Source of the DNA: Candidatus Latescibacterota bacterium
GTDB taxonomy: Bacteria > Latescibacterota > CBDEFO01
Direction: 5' to 3'
Assembly (NCBI GenBank): GCA_965248755.1
Contig: OZ252149.1
Span: 4,288,001-4,352,000 of the forward strand
Length of the DNA stretch: 64,000 bases
Each line of letters opens with the position of its first letter. Position 1 is the stretch's first letter. Below, in pieces: positions 1 to 64,000 of the stretch. Made by a program: the position numbers and the translations under genes. The notes beneath the pieces were generated by a model. The model did not search any database. It had not been told where the DNA came from and saw only the letters and a list, made by a program, of their open reading frames with translations.

Positions 1-720
1 GTGGGATTCAGCCGATATATTGTGGAAGCTGTCGAGACGTTGCCCGAAGATCAGGAGATCACCATTTTAGACTGCGGCTGTGGGAAGTCGTATCTGTCGT
101 TTGTGGTAAACGATCTGTTGACGCGCCAGATGGGTAGGTCTGCCTACTTCATCGGCGTGGACACCAACGACGCGGTCATCCAGATGTGCGAACAGACTCG
201 GGAGGGGCTTGGGTTCGATAATATGGTCTTTCACGTCGCCCGGACGCTCGATTTTGAGCCGGACAGAAGTGTGGATGTTGTGATCGCTCTCCACGCCTGC
301 AACACGGCCACAGACGAGGCCATCGCAAGGGGGATATCCCTGGGGGCCAGGTACATAATGACAATGCCGTGCTGCCAGAATCAAGTCCGGGGACAACTCA
401 AGGATAAGCATCCGCTGGCTGACCTGACCCAGTTCGGCCTTCTGAAGTACGCCTTTGCCAGCACGCTCACCGATGGCCTTAGGTCTTTGATCCTCAAGGG
501 AGTCGGATATGAGGTCAAGCACTTTGAAGTGGTTCCTCCCAAGTGCACACCCAAGAATGTTCTGATCCAAGCCCGAAAGATTAAGCGCAAGCGGGAGCCG
601 AATCTGTCTGAGTACGTGCGGGTAAGTCGTCAGTTCGGTGTGCGGATTGCCCTGGAGCATATGCTGCCTGAGGAATTGCGGGAAGTGCTGGCAAGGGCAG
701 ATATAGGATACAATGTGTAG
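1..720 (+). CDS. SAM-dependent methyltransferase, 5' partial
   Basis: ILDCGCGKSYL motif I and ALHACNTATDEAI...MPCCQ motifs; ORF runs off the window start. Confidence 0.85.
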   Translation: MGFSRYIVEAVETLPEDQEITILDCGCGKSYLSFVVNDLLTRQMGRSAYFIGVDTNDAVIQMCEQTREGLGFDNMVFHVARTLDFEPDRSVDVVIALHACNTATDEAIARGISLGARYIMTMPCCQNQVRGQLKDKHPLADLTQFGLLKYAFASTLTDGLRSLILKGVGYEVKHFEVVPPKCTPKNVLIQARKIKRKREPNLSEYVRVSRQFGVRIALEHMLPEELREVLARADIGYNV

Positions 721-783
721 GAGCGATTCACACTGCGTGCATTGCGACAGAGACGACAGCGATCTTTCGTTAATTGATTCTCC

Positions 784-812
784 TTGACAGCCCTGCGACG
801 AATTAGTATCTT
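784..812 (+). promoter_or_regulatory. sigma70-type promoter
   Basis: TTGACA-17bp-TATCTT upstream of the 915 ORF. Confidence 0.6.
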
Positions 813-914
813 TTAACCAAGTGCAAGGCTATTTTTTTGAAAGTAAAGGATATATCGATGAGATCTTATGGGGTATGATCCATTCTGGGAAATTACCAAG
901 ACTAAGGAACAGAT

Positions 915-1926
915 ATGGCAAGAGATATTAGAGACTTCATAATGAACTTGAGGTATTCACGAAAACCGGCGGACATTGTGATCGAGAATATGATTGAAGA
1001 AGTTCGTGATGGTACGCTTATTGTCGACCACCCTTTAACGGTAAAGCAATTTCTGGAAGTCGTTGAAAAAAGGTGGGCAGAAATTTCGCCTCGTCTAATT
1101 CAATTACTCTTCAAGCTCTTACTAAGTGAGTCTGAAAAAGCAGAGCTGCCTCCATCTTCTCATGATCAAATCCGCTCTATGTTGGTGGAGATACTAGGTA
1201 AGTTCAAGACTTCACCTCTTATTGAGGATGAAGTGGTGATAAGGAAAAGACGGGAAAAGAATCTGGAATATGCGCTGCAAGCTGTGGAGGAGATCTAAAT
1301 CCAAGAAAAGGATAGACTTCTCTTCTTCCTAGGAGCAGGAGCTTCAAAGCCAGAGCCTTCAAATATCCCGACAATAAACGAATTGCTCCCAGAGATTTGG
1401 AAAAAATCAAGTCGAATGGAATCAAGGCCTCTTGAAAAACTTCAGCTATGGTGCACTGAAAACAACATATAAAACATCGAAGAAATGCTTACCGCAGTGA
1501 CCCTCTCCAATTCTATAATCAAGGACTCGAAGGTTCACGGGCTTTTTAATTCGGTACTATATCCTGACGATACTTCGGAACAGACTTCCATTAGGGACAT
1601 AGACACTTGATGATTACATTTCAAAAATGTTAGTCAAAGCAGTAGGTCAAGATCCAGAAAAACATGTAATCGCTGTTAATATTGATCACGAAGCAATCGA
1701 TAGATGCAAATCCTTTATTAAACTACACGTGGAAGCTTTTGATGAAGATAAGAGGTTCTTTTCTATGCGAGGAGATGGAACCGAGCTTGTACCCAAGATA
1801 ACAAGAGTGCTCACTGAAGTCCCGAAGAAAATATCAAAAAAACGCTCAATAGACCCGTCGAACAGGAATGGAGACTCTAAACCTCCGTCAGATCTACGGG
1901 CAACCGCGGACCTCTCTACAGACTAG
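915..1926 (+). pseudogene. Degraded SIR2-domain (SIR2_2-like) protein
   Basis: Reading through TAA 1296-1298 in frame gives LLFFLGAGASKPEPSNIPTINEL (sirtuin GAGxS motif, 1332-1346). A second TAA is at 1470, then a frame change near 1608 into DDYISKMLVKAV...VIAVNID. The central TxNxD/HG part is missing. Confidence 0.7.
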
Positions 1927-1951
1927 CCATAATCATCAGACGAGGCTCACA

Positions 1952-2530
1952 ATGACCCTCAAGGTCGTAATCTTCGACATGGACGGGACTATAACGAAGC
2001 CTTATATAGACTGGAAATCCCTCAGAGATGAAATAGGCATCCCACAGAATGAAATAATTATTGACTACATCGAATCTCTACCTTTCCAAGAAAGAAAAAG
2101 GGCTAACCGAATCCTTGAAATGCTAGAAGGGGAAGCCGCCCAAAACTCTGAGATCAACGAAGGAGCTGAAGAACTCCTTCAATTCCTTAAAGAAAAAGGC
2201 ATAAAGACGGCCCTGGTCACGAATAACAACAGGCGGGCGATGGAACACGTCCTTGAAAGACACAGTCTGGATTTTGATATCCTGTTAAGCAGGGAAGATG
2301 GATCGGTCAAGCCCTCGGAAGAGTTGATATTAAGAGCCCTCGACCGCACAGGAGCAGAAAAAGATCAAGCCATCGCAGTGGGAGATGGACGATTTGATTT
2401 AGAAGCGAGCAAGAAAGCAGGAGTCAGATGCATTTACCTATCCAACTCTACCCCTGCGTTAGAACATAACTTCACAGCGCATACCTTACACGACGTAGTG
2501 GAAATAATAGACAAACTCACAGAGGCATAA
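1952..2530 (+). CDS. HAD-family hydrolase (phosphoglycolate phosphatase-like)
   Basis: IFDMDGT motif I, LVTNN, KP, VGDGRFD; ATG 1952 preferred over 1868. Confidence 0.9.
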   Translation: MTLKVVIFDMDGTITKPYIDWKSLRDEIGIPQNEIIIDYIESLPFQERKRANRILEMLEGEAAQNSEINEGAEELLQFLKEKGIKTALVTNNNRRAMEHVLERHSLDFDILLSREDGSVKPSEELILRALDRTGAEKDQAIAVGDGRFDLEASKKAGVRCIYLSNSTPALEHNFTAHTLHDVVEIIDKLTEA

Positions 2531-2552
2531 ACTAAGGAGTGAGGCGATCACT

Positions 2553-2726
2553 GTGCGAAAGCTTGCGCTTTTTGTCACAATTGCAGGACTTTCAGCGACG
2601 GGAGCCATTTTTTTCCTGGGAAAGAGGAGGAGGGTCTGCCCTGAGTGCAAAAGACGAGTGCAGGGTAATTGGAAATATTGTCCCCACGACGGCGCGAAGA
2701 CTGAAGCCAAATACGAATGGGATTAA
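2553..2726 (+). CDS. Small (57 aa) membrane-anchored zinc-ribbon protein, absent from the ORF track
   Basis: GTG start after a purine-rich [60 protein letters not shown]; fills the gap between the HAD gene and aroQ. Confidence 0.7.
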
Positions 2727-2740
2727 GCGGGAGAATTGGC

Positions 2741-3178
2741 GTGCCAAAGATACTGGTCATACATGGTCCAAACCTCAATTTACTCGGCACAAGAGAGCCC
2801 GAAATATACGGTTTACAAACTTTACAGGATATAAATAAAGCTGTAGAGGACTTATCTTGTGAATTAGACGCAGATGTGCAAATATTCCAGTCTAACCACG
2901 AAGGCGAAATCGTAGACCAGATCCAAAAGGCGGGGGAGTGGGCGGACGGCATCCTCATCAACCCCGGAGCATTTACACACTACAGTATCGCAATAAGAGA
3001 CGCCCTTTCCGCGGTAGATCTTCCTGCAGTAGAGGTCCATCTGTCAAACCTACACGCAAGGGAAGATTTCAGAAAGAATTCTGTCATAGCTTCCGTATGC
3101 ACAGGACAAATATCCGGATTTGAGGCAAGCAGCTATCTTTTGGGACTCAGAGCCTTAGTAGGTAAACTGAAAGAATAG
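2741..3178 (+). CDS. aroQ: Type II 3-dehydroquinate dehydratase
   Basis: [42 protein letters not shown] 2741 with GGGAGA RBS. Confidence 0.97.
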
Positions 3179-3193
3179 CTTTGGAACTTCGAT

Positions 3194-4297
3194 ATGGCCA
3201 GATCGTACACACATAAGATAAAACCCCAGGTGAGAGGGCTAACTCCCTATACTCTCAAGCAGTACGACTACGACGTGAAGCTCAATCAGAACGAAAATCC
3301 ATTCGACTTTCCGCAAGAGATAAAAGAAGAAGTCCTTCAATTTGCCCGGGAAAGATGTTGGTCGAGATATCCAGACTTCACACAGAAAGATATGGTACAA
3401 GCCCTCTCAAGGTACACAGGATGGCCGGAAGATGGAATTTTGGTCGGAAACGGTTCAAACGAACTGGTGCAGGCTACCCTCATAACTTTTATAGACGCTC
3501 CAGACACGACCGTGCTCATACCTACTCCCACGTTCACGCTCTACAGGCTGCTCTGCAAAGCCTTGGGAGCCAATGTCCTTGAGGTCTATCTTACTGAGAA
3601 CTACAGATTCGACATAGAAGCTATAAAAGATGCCACTGAGACAAATTTTCCCGACGTTATGATATTCTGCTCTCCCAACAATCCGACAGGATGTGTCCTG
3701 GAAAACAGCGACATTGAAGACCTTCTAAACCTCTCTGACGGCCTGATCGTAGTGGACGAAGCCTACTATGAATTCAGGGGCGAAACCTGCTTTTGCCTTT
3801 TGAAGGACTATCCCAATCTGATAATCTTTAGGACCTTCTCAAAAGCCCTTAGTCTTGCTGGACTCAGAATCGGATATCTTATGGCACATCCTGAGCTTGT
3901 AGAGCAAATATCTAAAGTCAAACTCCCGTACAACCTCAATTTCTTCTCACAGATAGCGGCGATGAAAGCCCTCGAAAATAGAGATCTACTGCAAAAGAAC
4001 ATAGACTATCTTATCGGACAAAGGGACATCCTCTACAATGCACTCAAAGACATAGAGGGCGTGGTACCCTATCCCTCCTACGCCAACTTCATCCTCTTTG
4101 AGACACAATCGAATTCTAAAGATATATTTGAGGGACTACTTCAGCAAGGCGTTCTAATTAGGGATGTCAGCGGTTATCCGATGCTTTCTCGTGCCCTAAG
4201 ATTCAACGTCGGCATCCAAGAGGAGAATACAAGATTTCTGGATGCCCTAAAAGAGACAGTGCGCTCGGCGCTTCGAAAAGGAAGTTTAAGCGTATGA
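3194..4297 (+). CDS. hisC: Histidinol-phosphate aminotransferase
   Basis: [43 protein letters not shown]. Confidence 0.95.
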
Positions 4298-4890
4298 GCT
4301 CTAAAAGACAGAGTCGTATAGAAAGAGGGACTGCAGAGACACAGATAGAACTCGTGCTCGACCTTGACGGAAGAGGGAAAGCCGACATCGATACGGGAAT
4401 CGGCTTTTTTGACCACATGCTCGAGCTTTTTGCAAAGCATGGGTTCTTCGACCTTACTGTCAAATGTAAGGGCGACCTTAGTGTAGATCCGCATCATACG
4501 GTCGAAGACACAGGGATATGTCTGGGGTCCGCTATCGTTCAGGCTTCAGGGGACAAATCTGGCATCGTAAGATACGGATGCAGCTACGTGCCTATGGACG
4601 AAGCCCTTGCAAGGGTCGTTGTAGATCTTTCAGGACGCTCATCTTTCATCTTTAACGCTGAGATAAGGGACCGAAAGATAGGCCAGTTCCCGATGGAACT
4701 CTTGCCGGACTTCTTCAAAGCCGCAGCCGACAACGCTAAGATGAACCTGCATATAGACCTTATTAGGGGAGAAAATAGCCATCACTCGTCAGAGGCCATC
4801 TTTAAAGCCTTCGCCAGGGCCCTTGACCAGGCCTCGTCAATAAGCCAAAGAGTTCAGGGCGTCCTGTCTACCAAGGGGACTCTGCAGTGA
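4294..4890 (+). CDS. hisB: Imidazoleglycerol-phosphate dehydratase
   Basis: [40 protein letters not shown]. Confidence 0.97.
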
Positions 4891-5978
4891 GTACAGAGGT
4901 AAAATACGACTGCAGATACTTCAAAGGCGACGTCCCCTGCAAATTCAATAAATTAGACGGCTCCGTCTGCGAGTGCTGTGGGCACTACGATAAGGTGGAG
5001 GGGAAGATACTCATTATAAAGCTCGGCAGGGCCGGAGACGTTATAAGGACCACCCCTCTTTTGAGAAGACTCAAATATGTCTATCCAAAATCCCACATAA
5101 CGTGGCTCACATGCTTTCCAGAATTCGTTCCGGATATAGTGGACTGCGTATTTACGTTCGATCCTCAAAACATCCTGTATCTCCAGCAGGTGCACTTTGA
5201 TATCCTTTACAACCTGGACAAGGATGTGGAAGGCTGCACCCTTGCTAACATAGTTTCCGCGGCCACAAAAAAAGGCTTCCACCTCAAAGACGGAAAATGC
5301 CATCCTATAGACAAAGACGCAGAGCACAAGTTCCTCACAGGCATATTCGATCAGGTGAGCAAAGCCAACACCAAAAGCTATCCTCATGAAATTTTCGAGA
5401 TATGCGGCTTTGAATTTAAAGGGGAGGAGTATATCCTCGAGAACTTCGCATCAGAGGGCTATAACTGGAGGATAGAGGAGCCGAAGCCCCTTGTAGGATT
5501 AAACACCGGCTGCGGTGGCACGTGGAGATCCAGACTCTGGGGCCAGGAAAAGTGGGTAGAGCTGGCACAGAGCCTCAAATCACAAGGCATAGGCGTCGTG
5601 CTACTGGGCGGAGAGGGGGAACACGAAAGGAATACATATATCTCAAAAGAAAGCAAAGCAAGCTATCTGGGATACTTCCCTATCAGGAAATTCGTCAACC
5701 TGATAGATCAATGTAACACCGTAGTGACAGCCGTCACCATGGCTACCCACATAGCTATAGGGCGTAGAAAAGGCATAGTCCTCTTAAACAACACGTTCAA
5801 CCCCAGCGAATTTGAACTCTACGAATTGGGACAGATTGTAGAGCCTGACTTTGACTGTGACTGCTACTATTCTCCGATATGTCCCAACGACTGCATGCAG
5901 TACATCAGTCCCCAGAAGGTCTTTAACACATGTCTTGCAGTCCTCGAAAGCCAGGGGGAAAATCTTAATCTCTTATGA
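4887..5978 (+). CDS. Glycosyltransferase family 9 (heptosyltransferase-like)
   Basis: [16 protein letters not shown]-terminal GT9 motif; Cys-rich termini. Confidence 0.85.
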
Positions 5979-7135
5979 GAATTTACTTCATAGCTCCTGC
6001 TTATCCTCTAAGAGGTGGCATAGCTCAATACACAGCTCTACTTTACAAGAAAATGCAAGAGAGAGGACACGGGGTGAAAATCATCTCGTTCAAACGGCAG
6101 TACCCGGAGTTCCTCTTCCCCGGAAAGACACAGAAGGAGAGTGGAAAACAGATCATTCGTACCGATAGCGAGGCCATAATCGACACTCTCAATCCGCTGA
6201 CCTGGCTTAAGGCTTTTGCAAAGATCAAAGCCGAGCGACCTGACCTGATAATCTTCAAGTACTGGCTCCCTTTCTTTGCTCCCTGCTATATCACCATCTC
6301 ACTCTTGGTGCGCCTTTTTACAGAGTATAAAGTCCTTTACATCTGCCACAACATAATCCCTCACGAAAAGCGTCTGGGAGACACTGTACTTACAAAGATA
6401 GCCCTGAGATACTCAGACTACTTCATCGTCCTATCGGACGCGGTCAAAGGTGATCTCCTCAGATTCCGTCCCGACGCTGTGTATAGAAAAGTGCCGCTTC
6501 CTGTCTATGATTTATTCCACACAAACTACGATAAAATTACAGCCAGACGAAAGCTCAAAATCCAAAAGGAGAGGGTCATCCTGTTTTTCGGATACATAAG
6601 GGCTTATAAGGGCCTGCATCTTATTTTGCAGGCTATGCCCTACGTCCTTAAGCACATAGACATCACCCTCGTAGTTGCCGGAGAGTTTTACGATTCGAAA
6701 GAGAAGTACACAGACCTTATTGAAGAGCTCAATCTAAATGATCACGTGGAGATATTCGACAGCTTTATACCGGACGAAGAAGTAGGGACCTATTTTGCCG
6801 CCGCAGACGCCGTAGTACTCCCCTATATATCCGCCACGCAGAGCGCAATCGCTCAGATAGCCTACAACTTCGATAAGCCGGTCATAGCCACAGATGTTGG
6901 AGGTCTTTCAGAAGTCGTAGTCAACGAAAAGACAGGCTACATCGTCTGCCCCGAAGATCCTGAGGCTTTCGCAGATGCCATCGTCAAATTCTACTCCCAG
7001 AACAAAAATCGGGAATTCGTTTCGAACGTCAAAGTGGAAAAGGGCAAATATTCGTGGGACAGGATGGCAGAGGCTGTAGAGAGCCTGTTAGCCACAGGGT
7101 CAAGCCGTTCCTCGAAGAGAGGAGAGTCCCGATAA
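5975..7135 (+). CDS. Glycosyltransferase family 4
   Basis: LFFGYIRAYKG, PVIATDVGGLSEVV. Confidence 0.92.
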   Translation: MRIYFIAPAYPLRGGIAQYTALLYKKMQERGHGVKIISFKRQYPEFLFPGKTQKESGKQIIRTDSEAIIDTLNPLTWLKAFAKIKAERPDLIIFKYWLPFFAPCYITISLLVRLFTEYKVLYICHNIIPHEKRLGDTVLTKIALRYSDYFIVLSDAVKGDLLRFRPDAVYRKVPLPVYDLFHTNYDKITARRKLKIQKERVILFFGYIRAYKGLHLILQAMPYVLKHIDITLVVAGEFYDSKEKYTDLIEELNLNDHVEIFDSFIPDEEVGTYFAAADAVVLPYISATQSAIAQIAYNFDKPVIATDVGGLSEVVVNEKTGYIVCPEDPEAFADAIVKFYSQNKNREFVSNVKVEKGKYSWDRMAEAVESLLATGSSRSSKRGESR

Positions 7136-7141
7136 GAAAGT

Positions 7142-8095
7142 ATGGATGAAAAGAAAGAGACATCACAGAACAGCGTTGCAAGTTCCGATCTGCCGTTGGT
7201 CTTTGTGATCGTTTTAAACTGGAACGGGAAAGAGGATCTGTTGCGGTGTCTGGGTTCACTTTCCGGGGTCGAATACGGCAATTTCAAAACGCTGGTGGTT
7301 GACAACGCTTCTGAGGACGGCTCCGTCCAGGCAGTCAGGGAGAATTTCCCCGAAGTTAAGGTCATCCAGAACAGCCGGAACTTGATGTTCTCCGAGGGTA
7401 ACAACGTCGGGATGGAATATGCTTTAAGCCAAAGCTCCGATTATGTTCTCCTGCTAAATAATGACATTGTAGTCGCTCCGCAGTTTCTAACCGAGATGGT
7501 CTTGGTGGCTCAAAGCGATCCTCTTATCGGGATGGTAGGACCCAAAATATACTATTATGATAATCCCCAAAGGTTATGGTTCGCAGGTGGAAAGGTGGAA
7601 TTATGGAGGGGAAGGATAAGCCATTTAGGAATAAGAGAGTTCGATTCTGGGCAGTACGATTCTACAAGGGATATAGATTATGTAACAGGCTGTGCGATTC
7701 TGGTCAAAAGAGAAGTCATAGCAAAAGTCGGTATGCTCGATGCTTCGTATTATATTTACTCGGAGGATGTGGACTGGTGCTGGAGAGCTAAAAACGCCCA
7801 ATATAGATCGGTATTAGCACCAAAGGCTAAAATCTGGCATAGGATTTCAGCCTCTACAGGAGGAGAATTGACGCCGTTCAAGGTATACTGGAGGATAAAA
7901 AGCAGCTTAAGATTCTACAGAAGATACGCAAGTTGGTATCATTGGCTGACGGTGCCTATATTCGTCTCTTTTGACACAGCCAAGTTTGCATTAAGGCAGA
8001 TATTTAAGGGGAATTTTGAGATAGTGTCCTCACTGTTGAGAGGCTTTAAGGACTCGCTTACAGGGAGCAAAGTTCCGACTGGAACAATACGATAA
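7142..8095 (+). CDS. Glycosyltransferase family 2
   Basis: IVLNWNG, VVDNASEDGS, LLNND, YSEDVDWC. Confidence 0.92.
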   Translation: MDEKKETSQNSVASSDLPLVFVIVLNWNGKEDLLRCLGSLSGVEYGNFKTLVVDNASEDGSVQAVRENFPEVKVIQNSRNLMFSEGNNVGMEYALSQSSDYVLLLNNDIVVAPQFLTEMVLVAQSDPLIGMVGPKIYYYDNPQRLWFAGGKVELWRGRISHLGIREFDSGQYDSTRDIDYVTGCAILVKREVIAKVGMLDASYYIYSEDVDWCWRAKNAQYRSVLAPKAKIWHRISASTGGELTPFKVYWRIKSSLRFYRRYASWYHWLTVPIFVSFDTAKFALRQIFKGNFEIVSSLLRGFKDSLTGSKVPTGTIR

Positions 8096-8113
8096 GCGGC
8101 CGAATATAAATAG

Positions 8114-9454
8114 ATGCAACTGAGCAGGTATCTACACGAGGGCATCTGGGCGTTTCTGGATAAGTCCCTGCCCCTTATTTACGGCGTCTTTTTTATAGTC
8201 CTTGTGATTCGGACACTGCCTGAGGAGGAATATGGACTCTTTGTTTTAACTTATAATGGCATATTCATCACACTGACGTTAATTAGCAAGACTCTGATAC
8301 TACAGCCGATGATAAAATATGTATCAGAAAAGGATGATACTAAAGCTGTAGTTACCCAAACGATATTTCTCAATTTTGCCATATTAGCGCTCTTTGTGCT
8401 TATCGTTATCCCGTCTTCGCCGATTGTAGCCAGGTTATTCCATTCATCTCGACTTGTTCCCCTTTTGAAGTTTGTGCCCTTTTTGTTAGCAGCCCACTTT
8501 ATGAAGGACATAACCTTGGGACTGCTCACCGCCAAATATCGGATGAAGGAGGTATTTTGTCTTGACGCTGTCTATTTTCTCGGCTCTGCCCTTTTGATGC
8601 TGGTCTATAATCTGATGGGCCGTATGGACAGCGCACAAGACGTGTTGACGATTACGTGTTTTACGGCACTGGCAGCCTCGATAGCAGGGACTTTCCTGTC
8701 GAGGGACCTGTTAAGGCTCGACTGGAAAATAGACTTCAACACTATAAGGACAATTCTTAACTTCGGCAAGTACACTTTGGGTTCGGGCGTTGGAAATATA
8801 CTGCATACTCAGATAGACACCCTTATGATCGGCTACTTTTACGATCCCTTTCAGGTCGCCTTGTACAACGCCGCCAAGATCTTTTTCAAGATATACAATG
8901 TCTTCTCACAGGCAATAAGCATGTTAGTTTTCCCGTTAGTCTCGAAGTTGCACGCAGAGGGCAAGCAAGATGAGATCAAAGCGCTCTTTGAAAAGATGGT
9001 CTGTTTTTATTATATTATTCTGATCCCCTTTAATTTAGTGCTGTTGGTACTTTCAAAAGAGATATTTGAAATTGCCTATGCAGGCAGATATCCTGACTCT
9101 GCTAAGATATTTATAGTTTTAATTATCGGGACGTTCCTAAGCCCATTAGGAACTGTAGGTTCTAACATTATCCTTGGAATCGAAAAGCCCAAGATCAATT
9201 TTAGAATTACCTGGCTTGCGGTAGCCTCCAATGTAATCTTGAATCTTCTATTTATTCCCAGATATGGAGCCTTCGGAGCCGCGGTTGCCACTGTTTTCTC
9301 CATGGGGATCGGTTATATACTTATTGCTGTGTTCACAAAAAGGATAACCGGCGCAACCTTTACAGGTGTCCTTGTAAGAGTGAAAGATGCGGCAAACTTT
9401 GGGAGGGAGATATTGAGTAATGTGCAAAAAAACTTTTCTGGAGAGATACGATAG
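8114..9454 (+). CDS. Wzx-like polysaccharide flippase
   Basis: Multi-TM; IDTLMIG and PRYGAFGAAVAT motifs; in a glycan cluster. Confidence 0.88.
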   Translation: MQLSRYLHEGIWAFLDKSLPLIYGVFFIVLVIRTLPEEEYGLFVLTYNGIFITLTLISKTLILQPMIKYVSEKDDTKAVVTQTIFLNFAILALFVLIVIPSSPIVARLFHSSRLVPLLKFVPFLLAAHFMKDITLGLLTAKYRMKEVFCLDAVYFLGSALLMLVYNLMGRMDSAQDVLTITCFTALAASIAGTFLSRDLLRLDWKIDFNTIRTILNFGKYTLGSGVGNILHTQIDTLMIGYFYDPFQVALYNAAKIFFKIYNVFSQAISMLVFPLVSKLHAEGKQDEIKALFEKMVCFYYIILIPFNLVLLVLSKEIFEIAYAGRYPDSAKIFIVLIIGTFLSPLGTVGSNIILGIEKPKINFRITWLAVASNVILNLLFIPRYGAFGAAVATVFSMGIGYILIAVFTKRITGATFTGVLVRVKDAANFGREILSNVQKNFSGEIR

Positions 9455-9481
9455 GGATTTATCCTGACGGGGAAGTTCCGA

Positions 9482-10141
9482 ATGAAATTTAATCCTTCAT
9501 ATGTGGAAGAACGTCCTGATGTACTTTCACTAATCCGGCCTGGCATAAGAAATTTGCTTGACATTGGCTGTAGTGATGGAACATTTGCCCTGTCTGTGAA
9601 GAATAAATTCAAATCTGTAGAGGTCTTAGGAGTTGAACTTGATCCTTCTATGGCTTCTGTTGCTAAACAAAGATTAGATATGGTTCATATTGCTGATTTA
9701 AACAAGGTTAATCTCAGTAATCTTTTTCCAGAGAAAACATTTGATTGTATAGTAATGGCAGATGTTTTAGAGCACCTTATTGATCCATGGAATATCATCA
9801 AACAAGCTTCATCTCTTTTGGCTGACAATGGAAGGATTGTTACAAGTATCCCAAATGTTCGTCACATTTCTACAGTTATAAGTCTAGTATTGAAAGGGAA
9901 ATGGCCATACAGAAAACGTGGCATTCATGACATGAACCATCTACGATTCTTTACTCATTCAAACATTGTCGAAATGTTTGATAAAGCAGAATTGAAAATA
10001 GTTAGAGAAAAAAGGAATATGAGGATTGTTGAGCGCAGTTTTAAAAAAATAGATATATTTGCTAAGTTATTTGATATTCTAGGATTAAGAGAGTTTTTTA
10101 CAATTCAGTATTTACATGAATGTGTTCTATCTGACGAATAA
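9482..10141 (+). CDS. Class I SAM-dependent methyltransferase
   Basis: LLDIGCSDG, DVLEHLIDP, HLRFFT; visibly AT-rich. Confidence 0.88.
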   Translation: MKFNPSYVEERPDVLSLIRPGIRNLLDIGCSDGTFALSVKNKFKSVEVLGVELDPSMASVAKQRLDMVHIADLNKVNLSNLFPEKTFDCIVMADVLEHLIDPWNIIKQASSLLADNGRIVTSIPNVRHISTVISLVLKGKWPYRKRGIHDMNHLRFFTHSNIVEMFDKAELKIVREKRNMRIVERSFKKIDIFAKLFDILGLREFFTIQYLHECVLSDE

Positions 10142-10307
10142 AAGAATCCGTGGTTTTCAGCGGGCTTACAGCGTCTAAGAGAGTAACATCTGGATGGTCA
10201 CTATTCATCATTAGACTCAGGGAATTCGCGATGCTCAAGATCGCTTTCGCCAGGAAACTTATCCAGGGGAACATAACCGTAAGACGCGTTGAAGGAGCAA
10301 AGCCAAG

Positions 10308-11240
10308 ATGGATAGAAGGGTTAGCATCTTTATTCTTAACTACAACGGAAGAGATCTTTTAGAGGAATATCTTCCTTCTGTAATGGAGGCTGTGGAGTAC
10401 GATAGCGGCGGACACGAGATTGTCGTTGTAGACAATCTCAGCACGGATGACAGCGTGGAGTTTGTGGAGAGGAACTTCCCTGGGGTCTGTGTCAAGAGGA
10501 TGGAGGTAAACAGACTGTTCTTTTCTTATAATCGGGTCGTAAAAGAGTGTAAAAACGATTATATTATCCTCCTAAACACCGATGTGAAGGTTGTAGAGCC
10601 CCACTTTGTAAGTCCTCTTTTAAGACATTTTTCTGATCCCGATGTCTTTGCAGTTATGCCCAAGGTCCTATCCGACAATCCTTCAGCAGAGTACCTTTGC
10701 AGATGTCCCGGTGTCTTTTGGCGGGGTTTTCTAAAGGCAGAGAAACGGGAAAAGTTTCCGGGGAGCGGATTTACACTCTTTGCGCTTGGAGGAGCAGCCG
10801 CCTACGACAGAGAGAAGTTTTTGGAACTCGGTGGATTCGATGATATTTATTACCCCGGGTATTCTGAAGACGTGGATATTTCCTATTTAGCGTGGATGAG
10901 AGGATGGAAGATTATCTTTGAACCTGAAAGCGTGGTGTTTCACAAGAAAGGCACTACGTTCAAAAGGACTTATAAAGATGATATGATACAGGCGCAAGAG
11001 GAGAAGGTAGCGATGCTCTTTGTCCTAAAGAATATATCTGATAGAAAGCTATTAGCAAGTTTTCTCTTTTGGTCGGTGCTCAGATTGGGTCAAAGGATTT
11101 TACAAACTAACTACCCTAAAATAAAGGCTTATTGGAATATTATAAAAGATTTACCCAGGATTTTGTCGTCTCGAAACAGGACGAAGGCTTTCAGGAAGAT
11201 TTCAGATAGGGAGATACTTCAAATCATAAGGGATAATTAG
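10308..11240 (+). CDS. Glycosyltransferase family 2
   Basis: ILNYNG, VVDNLSTDDS, LLNTD, GGFDDIYYPGYSEDVD. Confidence 0.9.
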   Translation: MDRRVSIFILNYNGRDLLEEYLPSVMEAVEYDSGGHEIVVVDNLSTDDSVEFVERNFPGVCVKRMEVNRLFFSYNRVVKECKNDYIILLNTDVKVVEPHFVSPLLRHFSDPDVFAVMPKVLSDNPSAEYLCRCPGVFWRGFLKAEKREKFPGSGFTLFALGGAAAYDREKFLELGGFDDIYYPGYSEDVDISYLAWMRGWKIIFEPESVVFHKKGTTFKRTYKDDMIQAQEEKVAMLFVLKNISDRKLLASFLFWSVLRLGQRILQTNYPKIKAYWNIIKDLPRILSSRNRTKAFRKISDREILQIIRDN

Positions 11241-11397
11241 TTTGAACGCTTGCAGGGGAGCATTTCATAGTCAGCCGGAAGTTCCTTGGAAGAGATAGTT
11301 TCTATGGCAGAGGAACTGTAGGTCCTGCCGGGGAAGACAGTGCGGTTCAGCTCCTTGCAGAATATAAAAAACTGTGTAAGGAGAAAAGGGAACAAAA

Positions 11398-12489
11398 TTG
11401 AAGATCATCTTATCAGCAGGGGTTCGACCTAAGTTTATGAAGGTTGCACCGCTTGTGGAGGAGATTAGGAAGTTTCCGGAGAATCTTCAGGCTTCTCTCA
11501 TTCACACAGGATAGCACTACGATGATCCAATGTCCAGGGTGTTCTTCTGTGATCTGAAACTTCCCAAACCGGACAGATATTTGAACGTGGGATCGGGAAC
11601 TCACGCAGTCCAGACGGCCGGAGTGATGGTGGTATTTGAGCAGGTACTTTTAGAGGAAATGCCAGATTTAGTAATAGTGGTGGGAGATGTGAACTCGACT
11701 TTAGGGTGCGCACTTATCGCCGCCAAACTGGGCATTAAGCTGGCGCACGTGGAAGCAGGACTGCGCAGTTGGGACCGCACGATGCCTGAGGAGATTAATC
11801 GGGTTGTGACCGACTTAATTTCGGATCTACTGTTCACACCTTCGGAGCATGCAGACGAGAACCTACTCCACGAGGGGATACCCCAAGAGAAGATATTTTT
11901 CGTGGGGAATATAATGGTCGATTCTCTGCTTAGATCTAAGCGGATAGCGTTAAGATCCAAGATCCTGGAAGAGATAGGTTCAGCAGAAGACAACTACTGT
12001 CTGGTGACGCTGCACCGTCCATCTAACGTCGATGTAAAGGGGGTCCTATCTGGAATCATCAATGCATTAGACAAGATTCAGGAGCAGATTAAGGTAGTCT
12101 TTCCCGCTCATCCCAGGACGCAAAAGATGCTCCGGGACTTTGAACTGCTCAGAGTCTTGGAGGGTATGGATAATCTGACTTTGATAGAACCCTTAGGCTA
12201 TCTGGATTTCTTGAAGCTTGAGATATGCGCAGAGGTAGTGTTGACCGATTCCGGTGGGATACAAGCGGAGACGACAGTTTTAGGGGTGCCGTGTCTAACT
12301 TTGAGGGAGAATACGGAAAGCCCCACGACTGTCGAGATCGGGACAAATCTGGTCGTGGGAAACCGAGAAGATGATATCGTGGTTGCAGTATATAAGGTTC
12401 TACAAAGTAAGGGTAAAAAGTGGAGCATTACAAAATTCTGGGATGGTCGAACATCAGAGCGGATCGTCAGGATATTGAAAGGTATTTAA
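11398..12489 (+). pseudogene. wecB: UDP-N-acetylglucosamine 2-epimerase with an in-frame amber stop
   Basis: TTG 11398 gives KIILSAGVRPKFMKVAP...IHTG*HYD, with TAG 11512-11514 replacing Gln of HTGQHYD; downstream HVEAGLRS, EEINR, TDSGGIQ. Confidence 0.88.
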
Positions 12490-12547
12490 GCCTGATTTAA
12501 GTGCGCCGTTATCCAATGCACAAGATCGATACCGTCAGCATTAACAG

Positions 12548-13708
12548 GTGACAAGACAGATGTTAAAACTTGTGGTCTTTTCGGAGATCAAGTGGAGTTA
12601 CCTAAAAACTCGCAAACAACAGATCATAAGTCGATTTCCAAAAGATTGGCGCATACTTTTCATTGAGCCTTTTGTCCTCGGCACACGCAATCAGTTCTTG
12701 CCAAAAAAGACACAAAACGTCATACACGCAACAGTCCCGTTTTTCAAAATCGTTCCGGAGGGGGTTGTACGAAGAACATTAGATGAGAGAATCGCCAGAG
12801 CTATTATCAGTACTTTAGTCTTTTTATGGGTAAAAGCGATCTTCTTATTAACCGGCTTCACCGGAAAAAAGAGGGTCTTTTTCGTATCTAATATATACTA
12901 CTCTTATGTTGTGCAAAGGCTTGCCAAAGCTCTCGTGCTATACGACTGCAACGACAATCCTTTAGCATTTCCCGGCACTCCCGGGTGGGCTGAAGGTTAT
13001 TTTCATAAACTCAGTCGGCTCTCCGACGTGATATTTTACTCCGCTGTGGAGCTCAGCAAAAAGGTAGATTCTTGCCAAAGGCACAAGACAGTTTTCATCG
13101 GCAACGGAGTCGATTTCGAACTCTTTCAAGGAGAGCTAGTACACGACGAAGGGGCCCTGGAACTTAATCGCATTTCTGGGACGATTATCGCTTATGTTGG
13201 AGCTATCGATAGTCGGATGGATTTCCAGTTATTGGCTAAGATCGCCTCTGCATATCCGTCTGCTTCGATGGTATTCATAGGCCCGGTGGCTCCCAAGGTA
13301 TCCGAAGAAGTCCAAGAGCTGAAGGAATACCCCAATATTTTTCTTTTAGGCACGAAGGTGCACGATGTTCTACCGTCGTATTTGAAAAGGGCTAAGGTAT
13401 GTATTATCCCATTTGTAAAAAATGAGCTTACCGCCTCAGTAAATCCGGATAAGCTATATGAGTACTTAGCGGCAGGAAAGCCTGTAGTGACGTTGGATTT
13501 TTCCCCTGAAGTGTCTCAATACAGTGAGATCATTTATGTAGCTTGTGACCACGAAGATTTTACCAAGAAGGTGGGCCTGGCTCTAAGTAAGGAGCATGAT
13601 ACGGAGAAAATGAAGGCTATAGCCCGGGCAAACGATTGGAGTCAGAAGGCAAAGCAGATGATAGCTATTATTGACGAGTGCCTTAATAATAAGAAAGATT
13701 GCTCGTAG
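12548..13708 (+). CDS. GT-B glycosyltransferase (family 4-like)
   Basis: IGNGVDF, YVGAI, NPDKLYEYLAAGKPVV. Confidence 0.88.
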   Translation: MTRQMLKLVVFSEIKWSYLKTRKQQIISRFPKDWRILFIEPFVLGTRNQFLPKKTQNVIHATVPFFKIVPEGVVRRTLDERIARAIISTLVFLWVKAIFLLTGFTGKKRVFFVSNIYYSYVVQRLAKALVLYDCNDNPLAFPGTPGWAEGYFHKLSRLSDVIFYSAVELSKKVDSCQRHKTVFIGNGVDFELFQGELVHDEGALELNRISGTIIAYVGAIDSRMDFQLLAKIASAYPSASMVFIGPVAPKVSEEVQELKEYPNIFLLGTKVHDVLPSYLKRAKVCIIPFVKNELTASVNPDKLYEYLAAGKPVVTLDFSPEVSQYSEIIYVACDHEDFTKKVGLALSKEHDTEKMKAIARANDWSQKAKQMIAIIDECLNNKKDCS

Positions 13709-13808
13709 GCGATACACTGCTCCCCATCCTCAAAGAGAGTTTCACTGGGAACTTGTCTCCTTGTGTCTTAGCTTCTTCACTGTACCATCCCCAAAGTGTT
13801 GAACACAG

Positions 13809-14030
13809 TTGACAGCTTGCCTGAAAGAATATTACACCATACTGTTCCCCGTGGAATGCATGGGATTTAATTCTGCCCCTGAGGTTACCGCCAAAGTGTT
13901 AAAGAGGGGATATAAAATCTACGAAGTACCGATTTCATACGGTCCGAGAGGAAAAGAAAAGGGCAAGAAGCTACGCTGGAACGTCGGCTTAAAGGCTATT
14001 TGTACTCTGATAAAATATCGTTTTCTGTAA
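13809..14030 (+). pseudogene. C-terminal remnant of a polyprenol-phosphate GT2
   Basis: PEVTAKVLKRGYKIYEVPISY.PR...GKKL.W..G.KA...LIKYR; N-terminal catalytic part absent. Confidence 0.75.
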
Positions 14031-14114
14031 GGTTTTTATCAGGAGGAGGTTGTCATTAATTCCAAAAGACAAAAAAGGGCCCAAAAAAGGAAACCGAGCG
14101 CAGGGGAGCCCAAA

Positions 14115-16592
14115 ATGTCAGCCTTCGTATTCTCCGAAAGAGGAAAAGAACTGATAGCGTGCTGTTTAATATTCGTATTAGTCCTGATATTGTTTCGCGA
14201 AGTGATCTTTCAGAATAAGAGCTTTGTCGTTCCGGACAGCAAGGCTCCCGCCGCTTTGACGGCACCTATGAGCGAGTCGTTGAACAACGATGGTATCTAT
14301 CCGCTCTGGCATCCCTATATCTTCAGCGGTATGCCCTCCTTTGCAAGTCTGATATACAACCCCTATGTCTATGTACTCGGTGCCCTTATGTCTATATTCA
14401 ATTTTGTTCTGCCTCCACTGAGCTGGCTTTGGATACACTATTTTCTGGCTGGATTTTTTACATTTATCTTGATGAGGTCGAAGAAGATAAGCATTTCGGG
14501 AGCTCTCCTTTCGGCAGTGACCTTTACCTTCACGCCGTACTTGGTGGCTATGGGGACGTTCGGGCACGGGAGCCAGATGATGACAGCTGCATATATACCC
14601 TTGGCTTTTTGGGCAGTCGACAGGCTCCTCGAAAAGAGGAGCATCCTGTATATCGCCTTGACGGCGTTAGCGCTCGGCCTTCAACTGCAAAGAGGTCACG
14701 TCCAGATTGCGTACTACACCTGGATGATGCTCGGCCTCTACTTTGTCTATTTTTCGTACTTGAGGCTTCGATCCGGAGCATCGGCTACGGACGTCTTGAA
14801 AACTGGCGGACTTTTAGCCATAGCCCTGGTATGGGCGTTTGCCTTAGCCTCTGTCCTCTACCTGCCCGTTTACAACTATACTCCCTATTCCATACGGGGC
14901 GGCGGTTCAGAAGGTGGCGTGGGATTCGAATATGCCACTGGTTGGTCGTTTCATCCTAAGGAGATGCTGACCTTCTTGGTGCCCTCTTTCTTCGGCTTCG
15001 GCGGCATTACCTACTGGGGAAAGATGCCCTTCACCGATTTCCCCAACTATATGGGCCTAATCCCGCTTTTTCTTGCAATCTTAGCGCTGATCTGGAGGAG
15101 GAACAAGACTACCGTCTTTTTCGGAATCCTCATATTCGTCTCACTTTTGGCATCCTTCGGCAGACATTTTTTCTTCTACCAGTTCCTCTACGACTTTCTG
15201 CCCTTCTTCAAAAAGTTCCGCGTGCCCGTCATGATCCTTATAATGGTTCAATTTTCCGTCGCCGTGATGGCGGGCTATGGGCTGGACAATCTGATTAGAT
15301 TTTCCCGGGAAAAGATGGAAAAAACTACAAGCGAAAAGATTAAGAGGCTCACAAAGCGCCTCGCCATCGCCATCGGAGTCCTGATAGCCGCAGGCTTGAT
15401 CCTGAGCCTTGGAAAGAAGTCGTTTTTCGGGACAATGTCAGAGATATATCCCCAAAGTGCCAGATACACCATTTTGGAACTTAATCAGATGAGATTCGAC
15501 ATGTTCTATAAGGATACCTGGAAGATGATATTTCTCTTTGCTATCGGGGGCGGCATAACTATCGGACTTTTAAAAAGATATGTAAGGCCTCATCTTTTCG
15601 GAATAGCTCTCCTTTTTCTGGCGACAGCAGACCTGTGGTTGGTAGACTTTAAGCTCATTCGTCCCTCTGGGCGGGGAGAGATGAACCGGTATTTAGCTCA
15701 GGATGAGACGATAGAGTTCATAAAAAGGGATGAGGACATCTTTCGAATATTCCCTGTAGGCAGGCTCTTTTCGGATAACAAATGGGCCGCACATCGCATC
15801 TTTTCTATCGGGGGATACCACGCGGCCAAGTTGAAGATATATCAGGAATTTTTGAGCGAGCAAGGCATCCCCGAGGGATTCCTTGCGAAGTACCTGAAGC
15901 CCTCTCGTACCACCGAGCAGGGCTACGTCCTGAAGGATATAGACGAAGTTTCACTCAAAGATCGCCGCGCCCACTCTGCGGCTCTGGACATGCTGAATGT
16001 CAAATACGTCGTCTCTCCATATCCTATCCCCGATCCACAGTACAGGTTAGTGGCACAGAAGAAGGGCTATATAGACCGACATGAAACTTCACTGAACATC
16101 TATCAAAAGCAGAGTGTGCTCCCGAGAACCTTTCTTGTCGGGAAAGTCAAAGTCGTCCCAGACGAAAACAAAATCCTGGATGAGATGAGATCCGGGGCGT
16201 TCGACCCCCACGAGTATGCCCTTTTGGAGGAAGTTCCCGAGTTTGAACCTGAAAGTGTCGAAAGCAGCTTTGCAAGGATCACAGATTATGGAATTCATAA
16301 CATAAAGCTTGAGGCTTCCAACCTCAAGCCCTGTCTTTTGGTCTTAAGTGAGATATATTATCCTGAAGGTTGGAAAGCTCGTCTGGATGGGGAAGAGGTA
16401 AAAATATACAAGACTAACTACCTGCTCAGGTCAATCCTCCTTCCTCCCGGTGATCACAGGGTTGAGTTTGTCTTCGATCCCTGGGATTTTAAGTTGGGGC
16501 TTTGGATAAGCGTTGGGGCATGGGCACTGCTGATAGGCTTACTTTCTCTGAAAGGGGTACGATATTATCGTGCAGAAAGAGGACAAAAGTAG
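14115..16592 (+). CDS. YfhO-family polytopic membrane protein (GT-C-like)
   Basis: PLWHPYIFSGMP, FFKKFRVP, IGGYHAAKL, SEIYYPEGWKA; many TM helices. Confidence 0.88.
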   Translation: MSAFVFSERGKELIACCLIFVLVLILFREVIFQNKSFVVPDSKAPAALTAPMSESLNNDGIYPLWHPYIFSGMPSFASLIYNPYVYVLGALMSIFNFVLPPLSWLWIHYFLAGFFTFILMRSKKISISGALLSAVTFTFTPYLVAMGTFGHGSQMMTAAYIPLAFWAVDRLLEKRSILYIALTALALGLQLQRGHVQIAYYTWMMLGLYFVYFSYLRLRSGASATDVLKTGGLLAIALVWAFALASVLYLPVYNYTPYSIRGGGSEGGVGFEYATGWSFHPKEMLTFLVPSFFGFGGITYWGKMPFTDFPNYMGLIPLFLAILALIWRRNKTTVFFGILIFVSLLASFGRHFFFYQFLYDFLPFFKKFRVPVMILIMVQFSVAVMAGYGLDNLIRFSREKMEKTTSEKIKRLTKRLAIAIGVLIAAGLILSLGKKSFFGTMSEIYPQSARYTILELNQMRFDMFYKDTWKMIFLFAIGGGITIGLLKRYVRPHLFGIALLFLATADLWLVDFKLIRPSGRGEMNRYLAQDETIEFIKRDEDIFRIFPVGRLFSDNKWAAHRIFSIGGYHAAKLKIYQEFLSEQGIPEGFLAKYLKPSRTTEQGYVLKDIDEVSLKDRRAHSAALDMLNVKYVVSPYPIPDPQYRLVAQKKGYIDRHETSLNIYQKQSVLPRTFLVGKVKVVPDENKILDEMRSGAFDPHEYALLEEVPEFEPESVESSFARITDYGIHNIKLEASNLKPCLLVLSEIYYPEGWKARLDGEEVKIYKTNYLLRSILLPPGDHRVEFVFDPWDFKLGLWISVGAWALLIGLLSLKGVRYYRAERGQK

Positions 16593-17538
16593 AGCTGAAG
16601 ACGCGAAAAGAAAGAGCTTTTTTTCGATTGTGATCCCCCTCTTGAACGAGAGACCAAGCCTCAAAGAGCTCTTTTTCAGGATCAAGAGCGTAATGGGGGA
16701 GGTGGAGAAAGGATACGAGGTAATCTTTATAGACGACGGGAGCACGGACGGCTCGTTTGAGATCTTAGAGGAATTGAAAAAAGATAACAAAGAGGTGGTA
16801 GCGATTCAGTTCAGAAGGAACTGCGGGAAAGCTGCCGCTCTATCTGCGGGATTTGAACAGGCACAGGGCGAGGTTATCGTAACGATGGACGCCGATCTTC
16901 AGGACGATCCTGAGGAGATACCCAATGTCATACAGAAGATAAACGAGGGTTATGACATCGTCTCCGGATGGAAGAAAGAGAGGAAGGACCCTATAGGGAA
17001 GCGGCTCTCCTCCAAGGTCTTCAACTTCGTCACTTCGCTTGTCACAGGTGTGCATCTCCACGACATCAACTGTGGGCTTAAGGCCTACAGATGGGAAGTG
17101 GCAAAGGACATCACTCTTTACGGAGAACTCCACAGGTACGTCCCTGTCCTCGCCTACTGGAAGGGGTACAAAGTAGGAGAACTCGCCGTGGTGCATCACC
17201 CCCGAAAGTTCGGAAAGAGCAAATACGGAGTAAAGAGGTTTCTAAGCGGTTTCTTCGATCTTTTGACGGTTATGATGATAACCAGATACCTTACAAAGCC
17301 CCTGCACCTCTTCGGCACAGTTGGAGTCATACTCACACTGGCAGGAACGGCCATAAACTCATATCTTACGTACCACAAACTCACAACCGGTTCACTCGGT
17401 GGACGTTATCCACTTTTGATGTTGGGAATCCTTTTGATGATAGTAGGCATACAATTTGTCTCAACTGGACTCCTTGCTGAGATAATGACGACCTCGATGG
17501 GAAAAGAGAAATACCCCATCAGAAAGATATTGGAGTAG
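16570..17538 (+). CDS. Undecaprenyl-phosphate glycosyltransferase (GtrB/ArnC-like GT2)
   Basis: FIDDGSTDGS, TMDADLQDDP, GELHRYVP, two C-terminal TM helices. Confidence 0.92.
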   Translation: MQKEDKSRAEDAKRKSFFSIVIPLLNERPSLKELFFRIKSVMGEVEKGYEVIFIDDGSTDGSFEILEELKKDNKEVVAIQFRRNCGKAAALSAGFEQAQGEVIVTMDADLQDDPEEIPNVIQKINEGYDIVSGWKKERKDPIGKRLSSKVFNFVTSLVTGVHLHDINCGLKAYRWEVAKDITLYGELHRYVPVLAYWKGYKVGELAVVHHPRKFGKSKYGVKRFLSGFFDLLTVMMITRYLTKPLHLFGTVGVILTLAGTAINSYLTYHKLTTGSLGGRYPLLMLGILLMIVGIQFVSTGLLAEIMTTSMGKEKYPIRKILE

Positions 17539-17614
17539 GACATTAGGCTTAAAGACGTATGTAAAGTTAAAGTTGCCGAAGATTCTTACTTCCAGACTCC
17601 CCATCCGTGTCCTG

Positions 17615-18316
17615 TTACGCAGCTTCTTTTTTCCCTTCGTCTTTTTTCGCTTTTCTGGCCTCTATTTCCTCTTTGAGATGGTCTATCATACGGGACGCCT
17701 TTCTCATTATTGGATTGTCCTTGAGGAAATTACGTGCTTTTTGTCGTTCCTCCTCTGTGAAGACTTCCTCTTCGACGAGCTTGGATATGAGGTCTTTTTG
17801 CTCTTTGGAGGCAGTTTTCCCGTTCCCGTTGCTTCCGAACCCACCGTTTCTCGTGCCTGTATGTTCCCGGGGAGGCTCCTTTATCTCATCCACAGAGCAC
17901 ATTCCTGTGGCGGTCGCCAACCGCATAGCCCTGTTGGTAGCTCTCCTTGTCGCCATTTCGATCGGATATTCTGGGAACTTTACAAAGCCCTTCAGGTTAT
18001 GAGGGCTCGCCGTGCCGTAATCTACGAAGGGCTTTTCGAATCCTTCGACCCAGACTTCCCCTTTCATGACAACGAGGGGATCTCCCTCCTTGAGAGCTAT
18101 CATCGCCCTCAGGAGTCTGTACTCCTCAACTGAGGGGGGGAGTGCCTGAACAGCGAATCTTCCTGCTCCGTACTTCTGCAGCATCTTATACTGGAGGCCC
18201 GCTCCGGTTATGTAAGGTTCACCATCTATAAATACCACAAATTCCTCAACCTTTTGGATAGGGAAGCGCTCAGAATCTGCGATCTCTTTTTGCATCTCTT
18301 TCAATGTCTTTTCCAT
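17615..18316 (-). CDS. Hypothetical protein, possible single-strand annealing/recombination protein
   Basis: GEPYITGAGL and EMATRRATNRAMRLA...CSVDEI core, a linker and a helical C-terminal domain; GTGGAGG RBS. Confidence 0.55.
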   Translation of the reverse strand: MEKTLKEMQKEIADSERFPIQKVEEFVVFIDGEPYITGAGLQYKMLQKYGAGRFAVQALPPSVEEYRLLRAMIALKEGDPLVVMKGEVWVEGFEKPFVDYGTASPHNLKGFVKFPEYPIEMATRRATNRAMRLATATGMCSVDEIKEPPREHTGTRNGGFGSNGNGKTASKEQKDLISKLVEEEVFTEEERQKARNFLKDNPIMRKASRMIDHLKEEIEARKAKKDEGKKEAA

Positions 18317-18363
18317 CTGAAACCTCCACTCTAAAATAATAATCTAAAGGAACAATTCCCGAA

Positions 18364-18408
18364 TAGTGTCGACACTACGAATATACTGTACATTAGTGTA
18401 TTTGTCAA
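18364..18408 (-). promoter_or_regulatory. sigma70 promoter with a 14-bp perfect palindrome at the expected TSS
   Basis: Minus strand TTGACA-17bp-TATATT followed by TAGTGTCGACACTA (18364-18377). Confidence 0.7.
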
Positions 18409-18691
18409 GGAAAAAATAAAGATTTTTCCAGATATTTAAAAAAAATGGAACGATCATCCGTAACGGTTTCTTGATGCTTAATTTTGTGGAACTGATAGGG
18501 CTATAAATACGGACTAAATCAGCTTGTAAAACCCTTACGAGATTTTGCATAGGTTTTGATTTTACTTGATTTCTGCGCATCAGATGAATATATTATCGAT
18601 GTGCTCTTTGGACGTATTTCGTTTGTGGAAGAATAGAGTTGATCTGTCATCGGTGCACTGATAGAATCCAGGTAAGTGGGAGAAAAGGTGA

Positions 18692-19303
18692 ATGGTTGAG
18701 CTTTTCAGTAAGGGCGGATCTTTTATGTATCCGCTCCTGTTCTTATTTGTCGTCGGAGTAGCTATAATTTTGGAGCGCATCTGGACACTCACCAGGGCTT
18801 CTGTCAATACGAAGAGATTCTTCTTTCGGCTCCAAACCGCCCTTGAGGAAAATGGTCCTGAAGGAGCAGCTATGGTCTGCGCTGATACAAGGGGTCCCGC
18901 TGCGACTGTCATCCATGCCGGACTTCTAAGGCTCCCAAGGGGAATTGATCACGTAGAAAAGGCAATTGGTGATTCAGGAGCTATCGAAATGGCATTTTTG
19001 GAAAAGGGGATGGTCTGGCTCGCTACGGTTGCCAACATAGCTCCCATGATAGGCTTCTTAGGGACCGTACGGGGTATGATAAGGGCGTTTCAAGCCATCG
19101 CTGAGGCGGGGGATGTGGAGCCCACGCTCGTGGCTTCTGGAATATCCGAAGCGCTCATTACCACTGCAGCCGGACTCGCCGTGGCTATACCGATGCAGTT
19201 CTTTCACAATCTCTTCGTCTCCAGAATTGACAAGATCGTTATCGAAATGCAGGAGACCTCTACAGCCTTTGTGGATAGTCTTATCGAAAAAGAGTTTGGT
19301 TAG
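18692..19303 (+). CDS. exbB: MotA/TolQ/ExbB proton channel protein
   Basis: APMIGFLGTVRGMI, GISEALITTAAGL. Confidence 0.92.
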   Translation: MVELFSKGGSFMYPLLFLFVVGVAIILERIWTLTRASVNTKRFFFRLQTALEENGPEGAAMVCADTRGPAATVIHAGLLRLPRGIDHVEKAIGDSGAIEMAFLEKGMVWLATVANIAPMIGFLGTVRGMIRAFQAIAEAGDVEPTLVASGISEALITTAAGLAVAIPMQFFHNLFVSRIDKIVIEMQETSTAFVDSLIEKEFG

Positions 19304-19329
19304 GTGCGGCACGACGCAGAGGAAACAAC

Positions 19330-19746
19330 GTGAGATTCGAGAGGAAATCGAGGATCGACCAGACAGTTCCGACCGCTTCGATGGCTGACATTGCCTTTTT
19401 ATTGCTTATATTCTTTATGGTCTCGACGGTATTCATTACCTACCGGGGGCTACCTGTGATATTGCCCAAGGCCCAGAAGATAGAGGAACTCAAAACCAGA
19501 AGGAATATAGCAAACCTGTGGATAGGAACCGACGGCACCCTCGTTATTGATGACGATAAAGTGGACATCTCATCGATAAGGTCAGTTATGTACAACAAGC
19601 TGTCGGAAAATCCGAGGATCATAGTTTCGCTTAAGTGCGATGAGGAGGCACCCTGCGGCGTCCTGTACGACGTTCTGGTGGAATTAAGAGAATCTCAGGC
19701 TCTAAGGGTCAACTTCGCCACAGACAGGAAGAAGGAGACACGTTGA
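19330..19746 (+). CDS. exbD: Biopolymer transport protein ExbD
   Basis: PTASMADIAFLLLIFFMV. Confidence 0.92.
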   Translation: MRFERKSRIDQTVPTASMADIAFLLLIFFMVSTVFITYRGLPVILPKAQKIEELKTRRNIANLWIGTDGTLVIDDDKVDISSIRSVMYNKLSENPRIIVSLKCDEEAPCGVLYDVLVELRESQALRVNFATDRKKETR

Positions 19747-20402
19747 TCAGAAAGAAGAACCCCAAGGTGGATCTCAAGCTCGAATATAAAAAGGTCTTTC
19801 CAGTATGCCTCTTCGTATCGGTCCTGCTGACCTTTTTGGTATTCTTCTTCAGCAGGGAATTTGACGTTAAAGCGTACGCCAAGCCGCCACAGAGAATAAT
19901 CCTGCAGATTGAGGACATACCCGAGACTCATCAGATCAAAAGACCACCTCCGCCTCCGAGGCCCTCTGTTCCGATAGAAGTTGAGGCCGAAGATCTCGTA
20001 GATGATGTGACAATAGAAAGCACGGACCTAGACTTGAGCCAGATTCCAGCGGATATTCCTCCACCGCCCCCTCTGATTGAGACTTTTCCCGTTGAGCATT
20101 TGGCCGATGAGGAGGAGATAGTCGAGTTCTGGCATGCGGAGGTAAAGCCGAAGCTGGTTAAGTCTGTGGTCCCGGAGTATCCTGAGATCGCACGTAAGGC
20201 TGGGATAGAGGGGAAAGTCTCTCTGCGTCTTTTAATCGGTAAGGACGGTAAAGTGGAGGAAGTGGAGTTCCTGAAGGGCCCCGTAGTATTCAAAGATTCG
20301 GCAATAGAAGCGGTGATGCAATACTTATTTTCACCGGCTATGCAGAACGATAAGCCTGTGAGGGTATGGGCGGCTCAGATGATCAGGTTCAAATTGAAAT
20401 GA
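19743..20402 (+). CDS. tonB: Energy transducer TonB
   Basis: N-terminal TM, Pro-rich linker, YPEIARKAGIEGKV C-terminal domain. Confidence 0.92.
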   Translation: MIRKKNPKVDLKLEYKKVFPVCLFVSVLLTFLVFFFSREFDVKAYAKPPQRIILQIEDIPETHQIKRPPPPPRPSVPIEVEAEDLVDDVTIESTDLDLSQIPADIPPPPPLIETFPVEHLADEEEIVEFWHAEVKPKLVKSVVPEYPEIARKAGIEGKVSLRLLIGKDGKVEEVEFLKGPVVFKDSAIEAVMQYLFSPAMQNDKPVRVWAAQMIRFKLK

Positions 20403-20407
20403 CTGAA

Positions 20408-20458
20408 TGTAGGAGCTGGGTTTCCCAGCCCTTGTGGCGAGCGAACCTCGCCCCTACA
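20408..20458. repeat. GTAG-type REP inverted doublet
   Basis: TGTAGGAGCTGGG..CCCAGCCC / GGCGAG..CTCGCCCCTACA between convergent genes; related copy at 34342-34391. Confidence 0.65.
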
Positions 20459-20471
20459 TCTTATTTGGGAA

Positions 20472-20876
20472 TTACTTTATAGGAGAGGCTATAGATATTC
20501 TGGTGGCTCCCGCTAACTTGAGTTCATCTAATACATCGACAAAGGCTCTGTACGGGGTCTCCCTGTCCGACTGCAGAGATACTATAAGCTTATCATTTTC
20601 GGAGAGTCTTCGCTTTATCTCATCTGTAAGGTTAAACAGACTGATCTCCTCTCCATCTACGGCGATATCCCCGGCGGCGTTGAGCCAGATGTTGCAGATG
20701 TTTTTCTTGGGAACGGGCTTTGTCTTACCGGCGGAAGGCAGAATTAGTCCTATACCTTTATCCCTGTTTAAAGTGGTGGTCACCAGGAAAAATATGATCA
20801 GCAAAAAGGCGATGTCCGCCATAGCCACAACGGGGATGAAGACCGTTACCTTTCTTTTCCTTTTGGGTATCAACAT
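20472..20876 (-). CDS. exbD: Biopolymer transport protein ExbD (second copy)
   Basis: AMADIAFLLIIFFLVTT, VDVLDELKLAG. Confidence 0.9.
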   Translation of the reverse strand: MLIPKRKRKVTVFIPVVAMADIAFLLIIFFLVTTTLNRDKGIGLILPSAGKTKPVPKKNICNIWLNAAGDIAVDGEEISLFNLTDEIKRRLSENDKLIVSLQSDRETPYRAFVDVLDELKLAGATRISIASPIK

Positions 20877-20906
20877 CTGTGATGTCCTACTGTTTTCGGT
20901 GGACGT

Positions 20907-22091
20907 TCACTTGCCTGCTTTTTTCTTCCCCTTTTTAAAGAAATTGAGTTTTTTCTTCTCCTCCTCCGATATAGCTGGTCTTATAGACCATATCATCTGC
21001 TGAGCGTGCTCTCTCCATGTGGAGTCGTTCAAAGCTGATGTGAACTCCCGTATTGCCTCATCCTCCTTGCCTTTTTCCAGATAATATTCCCCGTTGAGTA
21101 CCCTCAAGTGGCCATTTTGTGGGTCAATGGACAAGCCCATATTGATCCGGGCTTCGGCGCTTTCCATGTCTCCAGACTTGAGACTTCCTTCCGCCAGTTG
21201 AATAATGGAGGAAATATCGTGGGGCCTTATGCGCACCATCCCTTCCAATGCAAATATGGCATCCTCATCTTTTCCTAACTTCTGGGCGATCGAGCGTATC
21301 TTGGAAAATGTCGCATAGCTTGTCGAATCTATCTTTGCAATAGTTTTATATGACTCTAAGGCATCTTCATAGTAACCCATCTTGGACTGAAGACCCGCCA
21401 ATTTGGTCAAGACTGTCATATTTTGGGGATTTAGTCGTAAGAGCTCTTTATAGGTTCTGATAGCTTCATCGTCCAAGGCGAGATAGACGCAAAGTTGGCC
21501 TATACGATTTAACATAGTACTATCCTTTTCCACAAGTTTGGACAATTTCCGCAGGTACGCTAACTCATCCAGGTGTAGGCCTTTATAGCGGTATAGGCCG
21601 GACAAGGTCCTCAAAACAGGTTCCTGCTCCGGTTCTATAGCAAGTATCGTTTCATATTCTCTTATAGCCGAATCGTACTGAGCATCTACATGGTAGATAT
21701 TAGCAAGCATAAGATGCGCGTTAATATGCGTGGAATCTGCCTTTATCGCCTCAAGATATGCGGCTTTTGCAGCGTCGGTGTTCCCTTTTACCTTATGGTA
21801 GATACTTCCCAGGGCGTAGTGAGCTTTGGCATTATGGGGATTAAAGGATAAAGATTTTCTGTATTGCTGTATCGCGTCATCGTACATCTTATTTTGATCG
21901 TACTGCACGGCAAAGCTATAGTGTTTCCTCGCCTCAAGTACAGATACCGAATCGACATCAGCCGACCTTGCAAAAGTGGTGCTATCTGGCGTGTTTGCTG
22001 ACGGAGTGGTCGCACCACCCCAAGAGGGTTCGGCAGACAACATAAAGGACGAAAAGAGTATTAAGAGTGAAATGACCAATTTCTTATCCAT
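20907..22091 (-). CDS. Secreted tetratricopeptide-repeat protein
   Basis: Signal peptide from ATG 22091 (MDKKLVISLL); multiple TPR units. Confidence 0.85.
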   Translation of the reverse strand: MDKKLVISLLILFSSFMLSAEPSWGGATTPSANTPDSTTFARSADVDSVSVLEARKHYSFAVQYDQNKMYDDAIQQYRKSLSFNPHNAKAHYALGSIYHKVKGNTDAAKAAYLEAIKADSTHINAHLMLANIYHVDAQYDSAIREYETILAIEPEQEPVLRTLSGLYRYKGLHLDELAYLRKLSKLVEKDSTMLNRIGQLCVYLALDDEAIRTYKELLRLNPQNMTVLTKLAGLQSKMGYYEDALESYKTIAKIDSTSYATFSKIRSIAQKLGKDEDAIFALEGMVRIRPHDISSIIQLAEGSLKSGDMESAEARINMGLSIDPQNGHLRVLNGEYYLEKGKEDEAIREFTSALNDSTWREHAQQMIWSIRPAISEEEKKKLNFFKKGKKKAGK

Positions 22092-22332
22092 CAAAATATA
22101 GTAACTTACTGATGGGGACTTCGGGCTTATCAAAAATAAATCCGATTACCCCATAAAGTCAAGATATATCGGGATAGATAGAAACATAGGTAATAGTGAA
22201 GTAGTAAGGAGGGAGAAAGGCAGATGCGCTGAATTCACAGAAGGTAAAAGTCTATCGGAAGATTCTTAAATTGTCAACTTTAGAGCGCGATTCATCACTG
22301 AGATTCTGTAACAGGGGAGTCGCCTCTATATC

Positions 22333-23678
22333 GGGTCTGTCAGTTTTTTTGTGTAAATGGGATTTTCTTCTGTACCCTTTTCGGCTTATTCTATACCAAA
22401 TCTCCCCTCGAAGTGGATGGAGAATTGGTGAATGGCCAAGCTCCAGTTCCTGATCGGCATCGTCCATTTTTTCTTGATATTCTTGAGTGTCATATAGAGT
22501 AACTTAATCGCTGTCTCGTCGTTTGGGAAGCTATTTCTGTTCTTTATTACTTTCCGTAGAGAGTTATTAAGCGATTCGATGGCGTTTGTGGTATAGATCA
22601 CCCTTCGGATCTCTTCAGAGTAGGCGAAAAACGGGATGATCCGAGACCAGTTATTCTGCCACGATTTACTTATCATCGGATAACGGCTGTCCCAAGCCTC
22701 CTGAAAATCTCCAAGGGCCTCTTCAGCCTGTTCTACCGTGGGGGCTCGGTATATATTCTTGAGGTCGGCGGCAATCTTCTTACGATCCCTATACGACACG
22801 AACTTCAAGGAATTCCTCACCACATGGACAATACAGAGCTGGACCTCTGCTTGGGGAAATACGGATTCAATAGCCTCTGGAAGACCCTGGAGACCATCCA
22901 CGCAAGCTATCAACACATCGTTCATCCCCCGATTCTTAAGCTCCGTGAAAACTTGCAGCCAGAACTTCGCCCCCTCGCTCTTTGCAATCCAGATACCCAA
23001 AACGTCTTTCATCCCATCCAGACCGACCCCTACCGCAAGATACACCGCCTTGTTTACGATCCGGCCTTCGTCTCTAATCTTCATCACCAGAGAATCAAAG
23101 AATACTATGGGATACACCCCTTCCAAAGGACGATCCTGCCACTGCTTCACCTCTGATATGATCCCATCGGTCACAGTCGATATCAAATCAGGGGCACCTC
23201 TACACCGTATATCTCCTCCAAATGAGCCTGTATATCACGTGTGGTCATCCCTCGGGCATACATAGACAGTATCTTATCATCAAAACCTGTAAATCGCCTC
23301 TGCCCCTTCCTCACTATCTGCGGATCAAACTGACTGTTCCGATCCCGTGGCACCGATATCTCCAGATCACCATAATCTGTCTTCAATCCCTTTGTGCTCC
23401 TACCGTTGCGCGAATTACCGCTGTTCCTCCCTTCTGGAGAACTCTTATCGTAGCCTAACTCATACGTAAGCTCTGACTCCAGAGCCCGCTCAAGAATCGC
23501 CTTCGTCAACTGCTTCAAAAGACCTTCCTAACCAATTATGTCTTCCGGCTTCTTGTAATCCTTCAAAAGCTCATCAATCAACTTCGGGTCTAGCTTGTCC
23601 ATGTAAGAACTCCTTATGTAAATGGTGGACAACTAATATAACTCATTTCCCCATTTACACAAATTTCCTTACACACCC
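22333..23678 (-). mobile_element. IS256-family element, copy 1 (transposase inactivated)
   Basis: Imperfect terminal IRs GGGTCTGTCAG..GTGTAAATGG / CCATTTACAC..ACACCC; 8-bp TSD TCTATATC (22325-22332 and 23679-23686); 1-bp deletion near 23194 and GAG>TAG at 23528-23530 relative to copy 2. Confidence 0.95.
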
Positions 23679-23679
23679 T

Positions 23680-24687
23680 CTATATCTCCCCTTCAATCTC
23701 CTTTCTCATTAAAGAGCAGAAACTGATCGCCCTCTTCAGACATCCCTCAGCCTTCTTTTGATCTACCTTGTTCTCTTTCTCAAGCATGTCCCTCTTTTGG
23801 GGCAACCATACATTTTCCAGATAGTCCATCTGCTCGTTCAGATTCGGGTCGTCCGCGCAGCTTATGAAGTAGTCGATGATCCCCAACAGTCCAAATTTCA
23901 AGCTTACAGAATATGATTTCGTCTCCTCATCCAAATCTAGGCAGATGTTTTTGCTTCTGTTCTGCCGTGCCGTTGCCAGTTTCCCGGCAGAAACGGTCAA
24001 AAGTGTATTTACAAAACTGTCCTTGTTCTGTACCCAGTCCGCCAGCCCCTCTACGTAGTCCAGAAGGTCCACCTTTTCGCCTCTAGAGATAACCGAGTAG
24101 GCTCGTATCTGCACGTTTCTGAAGAACGCCACGAGTCCAATGTTGGCGTCTATAGTGTCAGCATCGTACAGTATCCTCTTCTCCAGGGAGGAATATTCTC
24201 TCTCCACATCGCTTGGGCTTAATCTACTGGACTTGAGGTGGCCTACGATAATATCTGCTATCTTCTGACAGAACGTTTCGGGGAAATTCCTCATCCTTAA
24301 TATCTCTTCTGAGATGAAAGCACCAGATACATTATGTATTTCTCCGAACAGATTGTACTTCTCGTATAGTTGAGTTACAATATTGTTTCCTGTGGGCAGC
24401 AGAGAATCGTTCAGCCAGAAACCATGCTCATTTAGAAGCCTGTTTCCGTTTTCATCCATGCTAACAGGACCGTCGTATCTTTTTGTAATATCGTGGAGCG
24501 TAGCTGCATATTTCAACTGATCTATGTCTCCACCTTCATCTTCACCCAAGGATACGCTCAGGTTCCTTACTCTCATCGTATGATTGAAGTAATAGTGTCT
24601 CCACAAAAAGCCCACCCGCTTTTCGTCCCACAGATTGAAAGTGGACCCTACAAGATCTTCTAACTCCTTCAATCTATTGTCTTCCAT
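23680..24687 (-). CDS. HD-domain metal-dependent phosphohydrolase
   Basis: NHTMRV, ATLHDITK, GH, LYDADTID. Confidence 0.85.
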   Translation of the reverse strand: MEDNRLKELEDLVGSTFNLWDEKRVGFLWRHYYFNHTMRVRNLSVSLGEDEGGDIDQLKYAATLHDITKRYDGPVSMDENGNRLLNEHGFWLNDSLLPTGNNIVTQLYEKYNLFGEIHNVSGAFISEEILRMRNFPETFCQKIADIIVGHLKSSRLSPSDVEREYSSLEKRILYDADTIDANIGLVAFFRNVQIRAYSVISRGEKVDLLDYVEGLADWVQNKDSFVNTLLTVSAGKLATARQNRSKNICLDLDEETKSYSVSLKFGLLGIIDYFISCADDPNLNEQMDYLENVWLPQKRDMLEKENKVDQKKAEGCLKRAISFCSLMRKEIEGEI

Positions 24688-25118
24688 TCTTTTCTCCTGA
24701 AAGTATAGAACAAAGAGTCTAAAGTTGCCTTTCTTCTCCCCGTTTCAAAAGATATTCCTGAATATACGGAAAAGTTCCCAAGGCTGCAACAAGGGTTTCC
24801 CGCATCTAGAAGAATAAAGATACATGGTATCCACCCACACGGGACGCTCTTGCCTGTTGGGCGTAATCAGATGTTGACTGTGGAAGGTTACCTCTTGCCG
24901 TGAGAAGATCTCCAACAAGATGGTGCGGATGGGCTTCTTGGCGTTAGACCACTATGGAGTGGATCATCCCATGGATAGGGTCAGGTAGTTCCTATTGAGC
25001 CATCGCACACCAAACAGAGATATTCGAAGGCTTTGCCCTGGAATTTCCTGTCACCACCTATGTCTAAGACCAAAGGAGTATTCCACTTGGCTGTTTTCCT
25101 CAGTTTTGCGCGAGGGAC

Positions 25119-25147
25119 TTGACAAGATCTCACAAATTTGCTATCTT
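25119..25147 (+). promoter_or_regulatory. sigma70 promoter for tRNA-Arg
   Basis: TTGACA-17bp-TATCTT. Confidence 0.7.
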
Positions 25148-25173
25148 TACAACGATTAGGGGTAAGATCTTGC

Positions 25174-25251
25174 GCGCCCATGGCTCAATTTGGATAGAGC
25201 ATCTGACTACGGATCAGAAGGTTGGGGGTTCGAGTCCCTCTGGGCGTGCCA
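25174..25251 (+). tRNA. tRNA-Arg(ACG)
   Basis: Acceptor GCGCCCA/TGGGCGT, anticodon arm TCTGA-CTACGGA-TCAGA, GGTTCGAGTCC T-loop, encoded CCA. Confidence 0.97.
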
Positions 25252-25256
25252 GAAAA

Positions 25257-25294
25257 AACAACGGGTTACGACAATTAGATCGTAGCCCGTTGTT
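25257..25294 (+). terminator. Hairpin downstream of tRNA-Arg
   Basis: AACAACGGGTTACGA / TCGTAGCCCGTTGTT stem. Confidence 0.55.
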
Positions 25295-25631
25295 CGTTTG
25301 GTGACATATTGGTGACAGAAAGCGGGCTGGTGACAGCTGAAAAGAGCCTGGTAACTCTTCTATGTACACGTCAGTAACAAATCATAATATTGACGGAATC
25401 TATTCCATAGCGGCTTCGGAGGAAAAAAGGCAGTTGATGCAAATACACATCAACGAACTCATCTGGACGTTCGCTGAAGTGAAGCCACGTTGAGCCACCA
25501 CCTTCAGCGTGGCTCAACATAGGTACTCCGCAGAGCGGAGCTTCAAACCCCATGCTTGGGTGCTATCCCCTACACCCCCCGAGATTGCATTCATTCGCAC
25601 TTACGCGCGATGGTATTCTGTCATAACTTTT

Positions 25632-26055
25632 GGTTCTTCTCCAAAAAGTGTAGTTATTGACGGAAGTAGTTTTTTGAGAATTTAATATTGAAAGGCATCT
25701 GTCTGTTCCTGTATAGTTTATAGTAGTAAGAACAAACAAATACAGGAGGGGGACAGGATGCCTAGTGACATGAGAGCATAATGGCTTAACCTGCCGAAAG
25801 TAAGAGTTAATCGCGTAACGATCCATAGTGACAGCACCGAAATTTATGTGGATCGAGATGCTCTCTTCGACTTTACTTGCTCTGGCTGTGGCCAGACATC
25901 CTTCTGGAGTTGGGATTGTCGGCAATTCAGGATTAGGGATCTGTCAGTTTTTGAATTTAAGGCCTACCTGATCATAGATAAATATCGCACCAATTGTCCA
26001 ATCTGCGGGGTGAAGATTGAAGGACTTGACTTTGTTGATTCTTATTACCGATGCA
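25632..26055 (+). mobile_element. ISL3-family remnant (left end and transposase N-terminus)
   Basis: GGTTCTTC end; ATG 25758 with in-frame TAA 25779; CSGCG...IRDL...CPICG zinc finger. Confidence 0.75.
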
Positions 26056-26409
26056 CTGCCGAACAATGGATTAAGGTAGGCAAATATGCTCTGAACTGGG
26101 TCCGGCTATCATGCCAGCGTCCCCGATTGTGATCCCCTATTGAATCTATAGGGGAGCGGGGATCAGGTGAGGCTCTGGTTATTTGTTCTGGCCAATAATC
26201 TTGGAAACTTTCTGAGGCGGTTGGTTCTTCCAGGGATAATCAAATACCGCTCTCTTGGCAGCCTCCTTGTGAAATTGATCAAGATTGGCGCGCAGATTGT
26301 CAGGCACAGCAGATACATCACGTTTCAGATGGTTGAGGTTGGGATAGACATGAGGTTATTTGCCGAAATATTATCCCGGATTGAACGATTGCGATGTTAC
26401 TCTGTTTAG
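26056..26409 (+). mobile_element. IS1380-family transposase C-terminal remnant
   Basis: AEQWIK.GK..LNW.RLSC, QVRL.LFVLA.NLGNFLRRL, KLIKIGA.IVRHSRY; interrupted by a palindromic insert at 26120-26162. Confidence 0.8.
26120..26162. repeat. Nested TCCCC-GATTGAATCTAT-GGGGA palindromic micro-element
   Basis: Inner copy 26133-26155 inside a degenerate outer copy. Confidence 0.7.
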
Positions 26410-26576
26410 AAGCCTTGTGAAATAGTTATCTTGTAGGCAGCGTCTGAAACGTCTATTATGGGTCAAACAGTAGCATATCGTATCGTTTTGCTATGGAATA
26501 AGCAAAATAGTCTCATCAGAGTTCTGGTCAGCAAGGAATAGAAGCTGTTTGAAGAACAGGATGCACTGTCTTTGAA

Positions 26577-27923
26577 GGGTCTGTCAGTTTTTTTGTGTAA
26601 ATGGGATTTTCTTCTGTACCCTTTTCGGCTTATTCTATACCAAATCTCCCCTCGAAGTGGATGGAGAATTGGTGAATGGCCAAGCTCCAGTTCCTGATCG
26701 GCATCGTCCATTTTTTCTTGATATTCTTGAGTGTCATATAGAGTAACTTAATCGCTGTCTCGTCGTTTGGGAAGCTATTTCTGTTCTTTATTACTTTCCG
26801 TAGAGAGTTATTAAGCGATTCGATGGCGTTTGTGGTATAGATCACCCTTCGGATCTCTTCAGAGTAGGCGAAAAACGGGATGATCCGAGACCAGTTATTC
26901 TGCCACGATTTACTTATCATCGGATAACGGCTGTCCCAAGCCTCCTGAAAATCTCCAAGGGCCTCTTCAGCCTGTTCTACCGTGGGGGCTCGGTATATAT
27001 TCTTGAGGTCGGCGGCAATCTTCTTACGATCCCTATACGACACGAACTTCAAGGAATTCCTCACCACATGGACAATACAGAGCTGGACCTCTGCTTGGGG
27101 AAATACGGATTCAATAGCCTCTGGAAGACCCTGGAGACCATCCACGCAAGCTATCAACACATCGTTCATCCCCTGATTCTTAAGCTCCGTGAAAACTTGC
27201 AGCCAGAACTTCGCCCCCTCGCTCTTTGCAATCCAGATACCCAAAACGTCTTTCATCCCATCCAGACCGACCCCTACCGCAAGATACACCGCCTTGTTTA
27301 CGATCCGGCCTTCGTCTCTAATCTTCATCACCAGAGAATCAAAGAATACTATGGGATACACCCCTTCCAAAGGACGATCCTGCCACTGCTTCACCTCTGA
27401 TATGATCCCATCGGTCACAGTCGATATCAAATCAGGGGACACCTCTACACCGTATATCTCCTCCAAATGAGCCTGTATATCACGTGTGGTCATCCCTCGG
27501 GCATACATAGACAGTATCTTATCATCAAAACCTGTAAATCGCCTCTGCCCCTTCCTCACTATCTGCGGATCAAACTGACTGTTCCGATCCCGTGGCACCG
27601 ATATCTCCAGATCACCATAATCTGTCTTCAATCCCTTTGTGCTCCTACCGTTGCGCGAATTACCGCTGTTCCTCCCTTCTGGAGAACTCTTATCGTAGCC
27701 TAACTCATACGTAAGCTCTGACTCCAGAGCCCGCTCAAGAATCGCCTTCGTCAACTGCTTCAAAAGACCTTCCTCACCAATTATGTCTTCCGGCTTCTTG
27801 TAGTCCTTCAAAAGCTCATCAATCAACTTCGGGTCTAGCTTGTCCATGTAAGAACTCCTTATGTAAATGGTGGCCAACTAATATAACTCATTTCCCCATT
27901 TACACAAATTTCCTTACACACCC
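26577..27923 (-). mobile_element. IS256-family element, copy 2 (intact)
   Basis: Same IRs as copy 1; flanks (TCTTTGAA / ACGAAATC) do not form a TSD. Confidence 0.95.
26630..27877 (-). CDS. IS256-family (Mutator) DDE transposase
   Basis: RNGRSTK, VPRDRNS.F.P, QLCIVH, YTTNAIES; true start may be the MDKLDP ATG. Confidence 0.95.
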   Translation of the reverse strand: MATIYIRSSYMDKLDPKLIDELLKDYKKPEDIIGEEGLLKQLTKAILERALESELTYELGYDKSSPEGRNSGNSRNGRSTKGLKTDYGDLEISVPRDRNSQFDPQIVRKGQRRFTGFDDKILSMYARGMTTRDIQAHLEEIYGVEVSPDLISTVTDGIISEVKQWQDRPLEGVYPIVFFDSLVMKIRDEGRIVNKAVYLAVGVGLDGMKDVLGIWIAKSEGAKFWLQVFTELKNQGMNDVLIACVDGLQGLPEAIESVFPQAEVQLCIVHVVRNSLKFVSYRDRKKIAADLKNIYRAPTVEQAEEALGDFQEAWDSRYPMISKSWQNNWSRIIPFFAYSEEIRRVIYTTNAIESLNNSLRKVIKNRNSFPNDETAIKLLYMTLKNIKKKWTMPIRNWSLAIHQFSIHFEGRFGIE

Positions 27924-27938
27924 ACGAAATCGGACGGG

Positions 27939-28782
27939 TTAAGCAAGTTTTTTGCAATTTTGTGCTTCATACTGTGCCTCGAATTCTCCAGGCGTCAGAT
28001 AACCAAGTGCTGAGTGGATACGCTGATCATTGTAAACCACATCCAGAAAGTGACTCAAATGCACCAAAGCGTCCTCAAAATGCACGTATTCTTGCTGCCA
28101 TACTTCCTCATCCTTCAGATGACCAATCGCGCTTTCTACAAACGGGTTCTCCCAAGCTTTGGCCTCAGATGCCATGCTTATCTCGGCACTTACTTCCCCA
28201 AGCATCTTACGGTAGCCAGCCGCCGTGTATTGAGACCCCCGATCCGAATGGTGTATCTCCGGTCGGTGTCCTTTCTTGAATGCTTTGGAAAGTGCTTCTT
28301 GGGGCAAGGCACAAGACAGACTACGACTCAAAGCCCAACCCCGTATCATACGGGTAAAGATAGCTAAAAGCAGAGCAAGATAAAGCATAGAACCGTTTGC
28401 CAAGAAAATGTAGGTGATGTCCGCACACCATACCTGGTCAGGGCGTTCGATCTTAAGACCCTTCAACAGATTCGGGAAAGGAGGCTCGTGGGTCTTGCTT
28501 TTGGTCGTTAGGACTTTGCGCCGCCTGGGCTTAACCGACAAACTCATCTCTTTCATCAACCGTAGAACCCTTTTATGGTTCACCCGGTATTGTCCCCTAT
28601 GGAGCATCGGGGTTCACCCTCCGATACCCGTAATGAGAATGGTGTAAACAGACGCTCTCAATTGCCTTTCGCAGTCCCTGGTCATCTGAAGCCTGACAAG
28701 TGTAATAAAAACTGCTGCGTGCTAAACCTATTACGTCACATAATAAACCGATATCAAACTCATTCGCCACTTGACGGACCAA
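27939..28782 (-). pseudogene. IS3-family transposase OrfB, frameshifted
   Basis: Integrase-core motifs split across two frames. Confidence 0.85.
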
Positions 28783-29089
28783 CTCCTTCTTCTGGGCTAC
28801 CGAAAGGCGAAGTAGCCGGAGAGTGTTTTGAGGCTTCTAACTCCAAGGTCAAACGCCCTACAAGATGCTCTAACTCTCTAATGCGTTGCGCCTCAGCATT
28901 GTCCTGTTGGGAGTCGATCTCAAATATCTTGGGAGCTCGATCATCAAATTGCTGCCGCCAGCGGGTCAACAACGATTCACTCAAATTGTGTTCCCGGCAG
29001 ATCTGAGCAGGACTCTTACGACCACTTAACACATCCAATACACACTCAAGCTTGAACTCAGGTGTAAAGATACGACGTTTAGATGACAT
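28760..29089 (-). CDS. IS3-family transposase OrfA
   Basis: RRIFTPEFKLECV HTH and a leucine-zipper-like RIRELEHLVGRLTLEL. Confidence 0.9.
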   Translation of the reverse strand: MSSKRRIFTPEFKLECVLDVLSGRKSPAQICREHNLSESLLTRWRQQFDDRAPKIFEIDSQQDNAEAQRIRELEHLVGRLTLELEASKHSPATSPFGSPEEGVGPSSGE

Positions 29090-29541
29090 GGCAACCCCCT
29101 TGGGGACTCTTTTTAAACTCTTACATGATTATAAAACTTGCTAAGCCATTTGTCCAGTTTTTGGGGTTCACGTAATACTTATTGCTTGCGTTAAATATTC
29201 ATATTGATTCTCATTGCGAAAGACCTGCCTTATATAAGGGATACTGTATCAGGCATTACTGGCAGGTCAAGCGGTATGGAAGGCTAATCCCTGAGAGCGA
29301 AAGAGAGGTAGATCGGAGCAAAAGAAGGGAGGAGAGGAGCTAATGGCAGGAATAATTGCGTTTGACAACACTTTTTCAGACAACAGGAACAGATATCAGA
29401 TTGTCTTTTTAAGAAGCTATGGCCAGTTTTTGTGCTACTACTATGCTACTATTTAGGGACAATAAGGACAAATATTGGTATTTAATGAACACTAATGTGA
29501 AAAAGAAATTCCCGATAACTTATTGACTATGAGGAACTTAT

Positions 29542-29617
29542 TGGTGAGCCCGGCAGGAATCGAACCTGCGACCAACGGCTTAAAAGGCCGCTGCTCTACC
29601 GACTGAGCTACGGGCCC
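29542..29617 (-). tRNA. tRNA-Lys(TTT)
   Basis: Minus strand GGGCCCGTAGCTCAGTCGGTAGAGCAGCGGCCTTTTAAGCCGTTGGTCGCAGGTTCGATTCCTGCCGGGCTCACCA. Confidence 0.97.
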
Positions 29618-29624
29618 AACGTCT

Positions 29625-30683
29625 CTACATTTTGCCTTCGCGAAATGCGGTTATGTATTCCATACAAAATTCGTCTGCCCCGACAAGAGCGTTGTATGCT
29701 AACTGGTATTGTGTAGATTGAGTGTCAATATTAGAGATACTTTCAGATTTGATCTGTAACGGATCTATTATCCCGCTGTCGCACCCGGCTTCTACAGACA
29801 GATGGATAAATACTTCGTTTAAGAGCCTCCGGTTGGGCATTCCAAAAGAGACGTTGCTAAATCCTCCTGTAATATGAATCTCAGCGCCGTAGAGGTCTCT
29901 TACCTGTTTGACTGCATCCAGGAAAAACCTCCCGTATCGAGAATCTACGCCTATTGGGAAGACCAAAAGGTCAACGAACACATCGTTGTAGGAGATGCTG
30001 AAGCGTTCGACAATTTCCATCAGCCTCTTTACGTTTTCTACTCTCTCTTTATCATCGTCTGGCATTTTAGTTTCACCGAAGGCGGTAGCTATAATCTGGC
30101 AGTTTTTCTCCTTTGCTAATTCTACCATGTCGGGACGTTCCAGAGATGCGGAGTTGAGGATAGGCTCTCCTTTGGAGTAATCATAGATCTCAAGACCTGA
30201 TTTGATATTGTCCGTTGCGGAGGAATCTATGCTCAGGGGCAAATCTACGTGTTGTTGGATTGTCGGTACTATCCACTCCATAGCCTGAGTCTGGACCTGG
30301 GGATTCGGTGCTATCTCATCTACATTTACGTCCAAGTAGTGTGCACCAGCCTCTACTTGTCTTCTGGCTGCGTAAAGGATATACTCCCGGGCTTCCTCCT
30401 GACCGTCTTTCTTTACTGATATTCCCTTGTCAACGGCGATCCTAATGTGCTTTATCTCATTTCGTTGATACTCCTGCGTTTCCTTGTAACTTTCAGGGAT
30501 TGTCAAGTATCTGATATTCCCTCCAGAATCGGTGAACTTGATAGCGTCAGTGCCGTCTTCCAGCGCTTTGACTCTCCTGCCATCCCTTCTGTAAACTCTG
30601 GTTGTATGTATGTTTTCGCCTATTATGATCAGATCACACGGCACTTTTGGATCTCCTGTGTTAACCCGGAATTGGCACGTCAA
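29625..30683 (-). CDS. Pterin-binding methyltransferase (AcsE / MetH pterin domain-like)
   Basis: IIGENI, GAHYLDVNVD, LSIDS, ILNSAS, GGFSNVSFGMPNR. Confidence 0.85.
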   Translation of the reverse strand: MTCQFRVNTGDPKVPCDLIIIGENIHTTRVYRRDGRRVKALEDGTDAIKFTDSGGNIRYLTIPESYKETQEYQRNEIKHIRIAVDKGISVKKDGQEEAREYILYAARRQVEAGAHYLDVNVDEIAPNPQVQTQAMEWIVPTIQQHVDLPLSIDSSATDNIKSGLEIYDYSKGEPILNSASLERPDMVELAKEKNCQIIATAFGETKMPDDDKERVENVKRLMEIVERFSISYNDVFVDLLVFPIGVDSRYGRFFLDAVKQVRDLYGAEIHITGGFSNVSFGMPNRRLLNEVFIHLSVEAGCDSGIIDPLQIKSESISNIDTQSTQYQLAYNALVGADEFCMEYITAFREGKM

Positions 30684-30782
30684 TTGGGCAAGAGAGAGGG
30701 CTTATCTTAAATATTAAACATGAACTAAAACTTCGGGAACGTCAAAATATAGGTGTTACAATTTTATGCCCTTTCCCTCTAC

Positions 30783-31082
30783 TTAGTTCTGTATAAAGCT
30801 CACGAATTTTGTAAAGTCGTCTAAGTTGTTGTGCAGGAATCTGTACACATCCTTTATGTCAATCTCAGCGTATTCGTTCACCAATTTATTTCTGAACCCC
30901 CCGATGCCCGGAATAGCTCCTGCGAAATCTTGAGGGAGCACCCCAATTCGGCGCAATTTCTCTGTAACCTTGCTGTATTCTTCGCATCTGATAAGGGCCT
31001 CTGCTGAAAGGATGTGGCTTCCGATCTCTAGAACGTAGTGGATAGCTATCTGAAGACCATGCTCCCTTGCCCAGAGGATCTC
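30783..31082 (-). pseudogene. HepT/DUF86-like HEPN ribonuclease remnant
   Basis: Not in the ORF track: EHGLQIAI..VLEIGSHI...GFRNKLVNEYAEID..VY; no start codon; RxxxxH His replaced by Asn. Confidence 0.75.
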
Positions 31083-31529
31083 TCAATTTCCTGCTGCATC
31101 CGCAAGACCATATCGCTTCAGCCCCTTGAGGGTCCTGACTGTGCTATCAATATTCCTATATTAGCCTTCAGCGTGTTAACATCATATATGATTTTGCACT
31201 TTGGCAAAGCGACCTCTCTCTATCCGTTTGTTGAGATAGTAGCTTTGTAGACCTTATAAGTCGTCCCCTGAACTGGATGATGTCGTCAAGTTTGAAAGCT
31301 TAGTAATAGTTCTGAAGATCGCTTGTAGTTATGCTGGTGACTTTAGACATATTGCTCTCCTTTGCATTGGCCTACAAAGACTTCAGTGATCTTTATAACC
31401 TTCATAGAGTTCTTGAAGAGATGTGGGAAAATAGCGTCCTTGCAATCAACGAGCAGTTGAATTTATTTGAATTGAATCTAGATGGAACTCGTACCATCCG
31501 TTTCCATGGAGCCCACTGAAGGTGGATTA

Positions 31530-34064
31530 TCAGGAACGGGTGGCGACAAACTTGGAGTCTGGAGCAGTGATGCGGGCTAAAGTCTTAGCCAGGGGATAGG
31601 ACTGTTCTACCTTTGCCGCTCCAACTCCCACGGGGATAAAATTGCCCCCTTGAGCGTCCCAGATGGCCTTGTTGAGACTGTAGCTTCGATCTCGGGCGTC
31701 ATCGTACACGGGATCGGCAAAGACGTCATAAAGACCCTGAATTTCGCCTTTAGCGCCCAGTTTAATGATCACCGACACAGCTACACCACGACTATTGACG
31801 GTCGCTATGGCATCCTCAAGTGCAAGCGGCGTGGGGAACATATTGTGCGACCCGCGTCCATCCCCCTGAGTCATATAAAATCCGTCTCTCATAAATAAGT
31901 TGAGTGCGTTGGCCAGCGGCTCTACCGCCAGGAGCACAGGATCGTCTTTGCCGCGATATTCTCCGCCTGTGATTACGGCTAACTTCTCTGTGGACGCAGA
32001 AAGGAGAATATCGCCCAGGCTCTCAAGAGCAAGCTCCGGATCCCACTCCTCTGTGGTTCTCGTCCAGATGCGCTTAAAGTTAAACTTCTCGGTGGCCCCC
32101 AGGAGGTTTTGTGCCTGGTGCGTCTCGCTTTCGAAATCCAGAAAGATGCGCTTGTGTCCTTCGACATCCCAGACCTCGACGACTAATCCCTTTGCGTCCG
32201 TCCCCTCCAAGTAATGGTTCAGGCTACCGTCTGCTGTGGTCTTGTTTAGGCTGTACCAGACTGGGAGATTGAAAGCCGAAGGGCCAGATTTATCTATAGC
32301 CAAAAGTCCTACATTAGCAGCTTTGGGCATCGGAAGCTCGGCAAAGCCCGGCCCCTGGCCAGATACGTTCCCTGCAAAGACGGGCTCAGGCTTGTGCCCC
32401 GTTACTCGTCCTGTCTTCCATTGATTATATGCAGATTTAAGTTTATCTATATATATACGTTCGGATTCGGGCAGAAAATCGGGCAGAAGTTCTATGAACG
32501 CATCGTCTATTTCTGCTAATTCTTCAGTTGTTCGCCCCTCTGTCGCGTCTCCCACCAGGTCCTGTCCCAAGCCGTACCACTTATACCCGATAATTTCAGC
32601 CACCCACACCTGACGGAAAAAGGTCTTGTATGCAAAAAGATGAATCGGATTACAGTCAACGCCTTTATCGTGGCTCATCAAAAGGTGTCCGTCGTCTCCC
32701 ACTTCTAATATCTTCGACGTTCCATATATTAGGCCTATATTTTTGGCCTCCTGGAGGCTCGCCTGTGCTACGTAGCGGAAGTGATTTGGCGGCGTGGTAT
32801 GACCTATCTTTCCACCGCTGTCCGCCTTGATATCTGAGATAGTGAAGATGGACCGCGCGTTTGCTCTGACGACCACTCGATCTTCATGGTCAGGAATATC
32901 CATGAAGCGGTGCGACAGACGTTCGGCCTCTCCAAAGGCGCGCCCTTCGGCGGTCTCGGGATTAAGGTAAGGCTCAAATTCCCCGTGCATCGTCATATAA
33001 CGGATCAGGTTCCCTGCGTCTTTTTGGAGCCTTCGGGTCTCCGGCCTGTTCTGGGAGAAGATGTCCTCAACGTCTGGCCCCTGGGGGATGCGGCCGTCGT
33101 CGTAGGATTGATACGCGTACGCTACGACCTTTACGGTTCCTTCACTTATGGCTGTACTCTTTGCCTCTTCAAAGCTTACAGGCATAAGCCCCACTCGATA
33201 TCCGCCGTCTTTGCCCCCTGGTCCGAAGTAGAACTCTGCAGTGGACTGTGTGTACTCCCCTATCGCGGGTAGTCCCGATTGAGAGCGGCCGATTAAAATG
33301 GGTGCGAAATCTCCTTCTACCATAGCGGCTGGTTCGTCTTTAAGATCTCCTTCTCCAAAGCGTACCCCAACTGCGTATACCTTGCTCAATCTCCATTCAT
33401 CGGCATCGGCAACAAGCGATTGCAGTTCATTCATCTGGCCCGGTCCAAATTCGTAGGTTCGCACTTGAGATTTAGCGGACCTGAGGTCTTGGATGCTCTC
33501 TACGAGGGCGGAAAAATAGTTTCCCTCGATGCGTCTTCCCGATCCTTTATCCGGGTTGAAAAATAGATTGAAGAGGGCGCGGTTGAAAAACCCCCAGCTT
33601 CCGTTTATGGCCTTTGCCACATAGATCGGTTCTGCGCCTCGCTCGGTGAAGGGGAAGTCCAGGTATCTTATGCCAAGGGCTTGAATCTGATCCTCAGGGT
33701 CCATGTCTATTATGCTCTTACCGTGGTCGGGCTGATAAAGTCCCATTTCATGAGCCTTTTTCAGAGCCTCTGTTGCCGCTATGCGCGCCAGCTCAGCGGC
33801 ACAAGTAGAAGGATTATCGCGGTAAGAGTTTCCGTCGAAGAAGTCCCCGTTATAAGTCGTAATATGCAGATGGAGATCCCCTCCAAAAATGTTGGTCCAC
33901 GCCCCTTTGAGCGTCCCGTTATCCACTTTGTCCCGCAAAAATTGCTCGGCTACCTGGAAGACTTCAACAGGTATATCACCGCCAAGAAGACTGCCCAGAT
34001 CTATGCTGGCAATAATGACATTTGACTGAGTCGAAGTACGGTTTTCCATTCCTTTCAATCCCAT
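31530..34064 (-). CDS. Tandem (double-length) class V fructose-1,6-bisphosphate aldolase/phosphatase
   Basis: C-half: IKADSGG..GH, VGDD.HL.MSH, YGLGQDL, FAGNV.GQGPG, DK..P.AFNLP, YRGKDDPV, RGSH. N-half is a second degenerate copy (FTERGAEP, RSQSGLPAIGE, LMPVS, YM..HGEFEP). Confidence 0.85.
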   Translation of the reverse strand: MGLKGMENRTSTQSNVIIASIDLGSLLGGDIPVEVFQVAEQFLRDKVDNGTLKGAWTNIFGGDLHLHITTYNGDFFDGNSYRDNPSTCAAELARIAATEALKKAHEMGLYQPDHGKSIIDMDPEDQIQALGIRYLDFPFTERGAEPIYVAKAINGSWGFFNRALFNLFFNPDKGSGRRIEGNYFSALVESIQDLRSAKSQVRTYEFGPGQMNELQSLVADADEWRLSKVYAVGVRFGEGDLKDEPAAMVEGDFAPILIGRSQSGLPAIGEYTQSTAEFYFGPGGKDGGYRVGLMPVSFEEAKSTAISEGTVKVVAYAYQSYDDGRIPQGPDVEDIFSQNRPETRRLQKDAGNLIRYMTMHGEFEPYLNPETAEGRAFGEAERLSHRFMDIPDHEDRVVVRANARSIFTISDIKADSGGKIGHTTPPNHFRYVAQASLQEAKNIGLIYGTSKILEVGDDGHLLMSHDKGVDCNPIHLFAYKTFFRQVWVAEIIGYKWYGLGQDLVGDATEGRTTEELAEIDDAFIELLPDFLPESERIYIDKLKSAYNQWKTGRVTGHKPEPVFAGNVSGQGPGFAELPMPKAANVGLLAIDKSGPSAFNLPVWYSLNKTTADGSLNHYLEGTDAKGLVVEVWDVEGHKRIFLDFESETHQAQNLLGATEKFNFKRIWTRTTEEWDPELALESLGDILLSASTEKLAVITGGEYRGKDDPVLLAVEPLANALNLFMRDGFYMTQGDGRGSHNMFPTPLALEDAIATVNSRGVAVSVIIKLGAKGEIQGLYDVFADPVYDDARDRSYSLNKAIWDAQGGNFIPVGVGAAKVEQSYPLAKTLARITAPDSKFVATRS

Positions 34065-34341
34065 GGTTTTTTCTCTCCCTAATCAAGATAATTTGACCAC
34101 ATTCCGACAGGTAATTCTACCTCAATATCGCTCTAGTGTTTGCTCCTTTTCCCAGGATCAGATAAACAAAAACCTGACGTGATAATATAAGACAATTCCA
34201 GTAAAAGGCAAGCAGTTTCTGCTTGGTGCAGGCATATTTAATTCTTTCAAAAGCGCCAGTTGAGTCGGAGCCAAGCGAGGTTTTGAGATCAAGTGTGAGA
34301 ACTGAATGATCCTATTTATTGATCTAAATACACTATTTCGA

Positions 34342-34391
34342 TGTGGCGGCTGCGTTACCCAGCCCTTGGGCGAGGGAATCTGGCACCTACA
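34342..34391. repeat. Degenerate GTAG-type REP doublet
   Basis: Aligns with 20408-20458 (CCCAGCCCTTG core, ends CCTACA). Confidence 0.6.
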
Positions 34392-34466
34392 CTATGTTCA
34401 ATCAGTACTCGCTTACCACTGGAAAGAAAATTAAACGATCCTGGCCTGCTGTCCACGTTTCTATCT

Positions 34467-34940
34467 TTACGATGAGGCGGTCTCAGAAGACCAGGAGGCG
34501 GTCTCAGAAGACCAGCTTGGAACCACATCTTCGCCCTCAATCCAGCCTTCTCCTTTTTCCCACACCTCCTTTTTCCATATCGGAACAATCTCTTTCAAGC
34601 GATCTATCGCATATTCACAAGCTTGGAAGGCCTCCCTCCTGTGAGGTGATGCCACAGCGATAGCCACACTAGCCTCTCCTATTTCTAATCTTCCTATGCG
34701 ATGAACGATAGCCAAATCTTTTATTCCCCACTTCTCTTTAATTTCATCCGCTATCTGTTTCATCTTCGTTTCGGCCATCTCTTCGTAAGCCTGATAGTCT
34801 AAGTACCTTACACCCTTTCCAAGAGAATTGTTCCGCACCACGCCTGCAAAGGTAACAACAGCCCCGTCTTCATCTTTCCTAACCATCTTTGCAAGCGCTT
34901 CCACATCTATTTCATCTTTGACTATTTTAAACATAATCAA
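34467..34940 (-). CDS. moaE: Molybdopterin synthase catalytic subunit
   Basis: GAVVTFAGVVRN, HRIGRL, SPHRREAF, PIWKKE; 21-bp tandem duplication at 34474-34515. Confidence 0.95.
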   Translation of the reverse strand: MIMFKIVKDEIDVEALAKMVRKDEDGAVVTFAGVVRNNSLGKGVRYLDYQAYEEMAETKMKQIADEIKEKWGIKDLAIVHRIGRLEIGEASVAIAVASPHRREAFQACEYAIDRLKEIVPIWKKEVWEKGEGWIEGEDVVPSWSSETASWSSETASS

Positions 34941-34981
34941 CCTCCAACGCAGAAGATATGACAGAGATCACATTTTTACAA

Positions 34982-35227
34982 TTAACCGCCGCTTACCGGA
35001 GGTATAAAGGCTACCTCATCCTTGTCATTTAGCTGTGCTTCAAAGTCGGTGTACTCCTTATTCAGAGCCACAAAGAGATTCCCCTTGAGGTCCGATAGTT
35101 TTGGAAATCGATAGGCGATGTGGTGCCAGAGGTCGCCTACGGTTCCTTTTTCATCTAACTCTATTTCTATCTCATCTGCGCCTACAATATCCCTGCATGA
35201 TGCGAAAAATTTTACGTTGATCTTCAA
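34982..35227 (-). CDS. moaD: Molybdopterin synthase sulfur carrier subunit
   Basis: KINVKFFA...VAFIPPVSGG with C-terminal GG; TTG start at 35227. Confidence 0.93.
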   Translation of the reverse strand: MKINVKFFASCRDIVGADEIEIELDEKGTVGDLWHHIAYRFPKLSDLKGNLFVALNKEYTDFEAQLNDKDEVAFIPPVSGG

Positions 35228-35246
35228 TTTGTCGCCCTTTGTACTG

Positions 35247-36347
35247 TCACTGATTTGTCCTTTTTCTCCCGATTTTCTCCCAAAAGGTTCTTCGATACGC
35301 CCCTTTCCGCCAACCCTCATAGCCCACGACGAAAAATATGATCGTGGCCTGAATGACATAGACCATTACCGACGAGACTCCGGCTGCTCTTTGCATGTTC
35401 CCGGCGCCTGCGTTCATAGCTCCGAACAGAAAGGAAGAGAAGATCACGCCTATGGGGTTTAATCTCCCCAAAAGGGCGACAGCAATAGCGGTATATCCGT
35501 AGCCGGGTGAGAACTTTTCGTAGAGGCGATACGTCAATCCAACTAGCTCAACAGCACCTGCTATCCCCGCAAGACCGCCGCTTATCAGCATCGCCAGTAG
35601 GATGTTTTTTTCAACCTTTATCCCTGCGTACCTGGCAGCCTGAGGGTTTAATCCCACGGACCGAATTCTGTAGCCCAAGACTGTCTTGTAGAGCAGAAAA
35701 TAGGCAAAACACGCCAAGACTAAAGCTAAAATCACGCCTGCGTGGAGACGCGTCGGAGGCGCTATTCTTGAGAGTCTTGCTGCCTCATATACAGCGTCGC
35801 TTTGGGGGAATTTGCCCGCCTTTTCCATAAGGGGGCCGTGCACGGCCCAGCTCACTATCTGGATAGCTACAAAATTGAGCATTATGGTGCTGATTACTTC
35901 CTGAACGCCCCTTTTTATCTTCAGTATTGCCGCTATGCCTGCCCATAGACCTCCAGAGATGAACGATACCAAAAGGATCAGGGGAAGGAGGATAAATCCA
36001 GGAGTAGAACTTATCGATGTCCCTATCCAGGCCGCTGAAAGTGCGCCCATATACAATTGGCCCTCAGCCCCGATGTTCCAGACGCCGGACCTGAAAGCCA
36101 AAGCTACCGCAAGCCCTGTAAAAAGCAGGGGACAGGTCTTCAACAAGGTCTCTGAGAGGCTGTATCTGCTCCCGAAGGCTCCATCTAATAGCGCCTCGAA
36201 TGCGGACGTTGGACTCTGTCCCGAAAGATAGATAATGACGCCGTTTATGATCAAAGCCGACACCACAGCGCCAAGTGGAGTCCCCAACGCCCCAACTGTC
36301 CCCCAAAGAGTTCTTCGATCCATAACTTCAAGCCGCCCTTTTTTCAC
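35247..36347 (-). CDS. ABC transporter permease (nucleoside/BMP type)
   Basis: WNIGAEGQ, EVISTIMLNF, VGLNPQAARYAGI, GYGYTAIAVALLG; start may be 36323. Confidence 0.92.
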   Translation of the reverse strand: MKKGRLEVMDRRTLWGTVGALGTPLGAVVSALIINGVIIYLSGQSPTSAFEALLDGAFGSRYSLSETLLKTCPLLFTGLAVALAFRSGVWNIGAEGQLYMGALSAAWIGTSISSTPGFILLPLILLVSFISGGLWAGIAAILKIKRGVQEVISTIMLNFVAIQIVSWAVHGPLMEKAGKFPQSDAVYEAARLSRIAPPTRLHAGVILALVLACFAYFLLYKTVLGYRIRSVGLNPQAARYAGIKVEKNILLAMLISGGLAGIAGAVELVGLTYRLYEKFSPGYGYTAIAVALLGRLNPIGVIFSSFLFGAMNAGAGNMQRAAGVSSVMVYVIQATIIFFVVGYEGWRKGAYRRTFWEKIGRKRTNQ

Positions 36348-37860
36348 CCATCATCATCAAGCCTATTTCGTCCCTTGGCGTTTTGGGAGACACAATTCCC
36401 ATCAGCTTGCCTTCGAACATAATTCCTACTTTATCGCTTAAGGACAGGAGTTCGTCTAACTCCGTAGAGATCAGGAGCACAGCGCTGCCCCTTTCCCTTG
36501 CCTCCGAAAGTTTGCTATGGACGTATTGCGCCGCCGCTATATCGAGTCCCCTCGTCGGGTTCACGGCTATCAGAATATCTGGCTTTCTTGACAGCTCTCT
36601 GGCGATGACGACCTTTTGTTGATTTCCCCCCGAAAGGGAATCCGCCGAATCGTTTGGCCCTTGGGCCCGAATGTCAAAATCACGGATGGCCTGAAGGGCA
36701 AAATCCCTTATCTTCTGGCTCTTTAAGATGCCCCACTTTGAATATGGAAGATTCCCGTGTGTCCCCAAAATCAGGTTCTCCAAGAGCGAAAATCCCAATA
36801 TAAGGCCCATCTTACGCCTGTCCTGGGGTATATGCGACCCATTGTGTTCAAGCAATTTCTGAACCGACCAGTCCGTCTGTTCTTTTCCCTTAACCAGCAT
36901 CCTGCCTGAAGCTATTTTCCTCAACCCTGACAGGGCATCGGCCGTCTCGGCCTGTCCGTTTCCGTCCACTCCTCCTATGCCAAATATCTCTCCCGATCTG
37001 ATCTGAAGGCTGATTCCGCCGACGACTGGGACGCCGATTTTGTCAAGAACTTTCATATCCGCTACCTCAAGGACGACATCACCTCTCGGCACCTCCTTTT
37101 TTGTTATCTTTCGAGCGGTTTCTCGTCCTACCATCATCCGGGCTAACTTTCTTCTGTCGGTATCTTGAGACTTCATTGTCCCTATTACTTGCCCTCCCCT
37201 TAACACGGTCACCCTATCGCTTATCCTCATAACCTCGCCCAACTTGTGGCTGATGAAGACTATCGAACGCTTGTCCTTTTTGAGCTCCTCCAGTATATCG
37301 AACAGGTCTTCCACTTCTTGAGGAGTCAATACGGCTGTAGGCTCGTCCAGGATCAATATCTTGGCATCTTGATATAAGGCTTTGAGTATTTCCACACGCT
37401 GTTGAGCCCCCACAGAGAGGTCTTTCGCCAGGGCTTTGGGGTCCACCTTCAGTCCGAACCTCCCGGATAGGTCTCCCACGTCCTTTTGGGCCTCAAGTCT
37501 GTCAAGAATTATCCTCTTTAGAACATTCCCCCTACCTTCGTGTTGTACTCCTAATACGACGTTTTCTGCCACAGTGAAGACAGGGACGATCTGAAAGTGC
37601 TGGTGGATCATCCCAATTTTAGAATTTATGGCATCCTTTGGAGACTTGGGATCTATTCTTTTGCCGTTCAGGAGTATCTCTCCTGAATCTGGCCTGTAGA
37701 GGCCGTAGAGGATGTTCATCAGCGTAGTCTTGCCCGCTCCATTCTCACCCAAAAGGGAATGGATTTCGCCCTCCTCAAGTGAAAAATGGACTTCGTTCAG
37801 GGCTATGTTCGAGCCAAATTTCTTATTTATATTTTTAAGTTGCAATAGAGCCAACGTCAA
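36328..37860 (-). CDS. ABC transporter ATP-binding protein (duplicated NBD)
   Basis: GENGAGKTT, LDEPTAVL, LSGGNQQK. Confidence 0.95.
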   Translation of the reverse strand: MTLALLQLKNINKKFGSNIALNEVHFSLEEGEIHSLLGENGAGKTTLMNILYGLYRPDSGEILLNGKRIDPKSPKDAINSKIGMIHQHFQIVPVFTVAENVVLGVQHEGRGNVLKRIILDRLEAQKDVGDLSGRFGLKVDPKALAKDLSVGAQQRVEILKALYQDAKILILDEPTAVLTPQEVEDLFDILEELKKDKRSIVFISHKLGEVMRISDRVTVLRGGQVIGTMKSQDTDRRKLARMMVGRETARKITKKEVPRGDVVLEVADMKVLDKIGVPVVGGISLQIRSGEIFGIGGVDGNGQAETADALSGLRKIASGRMLVKGKEQTDWSVQKLLEHNGSHIPQDRRKMGLILGFSLLENLILGTHGNLPYSKWGILKSQKIRDFALQAIRDFDIRAQGPNDSADSLSGGNQQKVVIARELSRKPDILIAVNPTRGLDIAAAQYVHSKLSEARERGSAVLLISTELDELLSLSDKVGIMFEGKLMGIVSPKTPRDEIGLMMMGEKRAA

Positions 37861-38873
37861 AACTTTCCTCTAGGGACCTGAAATTCGCCCGATCTTATCT
37901 TAGCCTCCATCAGGTCTATTCTATCTCTGACGTCTTTGGGTATTCTATCCTCTAACCTGGGATTATAGGCCAAGGAAACTATCCCTTCCTTCATCCCTAA
38001 CCACATAATATCAGGTTTAAACTGTTTATCTTTCACTTTTTTTGCCACTTCTAAAAAGCTACTCGGAATGTCTAAAACAGCGCTTGCTAGGATCACTTCC
38101 GGGGCAATGTGGTTCTGATCTGCGTTTGAGCCAAAGGCATAGACGTTTGCTCTTTCCTTAACGGCCTGAAAGACACCCAGGCCCGCAGCGTCCGCATTGT
38201 GGAGGATGAAATCTGCGCCCTGATCGATAAGAGCCAGTGTCGCCTCCTTGGCCGCGCCTGCGTCCTCCCAGTTGCCTATGTAGGACTTGAGGATTTTAAA
38301 GTCGGGAACTGCATCTTTTGCTCCTCCTTCAAAGGCTATAAACGTGCTCTTGACGGAGGGAATTGCCACTCCGCCGACCACTCCAGCGACCCCTGTTTTG
38401 GACATCAAAGCCGCCATCATTCCCATGAGGTACGTCGCCTCCTCAAGTTCAAAGACCATAGGAGCCACGTTGTCCCTTACAGTACTTCCCGACGTGGTTA
38501 TAAAGACTGTGTTCACAAAATCGGGAGACACCGCCGCGGCGGCGTCCTGAAACTCGAATCCGTGTCCGAAGACTAAATCGAAGCCCCTGCTGGCGTAGTC
38601 TCTGAATCCCTCCTCAAACTCCGCAGGTGTGCCGGTTTGGACCTGACTTATCTGCGCTCCGAGTTCGTCTCTTATCCTCAAGAGTCCCTCGTAAGCTATA
38701 GCGTTCCATCCCGCATCACTGACTGGACCGGGGCTTAAAAGGGCTACCTTGAATTCTTTCTCCTCTGCTTGTTGGTCCTTTTTTGAGCAGCCGATAGCAA
38801 ACAAGAGTGAAAACAGAAGTAATACCGATAAGATAGCTCTGAAAATCGGACCCAAAACGCCTTTGTGTATCAT
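37857..38873 (-). CDS. BMP-family ABC substrate-binding lipoprotein
   Basis: Lipobox AIGC, D.GWN..AYEG, QGADFI; ATG 38873 preferred. Confidence 0.92.
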   Translation of the reverse strand: MIHKGVLGPIFRAILSVLLLFSLLFAIGCSKKDQQAEEKEFKVALLSPGPVSDAGWNAIAYEGLLRIRDELGAQISQVQTGTPAEFEEGFRDYASRGFDLVFGHGFEFQDAAAAVSPDFVNTVFITTSGSTVRDNVAPMVFELEEATYLMGMMAALMSKTGVAGVVGGVAIPSVKSTFIAFEGGAKDAVPDFKILKSYIGNWEDAGAAKEATLALIDQGADFILHNADAAGLGVFQAVKERANVYAFGSNADQNHIAPEVILASAVLDIPSSFLEVAKKVKDKQFKPDIMWLGMKEGIVSLAYNPRLEDRIPKDVRDRIDLMEAKIRSGEFQVPRGKF

Positions 38874-39129
38874 CGAACCTTCCCTTCTTTGCCTCTCTAA
38901 TGGACATATATAAGAGTGTAACAATTATAATAAATTTATTCTACCGGGTCAAGCCCCTTTTTCTTGGATGAGCACCTGCTCTGAGGGGGGAGGAGTGGTA
39001 CAGCGTACACTCCGCATGCGACCGGAAGAGAAAGTTGGCACCAAACAGCAGAAAGGGCGTCCTACCTAGGCTTTGTGTATAGATACATTATACTGCTCTG
39101 CTCGCTATAACGTTGCTTGCTGAAGCCTT

Positions 39130-39464
39130 CAATCCATGGCAAGTGCCTCCCGCAATGTCCCACAGCACGGTCTCGACCGCACCGATCTCGACGATCGTGC
39201 CTCCGTCGTTCCAAGAGTCTGATGTGGTGCATCTCTTGCCCATTCTGTTGGACCTGGAGAGGATCTTCTCCTGTAGGAATCTGTTCTAGTTCCCCGTCGG
39301 TCTGGACGATTGCGTCCCCTCTAGATTCAATCCGGGGATGACCAGAGACGGAGACTCGGCGTGCACAACCCCCTCGAAGCCCTCGTGCGTGTGCACCTGG
39401 ACCACGGTCTCGATCGCCCGACCGGTCTTGAAAGTAAGATCGTCTCTACTTCCGCGATCTTCAT
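39130..39464 (-). pseudogene. Mandelate racemase/enolase-superfamily N-terminal remnant
   Basis: Across frames: MKIAEVETI, VVQVHTHEG, GEDPLQV, IGAVETVLWDIAG; palindromic insert at 39315-39338. Confidence 0.7.
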
Positions 39465-39528
39465 GACTTCGTCCTTCCTGCTATTCTCCGATCATCCGTC
39501 GCTGATACTCTTTCCCGCTTGCACAACG

Positions 39529-40752
39529 CTAATCATCTTTCAAAAATATCACGAACGGAAGCCCCAATAGCATAACCGCTCCCGCAACGTAGAAGATCGT
39601 ATCGAGACCATATGCATCTCCAATGACCCCGAAGATAGGCGGCGAAGCGGCGGCGGAGAGGAAGTTTAGAGTGTAGTATAGAGCATATCCCCGACTCCGA
39701 CGCAGAGGATCAAACGTAGGCGCCAGCCCGATGTATATCACAGAGGACGTCCCGTTGAGCATAAACCCGAATACCGGCAAAAAGAGCACCATAACCCATC
39801 CCGGAGGGACCGAGGGGAGGGCGTAACAGCCGAGTATCATCAGCAACTCTGTGATCAGGATGATCCTTTTTGCTCCCAATTTCCGGATCGGCATGCCGCA
39901 CAGGAGCTTTCCGACCGCTCCGCCGAAAAAGGTCAAAGACATAAGCCACACATAGCCTGTCAGACTTACAGAGTCCCCTTTGATTCCTCTTTCGATCAGT
40001 AGAAATCCCAAAAATGCCACAGCGGCGTTCCGAACTGCAATATCGAGGAATCCGATGATGGAGTAGAGGGTAAACTGGCCCGGCCTTTTGATGCCCCAGT
40101 TGGCAAAAAAAGTTCTTCGATGCGCCTCATTTATTTTATGCTCTCTGTCCTTCAGGGCTTTCTGTCTTCTGGCGCTGATGTCGCTTCGAAAAAAGAAGAG
40201 ATACAAAAGGGACGTTAAAAGTCCGATGATCCCCAGTACAGCAAGGCTCCCTTGCCATCCAATTCTTGGGTCGATGACCAAAACTCCCGCTAAAAGGGGG
40301 AATAGCACCTTTCCAACATCTCCGGAAAAATTCAATGTTCCTATAGCCGGACCAGATTTTTCAGGCGGATAGACATTTGAGATCAGGGCGGTTCCCACAG
40401 GGTGATACGCGCCTCCCCCTATCCCGGATGCAAGTATCAGCATCAGCGTGATAGGGTAGCTGAACGCTAAAAGCAAAAGCATATAGCTCAGGCTGAACCA
40501 AGCAGTTCCTAAGCCCAGCGTTAGTATCTCTCCGATACTTTCGGACAGGAGTCCCGCCGGTATCTGAGCTGCGCTTATCGCTACGTAGCTAGCGGCCTTA
40601 AGGAGGCCGGACTGGGTGTAGTTCAGATCGAGATCGGATGCGATGAAGGGAAGTAGAAGGGCTAAACTTACAACGTAACCGTCGTTAACGATATGAAGGA
40701 GACTGCACCACCAAAGCTGTCTTTTCGGATTATATTGAATAGGTCTTTGCAT
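39529..40752 (-). CDS. MFS transporter
   Basis: LHIVNDGY, GGGAYHP, about 12 TM helices. Confidence 0.9.
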   Translation of the reverse strand: MQRPIQYNPKRQLWWCSLLHIVNDGYVVSLALLLPFIASDLDLNYTQSGLLKAASYVAISAAQIPAGLLSESIGEILTLGLGTAWFSLSYMLLLLAFSYPITLMLILASGIGGGAYHPVGTALISNVYPPEKSGPAIGTLNFSGDVGKVLFPLLAGVLVIDPRIGWQGSLAVLGIIGLLTSLLYLFFFRSDISARRQKALKDREHKINEAHRRTFFANWGIKRPGQFTLYSIIGFLDIAVRNAAVAFLGFLLIERGIKGDSVSLTGYVWLMSLTFFGGAVGKLLCGMPIRKLGAKRIILITELLMILGCYALPSVPPGWVMVLFLPVFGFMLNGTSSVIYIGLAPTFDPLRRSRGYALYYTLNFLSAAASPPIFGVIGDAYGLDTIFYVAGAVMLLGLPFVIFLKDD

Positions 40753-40823
40753 TATTGAGAAACCTGCATCGAGTCTGGAAGGGGCCCTATCAAATCACGA
40801 TAGTGTCCAGATTATGAAGCTTG

Positions 40824-40846
40824 TCCCCGATTGATTCTATCGGGGA
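40824..40846. repeat. Single palindromic micro-element flanked by CTTG direct repeats
   Basis: CTTG-TCCCCGATTGATTCTATCGGGGA-CTTG. Confidence 0.7.
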
Positions 40847-41010
40847 CTTGACCTTTCAGTTCCGACAAGATCCCTGTAAGCCTACTCTACTTCTGGAACC
40901 GAAGTCCTTGTCTCCATACGTTGAAGGTCCTTGTCACTTTGATATGGCAGGTAATCTATTACGAAATGCTATAGCTTTCTCTATTTGCAAGCATCTTGGT
41001 TCTGTTTCCC

Positions 41011-42990
41011 TCAGAAGACCCCGAGGGAATTGTTCACCATTCCTGTACAATAATCTATAATAAGCCATGTCCCTGCCACGACCATCTGCCCCAGGATCAG
41101 ACCCAAGAAGAAGGGACGAGTTTTCCTGAATACTGTAGCACCGCCGTATTTGAGTATGACTACTTTGAATAGCCACGCTAAAAAGACGCTGAACCATTTG
41201 TGATTTATTATGGAGATACCGGTTAGTGTGTAGCCGATGGGATGGATAGGCCACCATATAAAGTGATAGCGGATAAAGGTCAGCAGGGCCATAATAAATG
41301 CTCCTATGCCTGTGGCTATCCAGCCTCCGATATTGGGGTTAACGGCTCCCTCCACTCTTTTAGCTATGTAATTGAACGGAGCTTTCGGAGCCCCGCCAAA
41401 AAACCACGAGTAGAGGTTGATTCCGCCTTCTTCGTATGCAAGGGTCATGACCATCCACATAGATCCTGCCAAACTCACAACGATGGATAGCATCATAGCC
41501 CAGAAGAGCGGTCTTCTCTTACCCCGGACCACATTGATCAACTTGAGGCCATTGGCGCACGAAGCCATAACGAACGTCCTCATCTCGCCGTGCCAGATGT
41601 ATGTATACGCCAGAGCCACTAATCCCGTCGGTCCCAAAGCGGAGGTTCCAAGCCCCGATACGACGAAGTCCGAACTGATCATGGGAGGCCACATATCGGG
41701 CATTCCTCCTTCTGCCACTATGCGGGTAAGCGCTATAAAGAGGACAAAGGCCCCGAACAAGAATATCGGGACAATCCAAAGGGGCATTCCCGAGGCCCAC
41801 AGCCACAAGCTCACAAAGAGTAATCCTCCGATCATCCCAAAGAGAGCTGTCCGGTAGGATAGAATCTCATCCGAATCGTCCACATTCGGATCGTTCTTAA
41901 GGGCTTTCCTGAGAACGCCTTTGAGGTGCTCCCGACCTGTCCACATCCCTAACATGACAAAGACTATCATAGCCCCCATGGTCTGATGGAGCATGTAAGG
42001 CGACCAGGAATGAGCATAAACGCTCATCTTTTCGGTGCTGTGGAAGCCAATCATATTGAATATTCCCTGTTCCGCGATGGCTAACAGGGAGAACGACCAA
42101 ATCGCTAGGGCGATGTCGCGGGGTATAAGGTAAACGAATCCGATGACATGAAAGATGGTGAAGAAATTAAATCGAATTGTGTTGCGAAACATCGACATAG
42201 AGGCCTCCAGGTTTACCCTTGGAATGAATGGGTAGTATCCGTGGAGCGCCGTTACGCTGCCTATGATGAAAGGGATGGCAAATCCAAGCCACATAATAGG
42301 ATTTTTAAAGAATGGCGCAAGATAACCGCTTTTGTCATCCCTTATCATCTCCATAGGTGTCTGAATAAGAGGATACGTCAGCCTTTCTCTCTCTACCCAC
42401 TGCCTCCTTAGGATCACCATCATGCATATCATCACAAAATAGAGGGCAATGGCAAACGAAGACCAGTACAAAAGGGGCCTAATCCATATTCCCCAGGGTA
42501 TGGCCTCTCCCCTGGGCAGACCTTCGTAGAAATACTTAATATACTCTGGATCACGGGGGGATATCCAATCGGGTATATATGGGTGAATCAAATTGACCCA
42601 ATCGTTCTCATGGGTGGCAAAGTAAAATACGCCGACGACGACAGGAAGGAGATGTTCGGTGAAGCCTACGGCTACGATAGAGGACGATACGATCATCATA
42701 ATGTAGATCGTGACCAATTCGGTGGCTTCGAACGCCATACCCCGTTTGACTATTTTCAAAAGGGTGTTTACTATACCTACGAAGATAAATAGAAGGAAAA
42801 GAGCTGCGCCGGTACCAAAGGTCCCAGCCATCCAGGAGCCTTTGATAAGAGCGTCGCTGTATGGGGCGGCAATGGATATAAAAAAGGAGAGCAGTGTACC
42901 TACAACAAAAGATCTGAAGGTGAAACGTCGAGGAGGCCTTTCCTGGTCAACGGCATAATCGGGACTGAATTCCTCAGTTGTTGTCGCCAT
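41011..42990 (-). CDS. DUF6785/DUF6784-type polytopic membrane protein (putative transporter)
   Basis: ELVTIY.M, LRRQWVERERLTYPL, RIVAEGG, WWPIHPIGY, PFFLGLILG. Confidence 0.75.
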   Translation of the reverse strand: MATTTEEFSPDYAVDQERPPRRFTFRSFVVGTLLSFFISIAAPYSDALIKGSWMAGTFGTGAALFLLFIFVGIVNTLLKIVKRGMAFEATELVTIYIMMIVSSSIVAVGFTEHLLPVVVGVFYFATHENDWVNLIHPYIPDWISPRDPEYIKYFYEGLPRGEAIPWGIWIRPLLYWSSFAIALYFVMICMMVILRRQWVERERLTYPLIQTPMEMIRDDKSGYLAPFFKNPIMWLGFAIPFIIGSVTALHGYYPFIPRVNLEASMSMFRNTIRFNFFTIFHVIGFVYLIPRDIALAIWSFSLLAIAEQGIFNMIGFHSTEKMSVYAHSWSPYMLHQTMGAMIVFVMLGMWTGREHLKGVLRKALKNDPNVDDSDEILSYRTALFGMIGGLLFVSLWLWASGMPLWIVPIFLFGAFVLFIALTRIVAEGGMPDMWPPMISSDFVVSGLGTSALGPTGLVALAYTYIWHGEMRTFVMASCANGLKLINVVRGKRRPLFWAMMLSIVVSLAGSMWMVMTLAYEEGGINLYSWFFGGAPKAPFNYIAKRVEGAVNPNIGGWIATGIGAFIMALLTFIRYHFIWWPIHPIGYTLTGISIINHKWFSVFLAWLFKVVILKYGGATVFRKTRPFFLGLILGQMVVAGTWLIIDYCTGMVNNSLGVF

Positions 42991-43158
42991 AAATTGAAAA
43001 GGGTCCTTACACTCTTATGTGGTATGTAGGCCATTATGGAACGGATCAAACAGCGTACTGATATGAAATCATACCGACAGCTCTGGGGGTCCTAAGTCTA
43101 ATAATATTTCACCTGGATGTCAAGTCATTTTGCTCTCCACCTCTGGAAAAGTGGCATA

Positions 43159-43524
43159 TCATACAATTGATAAATCCAAGTCTATGATCTCGGCAATGAG
43201 CCTGACGTCCTCTATCACGTCTCTATGAGATACGGCCGTTGTGACCTCTGGATTCCTGGGGCGTTGGAGGACAGTGTGGTTCTCCTGCCTGACATCGACA
43301 ACCACTATCACGAACTTTACCTCCGTGTGGCACAGACCCCCATTCAATACAGGACTCTCTCTGCTCATGCCTTCTATAGCTCTTGCAAATTGCGCCTTCA
43401 GATCGTCGCAGGTCTTATCGTCGTAGATACCTGATATTGAGAAAGATCCTCTCAGAATGGCACAATCTGTTCTTGGATCAGCATATCTATCATCTTGCTT
43501 CCTGTCCATCTGCGAGGAATGCAA
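43159..43524 (-). other. Possible gene remnant or hypothetical ORF
   Basis: Protein-like composition but no recognisable family. Confidence 0.25.
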
Positions 43525-43778
43525 GTCGTTTCAGGAGGAATGCTGATTTTTCTGGATAGAGATACACGATATCTAAAAGTTGTCAATACTTTTTAGGGGT
43601 CTGGCCTCTCCAGACTGTTGTGACAGGCTCTCTCGAAATCGTATTAAGGGCTATGGAAGGTTGATAAAACCACAATAGAAACCCTTCATGCAGGGGGTCT
43701 GAACCAAGAATGCAAGGGAAAACTCCGACCTATCCCCTCAGATCCTAAATAGTGCGGGGAGATTGGCTTGAAAAAGGG

Positions 43779-43807
43779 TTGACATCGACCCCAGTTTTTG
43801 GTATCTT
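43779..43807 (+). promoter_or_regulatory. sigma70-type promoter
   Basis: TTGACA-17bp-TATCTT upstream of the aldo/keto reductase. Confidence 0.6.
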
Positions 43808-43857
43808 AGCCTTCCGTTGGTTGTCACAGTATAAACCCCAAATAAAAGGGGACTGAT

Positions 43858-45003
43858 ATGAAGTCTATTCGATCTTCTAATCATAGATCGCAGTCAACGA
43901 AGGTCACAGAACTCACCCGCCGTGAATTTATCCACAAGATGAGTGCTGCTGCTTTAGGGGCTGGAGCATTGTTAACCCCTGTTGCTGCCAGTTCCGGCTC
44001 TACGACTGCTTCAGGGGACATGAAATATAGAACAGTGGGTAAGACGGGAATCCGCGTCTCTGAGATAGGCTTTGGATCTCATGTCGCACGGGAAAATATG
44101 AATGATCCCCAGGCCAGAGAAGCTCAGATTAGAAAAGGCTTAGAGCTAGGCATTAACCTCTTTGACATCTACAAGCACGGTTATCATCAGTTTGATCTGA
44201 TGAGCAAGGTGTTGGGCCCGGTGCGACAGGATGTTGTGATATCTCTTGTTACGGTCCAGTCCGACGTCCGAAAGGAGGTAGAATTTGCCCTGACAACCTT
44301 CAACACCGATTACATTGATCTGTATCGCATGAACGCGTCCGGGATTAAGTCCAAGAGCGCAATAGAGACCACTTTAGGGACTCTGCAGCAGGCCAAGGAG
44401 GAGGGTAAGATACGGGCGATCGGGATAGTGAACCACGATCAGGCAAAGTTGGTGGAGATGCTTCATACCTATCCAGAATTGGACTATCTGTTGTTTGCGT
44501 ATAACTTCCGGCATCAGAGACTCTCTCCTGCCACCTCCGTCCAGGCCGCCTCCGGAGGACAGATCAGGTCTGGAGTGTCTGCTGCCTCATCACCGAAAAC
44601 CGCTGGACAAACTGTCGACTGCGCGATCGTGCCTTGCCCGGATCCAGCGTTTCCCGCTTTGGTCAGAGAAACCGGCGTGGGACTCATAGCGATCAAGCCC
44701 TTTGCCGGAGGAGCTTTGCTGAAATTGCAACCCTCCGATTCCCTCTTGGCGGAGCTGAAGGGCGTCGAGGCAAGTCTCCCTCAGGCGGCATTGAGGTTTA
44801 TCTTGGGGGCCAAGGAGATTTCCAGCACGATCCCAGCGATGAATTCTATAGATGAGGTTGTGGAGAACGTAGGAGCGACGCAGTGTGGTGGGCTAGGTGA
44901 GTCGGAGATTCGACTTCTGCAGATCTATGCTCAAGCAGCAGAGGAGAGCCAGGGAGACTACTTGCCGGAGAAGTATAAGTGGCTTGAAGAGTGGACGGCA
45001 TAA
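43858..45003 (+). CDS. Tat-exported aldo/keto reductase
   Basis: TRREFI twin-arginine signal, YRTVGKTGIRVSEIGFG, GKIRAIG, AIKPFAGG. Confidence 0.88.
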   Translation: MKSIRSSNHRSQSTKVTELTRREFIHKMSAAALGAGALLTPVAASSGSTTASGDMKYRTVGKTGIRVSEIGFGSHVARENMNDPQAREAQIRKGLELGINLFDIYKHGYHQFDLMSKVLGPVRQDVVISLVTVQSDVRKEVEFALTTFNTDYIDLYRMNASGIKSKSAIETTLGTLQQAKEEGKIRAIGIVNHDQAKLVEMLHTYPELDYLLFAYNFRHQRLSPATSVQAASGGQIRSGVSAASSPKTAGQTVDCAIVPCPDPAFPALVRETGVGLIAIKPFAGGALLKLQPSDSLLAELKGVEASLPQAALRFILGAKEISSTIPAMNSIDEVVENVGATQCGGLGESEIRLLQIYAQAAEESQGDYLPEKYKWLEEWTA

Positions 45004-45088
45004 GGTTTCCGCACCTGCAGGATGTTCTCTTTGAGTGCACGAGGAAAGTCCCCTTCAAATGTGTCAGTGGGAATAGGATAAGAATCCC

Positions 45089-45634
45089 TTGTACAAGATT
45101 ATCGCTATATTGCTGATCCTAGGGGGCCTTTTCATCCTTGCGACTATAGGGAGCTTTTCTGACAGGGACATCACTCCGGATGCGGTCACCATGGCCACCA
45201 CGCACAATCTCTGGACAGGCGATGTTGCCTCACTCACCGATGGGCGTACGCCCGACATTGACCCAGGCGCTGCAGCTTTCGAGTGGGACTGGATCGGCTT
45301 GTTGGCTGTATCGTGGCCTGACACTGTACGCCTTGCGACTATCCGTGTCTATATCGGAACGATGGACCAATACAAAGTGTTCGGCTATTTAGGCGGGGGC
45401 TTCACCCAAGAGGGCTTTCGCGTAGATGTCGAGAAGTCGGTCTACGGACACGAGGGGGTTGTGCCCGCTGGAGTCACCGGCTGGTACGAAATCACCTGTT
45501 CACCGGAATTTGCCATCGATAACATCAGCTTCCAGGTTGTCGGCGGCGCTGTCATTTATGAAATAGAGTTCCTCAGACCGGAGAACACTGCCATCTGGCC
45601 TATCAACTTCTGGGGCATCAAGAAATTCTTCTGA
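45089..45634 (+). CDS. Hypothetical secreted protein with a C-terminal WGxIK-like tail
   Basis: N-terminal hydrophobic signal; ends TAIWPINFWGIKKFF. Confidence 0.7.
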   Translation: MYKIIAILLILGGLFILATIGSFSDRDITPDAVTMATTHNLWTGDVASLTDGRTPDIDPGAAAFEWDWIGLLAVSWPDTVRLATIRVYIGTMDQYKVFGYLGGGFTQEGFRVDVEKSVYGHEGVVPAGVTGWYEITCSPEFAIDNISFQVVGGAVIYEIEFLRPENTAIWPINFWGIKKFF

Positions 45635-45967
45635 AAGGCAAGTGAAGTTATTGATCACAACTTTATATGAAGAATGAAAAGGATAGCATGCCGTGTAACA
45701 TTGCCTCTATGCCTTTTCCCTGCAACATATTAAGCGACTTAGCGTAACATCGTCATTGCCGCACGCATGTAGACAAGGGCGTGTGCAATTCCTGCATAGA
45801 ACCCTAATCCGAGTTTCCTCACAGCTATCCTCCATAAACAAGTAGGCATCGAACAGCGGACGAGGCAATCCAGGTGGGATCGTTTCGCCCAATTGTGGCT
45901 TGCTGACCGGGAATACGGCCACGGTGACTGGCAATTACGCTTCAGGGAGGATGGGCGGTGCCCCCGT

Positions 45968-46717
45968 CTACTGTCTACTGTCTACTGTCTTTAGCCACTC
46001 CTCGTACTCCTTTTTGCCCTCTTCGTTTAGAGGGTAGTATTTTTCCACGTCCCCTGTCTCCTGGAGTTTTATCCTCTCGAAGATCTCACGTGTCTCCCGG
46101 GTGCGGCAGTATTCGATAACGTCAGGTGCAACTTTCGGAGGGATTACGACTACACCGTCGTCATCTCCGACTATAATGTCCCCCGGCATAACCAATACAC
46201 CGCCGCAACCGATCGGTTCGTTGTAGTCCCAGGGATACATCTCAAAGTGACCGGCGTTGTGCGGCGTTGCTCCCCTTAAAAAGAGGGGAAGTCCCAACTT
46301 CTTGGCGTGCGGAGTATCGCGGACGCACCCGTCAACTACCAGTCCTTTTGAGCCTTTTGCATGGATAGAGGTCATCAACATGTCACCCAGACATCCGGTC
46401 TGCATATTGGCGCGGGTGTCCACTACAAGCACATCCCCTTCCTGAACAGCTATTACCGCGGCCCAAAGCGCGGAACTTACCTCCTGTTCCTCCTCGGCGC
46501 GTCCTTTGATAATGTCCTCTCGTTTAGGCAGAAAGCTTAACGTAACGGCCGTGCCGACGGCCCTAAGCCCCGGTGTGAAGGCCACGGGTCCCACCATAAA
46601 GGCCCTGAGAATCCCGCATCTTTCGCGCAGAGCAGAGCTAATGGTCGCAGTACCGAAATCCCAGAATGGCTCGATAAGTTCTCTTGGTGGACGATCGATC
46701 TCTTTGAGTTTTACCAT
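45968..46717 (-). CDS. RraA-like / HMG-CHA aldolase family protein
   Basis: VGTAVT, GCLGDML, VVDGCVRD, PGDIIVGDDDGVVVIP. Confidence 0.9.
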   Translation of the reverse strand: MVKLKEIDRPPRELIEPFWDFGTATISSALRERCGILRAFMVGPVAFTPGLRAVGTAVTLSFLPKREDIIKGRAEEEQEVSSALWAAVIAVQEGDVLVVDTRANMQTGCLGDMLMTSIHAKGSKGLVVDGCVRDTPHAKKLGLPLFLRGATPHNAGHFEMYPWDYNEPIGCGGVLVMPGDIIVGDDDGVVVIPPKVAPDVIEYCRTRETREIFERIKLQETGDVEKYYPLNEEGKKEYEEWLKTVDSRQ

Positions 46718-46735
46718 ATCGTATCTCCTGACAAG

Positions 46736-46784
46736 TCCCTGATTGAGTCTACCCCCGATTGAATCTATTGGGGGGGATCGGGGA
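46736..46784. repeat. Nested palindromic micro-element flanked by CAAG direct repeats
   Basis: CAAG-TCCCTGATTGAGTCTA[CCCCCGATTGAATCTATTGGGGG]..ATCGGGGA-CAAG. Confidence 0.7.
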
Positions 46785-46794
46785 CAAGAATAAG

Positions 46795-48276
46795 TTACCC
46801 CAATGTTGAGGGATACGGACCGTATTCGACTACGATTTCCACATCTTCAATTATCACTCCTCCTTTGAACCCATCGGGTCTCCTATCCAGTGACACCTCT
46901 AACAGGTTCTCACCCTTGTGCGGACGTTCCCCTTCCAGGCGGAATTCCAACCACTGGCCGGCGTACGGAACATTACTATCTGTGATCTTATGTGTTCCAC
47001 CGAAGGTGCGCGTGCAAGTCTCTTCGGACAGAGACCTCCCGTTCAGCAGGATCGCAAGGTTGTCCGCCGTCACCAGATTACTGACGTTGATCCTAAGTCG
47101 TACTTCACGCACGCGATCAGAAGAACCTTGTATATCATCTGATACATAGAAGGGGATCTCATAGCTTATGTTCGGGTCAGCAGACGGGATTTCAATCGGA
47201 AGTGCCGCATCGTAGACAAGCCCGAGGTCTACCACATTTTCGCACCGCCTCGCCAAAACGTAGTGCTTTTTCCCTGCTTTTGATAGTTCTGGATCGCCTA
47301 TCTCCGTGAGAATTCTACGCTCTGCATCTCTTAATGGCCACTTCAAAAACCAGGTGTAGAGTCCATCGACGCCGCGATCCCAGAAGTTTCCCGCAGCAGC
47401 ACGCATCATCTCAGGCGTGGCATAGTTTCTCAGATGAGATCCTACGCTCTCGTCTTCTGACCAGGGTTGAAGCACTGGGTAGACAGATACTCTGTCGTTT
47501 TGATGAGCCAATTGAATGAGCCAATCGATGGGCATGTCAGGGTCGAGTATAAAGTAGCCGTACAAAAGCGGCACCACAAAGTCAACGATTCCCTCCTCAA
47601 ACCACGTGCGTACATCTAACCCCGCCTCAAGACACATCTTTTCGGTGGGGAATACTCGAGCGCCGATCTGACCGGGGTTGCCGGGCCTGTTCCGGACCAT
47701 TTGGGAGATCTTACCGACGTACTCTGTCATCAATGGAGTTTGCTTTTCCACTTCGTCGGGCTTGAAGAAGAACGGGGGATAGCCGAAGTCGAGCTCTATC
47801 CCCTCTACAGAATACTCTGTGGCCAGCTCCTCAAGGACTGCAAACTGATGATCGCGCGCCTCTGGATGAGCTAGATTGAGACAGCCCTCCATCGGTCCGG
47901 GCACACCGATCTGATAGCTCGAATCAGTTCCGCTGAAGGATCCCATACGCAGGCTAGCAAAAAAGTCTAAACCTGCCTCGTGCGCCCTGTCGATTAGTAC
48001 AGTCAGTGGGTTGAGACCCCTGTCAATCAGGCTCTGCATATTCTTCCGCGCACGCCAAGCATACGCGAATGGACTTGGATCTCCACCCCATTGTTGTCCG
48101 ATCTTGGAGGGGTAGAAGAGTCCGCCGCTTGAGACGCCGTAGATGAACGTGTCAACGGCGGTGCCGGCGACCTCATCTATCGGCCTCCAGGCATCCTCCA
48201 ACTTCATGGGCGGCTCGAAGGCGTACAGGTAGTAATGTCGCGCATCATTAAAGTAGATCGTTCGACGTCGTCTCAT
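46795..48276 (-). CDS. Glycoside hydrolase-like TIM-barrel protein (GHL10-like)
   Basis: IYFND, YPSKIG, FFASLRM, VEGIELDF, GLDVRTW, GVDGLY. Confidence 0.65.
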   Translation of the reverse strand: MRRRRTIYFNDARHYYLYAFEPPMKLEDAWRPIDEVAGTAVDTFIYGVSSGGLFYPSKIGQQWGGDPSPFAYAWRARKNMQSLIDRGLNPLTVLIDRAHEAGLDFFASLRMGSFSGTDSSYQIGVPGPMEGCLNLAHPEARDHQFAVLEELATEYSVEGIELDFGYPPFFFKPDEVEKQTPLMTEYVGKISQMVRNRPGNPGQIGARVFPTEKMCLEAGLDVRTWFEEGIVDFVVPLLYGYFILDPDMPIDWLIQLAHQNDRVSVYPVLQPWSEDESVGSHLRNYATPEMMRAAAGNFWDRGVDGLYTWFLKWPLRDAERRILTEIGDPELSKAGKKHYVLARRCENVVDLGLVYDAALPIEIPSADPNISYEIPFYVSDDIQGSSDRVREVRLRINVSNLVTADNLAILLNGRSLSEETCTRTFGGTHKITDSNVPYAGQWLEFRLEGERPHKGENLLEVSLDRRPDGFKGGVIIEDVEIVVEYGPYPSTLG

Positions 48277-48298
48277 GGGTAGTCTCCTTACTTAAGTT

Positions 48299-48342
48299 TT
48301 AATCTGTTCATGAGTCTTAATCTGTTCATGAGTCTTAATCTG
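48299..48342 (+). repeat. 18-bp tandem repeat, about 2.4 copies
   Basis: TTAATCTGTTCATGAGTC x2 plus TTAATCTG. Confidence 0.9.
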
Positions 48343-48457
48343 ATAAGACGGGAGTTATCCGATCATGTAGAACGCCTAACTGACAAACTCCATTATCGTT
48401 TTGGCGGTTTGGAGATGACCAGTCATGCTATAAGAGAAGATCATCTTTCCTCTGCTA

Positions 48458-49228
48458 CTATATAATGCCAGATCCTAAACTGAGTGCAATTACCGAAAGC
48501 ATCACTGCTACAATGACCTGGATCGAACGCATTGTAACCTTTTTGACTAACCGATTTCCAATGTATGCTCCCAAGAATGCAGATAGAATAGCTGCGCTTA
48601 AGAGCGCATTATGGCCTGCGCCTGACAGTGAAAAATGAGAACTATAGATGGAGATTCGGGCGACATCCACCAGACAGGCTATCACAACGCCTGTAGCGAT
48701 GAAACCTTCTTTTGTTAGACCGCACTTGATAAGAAAAGCACTTCGCAGTGCCCCTTGATGTCCTGAAAGGCCTCCGAAAAAACCGCTCAAAATCCCTCCA
48801 ACAGGGAGATAATTCTTCTCAAATGATATATTTTCAAATCTCGGCAGCACTTCCAAGAGCGCAAAGAATATCATCAAAATCGCAACGATAAGTTTCACAG
48901 GCATAATTTGAAGGTGATGGTCTAATAGTTCGTATCTGATCAACGGCTGCAAATCCGAAAGCCACAGTAGACCCCGCGCCCCCAAGAGGGCCGCCAATAT
49001 AGCGGGTAAGCCGAACCGGAATACTGTGGTCTTGTCGGCGTGTTTGCCCAACAGTACAACTTTAAACAGATTGTTGAAGAGGTGCACCACAGCTGTAAAG
49101 GAAACAGCCACATCTATGGGAAAGAATATCGCAAATAGAGGCATCAAAAGGGTGCCCAATCCGAAGCCGGAAAAAAGGGTCAATCCTGAGGCAATGACCG
49201 CACCGACGCAGATTATGAGATATTCCAT
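48458..49228 (-). CDS. TSUP (TauE/SafE) family transporter
   Basis: SGFGLGTLLMP, GGLSGHQGALRSAFL. Confidence 0.9.
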   Translation of the reverse strand: MEYLIICVGAVIASGLTLFSGFGLGTLLMPLFAIFFPIDVAVSFTAVVHLFNNLFKVVLLGKHADKTTVFRFGLPAILAALLGARGLLWLSDLQPLIRYELLDHHLQIMPVKLIVAILMIFFALLEVLPRFENISFEKNYLPVGGILSGFFGGLSGHQGALRSAFLIKCGLTKEGFIATGVVIACLVDVARISIYSSHFSLSGAGHNALLSAAILSAFLGAYIGNRLVKKVTMRSIQVIVAVMLSVIALSLGSGII

Positions 49229-50163
49229 AATGATTTGAAGACCTTGTGCGGTCTTAAACCCCGCAGTTCCTTTTTAAGCTGGTTCGGCGTCATTATTCCC
49301 TTTTCTGTAACCACGCCCTTTATATATTCCAAAGGGGTCAAGTCAAAGTAGTAGTTTACGGCCGTGACGTTGTGGATATATTCCGTTAGAATTTCGGCAG
49401 AATCTTGCAACTCTTGAAATTGAAGTGGATAGTCTGCTGGCAGGAGTTTCTCCGAACCGGAGAGCACATAGACGTCAATTGCCAACTCCTTAGCCGCCAA
49501 GGCCAAACACAGAGTGCCGATTTTGTTGACCAGCCCTTTGGGCGACAGGGAATCTGCCCCGATGAGCACTATCTGGGCCTGTGGCAACCAGGAGCAGACC
49601 GCAGCGTCAATTACAAGCTTAACTCTAATACCCTCACCACCTAACTTCGCGGCCAGATTTACGCCCTCGTTGATGGGTCAAGATTCTGTGCAGATAACGT
49701 CGAATCGCACCCCTTTTGCTTTTGCTAAAAGGAGCGACTTAAGGACTGTGGAACTGTACGAATGGGTTATTATGGTTGTATCGTTCTGTATTAGTTGCAG
49801 GGTGACATCAGCGATCGCTCGTCCAGCACTTTTCAACTGATTGGTGAAATCGCGACAGGAAGCGCGCAATACTTGCCTGATTTCCTCTGTCTTGCACACT
49901 TTATCAATGTCGCACAGGGTTCTATTTGCAAGATTGAAAATAGACGCCATAGCAGGTTGTGCCGCTGCCAGGGCTTTTGCCGCAGTCCCTATACTGTCAG
50001 TAAGTTGGCGAGCTGACGGGTTAGCGAAATTTTCAGTCAGGAGGGTCAGCGTCTCGGCAGCTTTTATCGATAGCTCCACAGCTCCGCTAGTGTTATCTGA
50101 TCTTATTTCCTCAATCCCCGATAGAATCAATCTTTGGTCTTCAATCTCTTTGGGCAGTTTCAT
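49213..50163 (-). pseudogene. eIF-2B / ribose-1,5-bisphosphate isomerase-family protein with an in-frame TGA
   Basis: D..SGA, AQPAMAS, THSYSSTV, CTES*PINEG (TGA 49678-49680 at Arg of ESRP), then in frame GADS, NKIGT, FDLTP. Confidence 0.85.
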
Positions 50164-50191
50164 CGGCAGGTTCCCTGTGTTCTTGACGGAG

Positions 50192-51337
50192 TCAACGTTC
50201 GACCTTGTAGCTGATACGGTAAATTACGTCCGCTTGATCGTCTGAGACCAAGAGCGCCCCGTCCGGCATAACGAGCGCATCCACAGGGCGTCCCCATGCC
50301 CGGCCGTCTTGCAACCAGCCATCTGCAAAGACTTCGTATTTAACCGCTTGGTTGTCTACAACTTGTACGAGTGTTACGCGATATCCGATCCGAGTGCTGC
50401 GGTTCCAGGAGCCGTGTTCGGCGATAAAGATCTGGTTTCGGTACTTGTCCGGGAACATCGTGCCTGTGTAAAAGCGCATGCCGAGTGAAGCCACATGTGG
50501 CCCGAGTTTCATCGCAGGCGGTATAAATTCCTCGCATTTTCGCTTGTGGCCGAACTCCGGATCGGTAATATATCCTCCGTGACAGTAGGGGAAACCGAAA
50601 TGGAGACCACTCTGCGGCGCACGGTTCAATTCATCCGGAGGAAGATCGTCACCTAACCAGTCGCGCCCGTTATCAGTGAACCAGAGCTCCTGCGTCTGGG
50701 GATGCCAATCGAATCCCACTGAGTTGCGAACGCCGTGGGCGAAGATCTCCAAGCCTGTGCCATCGGGATGCATCCGCATAATGGAGGCGTAGCGGCTATC
50801 CTCGCTCTCACAGACATTGCACGGTGCCCCGACCGGTACGTAGAGCATCCCATCTGGACCGAAGCGGATGAACTTCCAGCCGTGACTCCGATCTCTTGGG
50901 AAAGTGTCGTCCACTACCAGGGGTCTTGGGGGGTCTTTTATATGCGCTTCGATATTACCGTATCGAAGGACGCGGTTTACCTCGGCAACATAGAGTGCAC
51001 CGTTTCGAAACGCCACGCCATTTGGCATATTCAACCCCTGCGCGATTGTGATGACCTCGTCGGCTCTGCTGTCCTTGTTAGTGTCCAGAATGGCGTAGAC
51101 GTTCCCCGCTCCTTGTGTTCCGACGAATAGAACTCCGCTTTGGCTCAGCGACATCGAACGGGCGTTCTCCACGTTGCTCGCATAGATGCTGATCTGGAAC
51201 CCCGGCGGCAGTTTGATTTTACCGAGCGGCAACTCCTGATCGCCGCAAGCGGGCAAGCAGAGGAGTGTGAAAGTCAAAAAGAGCAGACAGAGGACAGCCA
51301 TTGAGCATTTAGGAACGTTATGCTTGGTAAATTTCAT
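50192..51337 (-). CDS. Sorbosone/PQQ-dependent sugar dehydrogenase family lipoprotein
   Basis: [53 protein letters not shown] before ATG 51337. Confidence 0.92.
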
Positions 51338-53378
51338 CACCTCCAACGGTATTTTTGACTTTATCAGAAATTTCTAATGTTCGCCTTCCGGCTTCTACCG
51401 TTTTAATAATTGCATCCACATCGTAGACACACCCTCCCCACGTGCCGCCGCCGATGTTCTGGAGTGCAGCCCACAGGCGCGTGTCGTCAGGAAGCATTTC
51501 GTCGGCGATAAGATCCGGACGCGGCGATCTTTCTGCCAGAATTTGGGTACCCTTTTCGACTCCGAAGGTCTCCCCTCCGTGACCGACCAGATCTACACTC
51601 CCTTTGAGGCGGTTCCGATCGATAACGATCTGGATCAGATCGCCGTCTATCACCTTTCCGATGGGGCCACCTGCCAAAGCTTCCGGGCCGATGTGTCCTA
51701 TGCAGGCGCCGGTTGAAACACCCGAGAATCGGGCATCGGTGATCAGGGCGACATGCTTGCCAAACGGAAGATACTTGAGGGCGATCGTAATCTGAAGTAC
51801 CTCCTCCATACCCGTGCCCATGGGGCCTCTGCAACAGAGTACCATAACATCTTTCGGTTTAATTCGATCTTCGCCCTGACTCTTGATAGCCCTGATCGCG
51901 TCTTTTTCACGGACAAAGACGCGCGCAGGCCCTGTTTTGCGATAGACACCGTCGTCATCGACGACGCTCGGATCGATCGCCGTGCTCTTAATCACTGAGC
52001 CTTCGGGGGCGAGGTTTCCGCGCGGGAAAGACACAGTGCTCGTAAGTCCGCGTTCTTTAGCGATTTCGGGACTCATAATCACGTCGTTCGGATCGACGCC
52101 GTCCTTTTCCAGCAGGAGGTCTCTTAGACGCTGGCGGCGTTCGGACTTTTCCCACCAATCGAGCGTTCGCCCAAGTGGTTCTCCACATGCTGTGACGACA
52201 TCTTCGTTCAAGACGCTTAAGTTTCTTATGTGCAACATCACTTCGGGAACCCCGCCGGCCAAAAAGACCTGGACAGTCGGGTGACCGACGGGACCATTTG
52301 GGAGGACATCTACAAGGCGTGGCACTTTCCGGTTGACCTCGATCCAATCTTGCACGGTGGGGCGCCGTAGTCTTGCAGCGTGAGCGATCGCGGGGATATG
52401 CAAAAGCAAATTGGTGGATCCTCCGAAAGCGGCATGGACGATGATCGCGTTACGGATGGCTTCATCCGTAATGATCTTTTGCATAGTTATCCCCTTGTCC
52501 TCCAGATTCACAAGGGCGCGGGCGGATCGTTTTGCCATATCGAGCCAGATCGGCTGTCCTGAAGGGGAGAGAGCAGCGTGGGGGAGCGTGATCCCCAAAG
52601 CTTCTGCGACGACTTGTGAGGTGGCGGCTGTCCCCAGAAATTGGCATCCTCCACCCGGGCTTGCGCAGGCTTTACAGCCAAGATCGGCGGCGTCCTGCAG
52701 GGATATCTCCCCGTGCGCGAAACGCGCCCCGATCGATTGGATCTTAGCCGTATTCTCGCCTTCTGCCGTAGGCAGCGCCACACCTCCAGGGACTAATATG
52801 CACGGTAAATCGCACATTGCAGAAAGTGCCATCATTGCTGCTGGCAGTCCCTTATCGCAGGTTGCCACTGCCATCACGCCTTTGCGCCTTGGAAGCGACC
52901 GAATAAGGCGGCGGAATATCTGTGCGGCGTCGTTGCGATATGCAAGGCTGTCCATCATTCCGACTGTGCCCATCGTGCGCCCGTCGCACGGATCTGAACA
53001 GTAACCCGCAAATGGAATCGTGCCGAGCGCTTTGAACTCGTGCGCAGCCTCCTGCATTAGTAGCCCCACTTCCCAATGCCCCGTATGATAACCGAGAGCA
53101 ATCGGAGTGCCGTCTGGCGCGCGGATTCCCCCCTGGGTGCTCAAGATTAAGAACTCTTTACGATTAAGCTCATCGGGCGCCCACCCCATTCCTGCGTTGT
53201 GGCTCAAAGCGAAAACATCGCCGCTGGACCAGTTGAGCAGCATGTCCTCCGTAAGAGGCAAACTCCCCTGGGGACCAGGCGAGTTGGTCTCTACATCATA
53301 GATAGCAGAATCTTCAAATCCAAGTATCTCGTCCAGAACTATCGTCCGACTAAGTTCGTTTTTCCTGGTAGATGCCAT
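51318..53378 (-). CDS. yagF: YjhG/YagF-family D-xylonate dehydratase (IlvD/EDD superfamily)
   Basis: [46 protein letters not shown]. Confidence 0.9.
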
Positions 53379-53398
53379 GTGGTTTCTCCCAACGAGAT

Positions 53399-54349
53399 TT
53401 ATCTTTTAACAATCTTATAATTCTTGAAACCTCCGATCTGTCTTCCACCCAAAAGTTTTTGCTCGATGTAAGTCAATAGCCTGTATCTAATTTTTTCATG
53501 TTTATACTTTTCCCTATTTGGATTCAGTCTACCTGTATATTGAAGTCTATCCTGCCAATAAAATTCGTCAATGCGATCCTTCATAACTTTAGGATGAGTT
53601 CCAGTAAACTCCTGTAATAAATCTAATGGCCCATAATCAAATGCCCCTTGAGCATTCTTATAAATTTGATTAGCCTTGTGCAGCCCCTTGTGAATTATAT
53701 CTAATGCCCGTCTTTTGGTCTGCATGTATTCCGGCGGTCTTACCCAGCCGTAATGATAAATAGCTGCATCAACCCTGGCAACTTTGAGTTTGTATGTACC
53801 CTGTTTCTGTCTGTAACTTTTCCCATCAAAATCTGAAATCCTTCTGAAAGATTGTGCCGACTGCCACGAATGAATATCATCATTATTTCTAATAATTCTA
53901 ATCTCGTAAGGATACCATCTATGTGAAATATGATAATGGTTGTAGTCCCCCCAGAAATGTTTGTATTTAAAGAGTAGGCCCTCTACTTCTTTATGGTCTA
54001 TTAATGCTGCACATCTCCTTTTTATGATGGGCAAATATTTTTCGTGTACAACTTCATCTGCTTGTAAATAGAAGAGCCATTCACCAGTACATTGGCCTTT
54101 TGCAATATCTGTCTGGTGGGCATTTTCCATTCCGTCAGGATATGCTTCAATATCCCATATTGTATTGATTATTTTAATCTTATCTGAATCTATGCTTTCT
54201 ATTTCTTCTCTCGTATGATCATCTTCATCACAGTTACCTAAAGCGACAATGAACTCATCCACAATCGGCAAAACAGATAGTATAGATTGCTTGACAGGAT
54301 AGTATAATTTGGTGGCATTTTTGATCATAGTAAAGCCGCTAATCTTCAT
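53399..54349 (-). CDS. Glycosyltransferase family 2 (LPS-type)
   Basis: [30 protein letters not shown]-rich. Confidence 0.85.
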
Positions 54350-54647
54350 AAGAACCTCTACAAGGTTACCGAGCCGGCAGCCTTACATTGGATAGTTGCG
54401 AACAGAATAGACCAAAGATATACTCAAAACATCAGAATATCAAAGATTACACAACACTCTGATATTATAAGGAAAAATCCCCGTGTGATCAAGATAAAAA
54501 TTTGCTTGACTTTTGATATAAGCTTGCTTAATTTCCGTCGTGATCCTTGTTCTCAATCACAAGGGTATTGACAGGGGTCTATTCTCATGTTTAAAATAAT
54601 ACGTTGACAATTGAACGATATTTTATCATATTTCCTTAACAAAATCT

Positions 54648-55637
54648 ATGAAAGATGTCGCGCTCAAACGATTGGATGAACTCTTAGATAGCTTCTCATC
54701 TCTCAAGATCCTCGTCTTGGGGGATCTTATGCTCGACGAATACCTGTGGGGGAGGGTCGGCCGGATTTCGCCTGAAGCTCCTGTGCCTGTTGTAGAGGTA
54801 GATTCAGAATCCATAAGGCTCGGGGGGGCCTCCAATGTAGTCAACAACGTCAGTTCCCTTGGCGCAATCGCCATTCCTGTGGGAGTCGTAGGAGAGGACA
54901 GCGCGGGGGAACGACTGATAGAGGAGCATGAGAAAGCGGGTTTCACTACTGCTGGGATAATAAAGGATCCATTCAGAAAGACCACGGTCAAGACCCGTGT
55001 AATAGCCCACAGTCAGCACGTTGTCAGGGCCGACATAGAAAGCACTGATCCTGTAGATGGCAAGGTATCAAACAGAATAATTAAATTTATTGAGGAAGCA
55101 ATTGATGATATAGATGCAGTTCTCTTTGAGGACTACAACAAAGGCGTTATCACCAGAGACGTCTTATCTCAAACTATACAGCTTACTAAAAGCAGAGGAA
55201 AACTTACCGCCGCAGATCCCAAATTCGACAATTTCTTCGAATTTAAAGAGGTGACTCTCTTTAAGCCCAATAAAAAGGAGGTTGAAGACGCGCTGGGAAT
55301 CAGGCTCGGTTCAAACGAAGATGCTGTACAGGCCGGACTGGAACTTCAAAGGCGTCTCAAGTGTAAAAACGTTGTGCTGACAAGAGGCGCAGAAGGCATG
55401 TCTATCTTCGAAAAGGACAAAAAGGTATCTCATATTGAAACTCTCGCCAGGGAAGTCTATGACCATTCGGGAGCGGGCGATACGGTGATAAGTGCTCTTA
55501 CAGTAGCTTTAGCCGCCGGATCAGACCTTAAAGAGGCCGCCATTCTGGCAAACCACGCCGCGGGGGTCGTCATCTCTGAAATAGGGATCGTCCCTGCATC
55601 GCGTGAAAATATCAGAAAGTCATTTATGAACAATTAG
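54648..55637 (+). CDS. rfaE1: D-glycero-beta-D-manno-heptose-7-phosphate kinase
   Basis: GDLMLDEY..G...RISPEAPVPV, DYNKG, GAGDTV. Confidence 0.93.
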   Translation: MKDVALKRLDELLDSFSSLKILVLGDLMLDEYLWGRVGRISPEAPVPVVEVDSESIRLGGASNVVNNVSSLGAIAIPVGVVGEDSAGERLIEEHEKAGFTTAGIIKDPFRKTTVKTRVIAHSQHVVRADIESTDPVDGKVSNRIIKFIEEAIDDIDAVLFEDYNKGVITRDVLSQTIQLTKSRGKLTAADPKFDNFFEFKEVTLFKPNKKEVEDALGIRLGSNEDAVQAGLELQRRLKCKNVVLTRGAEGMSIFEKDKKVSHIETLAREVYDHSGAGDTVISALTVALAAGSDLKEAAILANHAAGVVISEIGIVPASRENIRKSFMNN

Positions 55638-55648
55638 CGGATAGGAAC

Positions 55649-56122
55649 TTGGGAAGAATAGTATCACTTCAGGAGCTGATCGCCATTAGGAAACAGCTCA
55701 AAAAGGAGGGTAAGAAAGTAGTCTTCACCAACGGCTGTTTCGACCTTATACACAGAGGGCACGTTGAGTACCTCAAGCAGTCAAAAGAAAGGTCGGATGT
55801 CCTAATAGTAGGTTTGAACACTGACGATTCCGTCAGGCGACTCAAAGGGAAGGGGAGACCCATCCTTCCCTTGGAGGACAGGGCTTCCGTCCTTGCGGCA
55901 TTGGAGGTTGTAGATTACGTGTCCGTCTTTGGGGAGGACACACCCTTACAGATGATCAAAAAGATACTACCGGATATCCTCGTCAAAGGAGGCGACTACA
56001 CCGCAGATCAAATAGTGGGCAAAGAGGTTGTTGAGGAATCCGGTGGACAGGTGTTGACTGTAGATTTGATAGCGGCTCTATCCACGACGGATATTATCCA
56101 GAAGACTAAGGGCAAGATTTAA
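55649..56122 (+). CDS. rfaE2: D-glycero-beta-D-manno-heptose-1-phosphate adenylyltransferase
   Basis: VFTNGCFDLIHRGH, KG.GRP, LVKGGDY, STTDII. Confidence 0.95.
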   Translation: MGRIVSLQELIAIRKQLKKEGKKVVFTNGCFDLIHRGHVEYLKQSKERSDVLIVGLNTDDSVRRLKGKGRPILPLEDRASVLAALEVVDYVSVFGEDTPLQMIKKILPDILVKGGDYTADQIVGKEVVEESGGQVLTVDLIAALSTTDIIQKTKGKI

Positions 56123-56174
56123 AGCCTCACATCATCCTAAATATCTAGCCGTCCCTTAATGGGAGTGTTTAAAG

Positions 56175-58007
56175 ATGGCTAAAAGCAAGATACCCGCACT
56201 TGAAAAGATAATCAAGAAGAACCCCAACTCAATCGTCTTCGCCCGCCTGGCGCAGAGCTACTTGGACAAGGGGGATCCGGATGCGGCTCTTCAAATATGT
56301 CAGGAGGGACTGAGCCTCTACCCTGACTATGCCACTGCTCATATAGTCAGGGGAAGATGCTACATGGCGTCTGGAGACAGAGACAATTCCAGAAGAGCCT
56401 TCAAAAAGGCTTTGCGCTACGATCCCCAGAGTCTGCCTGCCTTGGAAGGACTGGCTGATGTCAACCGAGATGAGGGCTCTGACAGATTAGTGTTGAGCAA
56501 CCTGAAGAGGTCCTTGAACCTGGATCCGCTTGACCCTAACCTCAAAGAAGAGGTAGCAGCTCTCTCGGAGGCCGTTGAAGCACAAGTGTCGACGACTGTG
56601 ACTGAGATTCCTCCTGCTCCCGAAGAAGCTCCTTCTTCCGATCAAGTTGGGGTAGAAGAACCCGTCGGTGCAGCTCCAGAGCCCTCCGGAGAAGCTGTGG
56701 ACGTGGACGATGAGATGAACGCTATACTGTCTGCGGCAGGTATCTCCTTAGACGAAGAGAAGGAGGAAATTCCTGAGGCTGAAACGGCTGTTTTGGAAGA
56801 AGAAACGTCGGAGCAGCTGGCAGATATCCTTGAAACTGCCGGGGAACCTGCGGAAGCCGCGCCTGACACTGCTGAAGAATCAAGGGAAACTCCGGGTGAC
56901 ATATTGATGGAGCTGGAAGAGGTAGAAAGCCAGGTCACTCAAGAGGAGGAACCGATGCCGGGAGTCACTGACACCGTTGAGACTCCGGCTCTGGAGGAAG
57001 AACCACAGGAAGAAGCTCTTGGCGATACGGAGACATCAGTTGAGGAGGCTCCTACTGTTGAAGTAGAGGGGACAGAAGAGGAGGCCCCCTCTGAGACGTC
57101 AGAGATAGAGGATTTCCTTGCTGGGATGGATACAGAGGCGCATGAGACAGAAGTTGAGGCCGCTCCTTCTGTTGAGGCAGAAGAGGGAGTTGCTGCTGAG
57201 ACATCAGACGTGGAGGATTTGCTCGCTGGGACGATTGCGGAGACTCAGGATACAGAAGTTGAAGAGGAGACTCCTTCTGTGGAGGTAGAGGGGACACCGC
57301 AGGAATCCCTCCCTGAGACATCAGAGATAGAGGATTTGCTCGCTGGGATGGATACAGAGTCTCGAGAGACAGAAGTTGAGGCGGTACCTTCTGTTGAGGC
57401 AGAAGAGGGAGTTCCTGCTGAGACATCAGACGTGGAGGATTTGCTCGCTGGGGTAGATACAGAGTCTCAGGAGGAAGAAGTTGAGGAGGCTTCTTCTTCT
57501 GAGGCAGAAGAGCGAGTTCCTGATAAGGCACCAGACGTGGAAGATTTCCTGGCTCAGATACAAGCAGAGTCTCAAGAGACACAAGGTGAGGAGGAGACTC
57601 CTTCTGTTGAGACAGCGGGGACAGAAGAGGAGGCCCCCGCTCAGACATCGGAGATAGAGGACTTTCTGGCTCAGATACAAGCAGAGTCTCAAGAGACAGA
57701 AGGTGAGGAGGAAGCTCCTTCCTCTGAGACTTCAAGCATAGAAACTGAGCCTGCTGAGGATGTAGCTTCGGATGTGACCGAAACAGCGCAAAGGCCTGCT
57801 ATACCAGGGGAGGAAGATAGCGGTGACGACTATGATGAAATAGCCACTGCTACTTTAGCTGATGTATATGCCGATCAGGGTTTCTTCGATGAAGCCATAG
57901 AGATTTACGAAAAGCTCTTGGAAGAAATTCCGGACAATGAGGAGGTAAAGAGCAAAATAGAAGAACTCAAAAAAAAGAAAGCTGATCAGGAAGGACAGGG
58001 AGAATAG
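56175..58007 (+). CDS. TPR protein with a long acidic repeat linker
   Basis: N-terminal TPRs, six ~35-39-aa acidic repeats, C-terminal TLADVYADQG TPR. Confidence 0.85.
   Translation: MAKSKIPALEKIIKKNPNSIVFARLAQSYLDKGDPDAALQICQEGLSLYPDYATAHIVRGRCYMASGDRDNSRRAFKKALRYDPQSLPALEGLADVNRDEGSDRLVLSNLKRSLNLDPLDPNLKEEVAALSEAVEAQVSTTVTEIPPAPEEAPSSDQVGVEEPVGAAPEPSGEAVDVDDEMNAILSAAGISLDEEKEEIPEAETAVLEEETSEQLADILETAGEPAEAAPDTAEESRETPGDILMELEEVESQVTQEEEPMPGVTDTVETPALEEEPQEEALGDTETSVEEAPTVEVEGTEEEAPSETSEIEDFLAGMDTEAHETEVEAAPSVEAEEGVAAETSDVEDLLAGTIAETQDTEVEEETPSVEVEGTPQESLPETSEIEDLLAGMDTESRETEVEAVPSVEAEEGVPAETSDVEDLLAGVDTESQEEEVEEASSSEAEERVPDKAPDVEDFLAQIQAESQETQGEEETPSVETAGTEEEAPAQTSEIEDFLAQIQAESQETEGEEEAPSSETSSIETEPAEDVASDVTETAQRPAIPGEEDSGDDYDEIATATLADVYADQGFFDEAIEIYEKLLEEIPDNEEVKSKIEELKKKKADQEGQGE
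57040..57730 (+). repeat. Degenerate in-frame tandem repeats, six units of about 105-117 bp
   Basis: Recurrent GAGACATCAGA..GAGGATTT..GCTGGG/GCTCAG..GATACA. Confidence 0.85.
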
Positions 58008-58013
58008 GGGGAT

Positions 58014-58571
58014 ATGGCGACAACAGCGGACTTCAGGAACGGAATGGTGATAAATCAGGACAAAGAACTCTATTTGATAAACTACTTTCAGCATGTAAAG
58101 CCCGGGAAAGGCGGAGCGTTCGTCAGGACAAAGCTCAAGAACGTTAAAACTGGAGCCATCAGAGACAAGACCTTTCGCGCTGGGGAGAAAGTTAAAGAGG
58201 TCAGGCTCGAAAAAAGAGAAATGCAGTATCTATACAAAGATGGCCAAACCTACTACTTGATGGACAGCGAGACCTTCGAACAGTATCCTATCTCAGAGAA
58301 TCTGATCGCTGACGCCGCCAGATTCTTGAAGGAAAACGAGAAGGTCTTCGTCCTTATGGATAATGATGTTCCCATCACATTCGAGCTTCCGTTCTTTGTA
58401 GAGATAAAAGTGGTCGATACCGATCCTGGAATAAGAGGAGATACCGCCACAGGTGGGACAAAGCCTGCGACTTTGGAGACGGGAGCTGTAGTGCAGGTGC
58501 CACTTTTCGTAAATATCGGGGACACTGTAAAGATCGATACAAGGACAGGGGAATATATAGAAAGAGTCTGA
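58014..58571 (+). CDS. efp: Elongation factor P
   Basis: HVKPGKGGAFVRTKLKN, PGIRGDTATG, VPLFV, IDTRTGEY. Confidence 0.97.
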   Translation: MATTADFRNGMVINQDKELYLINYFQHVKPGKGGAFVRTKLKNVKTGAIRDKTFRAGEKVKEVRLEKREMQYLYKDGQTYYLMDSETFEQYPISENLIADAARFLKENEKVFVLMDNDVPITFELPFFVEIKVVDTDPGIRGDTATGGTKPATLETGAVVQVPLFVNIGDTVKIDTRTGEYIERV

Positions 58572-58644
58572 TAAACAGTGAAGGTAGTCGGTAGACAGGG
58601 AACTGCCTCCCGCCTCTGTTTGCTGTCTACTCCAAGGGGGGGCA

Positions 58645-59109
58645 TTGAGCATATCTGGAATCAGGAGGTTTATAGAGAAACTTATAGAAATTATCGAGGA
58701 AAACAACCTCGATGAAATAGAGGTATCTCGATGGTGGGGTCTGACGAAAATCAAAGTTGTAAGGCGTAGTTTTTCTACCTCTGTGCCTGTCCAAAAGAAG
58801 GCCGAGTCCCAGGTTGAAGTACTTGAACCGGTTGAAGAGGTTCCCGAAGAAACTGTCCCCCATGGTCTCTATGAGATCAGGTCACCTATGGTCGGAACTT
58901 TTTATCACTCACCTTCTCCCGGTGCAGAGCCGTACGTCAAAGAGAAAGATATGGTCTCTCCAGGTCAGATAGTCTGTATCATAGAGGCTATGAAGATAAT
59001 GAACCCAATAGAATCCGACGTCAAAGGGGAGATAGTTGAAATCCTCGTTGAGAACGCCCAGCCTGTGGAATTTCACCAAAGACTTTTCCTGATAAGACCT
59101 ACTGCTTGA
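58645..59109 (+). CDS. accB: Biotin carboxyl carrier protein
   Basis: SPMVGTFY, IEAMKIMN. Confidence 0.95.
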   Translation: MSISGIRRFIEKLIEIIEENNLDEIEVSRWWGLTKIKVVRRSFSTSVPVQKKAESQVEVLEPVEEVPEETVPHGLYEIRSPMVGTFYHSPSPGAEPYVKEKDMVSPGQIVCIIEAMKIMNPIESDVKGEIVEILVENAQPVEFHQRLFLIRPTA

Positions 59110-59214
59110 AAAGATCAGAAAGTGGCAGGGACAAAGTCGCGCACGTATTAAGGGCTTTCAACAATTAGGAGCCGTCTTACCCCCACTACCGTAGCAAATA
59201 AAGAGAGCGGAATA

Positions 59215-60570
59215 TTGTTTAGCAAGATTCTGGTAGCAGACAGAGGCGAGATAGCGCTCAGAGTGATAAGGGCCTGCAAGGAGTTAGGAATAGACACAGT
59301 AGCCGTTCACTCAGAAGCTGATGCTAACTCACTGCACGTAAAGTTTGCCGACGAAGACGTATGCATAGGTCCCGCCAAAGGTGAAAAGAGCTACCGGAAT
59401 ATAACTAATATCATAAGCGCAGCGGAGATCACAAATGCAGATGCTATCCATCCGGGATACGGTCCTTTAGCTGAAAATAGCCACTTTGCAGAGGTATGTC
59501 AATCTTGTGGGATAAAGTTCATTGGGCCGACCCCTGAGACGATAAGCAAAATGGGTGATAAGGCACTTGCTAGACGATTCATGAAGAAGATAGAAGTGCC
59601 CGTAATCCCCGGTAGTGAAGGGCCTCTAGAAAATCTGGATATGGCGATACAGGAGGCAAGACAGATCGGATATCCTGTGATGCTCAAAGCCGTGGCGGGG
59701 GGAGGAGGGCGTGGGATGAGATTGGCCAGAGACGAAGAAGAACTCAAGCGCGAATGGCACCTGGTAAAATACGAAGCCCAAGCCGTTTTCTCTAATTCGG
59801 ACATCTATCTGGAAAAATACCTGGAGATGCCCAGGCATATCGAGATTCAGGTTCTCGGCGACGAATATGGTAATATAGTCCGCTTCCCAGAAAGGGAGTG
59901 CTCCATACAAAGGAGACATCAAAAGCTCATAGAGGAATCGCCCTCTGTTGCAGTCAACCCGTCCCTGCGTCAAAAGATAGGTGGTGCTGCTCTATCTGCC
60001 GCCCAAGCTTTGAACTATTGTAGCGCCGGAACGATAGAGTTTCTCCTCGACAGAGAAAGGAAATTCTACTTTATTGAGATGAACACCCGAATACAGGTCG
60101 AACATCCCGTCACCGAGATGGTATGTGGAATCGACATTGTCAAGGAACAGATAAAGATAGCCCAGGGCGAAAGATTAAGTGTGGAGCAAAACGACATTTC
60201 CCTATCTGGATGGGCTATTGAATGTCGCCTGAACGCTGAAGATCCCTTCAGAAACTTCATGCCCACTCCTGGAACTATCCAGAATCTGAATCTGCCCGGC
60301 GGTCCAGGAATAAGGGTGGATACGCACATATATGCTGGATACAAAATTTCTCCATACTACGATTCACTACTTGCCAAAGTGATCGCCCACGGCAAGGATC
60401 GTGACGAAGCCATCTTGAGAATGAAGAGATGCCTCGAAGAGACTGTTATAGACGGAGTTACAACCACAGTCCCCTTCCATCTTAGGGTCTTAAACAACCC
60501 CAACTTTAGAGAGGGGAAGATCTACGTGGAAAGCGCTATCAGCTATTTATCGTTCGACAGCAAACAGTAG
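59215..60570 (+). CDS. accC: Biotin carboxylase
   Basis: [43 protein letters not shown]. Confidence 0.97.
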
Positions 60571-60633
60571 AAAGGGGAAGCGCTTCCCGTTCTACTGTCT
60601 ACCGAGTACTGGCTACTATCTTTTGGGGTACTT

Positions 60634-61020
60634 ATGGCTCAGGTGCCTAAACATCTGCTCTATACCCACGAACACGAATGGATCCTTCAAGAAGGAGACA
60701 TTGGAACCGTAGGCATAACCGACTACGCTCAAAGTGAACTAAGCGACATAGTGTTTGTGGAACTGCCACAGGTCCAAGATAGAATAAAACAGGGAGAATC
60801 CTTCGGAACCATCGAAGCTGTTAAGACAGTCGCAGACCTTTATGCTCCCGCATCAGGAGAGGTCATCCAAGTCAACGAAACTCTGGAGGGAGACGCCGGA
60901 GCGGTGAACACAGATCCTTATGGCTCGGGATGGATGATCAAAATTCGCATAGAGGATCCATCAGAACTTGAAAACGTTATGTCTGCAGATACATATCAAG
61001 ACATGATCGATAGAATGTGA
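60634..61020 (+). CDS. gcvH: Glycine cleavage system H protein
   Basis: HEW, GITDYAQ.EL.DIVFVELP, IEAVKTV, DPYG.GW. Confidence 0.96.
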   Translation: MAQVPKHLLYTHEHEWILQEGDIGTVGITDYAQSELSDIVFVELPQVQDRIKQGESFGTIEAVKTVADLYAPASGEVIQVNETLEGDAGAVNTDPYGSGWMIKIRIEDPSELENVMSADTYQDMIDRM

Positions 61021-61041
61021 AAGCTGTACAGACTCTACGGT

Positions 61042-62895
61042 TTGAAGATACTCATTTTGATGAAGATATTCCCCCTGATCTTTCTATCCGTCTTTCTCCT
61101 TTCCGTGCAGACAGCTCCCTCTCAAAATCCGCCCGTTAATGGAAGGTCCATTGCCAGACGCGATTCTGTTGTGACCCAAGCTTATAGTTTGAATGAACTC
61201 CTCTCTAAAAGAGATGAACTTATGAGCCGTGATATTCTCACAACCCTCGTCAAGGCTCAAAGGATAGATGCAACGGACCTTGCCGATCTTCTCAAATACA
61301 CACCCGACGTAGATATAGTTGAAAGGGGGACCTGGGGGAGACTGCGCACAGCAGACATAGGGGGGTTAATTGGCGGAGGAGTCAGAGTGTTTACCAACGG
61401 CCGGGAGGAAATTCCAACCGACTATCGCGGTTTTGACCTCAATTTGCTCCCCCTCGGAGGAGTGGAAAGTATTCTCATCGATCCGATATTCGGAACTATT
61501 CGCATCCGGACGATATTGTCTCACAAAGGGCCACCGATCACTCGAGGCTGGGCGCAATTTGGGGGAGATCGAGTCAACACTGCGGGAGTTGAATTCTCCA
61601 AGCTGATGTCTCCAAGTACAGGCGTTTATCTCTTAGGCGACTTTGGAAACAGGGAAAGTGCAATCGATTTTCGAAAGAGGGTCATCACGGGCGGGATATT
61701 CAGAGACTCAAAAAGATGGAGACTTTCATCTTCCATTTCAACCTACAAAGGGGAAGGTGATCCCACTGCTCCCCAAAGTGTATTTCCCGTGGCGGAAAAA
61801 CAGGATGAACGCGTCTCGCTCAGCGTACAGGCCGATGTATCACCTCGGGGGAATGTAATTCTTTCTTCAGGCGCGTTCATAGATCGCCTCGATCGCGAAC
61901 TATCCGGGCTGCTCCTCCCGAGAGAGGACAACGTAGTTAGAGCATCATTCAAGGCCTCACTGATTTGGGAGAAGTATCTGATAGACGTTGAGTTTTTATC
62001 CCGAAGACGATCTATCGAGGATCAAAATGAGGGTCAAAAGACAGATTATGAGGAGAATACTAGTGAAGCTAGGCTCAACGCACTGGTATCCTTCTACAAA
62101 GACATAGATGTCCGATTATCTGGTTCGATAAGGCACCGTACAGCGTTCGACCTCCGAGCCGACGCCGGACTTGGTCTCAACTACCGTCTTCGAGATGGCA
62201 TCAAATTTGCCGTATCCTTTCAAAGACTATCCCGCGAGCCAGAGTTTGACGAACTGAAATGGCAAAGATACGAAATAGCCCTTCCTCCTCAATCTGCAGA
62301 ACTGAATAGGGAAAGCCACATCGTCTCAACCATCAAGACAGCGCTGGATTTCTCTAGTTGGTCTTTATTTCTGGCATTTTCCGACAGACGCTCTGAAAAC
62401 CTCATAGAACTTTCAGATGCTCTACTCCTGTCTAATTTGCCCAGCGCCCGCATATCCAGATTCACTGCACAGCTTTGCATTTATCCCATCCACAACGTCT
62501 TTGCACAGTTAAACTACCTCTTTGTAGATGGCAAGAATCGTCAGACCGAAGGGGACCTTCTCCATCGTCCCCAAAGCCGTATCAAGGCTCTTATAGAGTG
62601 GAAAGATAGAATCTATCGTGAAAAGGTCGGACTCGGATTCCTCTTTGGGATAAGATATAGAGACACAAGCTCGGACTACGATCCTCTCTCGGACTACGAT
62701 CCTCTCATAGTTGGAACTCCCGCAGTTCTGGGAAGGGGCACATTAATGGAAATCAGAGGCACCTTAAGCCTTTTGCGGCTTACAGCTACATTTACGTTAG
62801 ATTATTTGCTTGACGTCAATCAGTTTATCCGGTTTCGCCACTTCCAACAAAAGAGGTCCTTTCGCTGGGGTGTATACTGGGAGCTTCTAAATTAG
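61042..62895 (+). CDS. TonB-dependent receptor-like outer-membrane protein
   Basis: Signal peptide, plug-like DLADLLKYTPDV...NG...DLNLLPL..VESI, beta-barrel pattern, C-terminal WGVYWEL; 18-bp duplication at 62670-62705. Confidence 0.65.
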   Translation: MKILILMKIFPLIFLSVFLLSVQTAPSQNPPVNGRSIARRDSVVTQAYSLNELLSKRDELMSRDILTTLVKAQRIDATDLADLLKYTPDVDIVERGTWGRLRTADIGGLIGGGVRVFTNGREEIPTDYRGFDLNLLPLGGVESILIDPIFGTIRIRTILSHKGPPITRGWAQFGGDRVNTAGVEFSKLMSPSTGVYLLGDFGNRESAIDFRKRVITGGIFRDSKRWRLSSSISTYKGEGDPTAPQSVFPVAEKQDERVSLSVQADVSPRGNVILSSGAFIDRLDRELSGLLLPREDNVVRASFKASLIWEKYLIDVEFLSRRRSIEDQNEGQKTDYEENTSEARLNALVSFYKDIDVRLSGSIRHRTAFDLRADAGLGLNYRLRDGIKFAVSFQRLSREPEFDELKWQRYEIALPPQSAELNRESHIVSTIKTALDFSSWSLFLAFSDRRSENLIELSDALLLSNLPSARISRFTAQLCIYPIHNVFAQLNYLFVDGKNRQTEGDLLHRPQSRIKALIEWKDRIYREKVGLGFLFGIRYRDTSSDYDPLSDYDPLIVGTPAVLGRGTLMEIRGTLSLLRLTATFTLDYLLDVNQFIRFRHFQQKRSFRWGVYWELLN

Positions 62896-63030
62896 ACTCT
62901 ATTCTAATTCTCAATAACAGGTGACACTTGGAAAAAAAACTTGACTTTGTCATGCAAATATGCTAATTTTATTCACTTAAAGGTAACTTTAAGATTGGCC
63001 TCAAGATTTACACTACAGTAAGGTTTATCT

Positions 63031-63537
63031 ATGTTGCTTAATCGCTACGTTCTCGTTTTGAATCGAAACTATGAGCCGCTGAGTGTGTGCAGCGTGCGCA
63101 GAGCTATACTCCTCATCTTCAGGGGCAAGGCCCATATAGTGGAGGAGCTGGACAGCAAAATCCGAACTGTCCGGGAACATTTCCCTGTCCCAAGCGTGGT
63201 GCGCCTTGAGATATACGTTCGCATTCCTTACAAAAACATTGTCCTCACCAAAAGGAATATTGTCAAAAGGGACAGACACCAGTGTCAATATTGCGGAACC
63301 ACACAAGGTCCTATGACTGTGGATCACGTAATACCGCGCACTCAAGGAGGTAGAAACAGATGGGAAAACCTCGTCTGCGCCTGCATGAGGTGCAATGCTA
63401 AAAAGGGCCGCCAGTCCCCTGAACAGGCGGGTTTAAGCCTTATAAGAGAGCCCAGCTCACCTCATTTCCTTATGTTCATAAAAAACGTTGTTGAAGTCCC
63501 GGATCGAAGATGGAGGCCTTATCTGTTCATGGATTGA
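63031..63537 (+). CDS. HNH endonuclease
   Basis: VLVLN..YEPL, RD.HQCQYCG, TVDHVIP, WENLVCAC..CN.KKG. Confidence 0.93.
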   Translation: MLLNRYVLVLNRNYEPLSVCSVRRAILLIFRGKAHIVEELDSKIRTVREHFPVPSVVRLEIYVRIPYKNIVLTKRNIVKRDRHQCQYCGTTQGPMTVDHVIPRTQGGRNRWENLVCACMRCNAKKGRQSPEQAGLSLIREPSSPHFLMFIKNVVEVPDRRWRPYLFMD

Positions 63538-63601
63538 TAAGGTGCTCTACAAATATTGGCATGAATCGGCACTGGTTGCTCTATGAAACTCCGGAGAGTA
63601 G

Positions 63602-64000
63602 ATGTCTAAGGGCACGATATTGAGCGGAATGAGACCTACAGGAAGGATCCATCTTGGAAACTACGTAGGAGCCCTCGAAAACTGGGTCAATTTACAGAAA
63701 GATTACAAAAACTACCACATGGTAGCGGACTGGCATGTCCTGACTACTGGGTATGAGGATACGTCAGAGATTGAAAGACAAACCAGGGAGATGGTCATAG
63801 ACTGGATAGCCGCAGGTATTGATCCTGAGAAGAGCCCCATATTTGTCCAGTCTCGGATCAAAGAACACTCAGAACTCCACCTGCTGTTCTCCATGCTCGT
63901 TACGACTGCAAGATTGGAGCGCAACCCCACGATCAAAGAACAGGTCAAGGACCTCAATTTAGAAGACAGGATAAGCTACGGTCTCTTGGGCTATCCGATA
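63602..64000 (+). CDS. trpS: Tryptophanyl-tRNA synthetase, 3' partial
   Basis: SGMRPTGRIHLGNYVGAL (HIGH-like), ADWH, AAGIDPEKS, GLLGYP. Confidence 0.95.
   Translation, partial: MSKGTILSGMRPTGRIHLGNYVGALENWVNLQKDYKNYHMVADWHVLTTGYEDTSEIERQTREMVIDWIAAGIDPEKSPIFVQSRIKEHSELHLLFSMLVTTARLERNPTIKEQVKDLNLEDRISYGLLGYPI

Follow-up and report, generated by a model that had tools for sequence, protein, structure and literature searches.

The open reading frame at positions 31530-34064 of the window, the 64,000-nucleotide stretch of a Candidatus Latescibacterota contig analysed here, encodes on the minus strand an 844-amino-acid protein with two class V FBP aldolase/phosphatase (FBPA/P) units in tandem. 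The N-terminal unit (N-unit) has the fold without the catalytic residues, and the C-terminal unit (C-unit) has the catalytic residues without the Gln242 loop, which we take to be donated by the adjacent subunit in canonical FBPA/P. We consider it quite probable that each chain forms one composite aldolase/phosphatase site, in which the N-unit acts as a built-in neighbour, and that this site serves gluconeogenesis. Canonical FBPA/P is a homo-octamer of one unit of about 360-400 amino acids with both aldolase and phosphatase activity. It is considered an ancestral enzyme of gluconeogenesis, and the form known so far is a homo-oligomer.

The gene and its upstream signal are:

31530..34064, minus strand: tandem class V FBPA/P gene, 844 amino acids (open reading frame, Pfam, homologues)
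34075..34080, minus strand: AGGGAG, similar to a ribosome-binding site, 11 bases 5' of the ATG at 34064

FBPase_3 (PF01950) is the sole Pfam family matched by the protein, in three stretches and with 251.6 bits against a cut-off of 25. On the NCBIfam equivalog NF041126 the protein scores 235.7 bits, below the 520-bit cut-off, so that metabolic reconstructions of organisms carrying the tandem may miss or doubt this step. The two units of the 844-amino-acid chain are 24-26% identical to a canonical protein, and by sequence the solved relatives are limited to ST0318 and the Thermoproteus enzyme. Homologues form 208 clusters at 90% identity and occupy 40 loci across GTDB genomes, which rules out a misassembly or a chance read-through. 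The neighbouring genes in the window encode a pterin-binding protein, MoaE and an ABC transporter. No gene neighbourhood was shared across phyla among the carriers compared, and the operon context was discarded as a functional clue because the flanking genes are uninformative and differ between phyla. Scanning for promoters and terminators gave signals at about chance level.

Conservation was assessed in two sets of relatives. The stand-alone homologues (148 proteins) fall into two subfamilies, one of 120 proteins (61-97% identity) and one of 28 (about 45%); half-profiles for the N-unit and the C-unit were built from 120 full-length homologues. The divergent set derives from a tandem-profile search of 1.84 billion representatives, which gave 411 matches, the best 150 of which were examined. 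It comprises 45 proteins with a pair of N-type and C-type units (46 modules, 894-6393 amino acids, truncated matches excluded), one of which is a stand-alone enzyme of subfamily 2, and eight proteins with two more canonical-looking units, giving a total of 53. Canonical residue numbers are anchored on a natural protein that aligns to ST0318 with a single one-residue gap.

Both halves of the protein belong to the FBPA/P fold. A join near residue 405 had been proposed from the letters alone, and the second unit indeed begins at about residues 404-408. In profile-profile comparison (hhalign) with canonical FBPA/P, the N-unit aligned over 350 of 366 columns (E 1.4e-35) and the C-unit over 354 of 366 (E 3.9e-60), confirming that each half is FBPase-like. 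Direct similarity between the two units was not detected by hhalign, and the best BLAST E-value was 0.088. Modelled by itself, the N-unit reached a pLDDT of 90 and a pTM of 0.91 and matched ST0318/3r1m with a Foldseek E-value of 2e-25 and TM-scores of 0.73-0.77. The structural match extends over 330 aligned residues (Z 34.5, rmsd 3.1 Å); seven FBPA/P structures scored Z 33-35 and the next-best match 9.2. The proposal that the N-half adopts this fold is thus borne out. The full-length model matched FBPA/P structures with a Foldseek E-value of 3e-17; in this model all active-site loops are of low confidence, the Gln242-equivalent loop having a pLDDT of about 58-62.

The units and their motifs are as follows, with counts for divergent modules referring to the best 150 of 411 matches:

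32889..34031, minus strand: N-unit, residues 12-392, FBPA/P fold without catalytic residues; the canonical 219-230 Schiff-base loop is deleted and GQD, GN and DK are lost (profiles, model)
33627..33644, minus strand: E141-R142-x3-P146, equivalent to canonical E120-R121-P125, retained in the N-unit only (148/148 stand-alone homologues)
33531..33584, minus strand: N161-R178, motif NRxxFNLFFxPDKGSxxR (conservation in stand-alone N-units)
33255..33287, minus strand: R260-E270, RSQSGLPAIGE, the Gln242 loop (Q262 in 148/148 stand-alone homologues and 46/46 divergent modules)
31533..32855, minus strand: C-unit, residues 404-844, catalytic residue set present and Gln242 loop gone (profiles, conservation)
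32799..32828, minus strand: K413-H422 with D415 and H422, equivalent to canonical D11 and H18 (conservation)
32691..32699, minus strand: GDD, residues 456-458, equivalent to canonical D52 and D53 (conservation)
32559..32576, minus strand: Y497 to Q501-D502, equivalent to canonical Y91 and Q95 (conservation)
32379..32552, minus strand: helical insertion of about 55 residues (505-562) between GQDL and FxGN (spacing counts; helices in the model)
32367..32372, minus strand: G565-N566, equivalent to canonical G104-N105 (conservation)
32289..32294, minus strand: D591-K592, equivalent to canonical D132-K133 (conservation)
31941..31958, minus strand: YRGKDD, residues 703-708, equivalents of Tyr229, the Schiff-base Lys232, Asp233 and Asp234 (148/148 and 46/46)
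31845..31868, minus strand: QGDGRGSH, residues 733-740, in which R737 corresponds to Arg266 and the invariant D735 replaces Trp264 (conservation)
31791..31805, minus strand: ATVNS, residues 754-758, a shortened loop without the canonical Asp287; S758 is invariant (conservation)
31593..31607, minus strand: E820-x-x-Y823-P, Glu347 retained and the tyrosine two residues past canonical Tyr348 (148/148; Y823 in 45/46 divergent modules)

All motifs named in the sequence-only reading, including YRGKDD and RSQSGLPAIGE, lie where it had placed them. We take 15 residues to form the same-subunit metal and substrate set (Asp11, His18, Asp52, Asp53, Tyr91, Gln95, Gly104, Asn105, Asp132, Lys133, Tyr229, Lys232, Asp233, Asp234 and Arg266), among which Asp11, His18, Asp52, Asp53, Gln95, Asp132, Asp233 and Asp234 are presumably the metal ligands. 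The C-unit has all 15, and the N-unit has one of the 15 at a retention of at least 80%; the Asp53 equivalent is the sole metal ligand that is well retained there. The Gln242 loop (Arg240-Glu250), which has seven conserved positions, shows the opposite pattern, with 7/7 in the N-unit and 0/7 in the C-unit. R260, Q262, G264, P266, A267, G269 and E270 of the N-unit are each found in 148/148 stand-alone homologues; the N-unit retains the His333 equivalent as well. In the C-unit, D415, H422, D457, D458, Y497, Q501, D591, K592, Y703, K706, D707, D708 and R737 are likewise present in 148/148, G565 in 147 and N566 in 146. Twelve catalytic residues, D415 through D708, recur in 46/46 divergent C-type units, whereas R737 is matched in just 16 of these 46 modules (all from the best 150 of 411 matches).

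The split therefore holds in both stand-alone subfamilies and in the 46 divergent modules examined among the best 150 of 411 matches, as a survey of homologues had been expected to show. It is also present in the eight earlier-branching tandems from the same 150 matches, in which Gln242 is found in 8/8 first units and 0/8 second units, and Lys232 in 0/8 first units and 8/8 second units. These eight retain Asp287 (8/8), Glu347-Tyr348 and a short lid spacing, which, read on the tree, suggests that the reciprocal loss preceded the remodelling of the live unit described below. The proposed complementary loss stood for the functional motifs, which are reciprocal and strongly conserved, and failed as a global rule: of the 179 positions with at least 90% conservation in canonical proteins, 54 survive in the C-unit only, 23 in the N-unit only, 20 in both and 82 in neither, with no anti-correlated retention between the units (Fisher p 0.48). 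Reciprocity is thus confined to the functional motifs.

The live unit is itself remodelled, a feature that the sequence-only reading had not noted, by an insertion, the loss of Asp287, the replacement of Trp264 by Asp735 and a shifted tyrosine. The insertion lies in what we take to be the phosphatase lid loop of FBPA/P. The spacing between QD and GN is 62-65 residues in 146/148 stand-alone homologues versus 9 in 130/130 canonical proteins; it is 56-105 in 37 of 46 divergent modules from the best 150 of 411 matches, the other nine being unparsed. Asp287, present in 99% of canonical proteins, falls in a three-residue gap in the C-unit and is variable in the N-unit. Tyr348, present in 100% of canonical proteins, is out of register in the C-unit, where the residue after the invariant E820 is variable; the C-terminal loop reads E-x-x-Y-P in 148/148 stand-alone homologues versus EY[TS] in 129/130 canonical proteins. 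The invariant Y823, two positions further on, may substitute for Tyr348. Asp735, Thr755 and Ser758 are new invariant residues of the C-unit. In the available part of PMC8740755, an ST0318 mutant at Tyr348 (numbered Y347T there) has no FBPase activity.

The pair of dead and live units recurs in 53 more divergent proteins, most of them large, from the best 150 of 411 matches. A hydrophobic stretch within the first 45 residues was found in 40 of 49 large relatives (Met start, more than 940 amino acids), in 1 of 120 stand-alone and in 0 of 130 canonical proteins, as scored by a crude hydropathy rule rather than a signal-peptide predictor. This indicates that the large proteins are probably exported. 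The 844-amino-acid protein of the window has no N-terminal extension, no signal-like start and no extra domains. Export does not appear to require the tandem, because P0451, whose N-terminus is signal-like, has just one unit, of the canonical type; it is one such case found by a tandem-profile search, which cannot show how rare single units are in large proteins. Other Pfam enzymes were present in 8 of 24 larger proteins scanned, and in 6 of the 24 the fusion partners include TIM, GAPDH, PGI, PGM, transaldolase, nucleotidyl transferase or PEPCK. Organism names were found for 2 of 20 matches looked up, one tandem and one fragment, both from Omnitrophota. The motif GGIDF, which we take to be a taxon-marker motif, occurs in 5 of the 53 large proteins and was not used as such here. 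Candidates for a split two-gene form, consisting of a C-type unit only, were annotated as partial or apparently truncated, and none was established.

The genome content is in line with a gluconeogenic role. The Latescibacterota genome (4.54 Mb, one contig, 98% complete) holds no second FBPase_3 gene, and searches of it for GlpX, class I and class III FBPase, class II aldolase and PFK-A gave no match. It has TIM and a PGI-like domain, and two class IA aldolase-like loci that both read as short fragments; the class I aldolase search is uninformative, since it gave no match in any control genome. Within the phylum, the tandem occurs in 2 of 121 genomes sampled, this one and a relative of the same genus. 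The 119 genomes without it served as a control: 106 have PFK-A, and class I FBPase is present in 12 of the 13 that do not, so that 118/119 have one or the other. Missing FBPases alone would be a weak argument, because most relatives in the phylum also lack them; it is the PFK-A control that makes the comparison informative. As no other FBPase or PFK-A was found here, whereas 118 of 119 relatives without the tandem have one, the tandem likely serves as the gluconeogenic enzyme of this genome. One inositol-monophosphatase-family gene and three transaldolase-family genes could provide alternative routes and count against this role.

There are 38 other carrier genomes (39 with this one), many of them close kin and of unstated completeness. 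Single-domain FBPA/P was found in 0/38, the carriers' best FBPase_3 match having an E-value of 4.5e-34, compared with 2.7e-135 where the gene is canonical. Neither GlpX nor class I FBPase is found in 29/38, and in 16/38 class II aldolase and PFK-A are missing as well; PFK-A is present in 22/38 and another FBPase in 9/38. Carriers belong to Acidobacteriota (the majority), Poribacteria, Gemmataceae, Latescibacterota, Nitrospinota, Aminicenantes and Chloroflexota, and the second stand-alone subfamily includes Binatia, bacterium HR30 and Methylomirabilales. This patchy distribution suggests horizontal spread of the tandem.

Most likely, the tandem works like class V FBPA/P, to whose fold family it belongs. 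If residue roles are carried over from the canonical enzyme, as we assume, Lys706 would form a Schiff base with DHAP, Tyr703 would act as acid/base while DHAP is condensed with GAP, and Mg ions on Asp415, His422, Asp457, Asp458, Gln501, Asp591, Asp707 and Asp708 would then promote the hydrolytic removal of the 1-phosphate. For the 6-phosphate pocket, the missing part would come from Gln262-Ser263 in the N-unit, as it does from the neighbouring subunit in the canonical octamer, and the overall step would lead from triose-phosphate to fructose-6-phosphate in gluconeogenesis. Since only one face of the former subunit interface survives in each unit, the N-unit would serve as a built-in structural partner of the C-unit. 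Such a composite site would be freed from homo-oligomer assembly, and the pair could perhaps therefore be used as a module in large multi-enzyme chains. The composite site proposed by the sequence-only reading is favoured by the reciprocal retention, the fold of the N-unit and a genome content that fits gluconeogenesis; at odds with it are Asp287, which is found in neither unit, and Tyr348, which is off register. Further points that weigh against it are the few divergent modules with an Arg266 equivalent, the score below the equivalog cut-off, the low-confidence active-site loops of the full-length model and the carriers that do have PFK-A or another FBPase.

Given the lost Asp287 and the shifted Tyr348 equivalent, the substrate may have changed. 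A composite site with shifted chemistry, being an aldolase only, a phosphatase only or an enzyme for another sugar bisphosphate such as sedoheptulose-1,7-bisphosphate, would also account for the new Asp735, Thr755 and Ser758, the displaced Tyr823 and the 55-residue insertion by the site. The family can apparently change substrate, as the single-domain homologue CinF of Coxiella is no longer active on FBP and has a protein substrate instead, according to the available part of PMC8740755. We nevertheless regard such a shift as unlikely, given that neither the aldolase set (Tyr703, Lys706) nor the full metal set shows any variation, that no other route from FBP to F6P was detected in the genome and that the fusion partners of the larger relatives are gluconeogenic enzymes.

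It is less probable still that the N-unit is a folding or oligomerisation scaffold only, with a structural Gln loop and a self-sufficient site in the C-unit. Of the 37 residues that are invariant in the N-unit, the majority are indeed Gly, Pro or aromatic or lie outside the Gln loop, and the new invariant residues of the C-unit could replace the lost contact. However, Gln262 is among only seven invariant N-unit and linker positions in a 136-sequence alignment, it alone of 21 N-unit positions checked is kept in all 46 divergent modules (from the best 150 of 411 matches), and it is exactly the Gln loop that was deleted from the C-unit. The earlier suggestion that the dead site is regulatory, here an allosteric ligand sensor controlling the live site, appears the least plausible: it can draw on the N161-R178 motif, largely invariant in stand-alone N-units and different from the canonical sequence, and on an Asp63 equivalent retained in 99% of subfamily 1, but the first, the one invariant motif and its one positive support, is not retained in the larger proteins, as seen in the divergent modules among the best 150 of 411 matches, and may simply be interface, and the old pocket (equivalents of Asp11, His18, Tyr91, Gln95, Asn105 and Arg266) is variable and was not re-conserved.

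With the composite site as the preferred reading, phylogenetic trees bear on how the pair arose. The dead units form one clade (support 100/100) and the live units another (92/60), and because the two branch alike inside, the trees point to one old origin of the pair. A sister relationship of the two clades was neither shown nor rejected (AU p 0.31; LG+G4 without a mixture, long branches), and fusion of two already diverged paralogues and duplication are equally open readings. In a tree of joined units (30 rows, including 15 of 46 modules along with 8 of 148 stand-alone enzymes, with long branches and no mixture model), the stand-alone enzymes are nested among the large proteins (bootstrap 99), with a 1139-amino-acid protein that has a signal-like start as the sister of subfamily 1 (bootstrap 100). 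This tree was rooted on an early-branching tandem, a choice that rests on retention of canonical residues. Stand-alone tandems may thus derive from large exported proteins. We put forward, as a tentative scenario with somewhat less than an even chance of being right, that the tandem originated in Omnitrophota-type bacteria, within exported multi-enzyme proteins, as a one-chain module for a two-subunit site, and that cytoplasmic enzymes of 840-900 amino acids were later cut out, perhaps repeatedly, shed the signal peptide, were passed on horizontally and assumed the core gluconeogenic role in hosts without PFK-A or other FBPases. The hosts of these cytoplasmic enzymes in this scenario are Acidobacteriota, Poribacteria, Latescibacterota, Planctomycetota and Binatia. 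Should the tree be correct, a core metabolic enzyme would derive from an exported multi-domain protein.

New here are the dead and live pair in 53 divergent proteins, from the best 150 of 411 matches, and the stand-alone enzymes nested within them. Our literature searches found no description of a tandem FBPA/P, although phrase searches may miss slash-joined names; the available part of PMC10066038 does not mention fructose. As a widespread, asymmetric one-chain form, the tandem is a natural experiment that isolates the contribution of the neighbouring subunit, and it tests whether Asp287 and Tyr348 are replaceable.

Among known systems, the Sulfurisphaera tokodaii ST0318 (1umg, 3r1m) and Thermoproteus neutrophilus (3t2b-3t2g) enzymes share the fold of both units. 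The tandem resembles canonical FBPA/P in the metal, substrate and Schiff-base residues of its C-unit and in the Gln242 loop of its N-unit; it differs in having two units in 844 amino acids, one of them non-catalytic, and in the lost Asp287, the shifted Tyr348 and the 55-residue insertion. Coxiella burnetii CinF is likewise a non-canonical homologue of FBPA/P, but it is described in the available part of PMC8740755 as a single 382-amino-acid unit and a protein phosphatase effector, a role of which the tandem shows no sign. The giant proteins of Omnitrophota, where FBPase and aldolase are among the rarer domains (Archaeovorins; bioRxiv 10.1101/2023.11.21.568195), carry TIM, PGI, FBPase and PGM domains in chains that are large and membrane-associated or exported, and in this they resemble the fusions found here. 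These giants exceed 30 thousand amino acids, compared with 0.9-6.4 thousand for the proteins found here, and the available part of that account lists domains and describes neither a dead and live tandem nor a link to stand-alone enzymes. An expressible protein of 840 amino acids offers a concrete way to approach the sugar-phosphate domains in large proteins of the Omnitrophota type. Pairs of enzyme and pseudoenzyme with a shared site are known from the two halves of mammalian hexokinase I and from adenylyl cyclase. There, too, two homologous units share one chain, and a non-catalytic one contributes to the live site or supports it; the folds are unrelated, and the analogy is one of design only.

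The tandem class V FBP aldolase/phosphatase (FBPA/P) gene adjoins a pterin-binding-family gene, and transposase-like genes and other insertion-sequence pieces are present in the same window:

22386-23518, transposase-like gene, split over two ORFs
26630-27877, transposase-like gene, near-identical to the one at 22386-23518
27939-29089, IS3-like pieces
29625-30683, pterin-binding-family gene

The near-identical transposase-like pair is presumably IS256-like. A pterin-binding-family gene also lies a few kb from the tandem gene at four Poribacteria loci; the loci listed with this gene nearby are L005, L007, L008, L021 and L029. Among other carriers, the tandem gene is split into two ORFs in one genome (L031, G028:C25), and contig ends of a Gemmataceae genome (G020) hold pieces of at least two copies.

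The window's own genome contains two class IA aldolase-like loci (L054 and L055; G000:C1:182871-183230 and 1708789-1709189), both of which are short fragments as read, which may reflect decay or sequencing errors. Approximately 2 kb away from one of them, transaldolase and PGI-like domains (G000:C1:178854-180590) share a 946-aa open frame.

Within one 3495-aa chain with a signal-like N-terminus, P0337 carries two complete FBPA/P modules, each pairing an N-unit that lacks the catalytic residues and keeps the Gln loop with a C-unit that retains those residues. In six multi-enzyme chains (P0348, P0349, P0350, P0344, P0364 and P0369), several of which have signal-like starts, the tandem is fused to TIM, GAPDH, PGI, PGM, transaldolase, nucleotidyl transferase or PEPCK. 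Enzymes of these types are usually cytoplasmic. A signal-like N-terminus was also observed in P0451 (798 aa), whose only FBPA/P unit is of the canonical type and has the catalytic set as well as the Gln loop.
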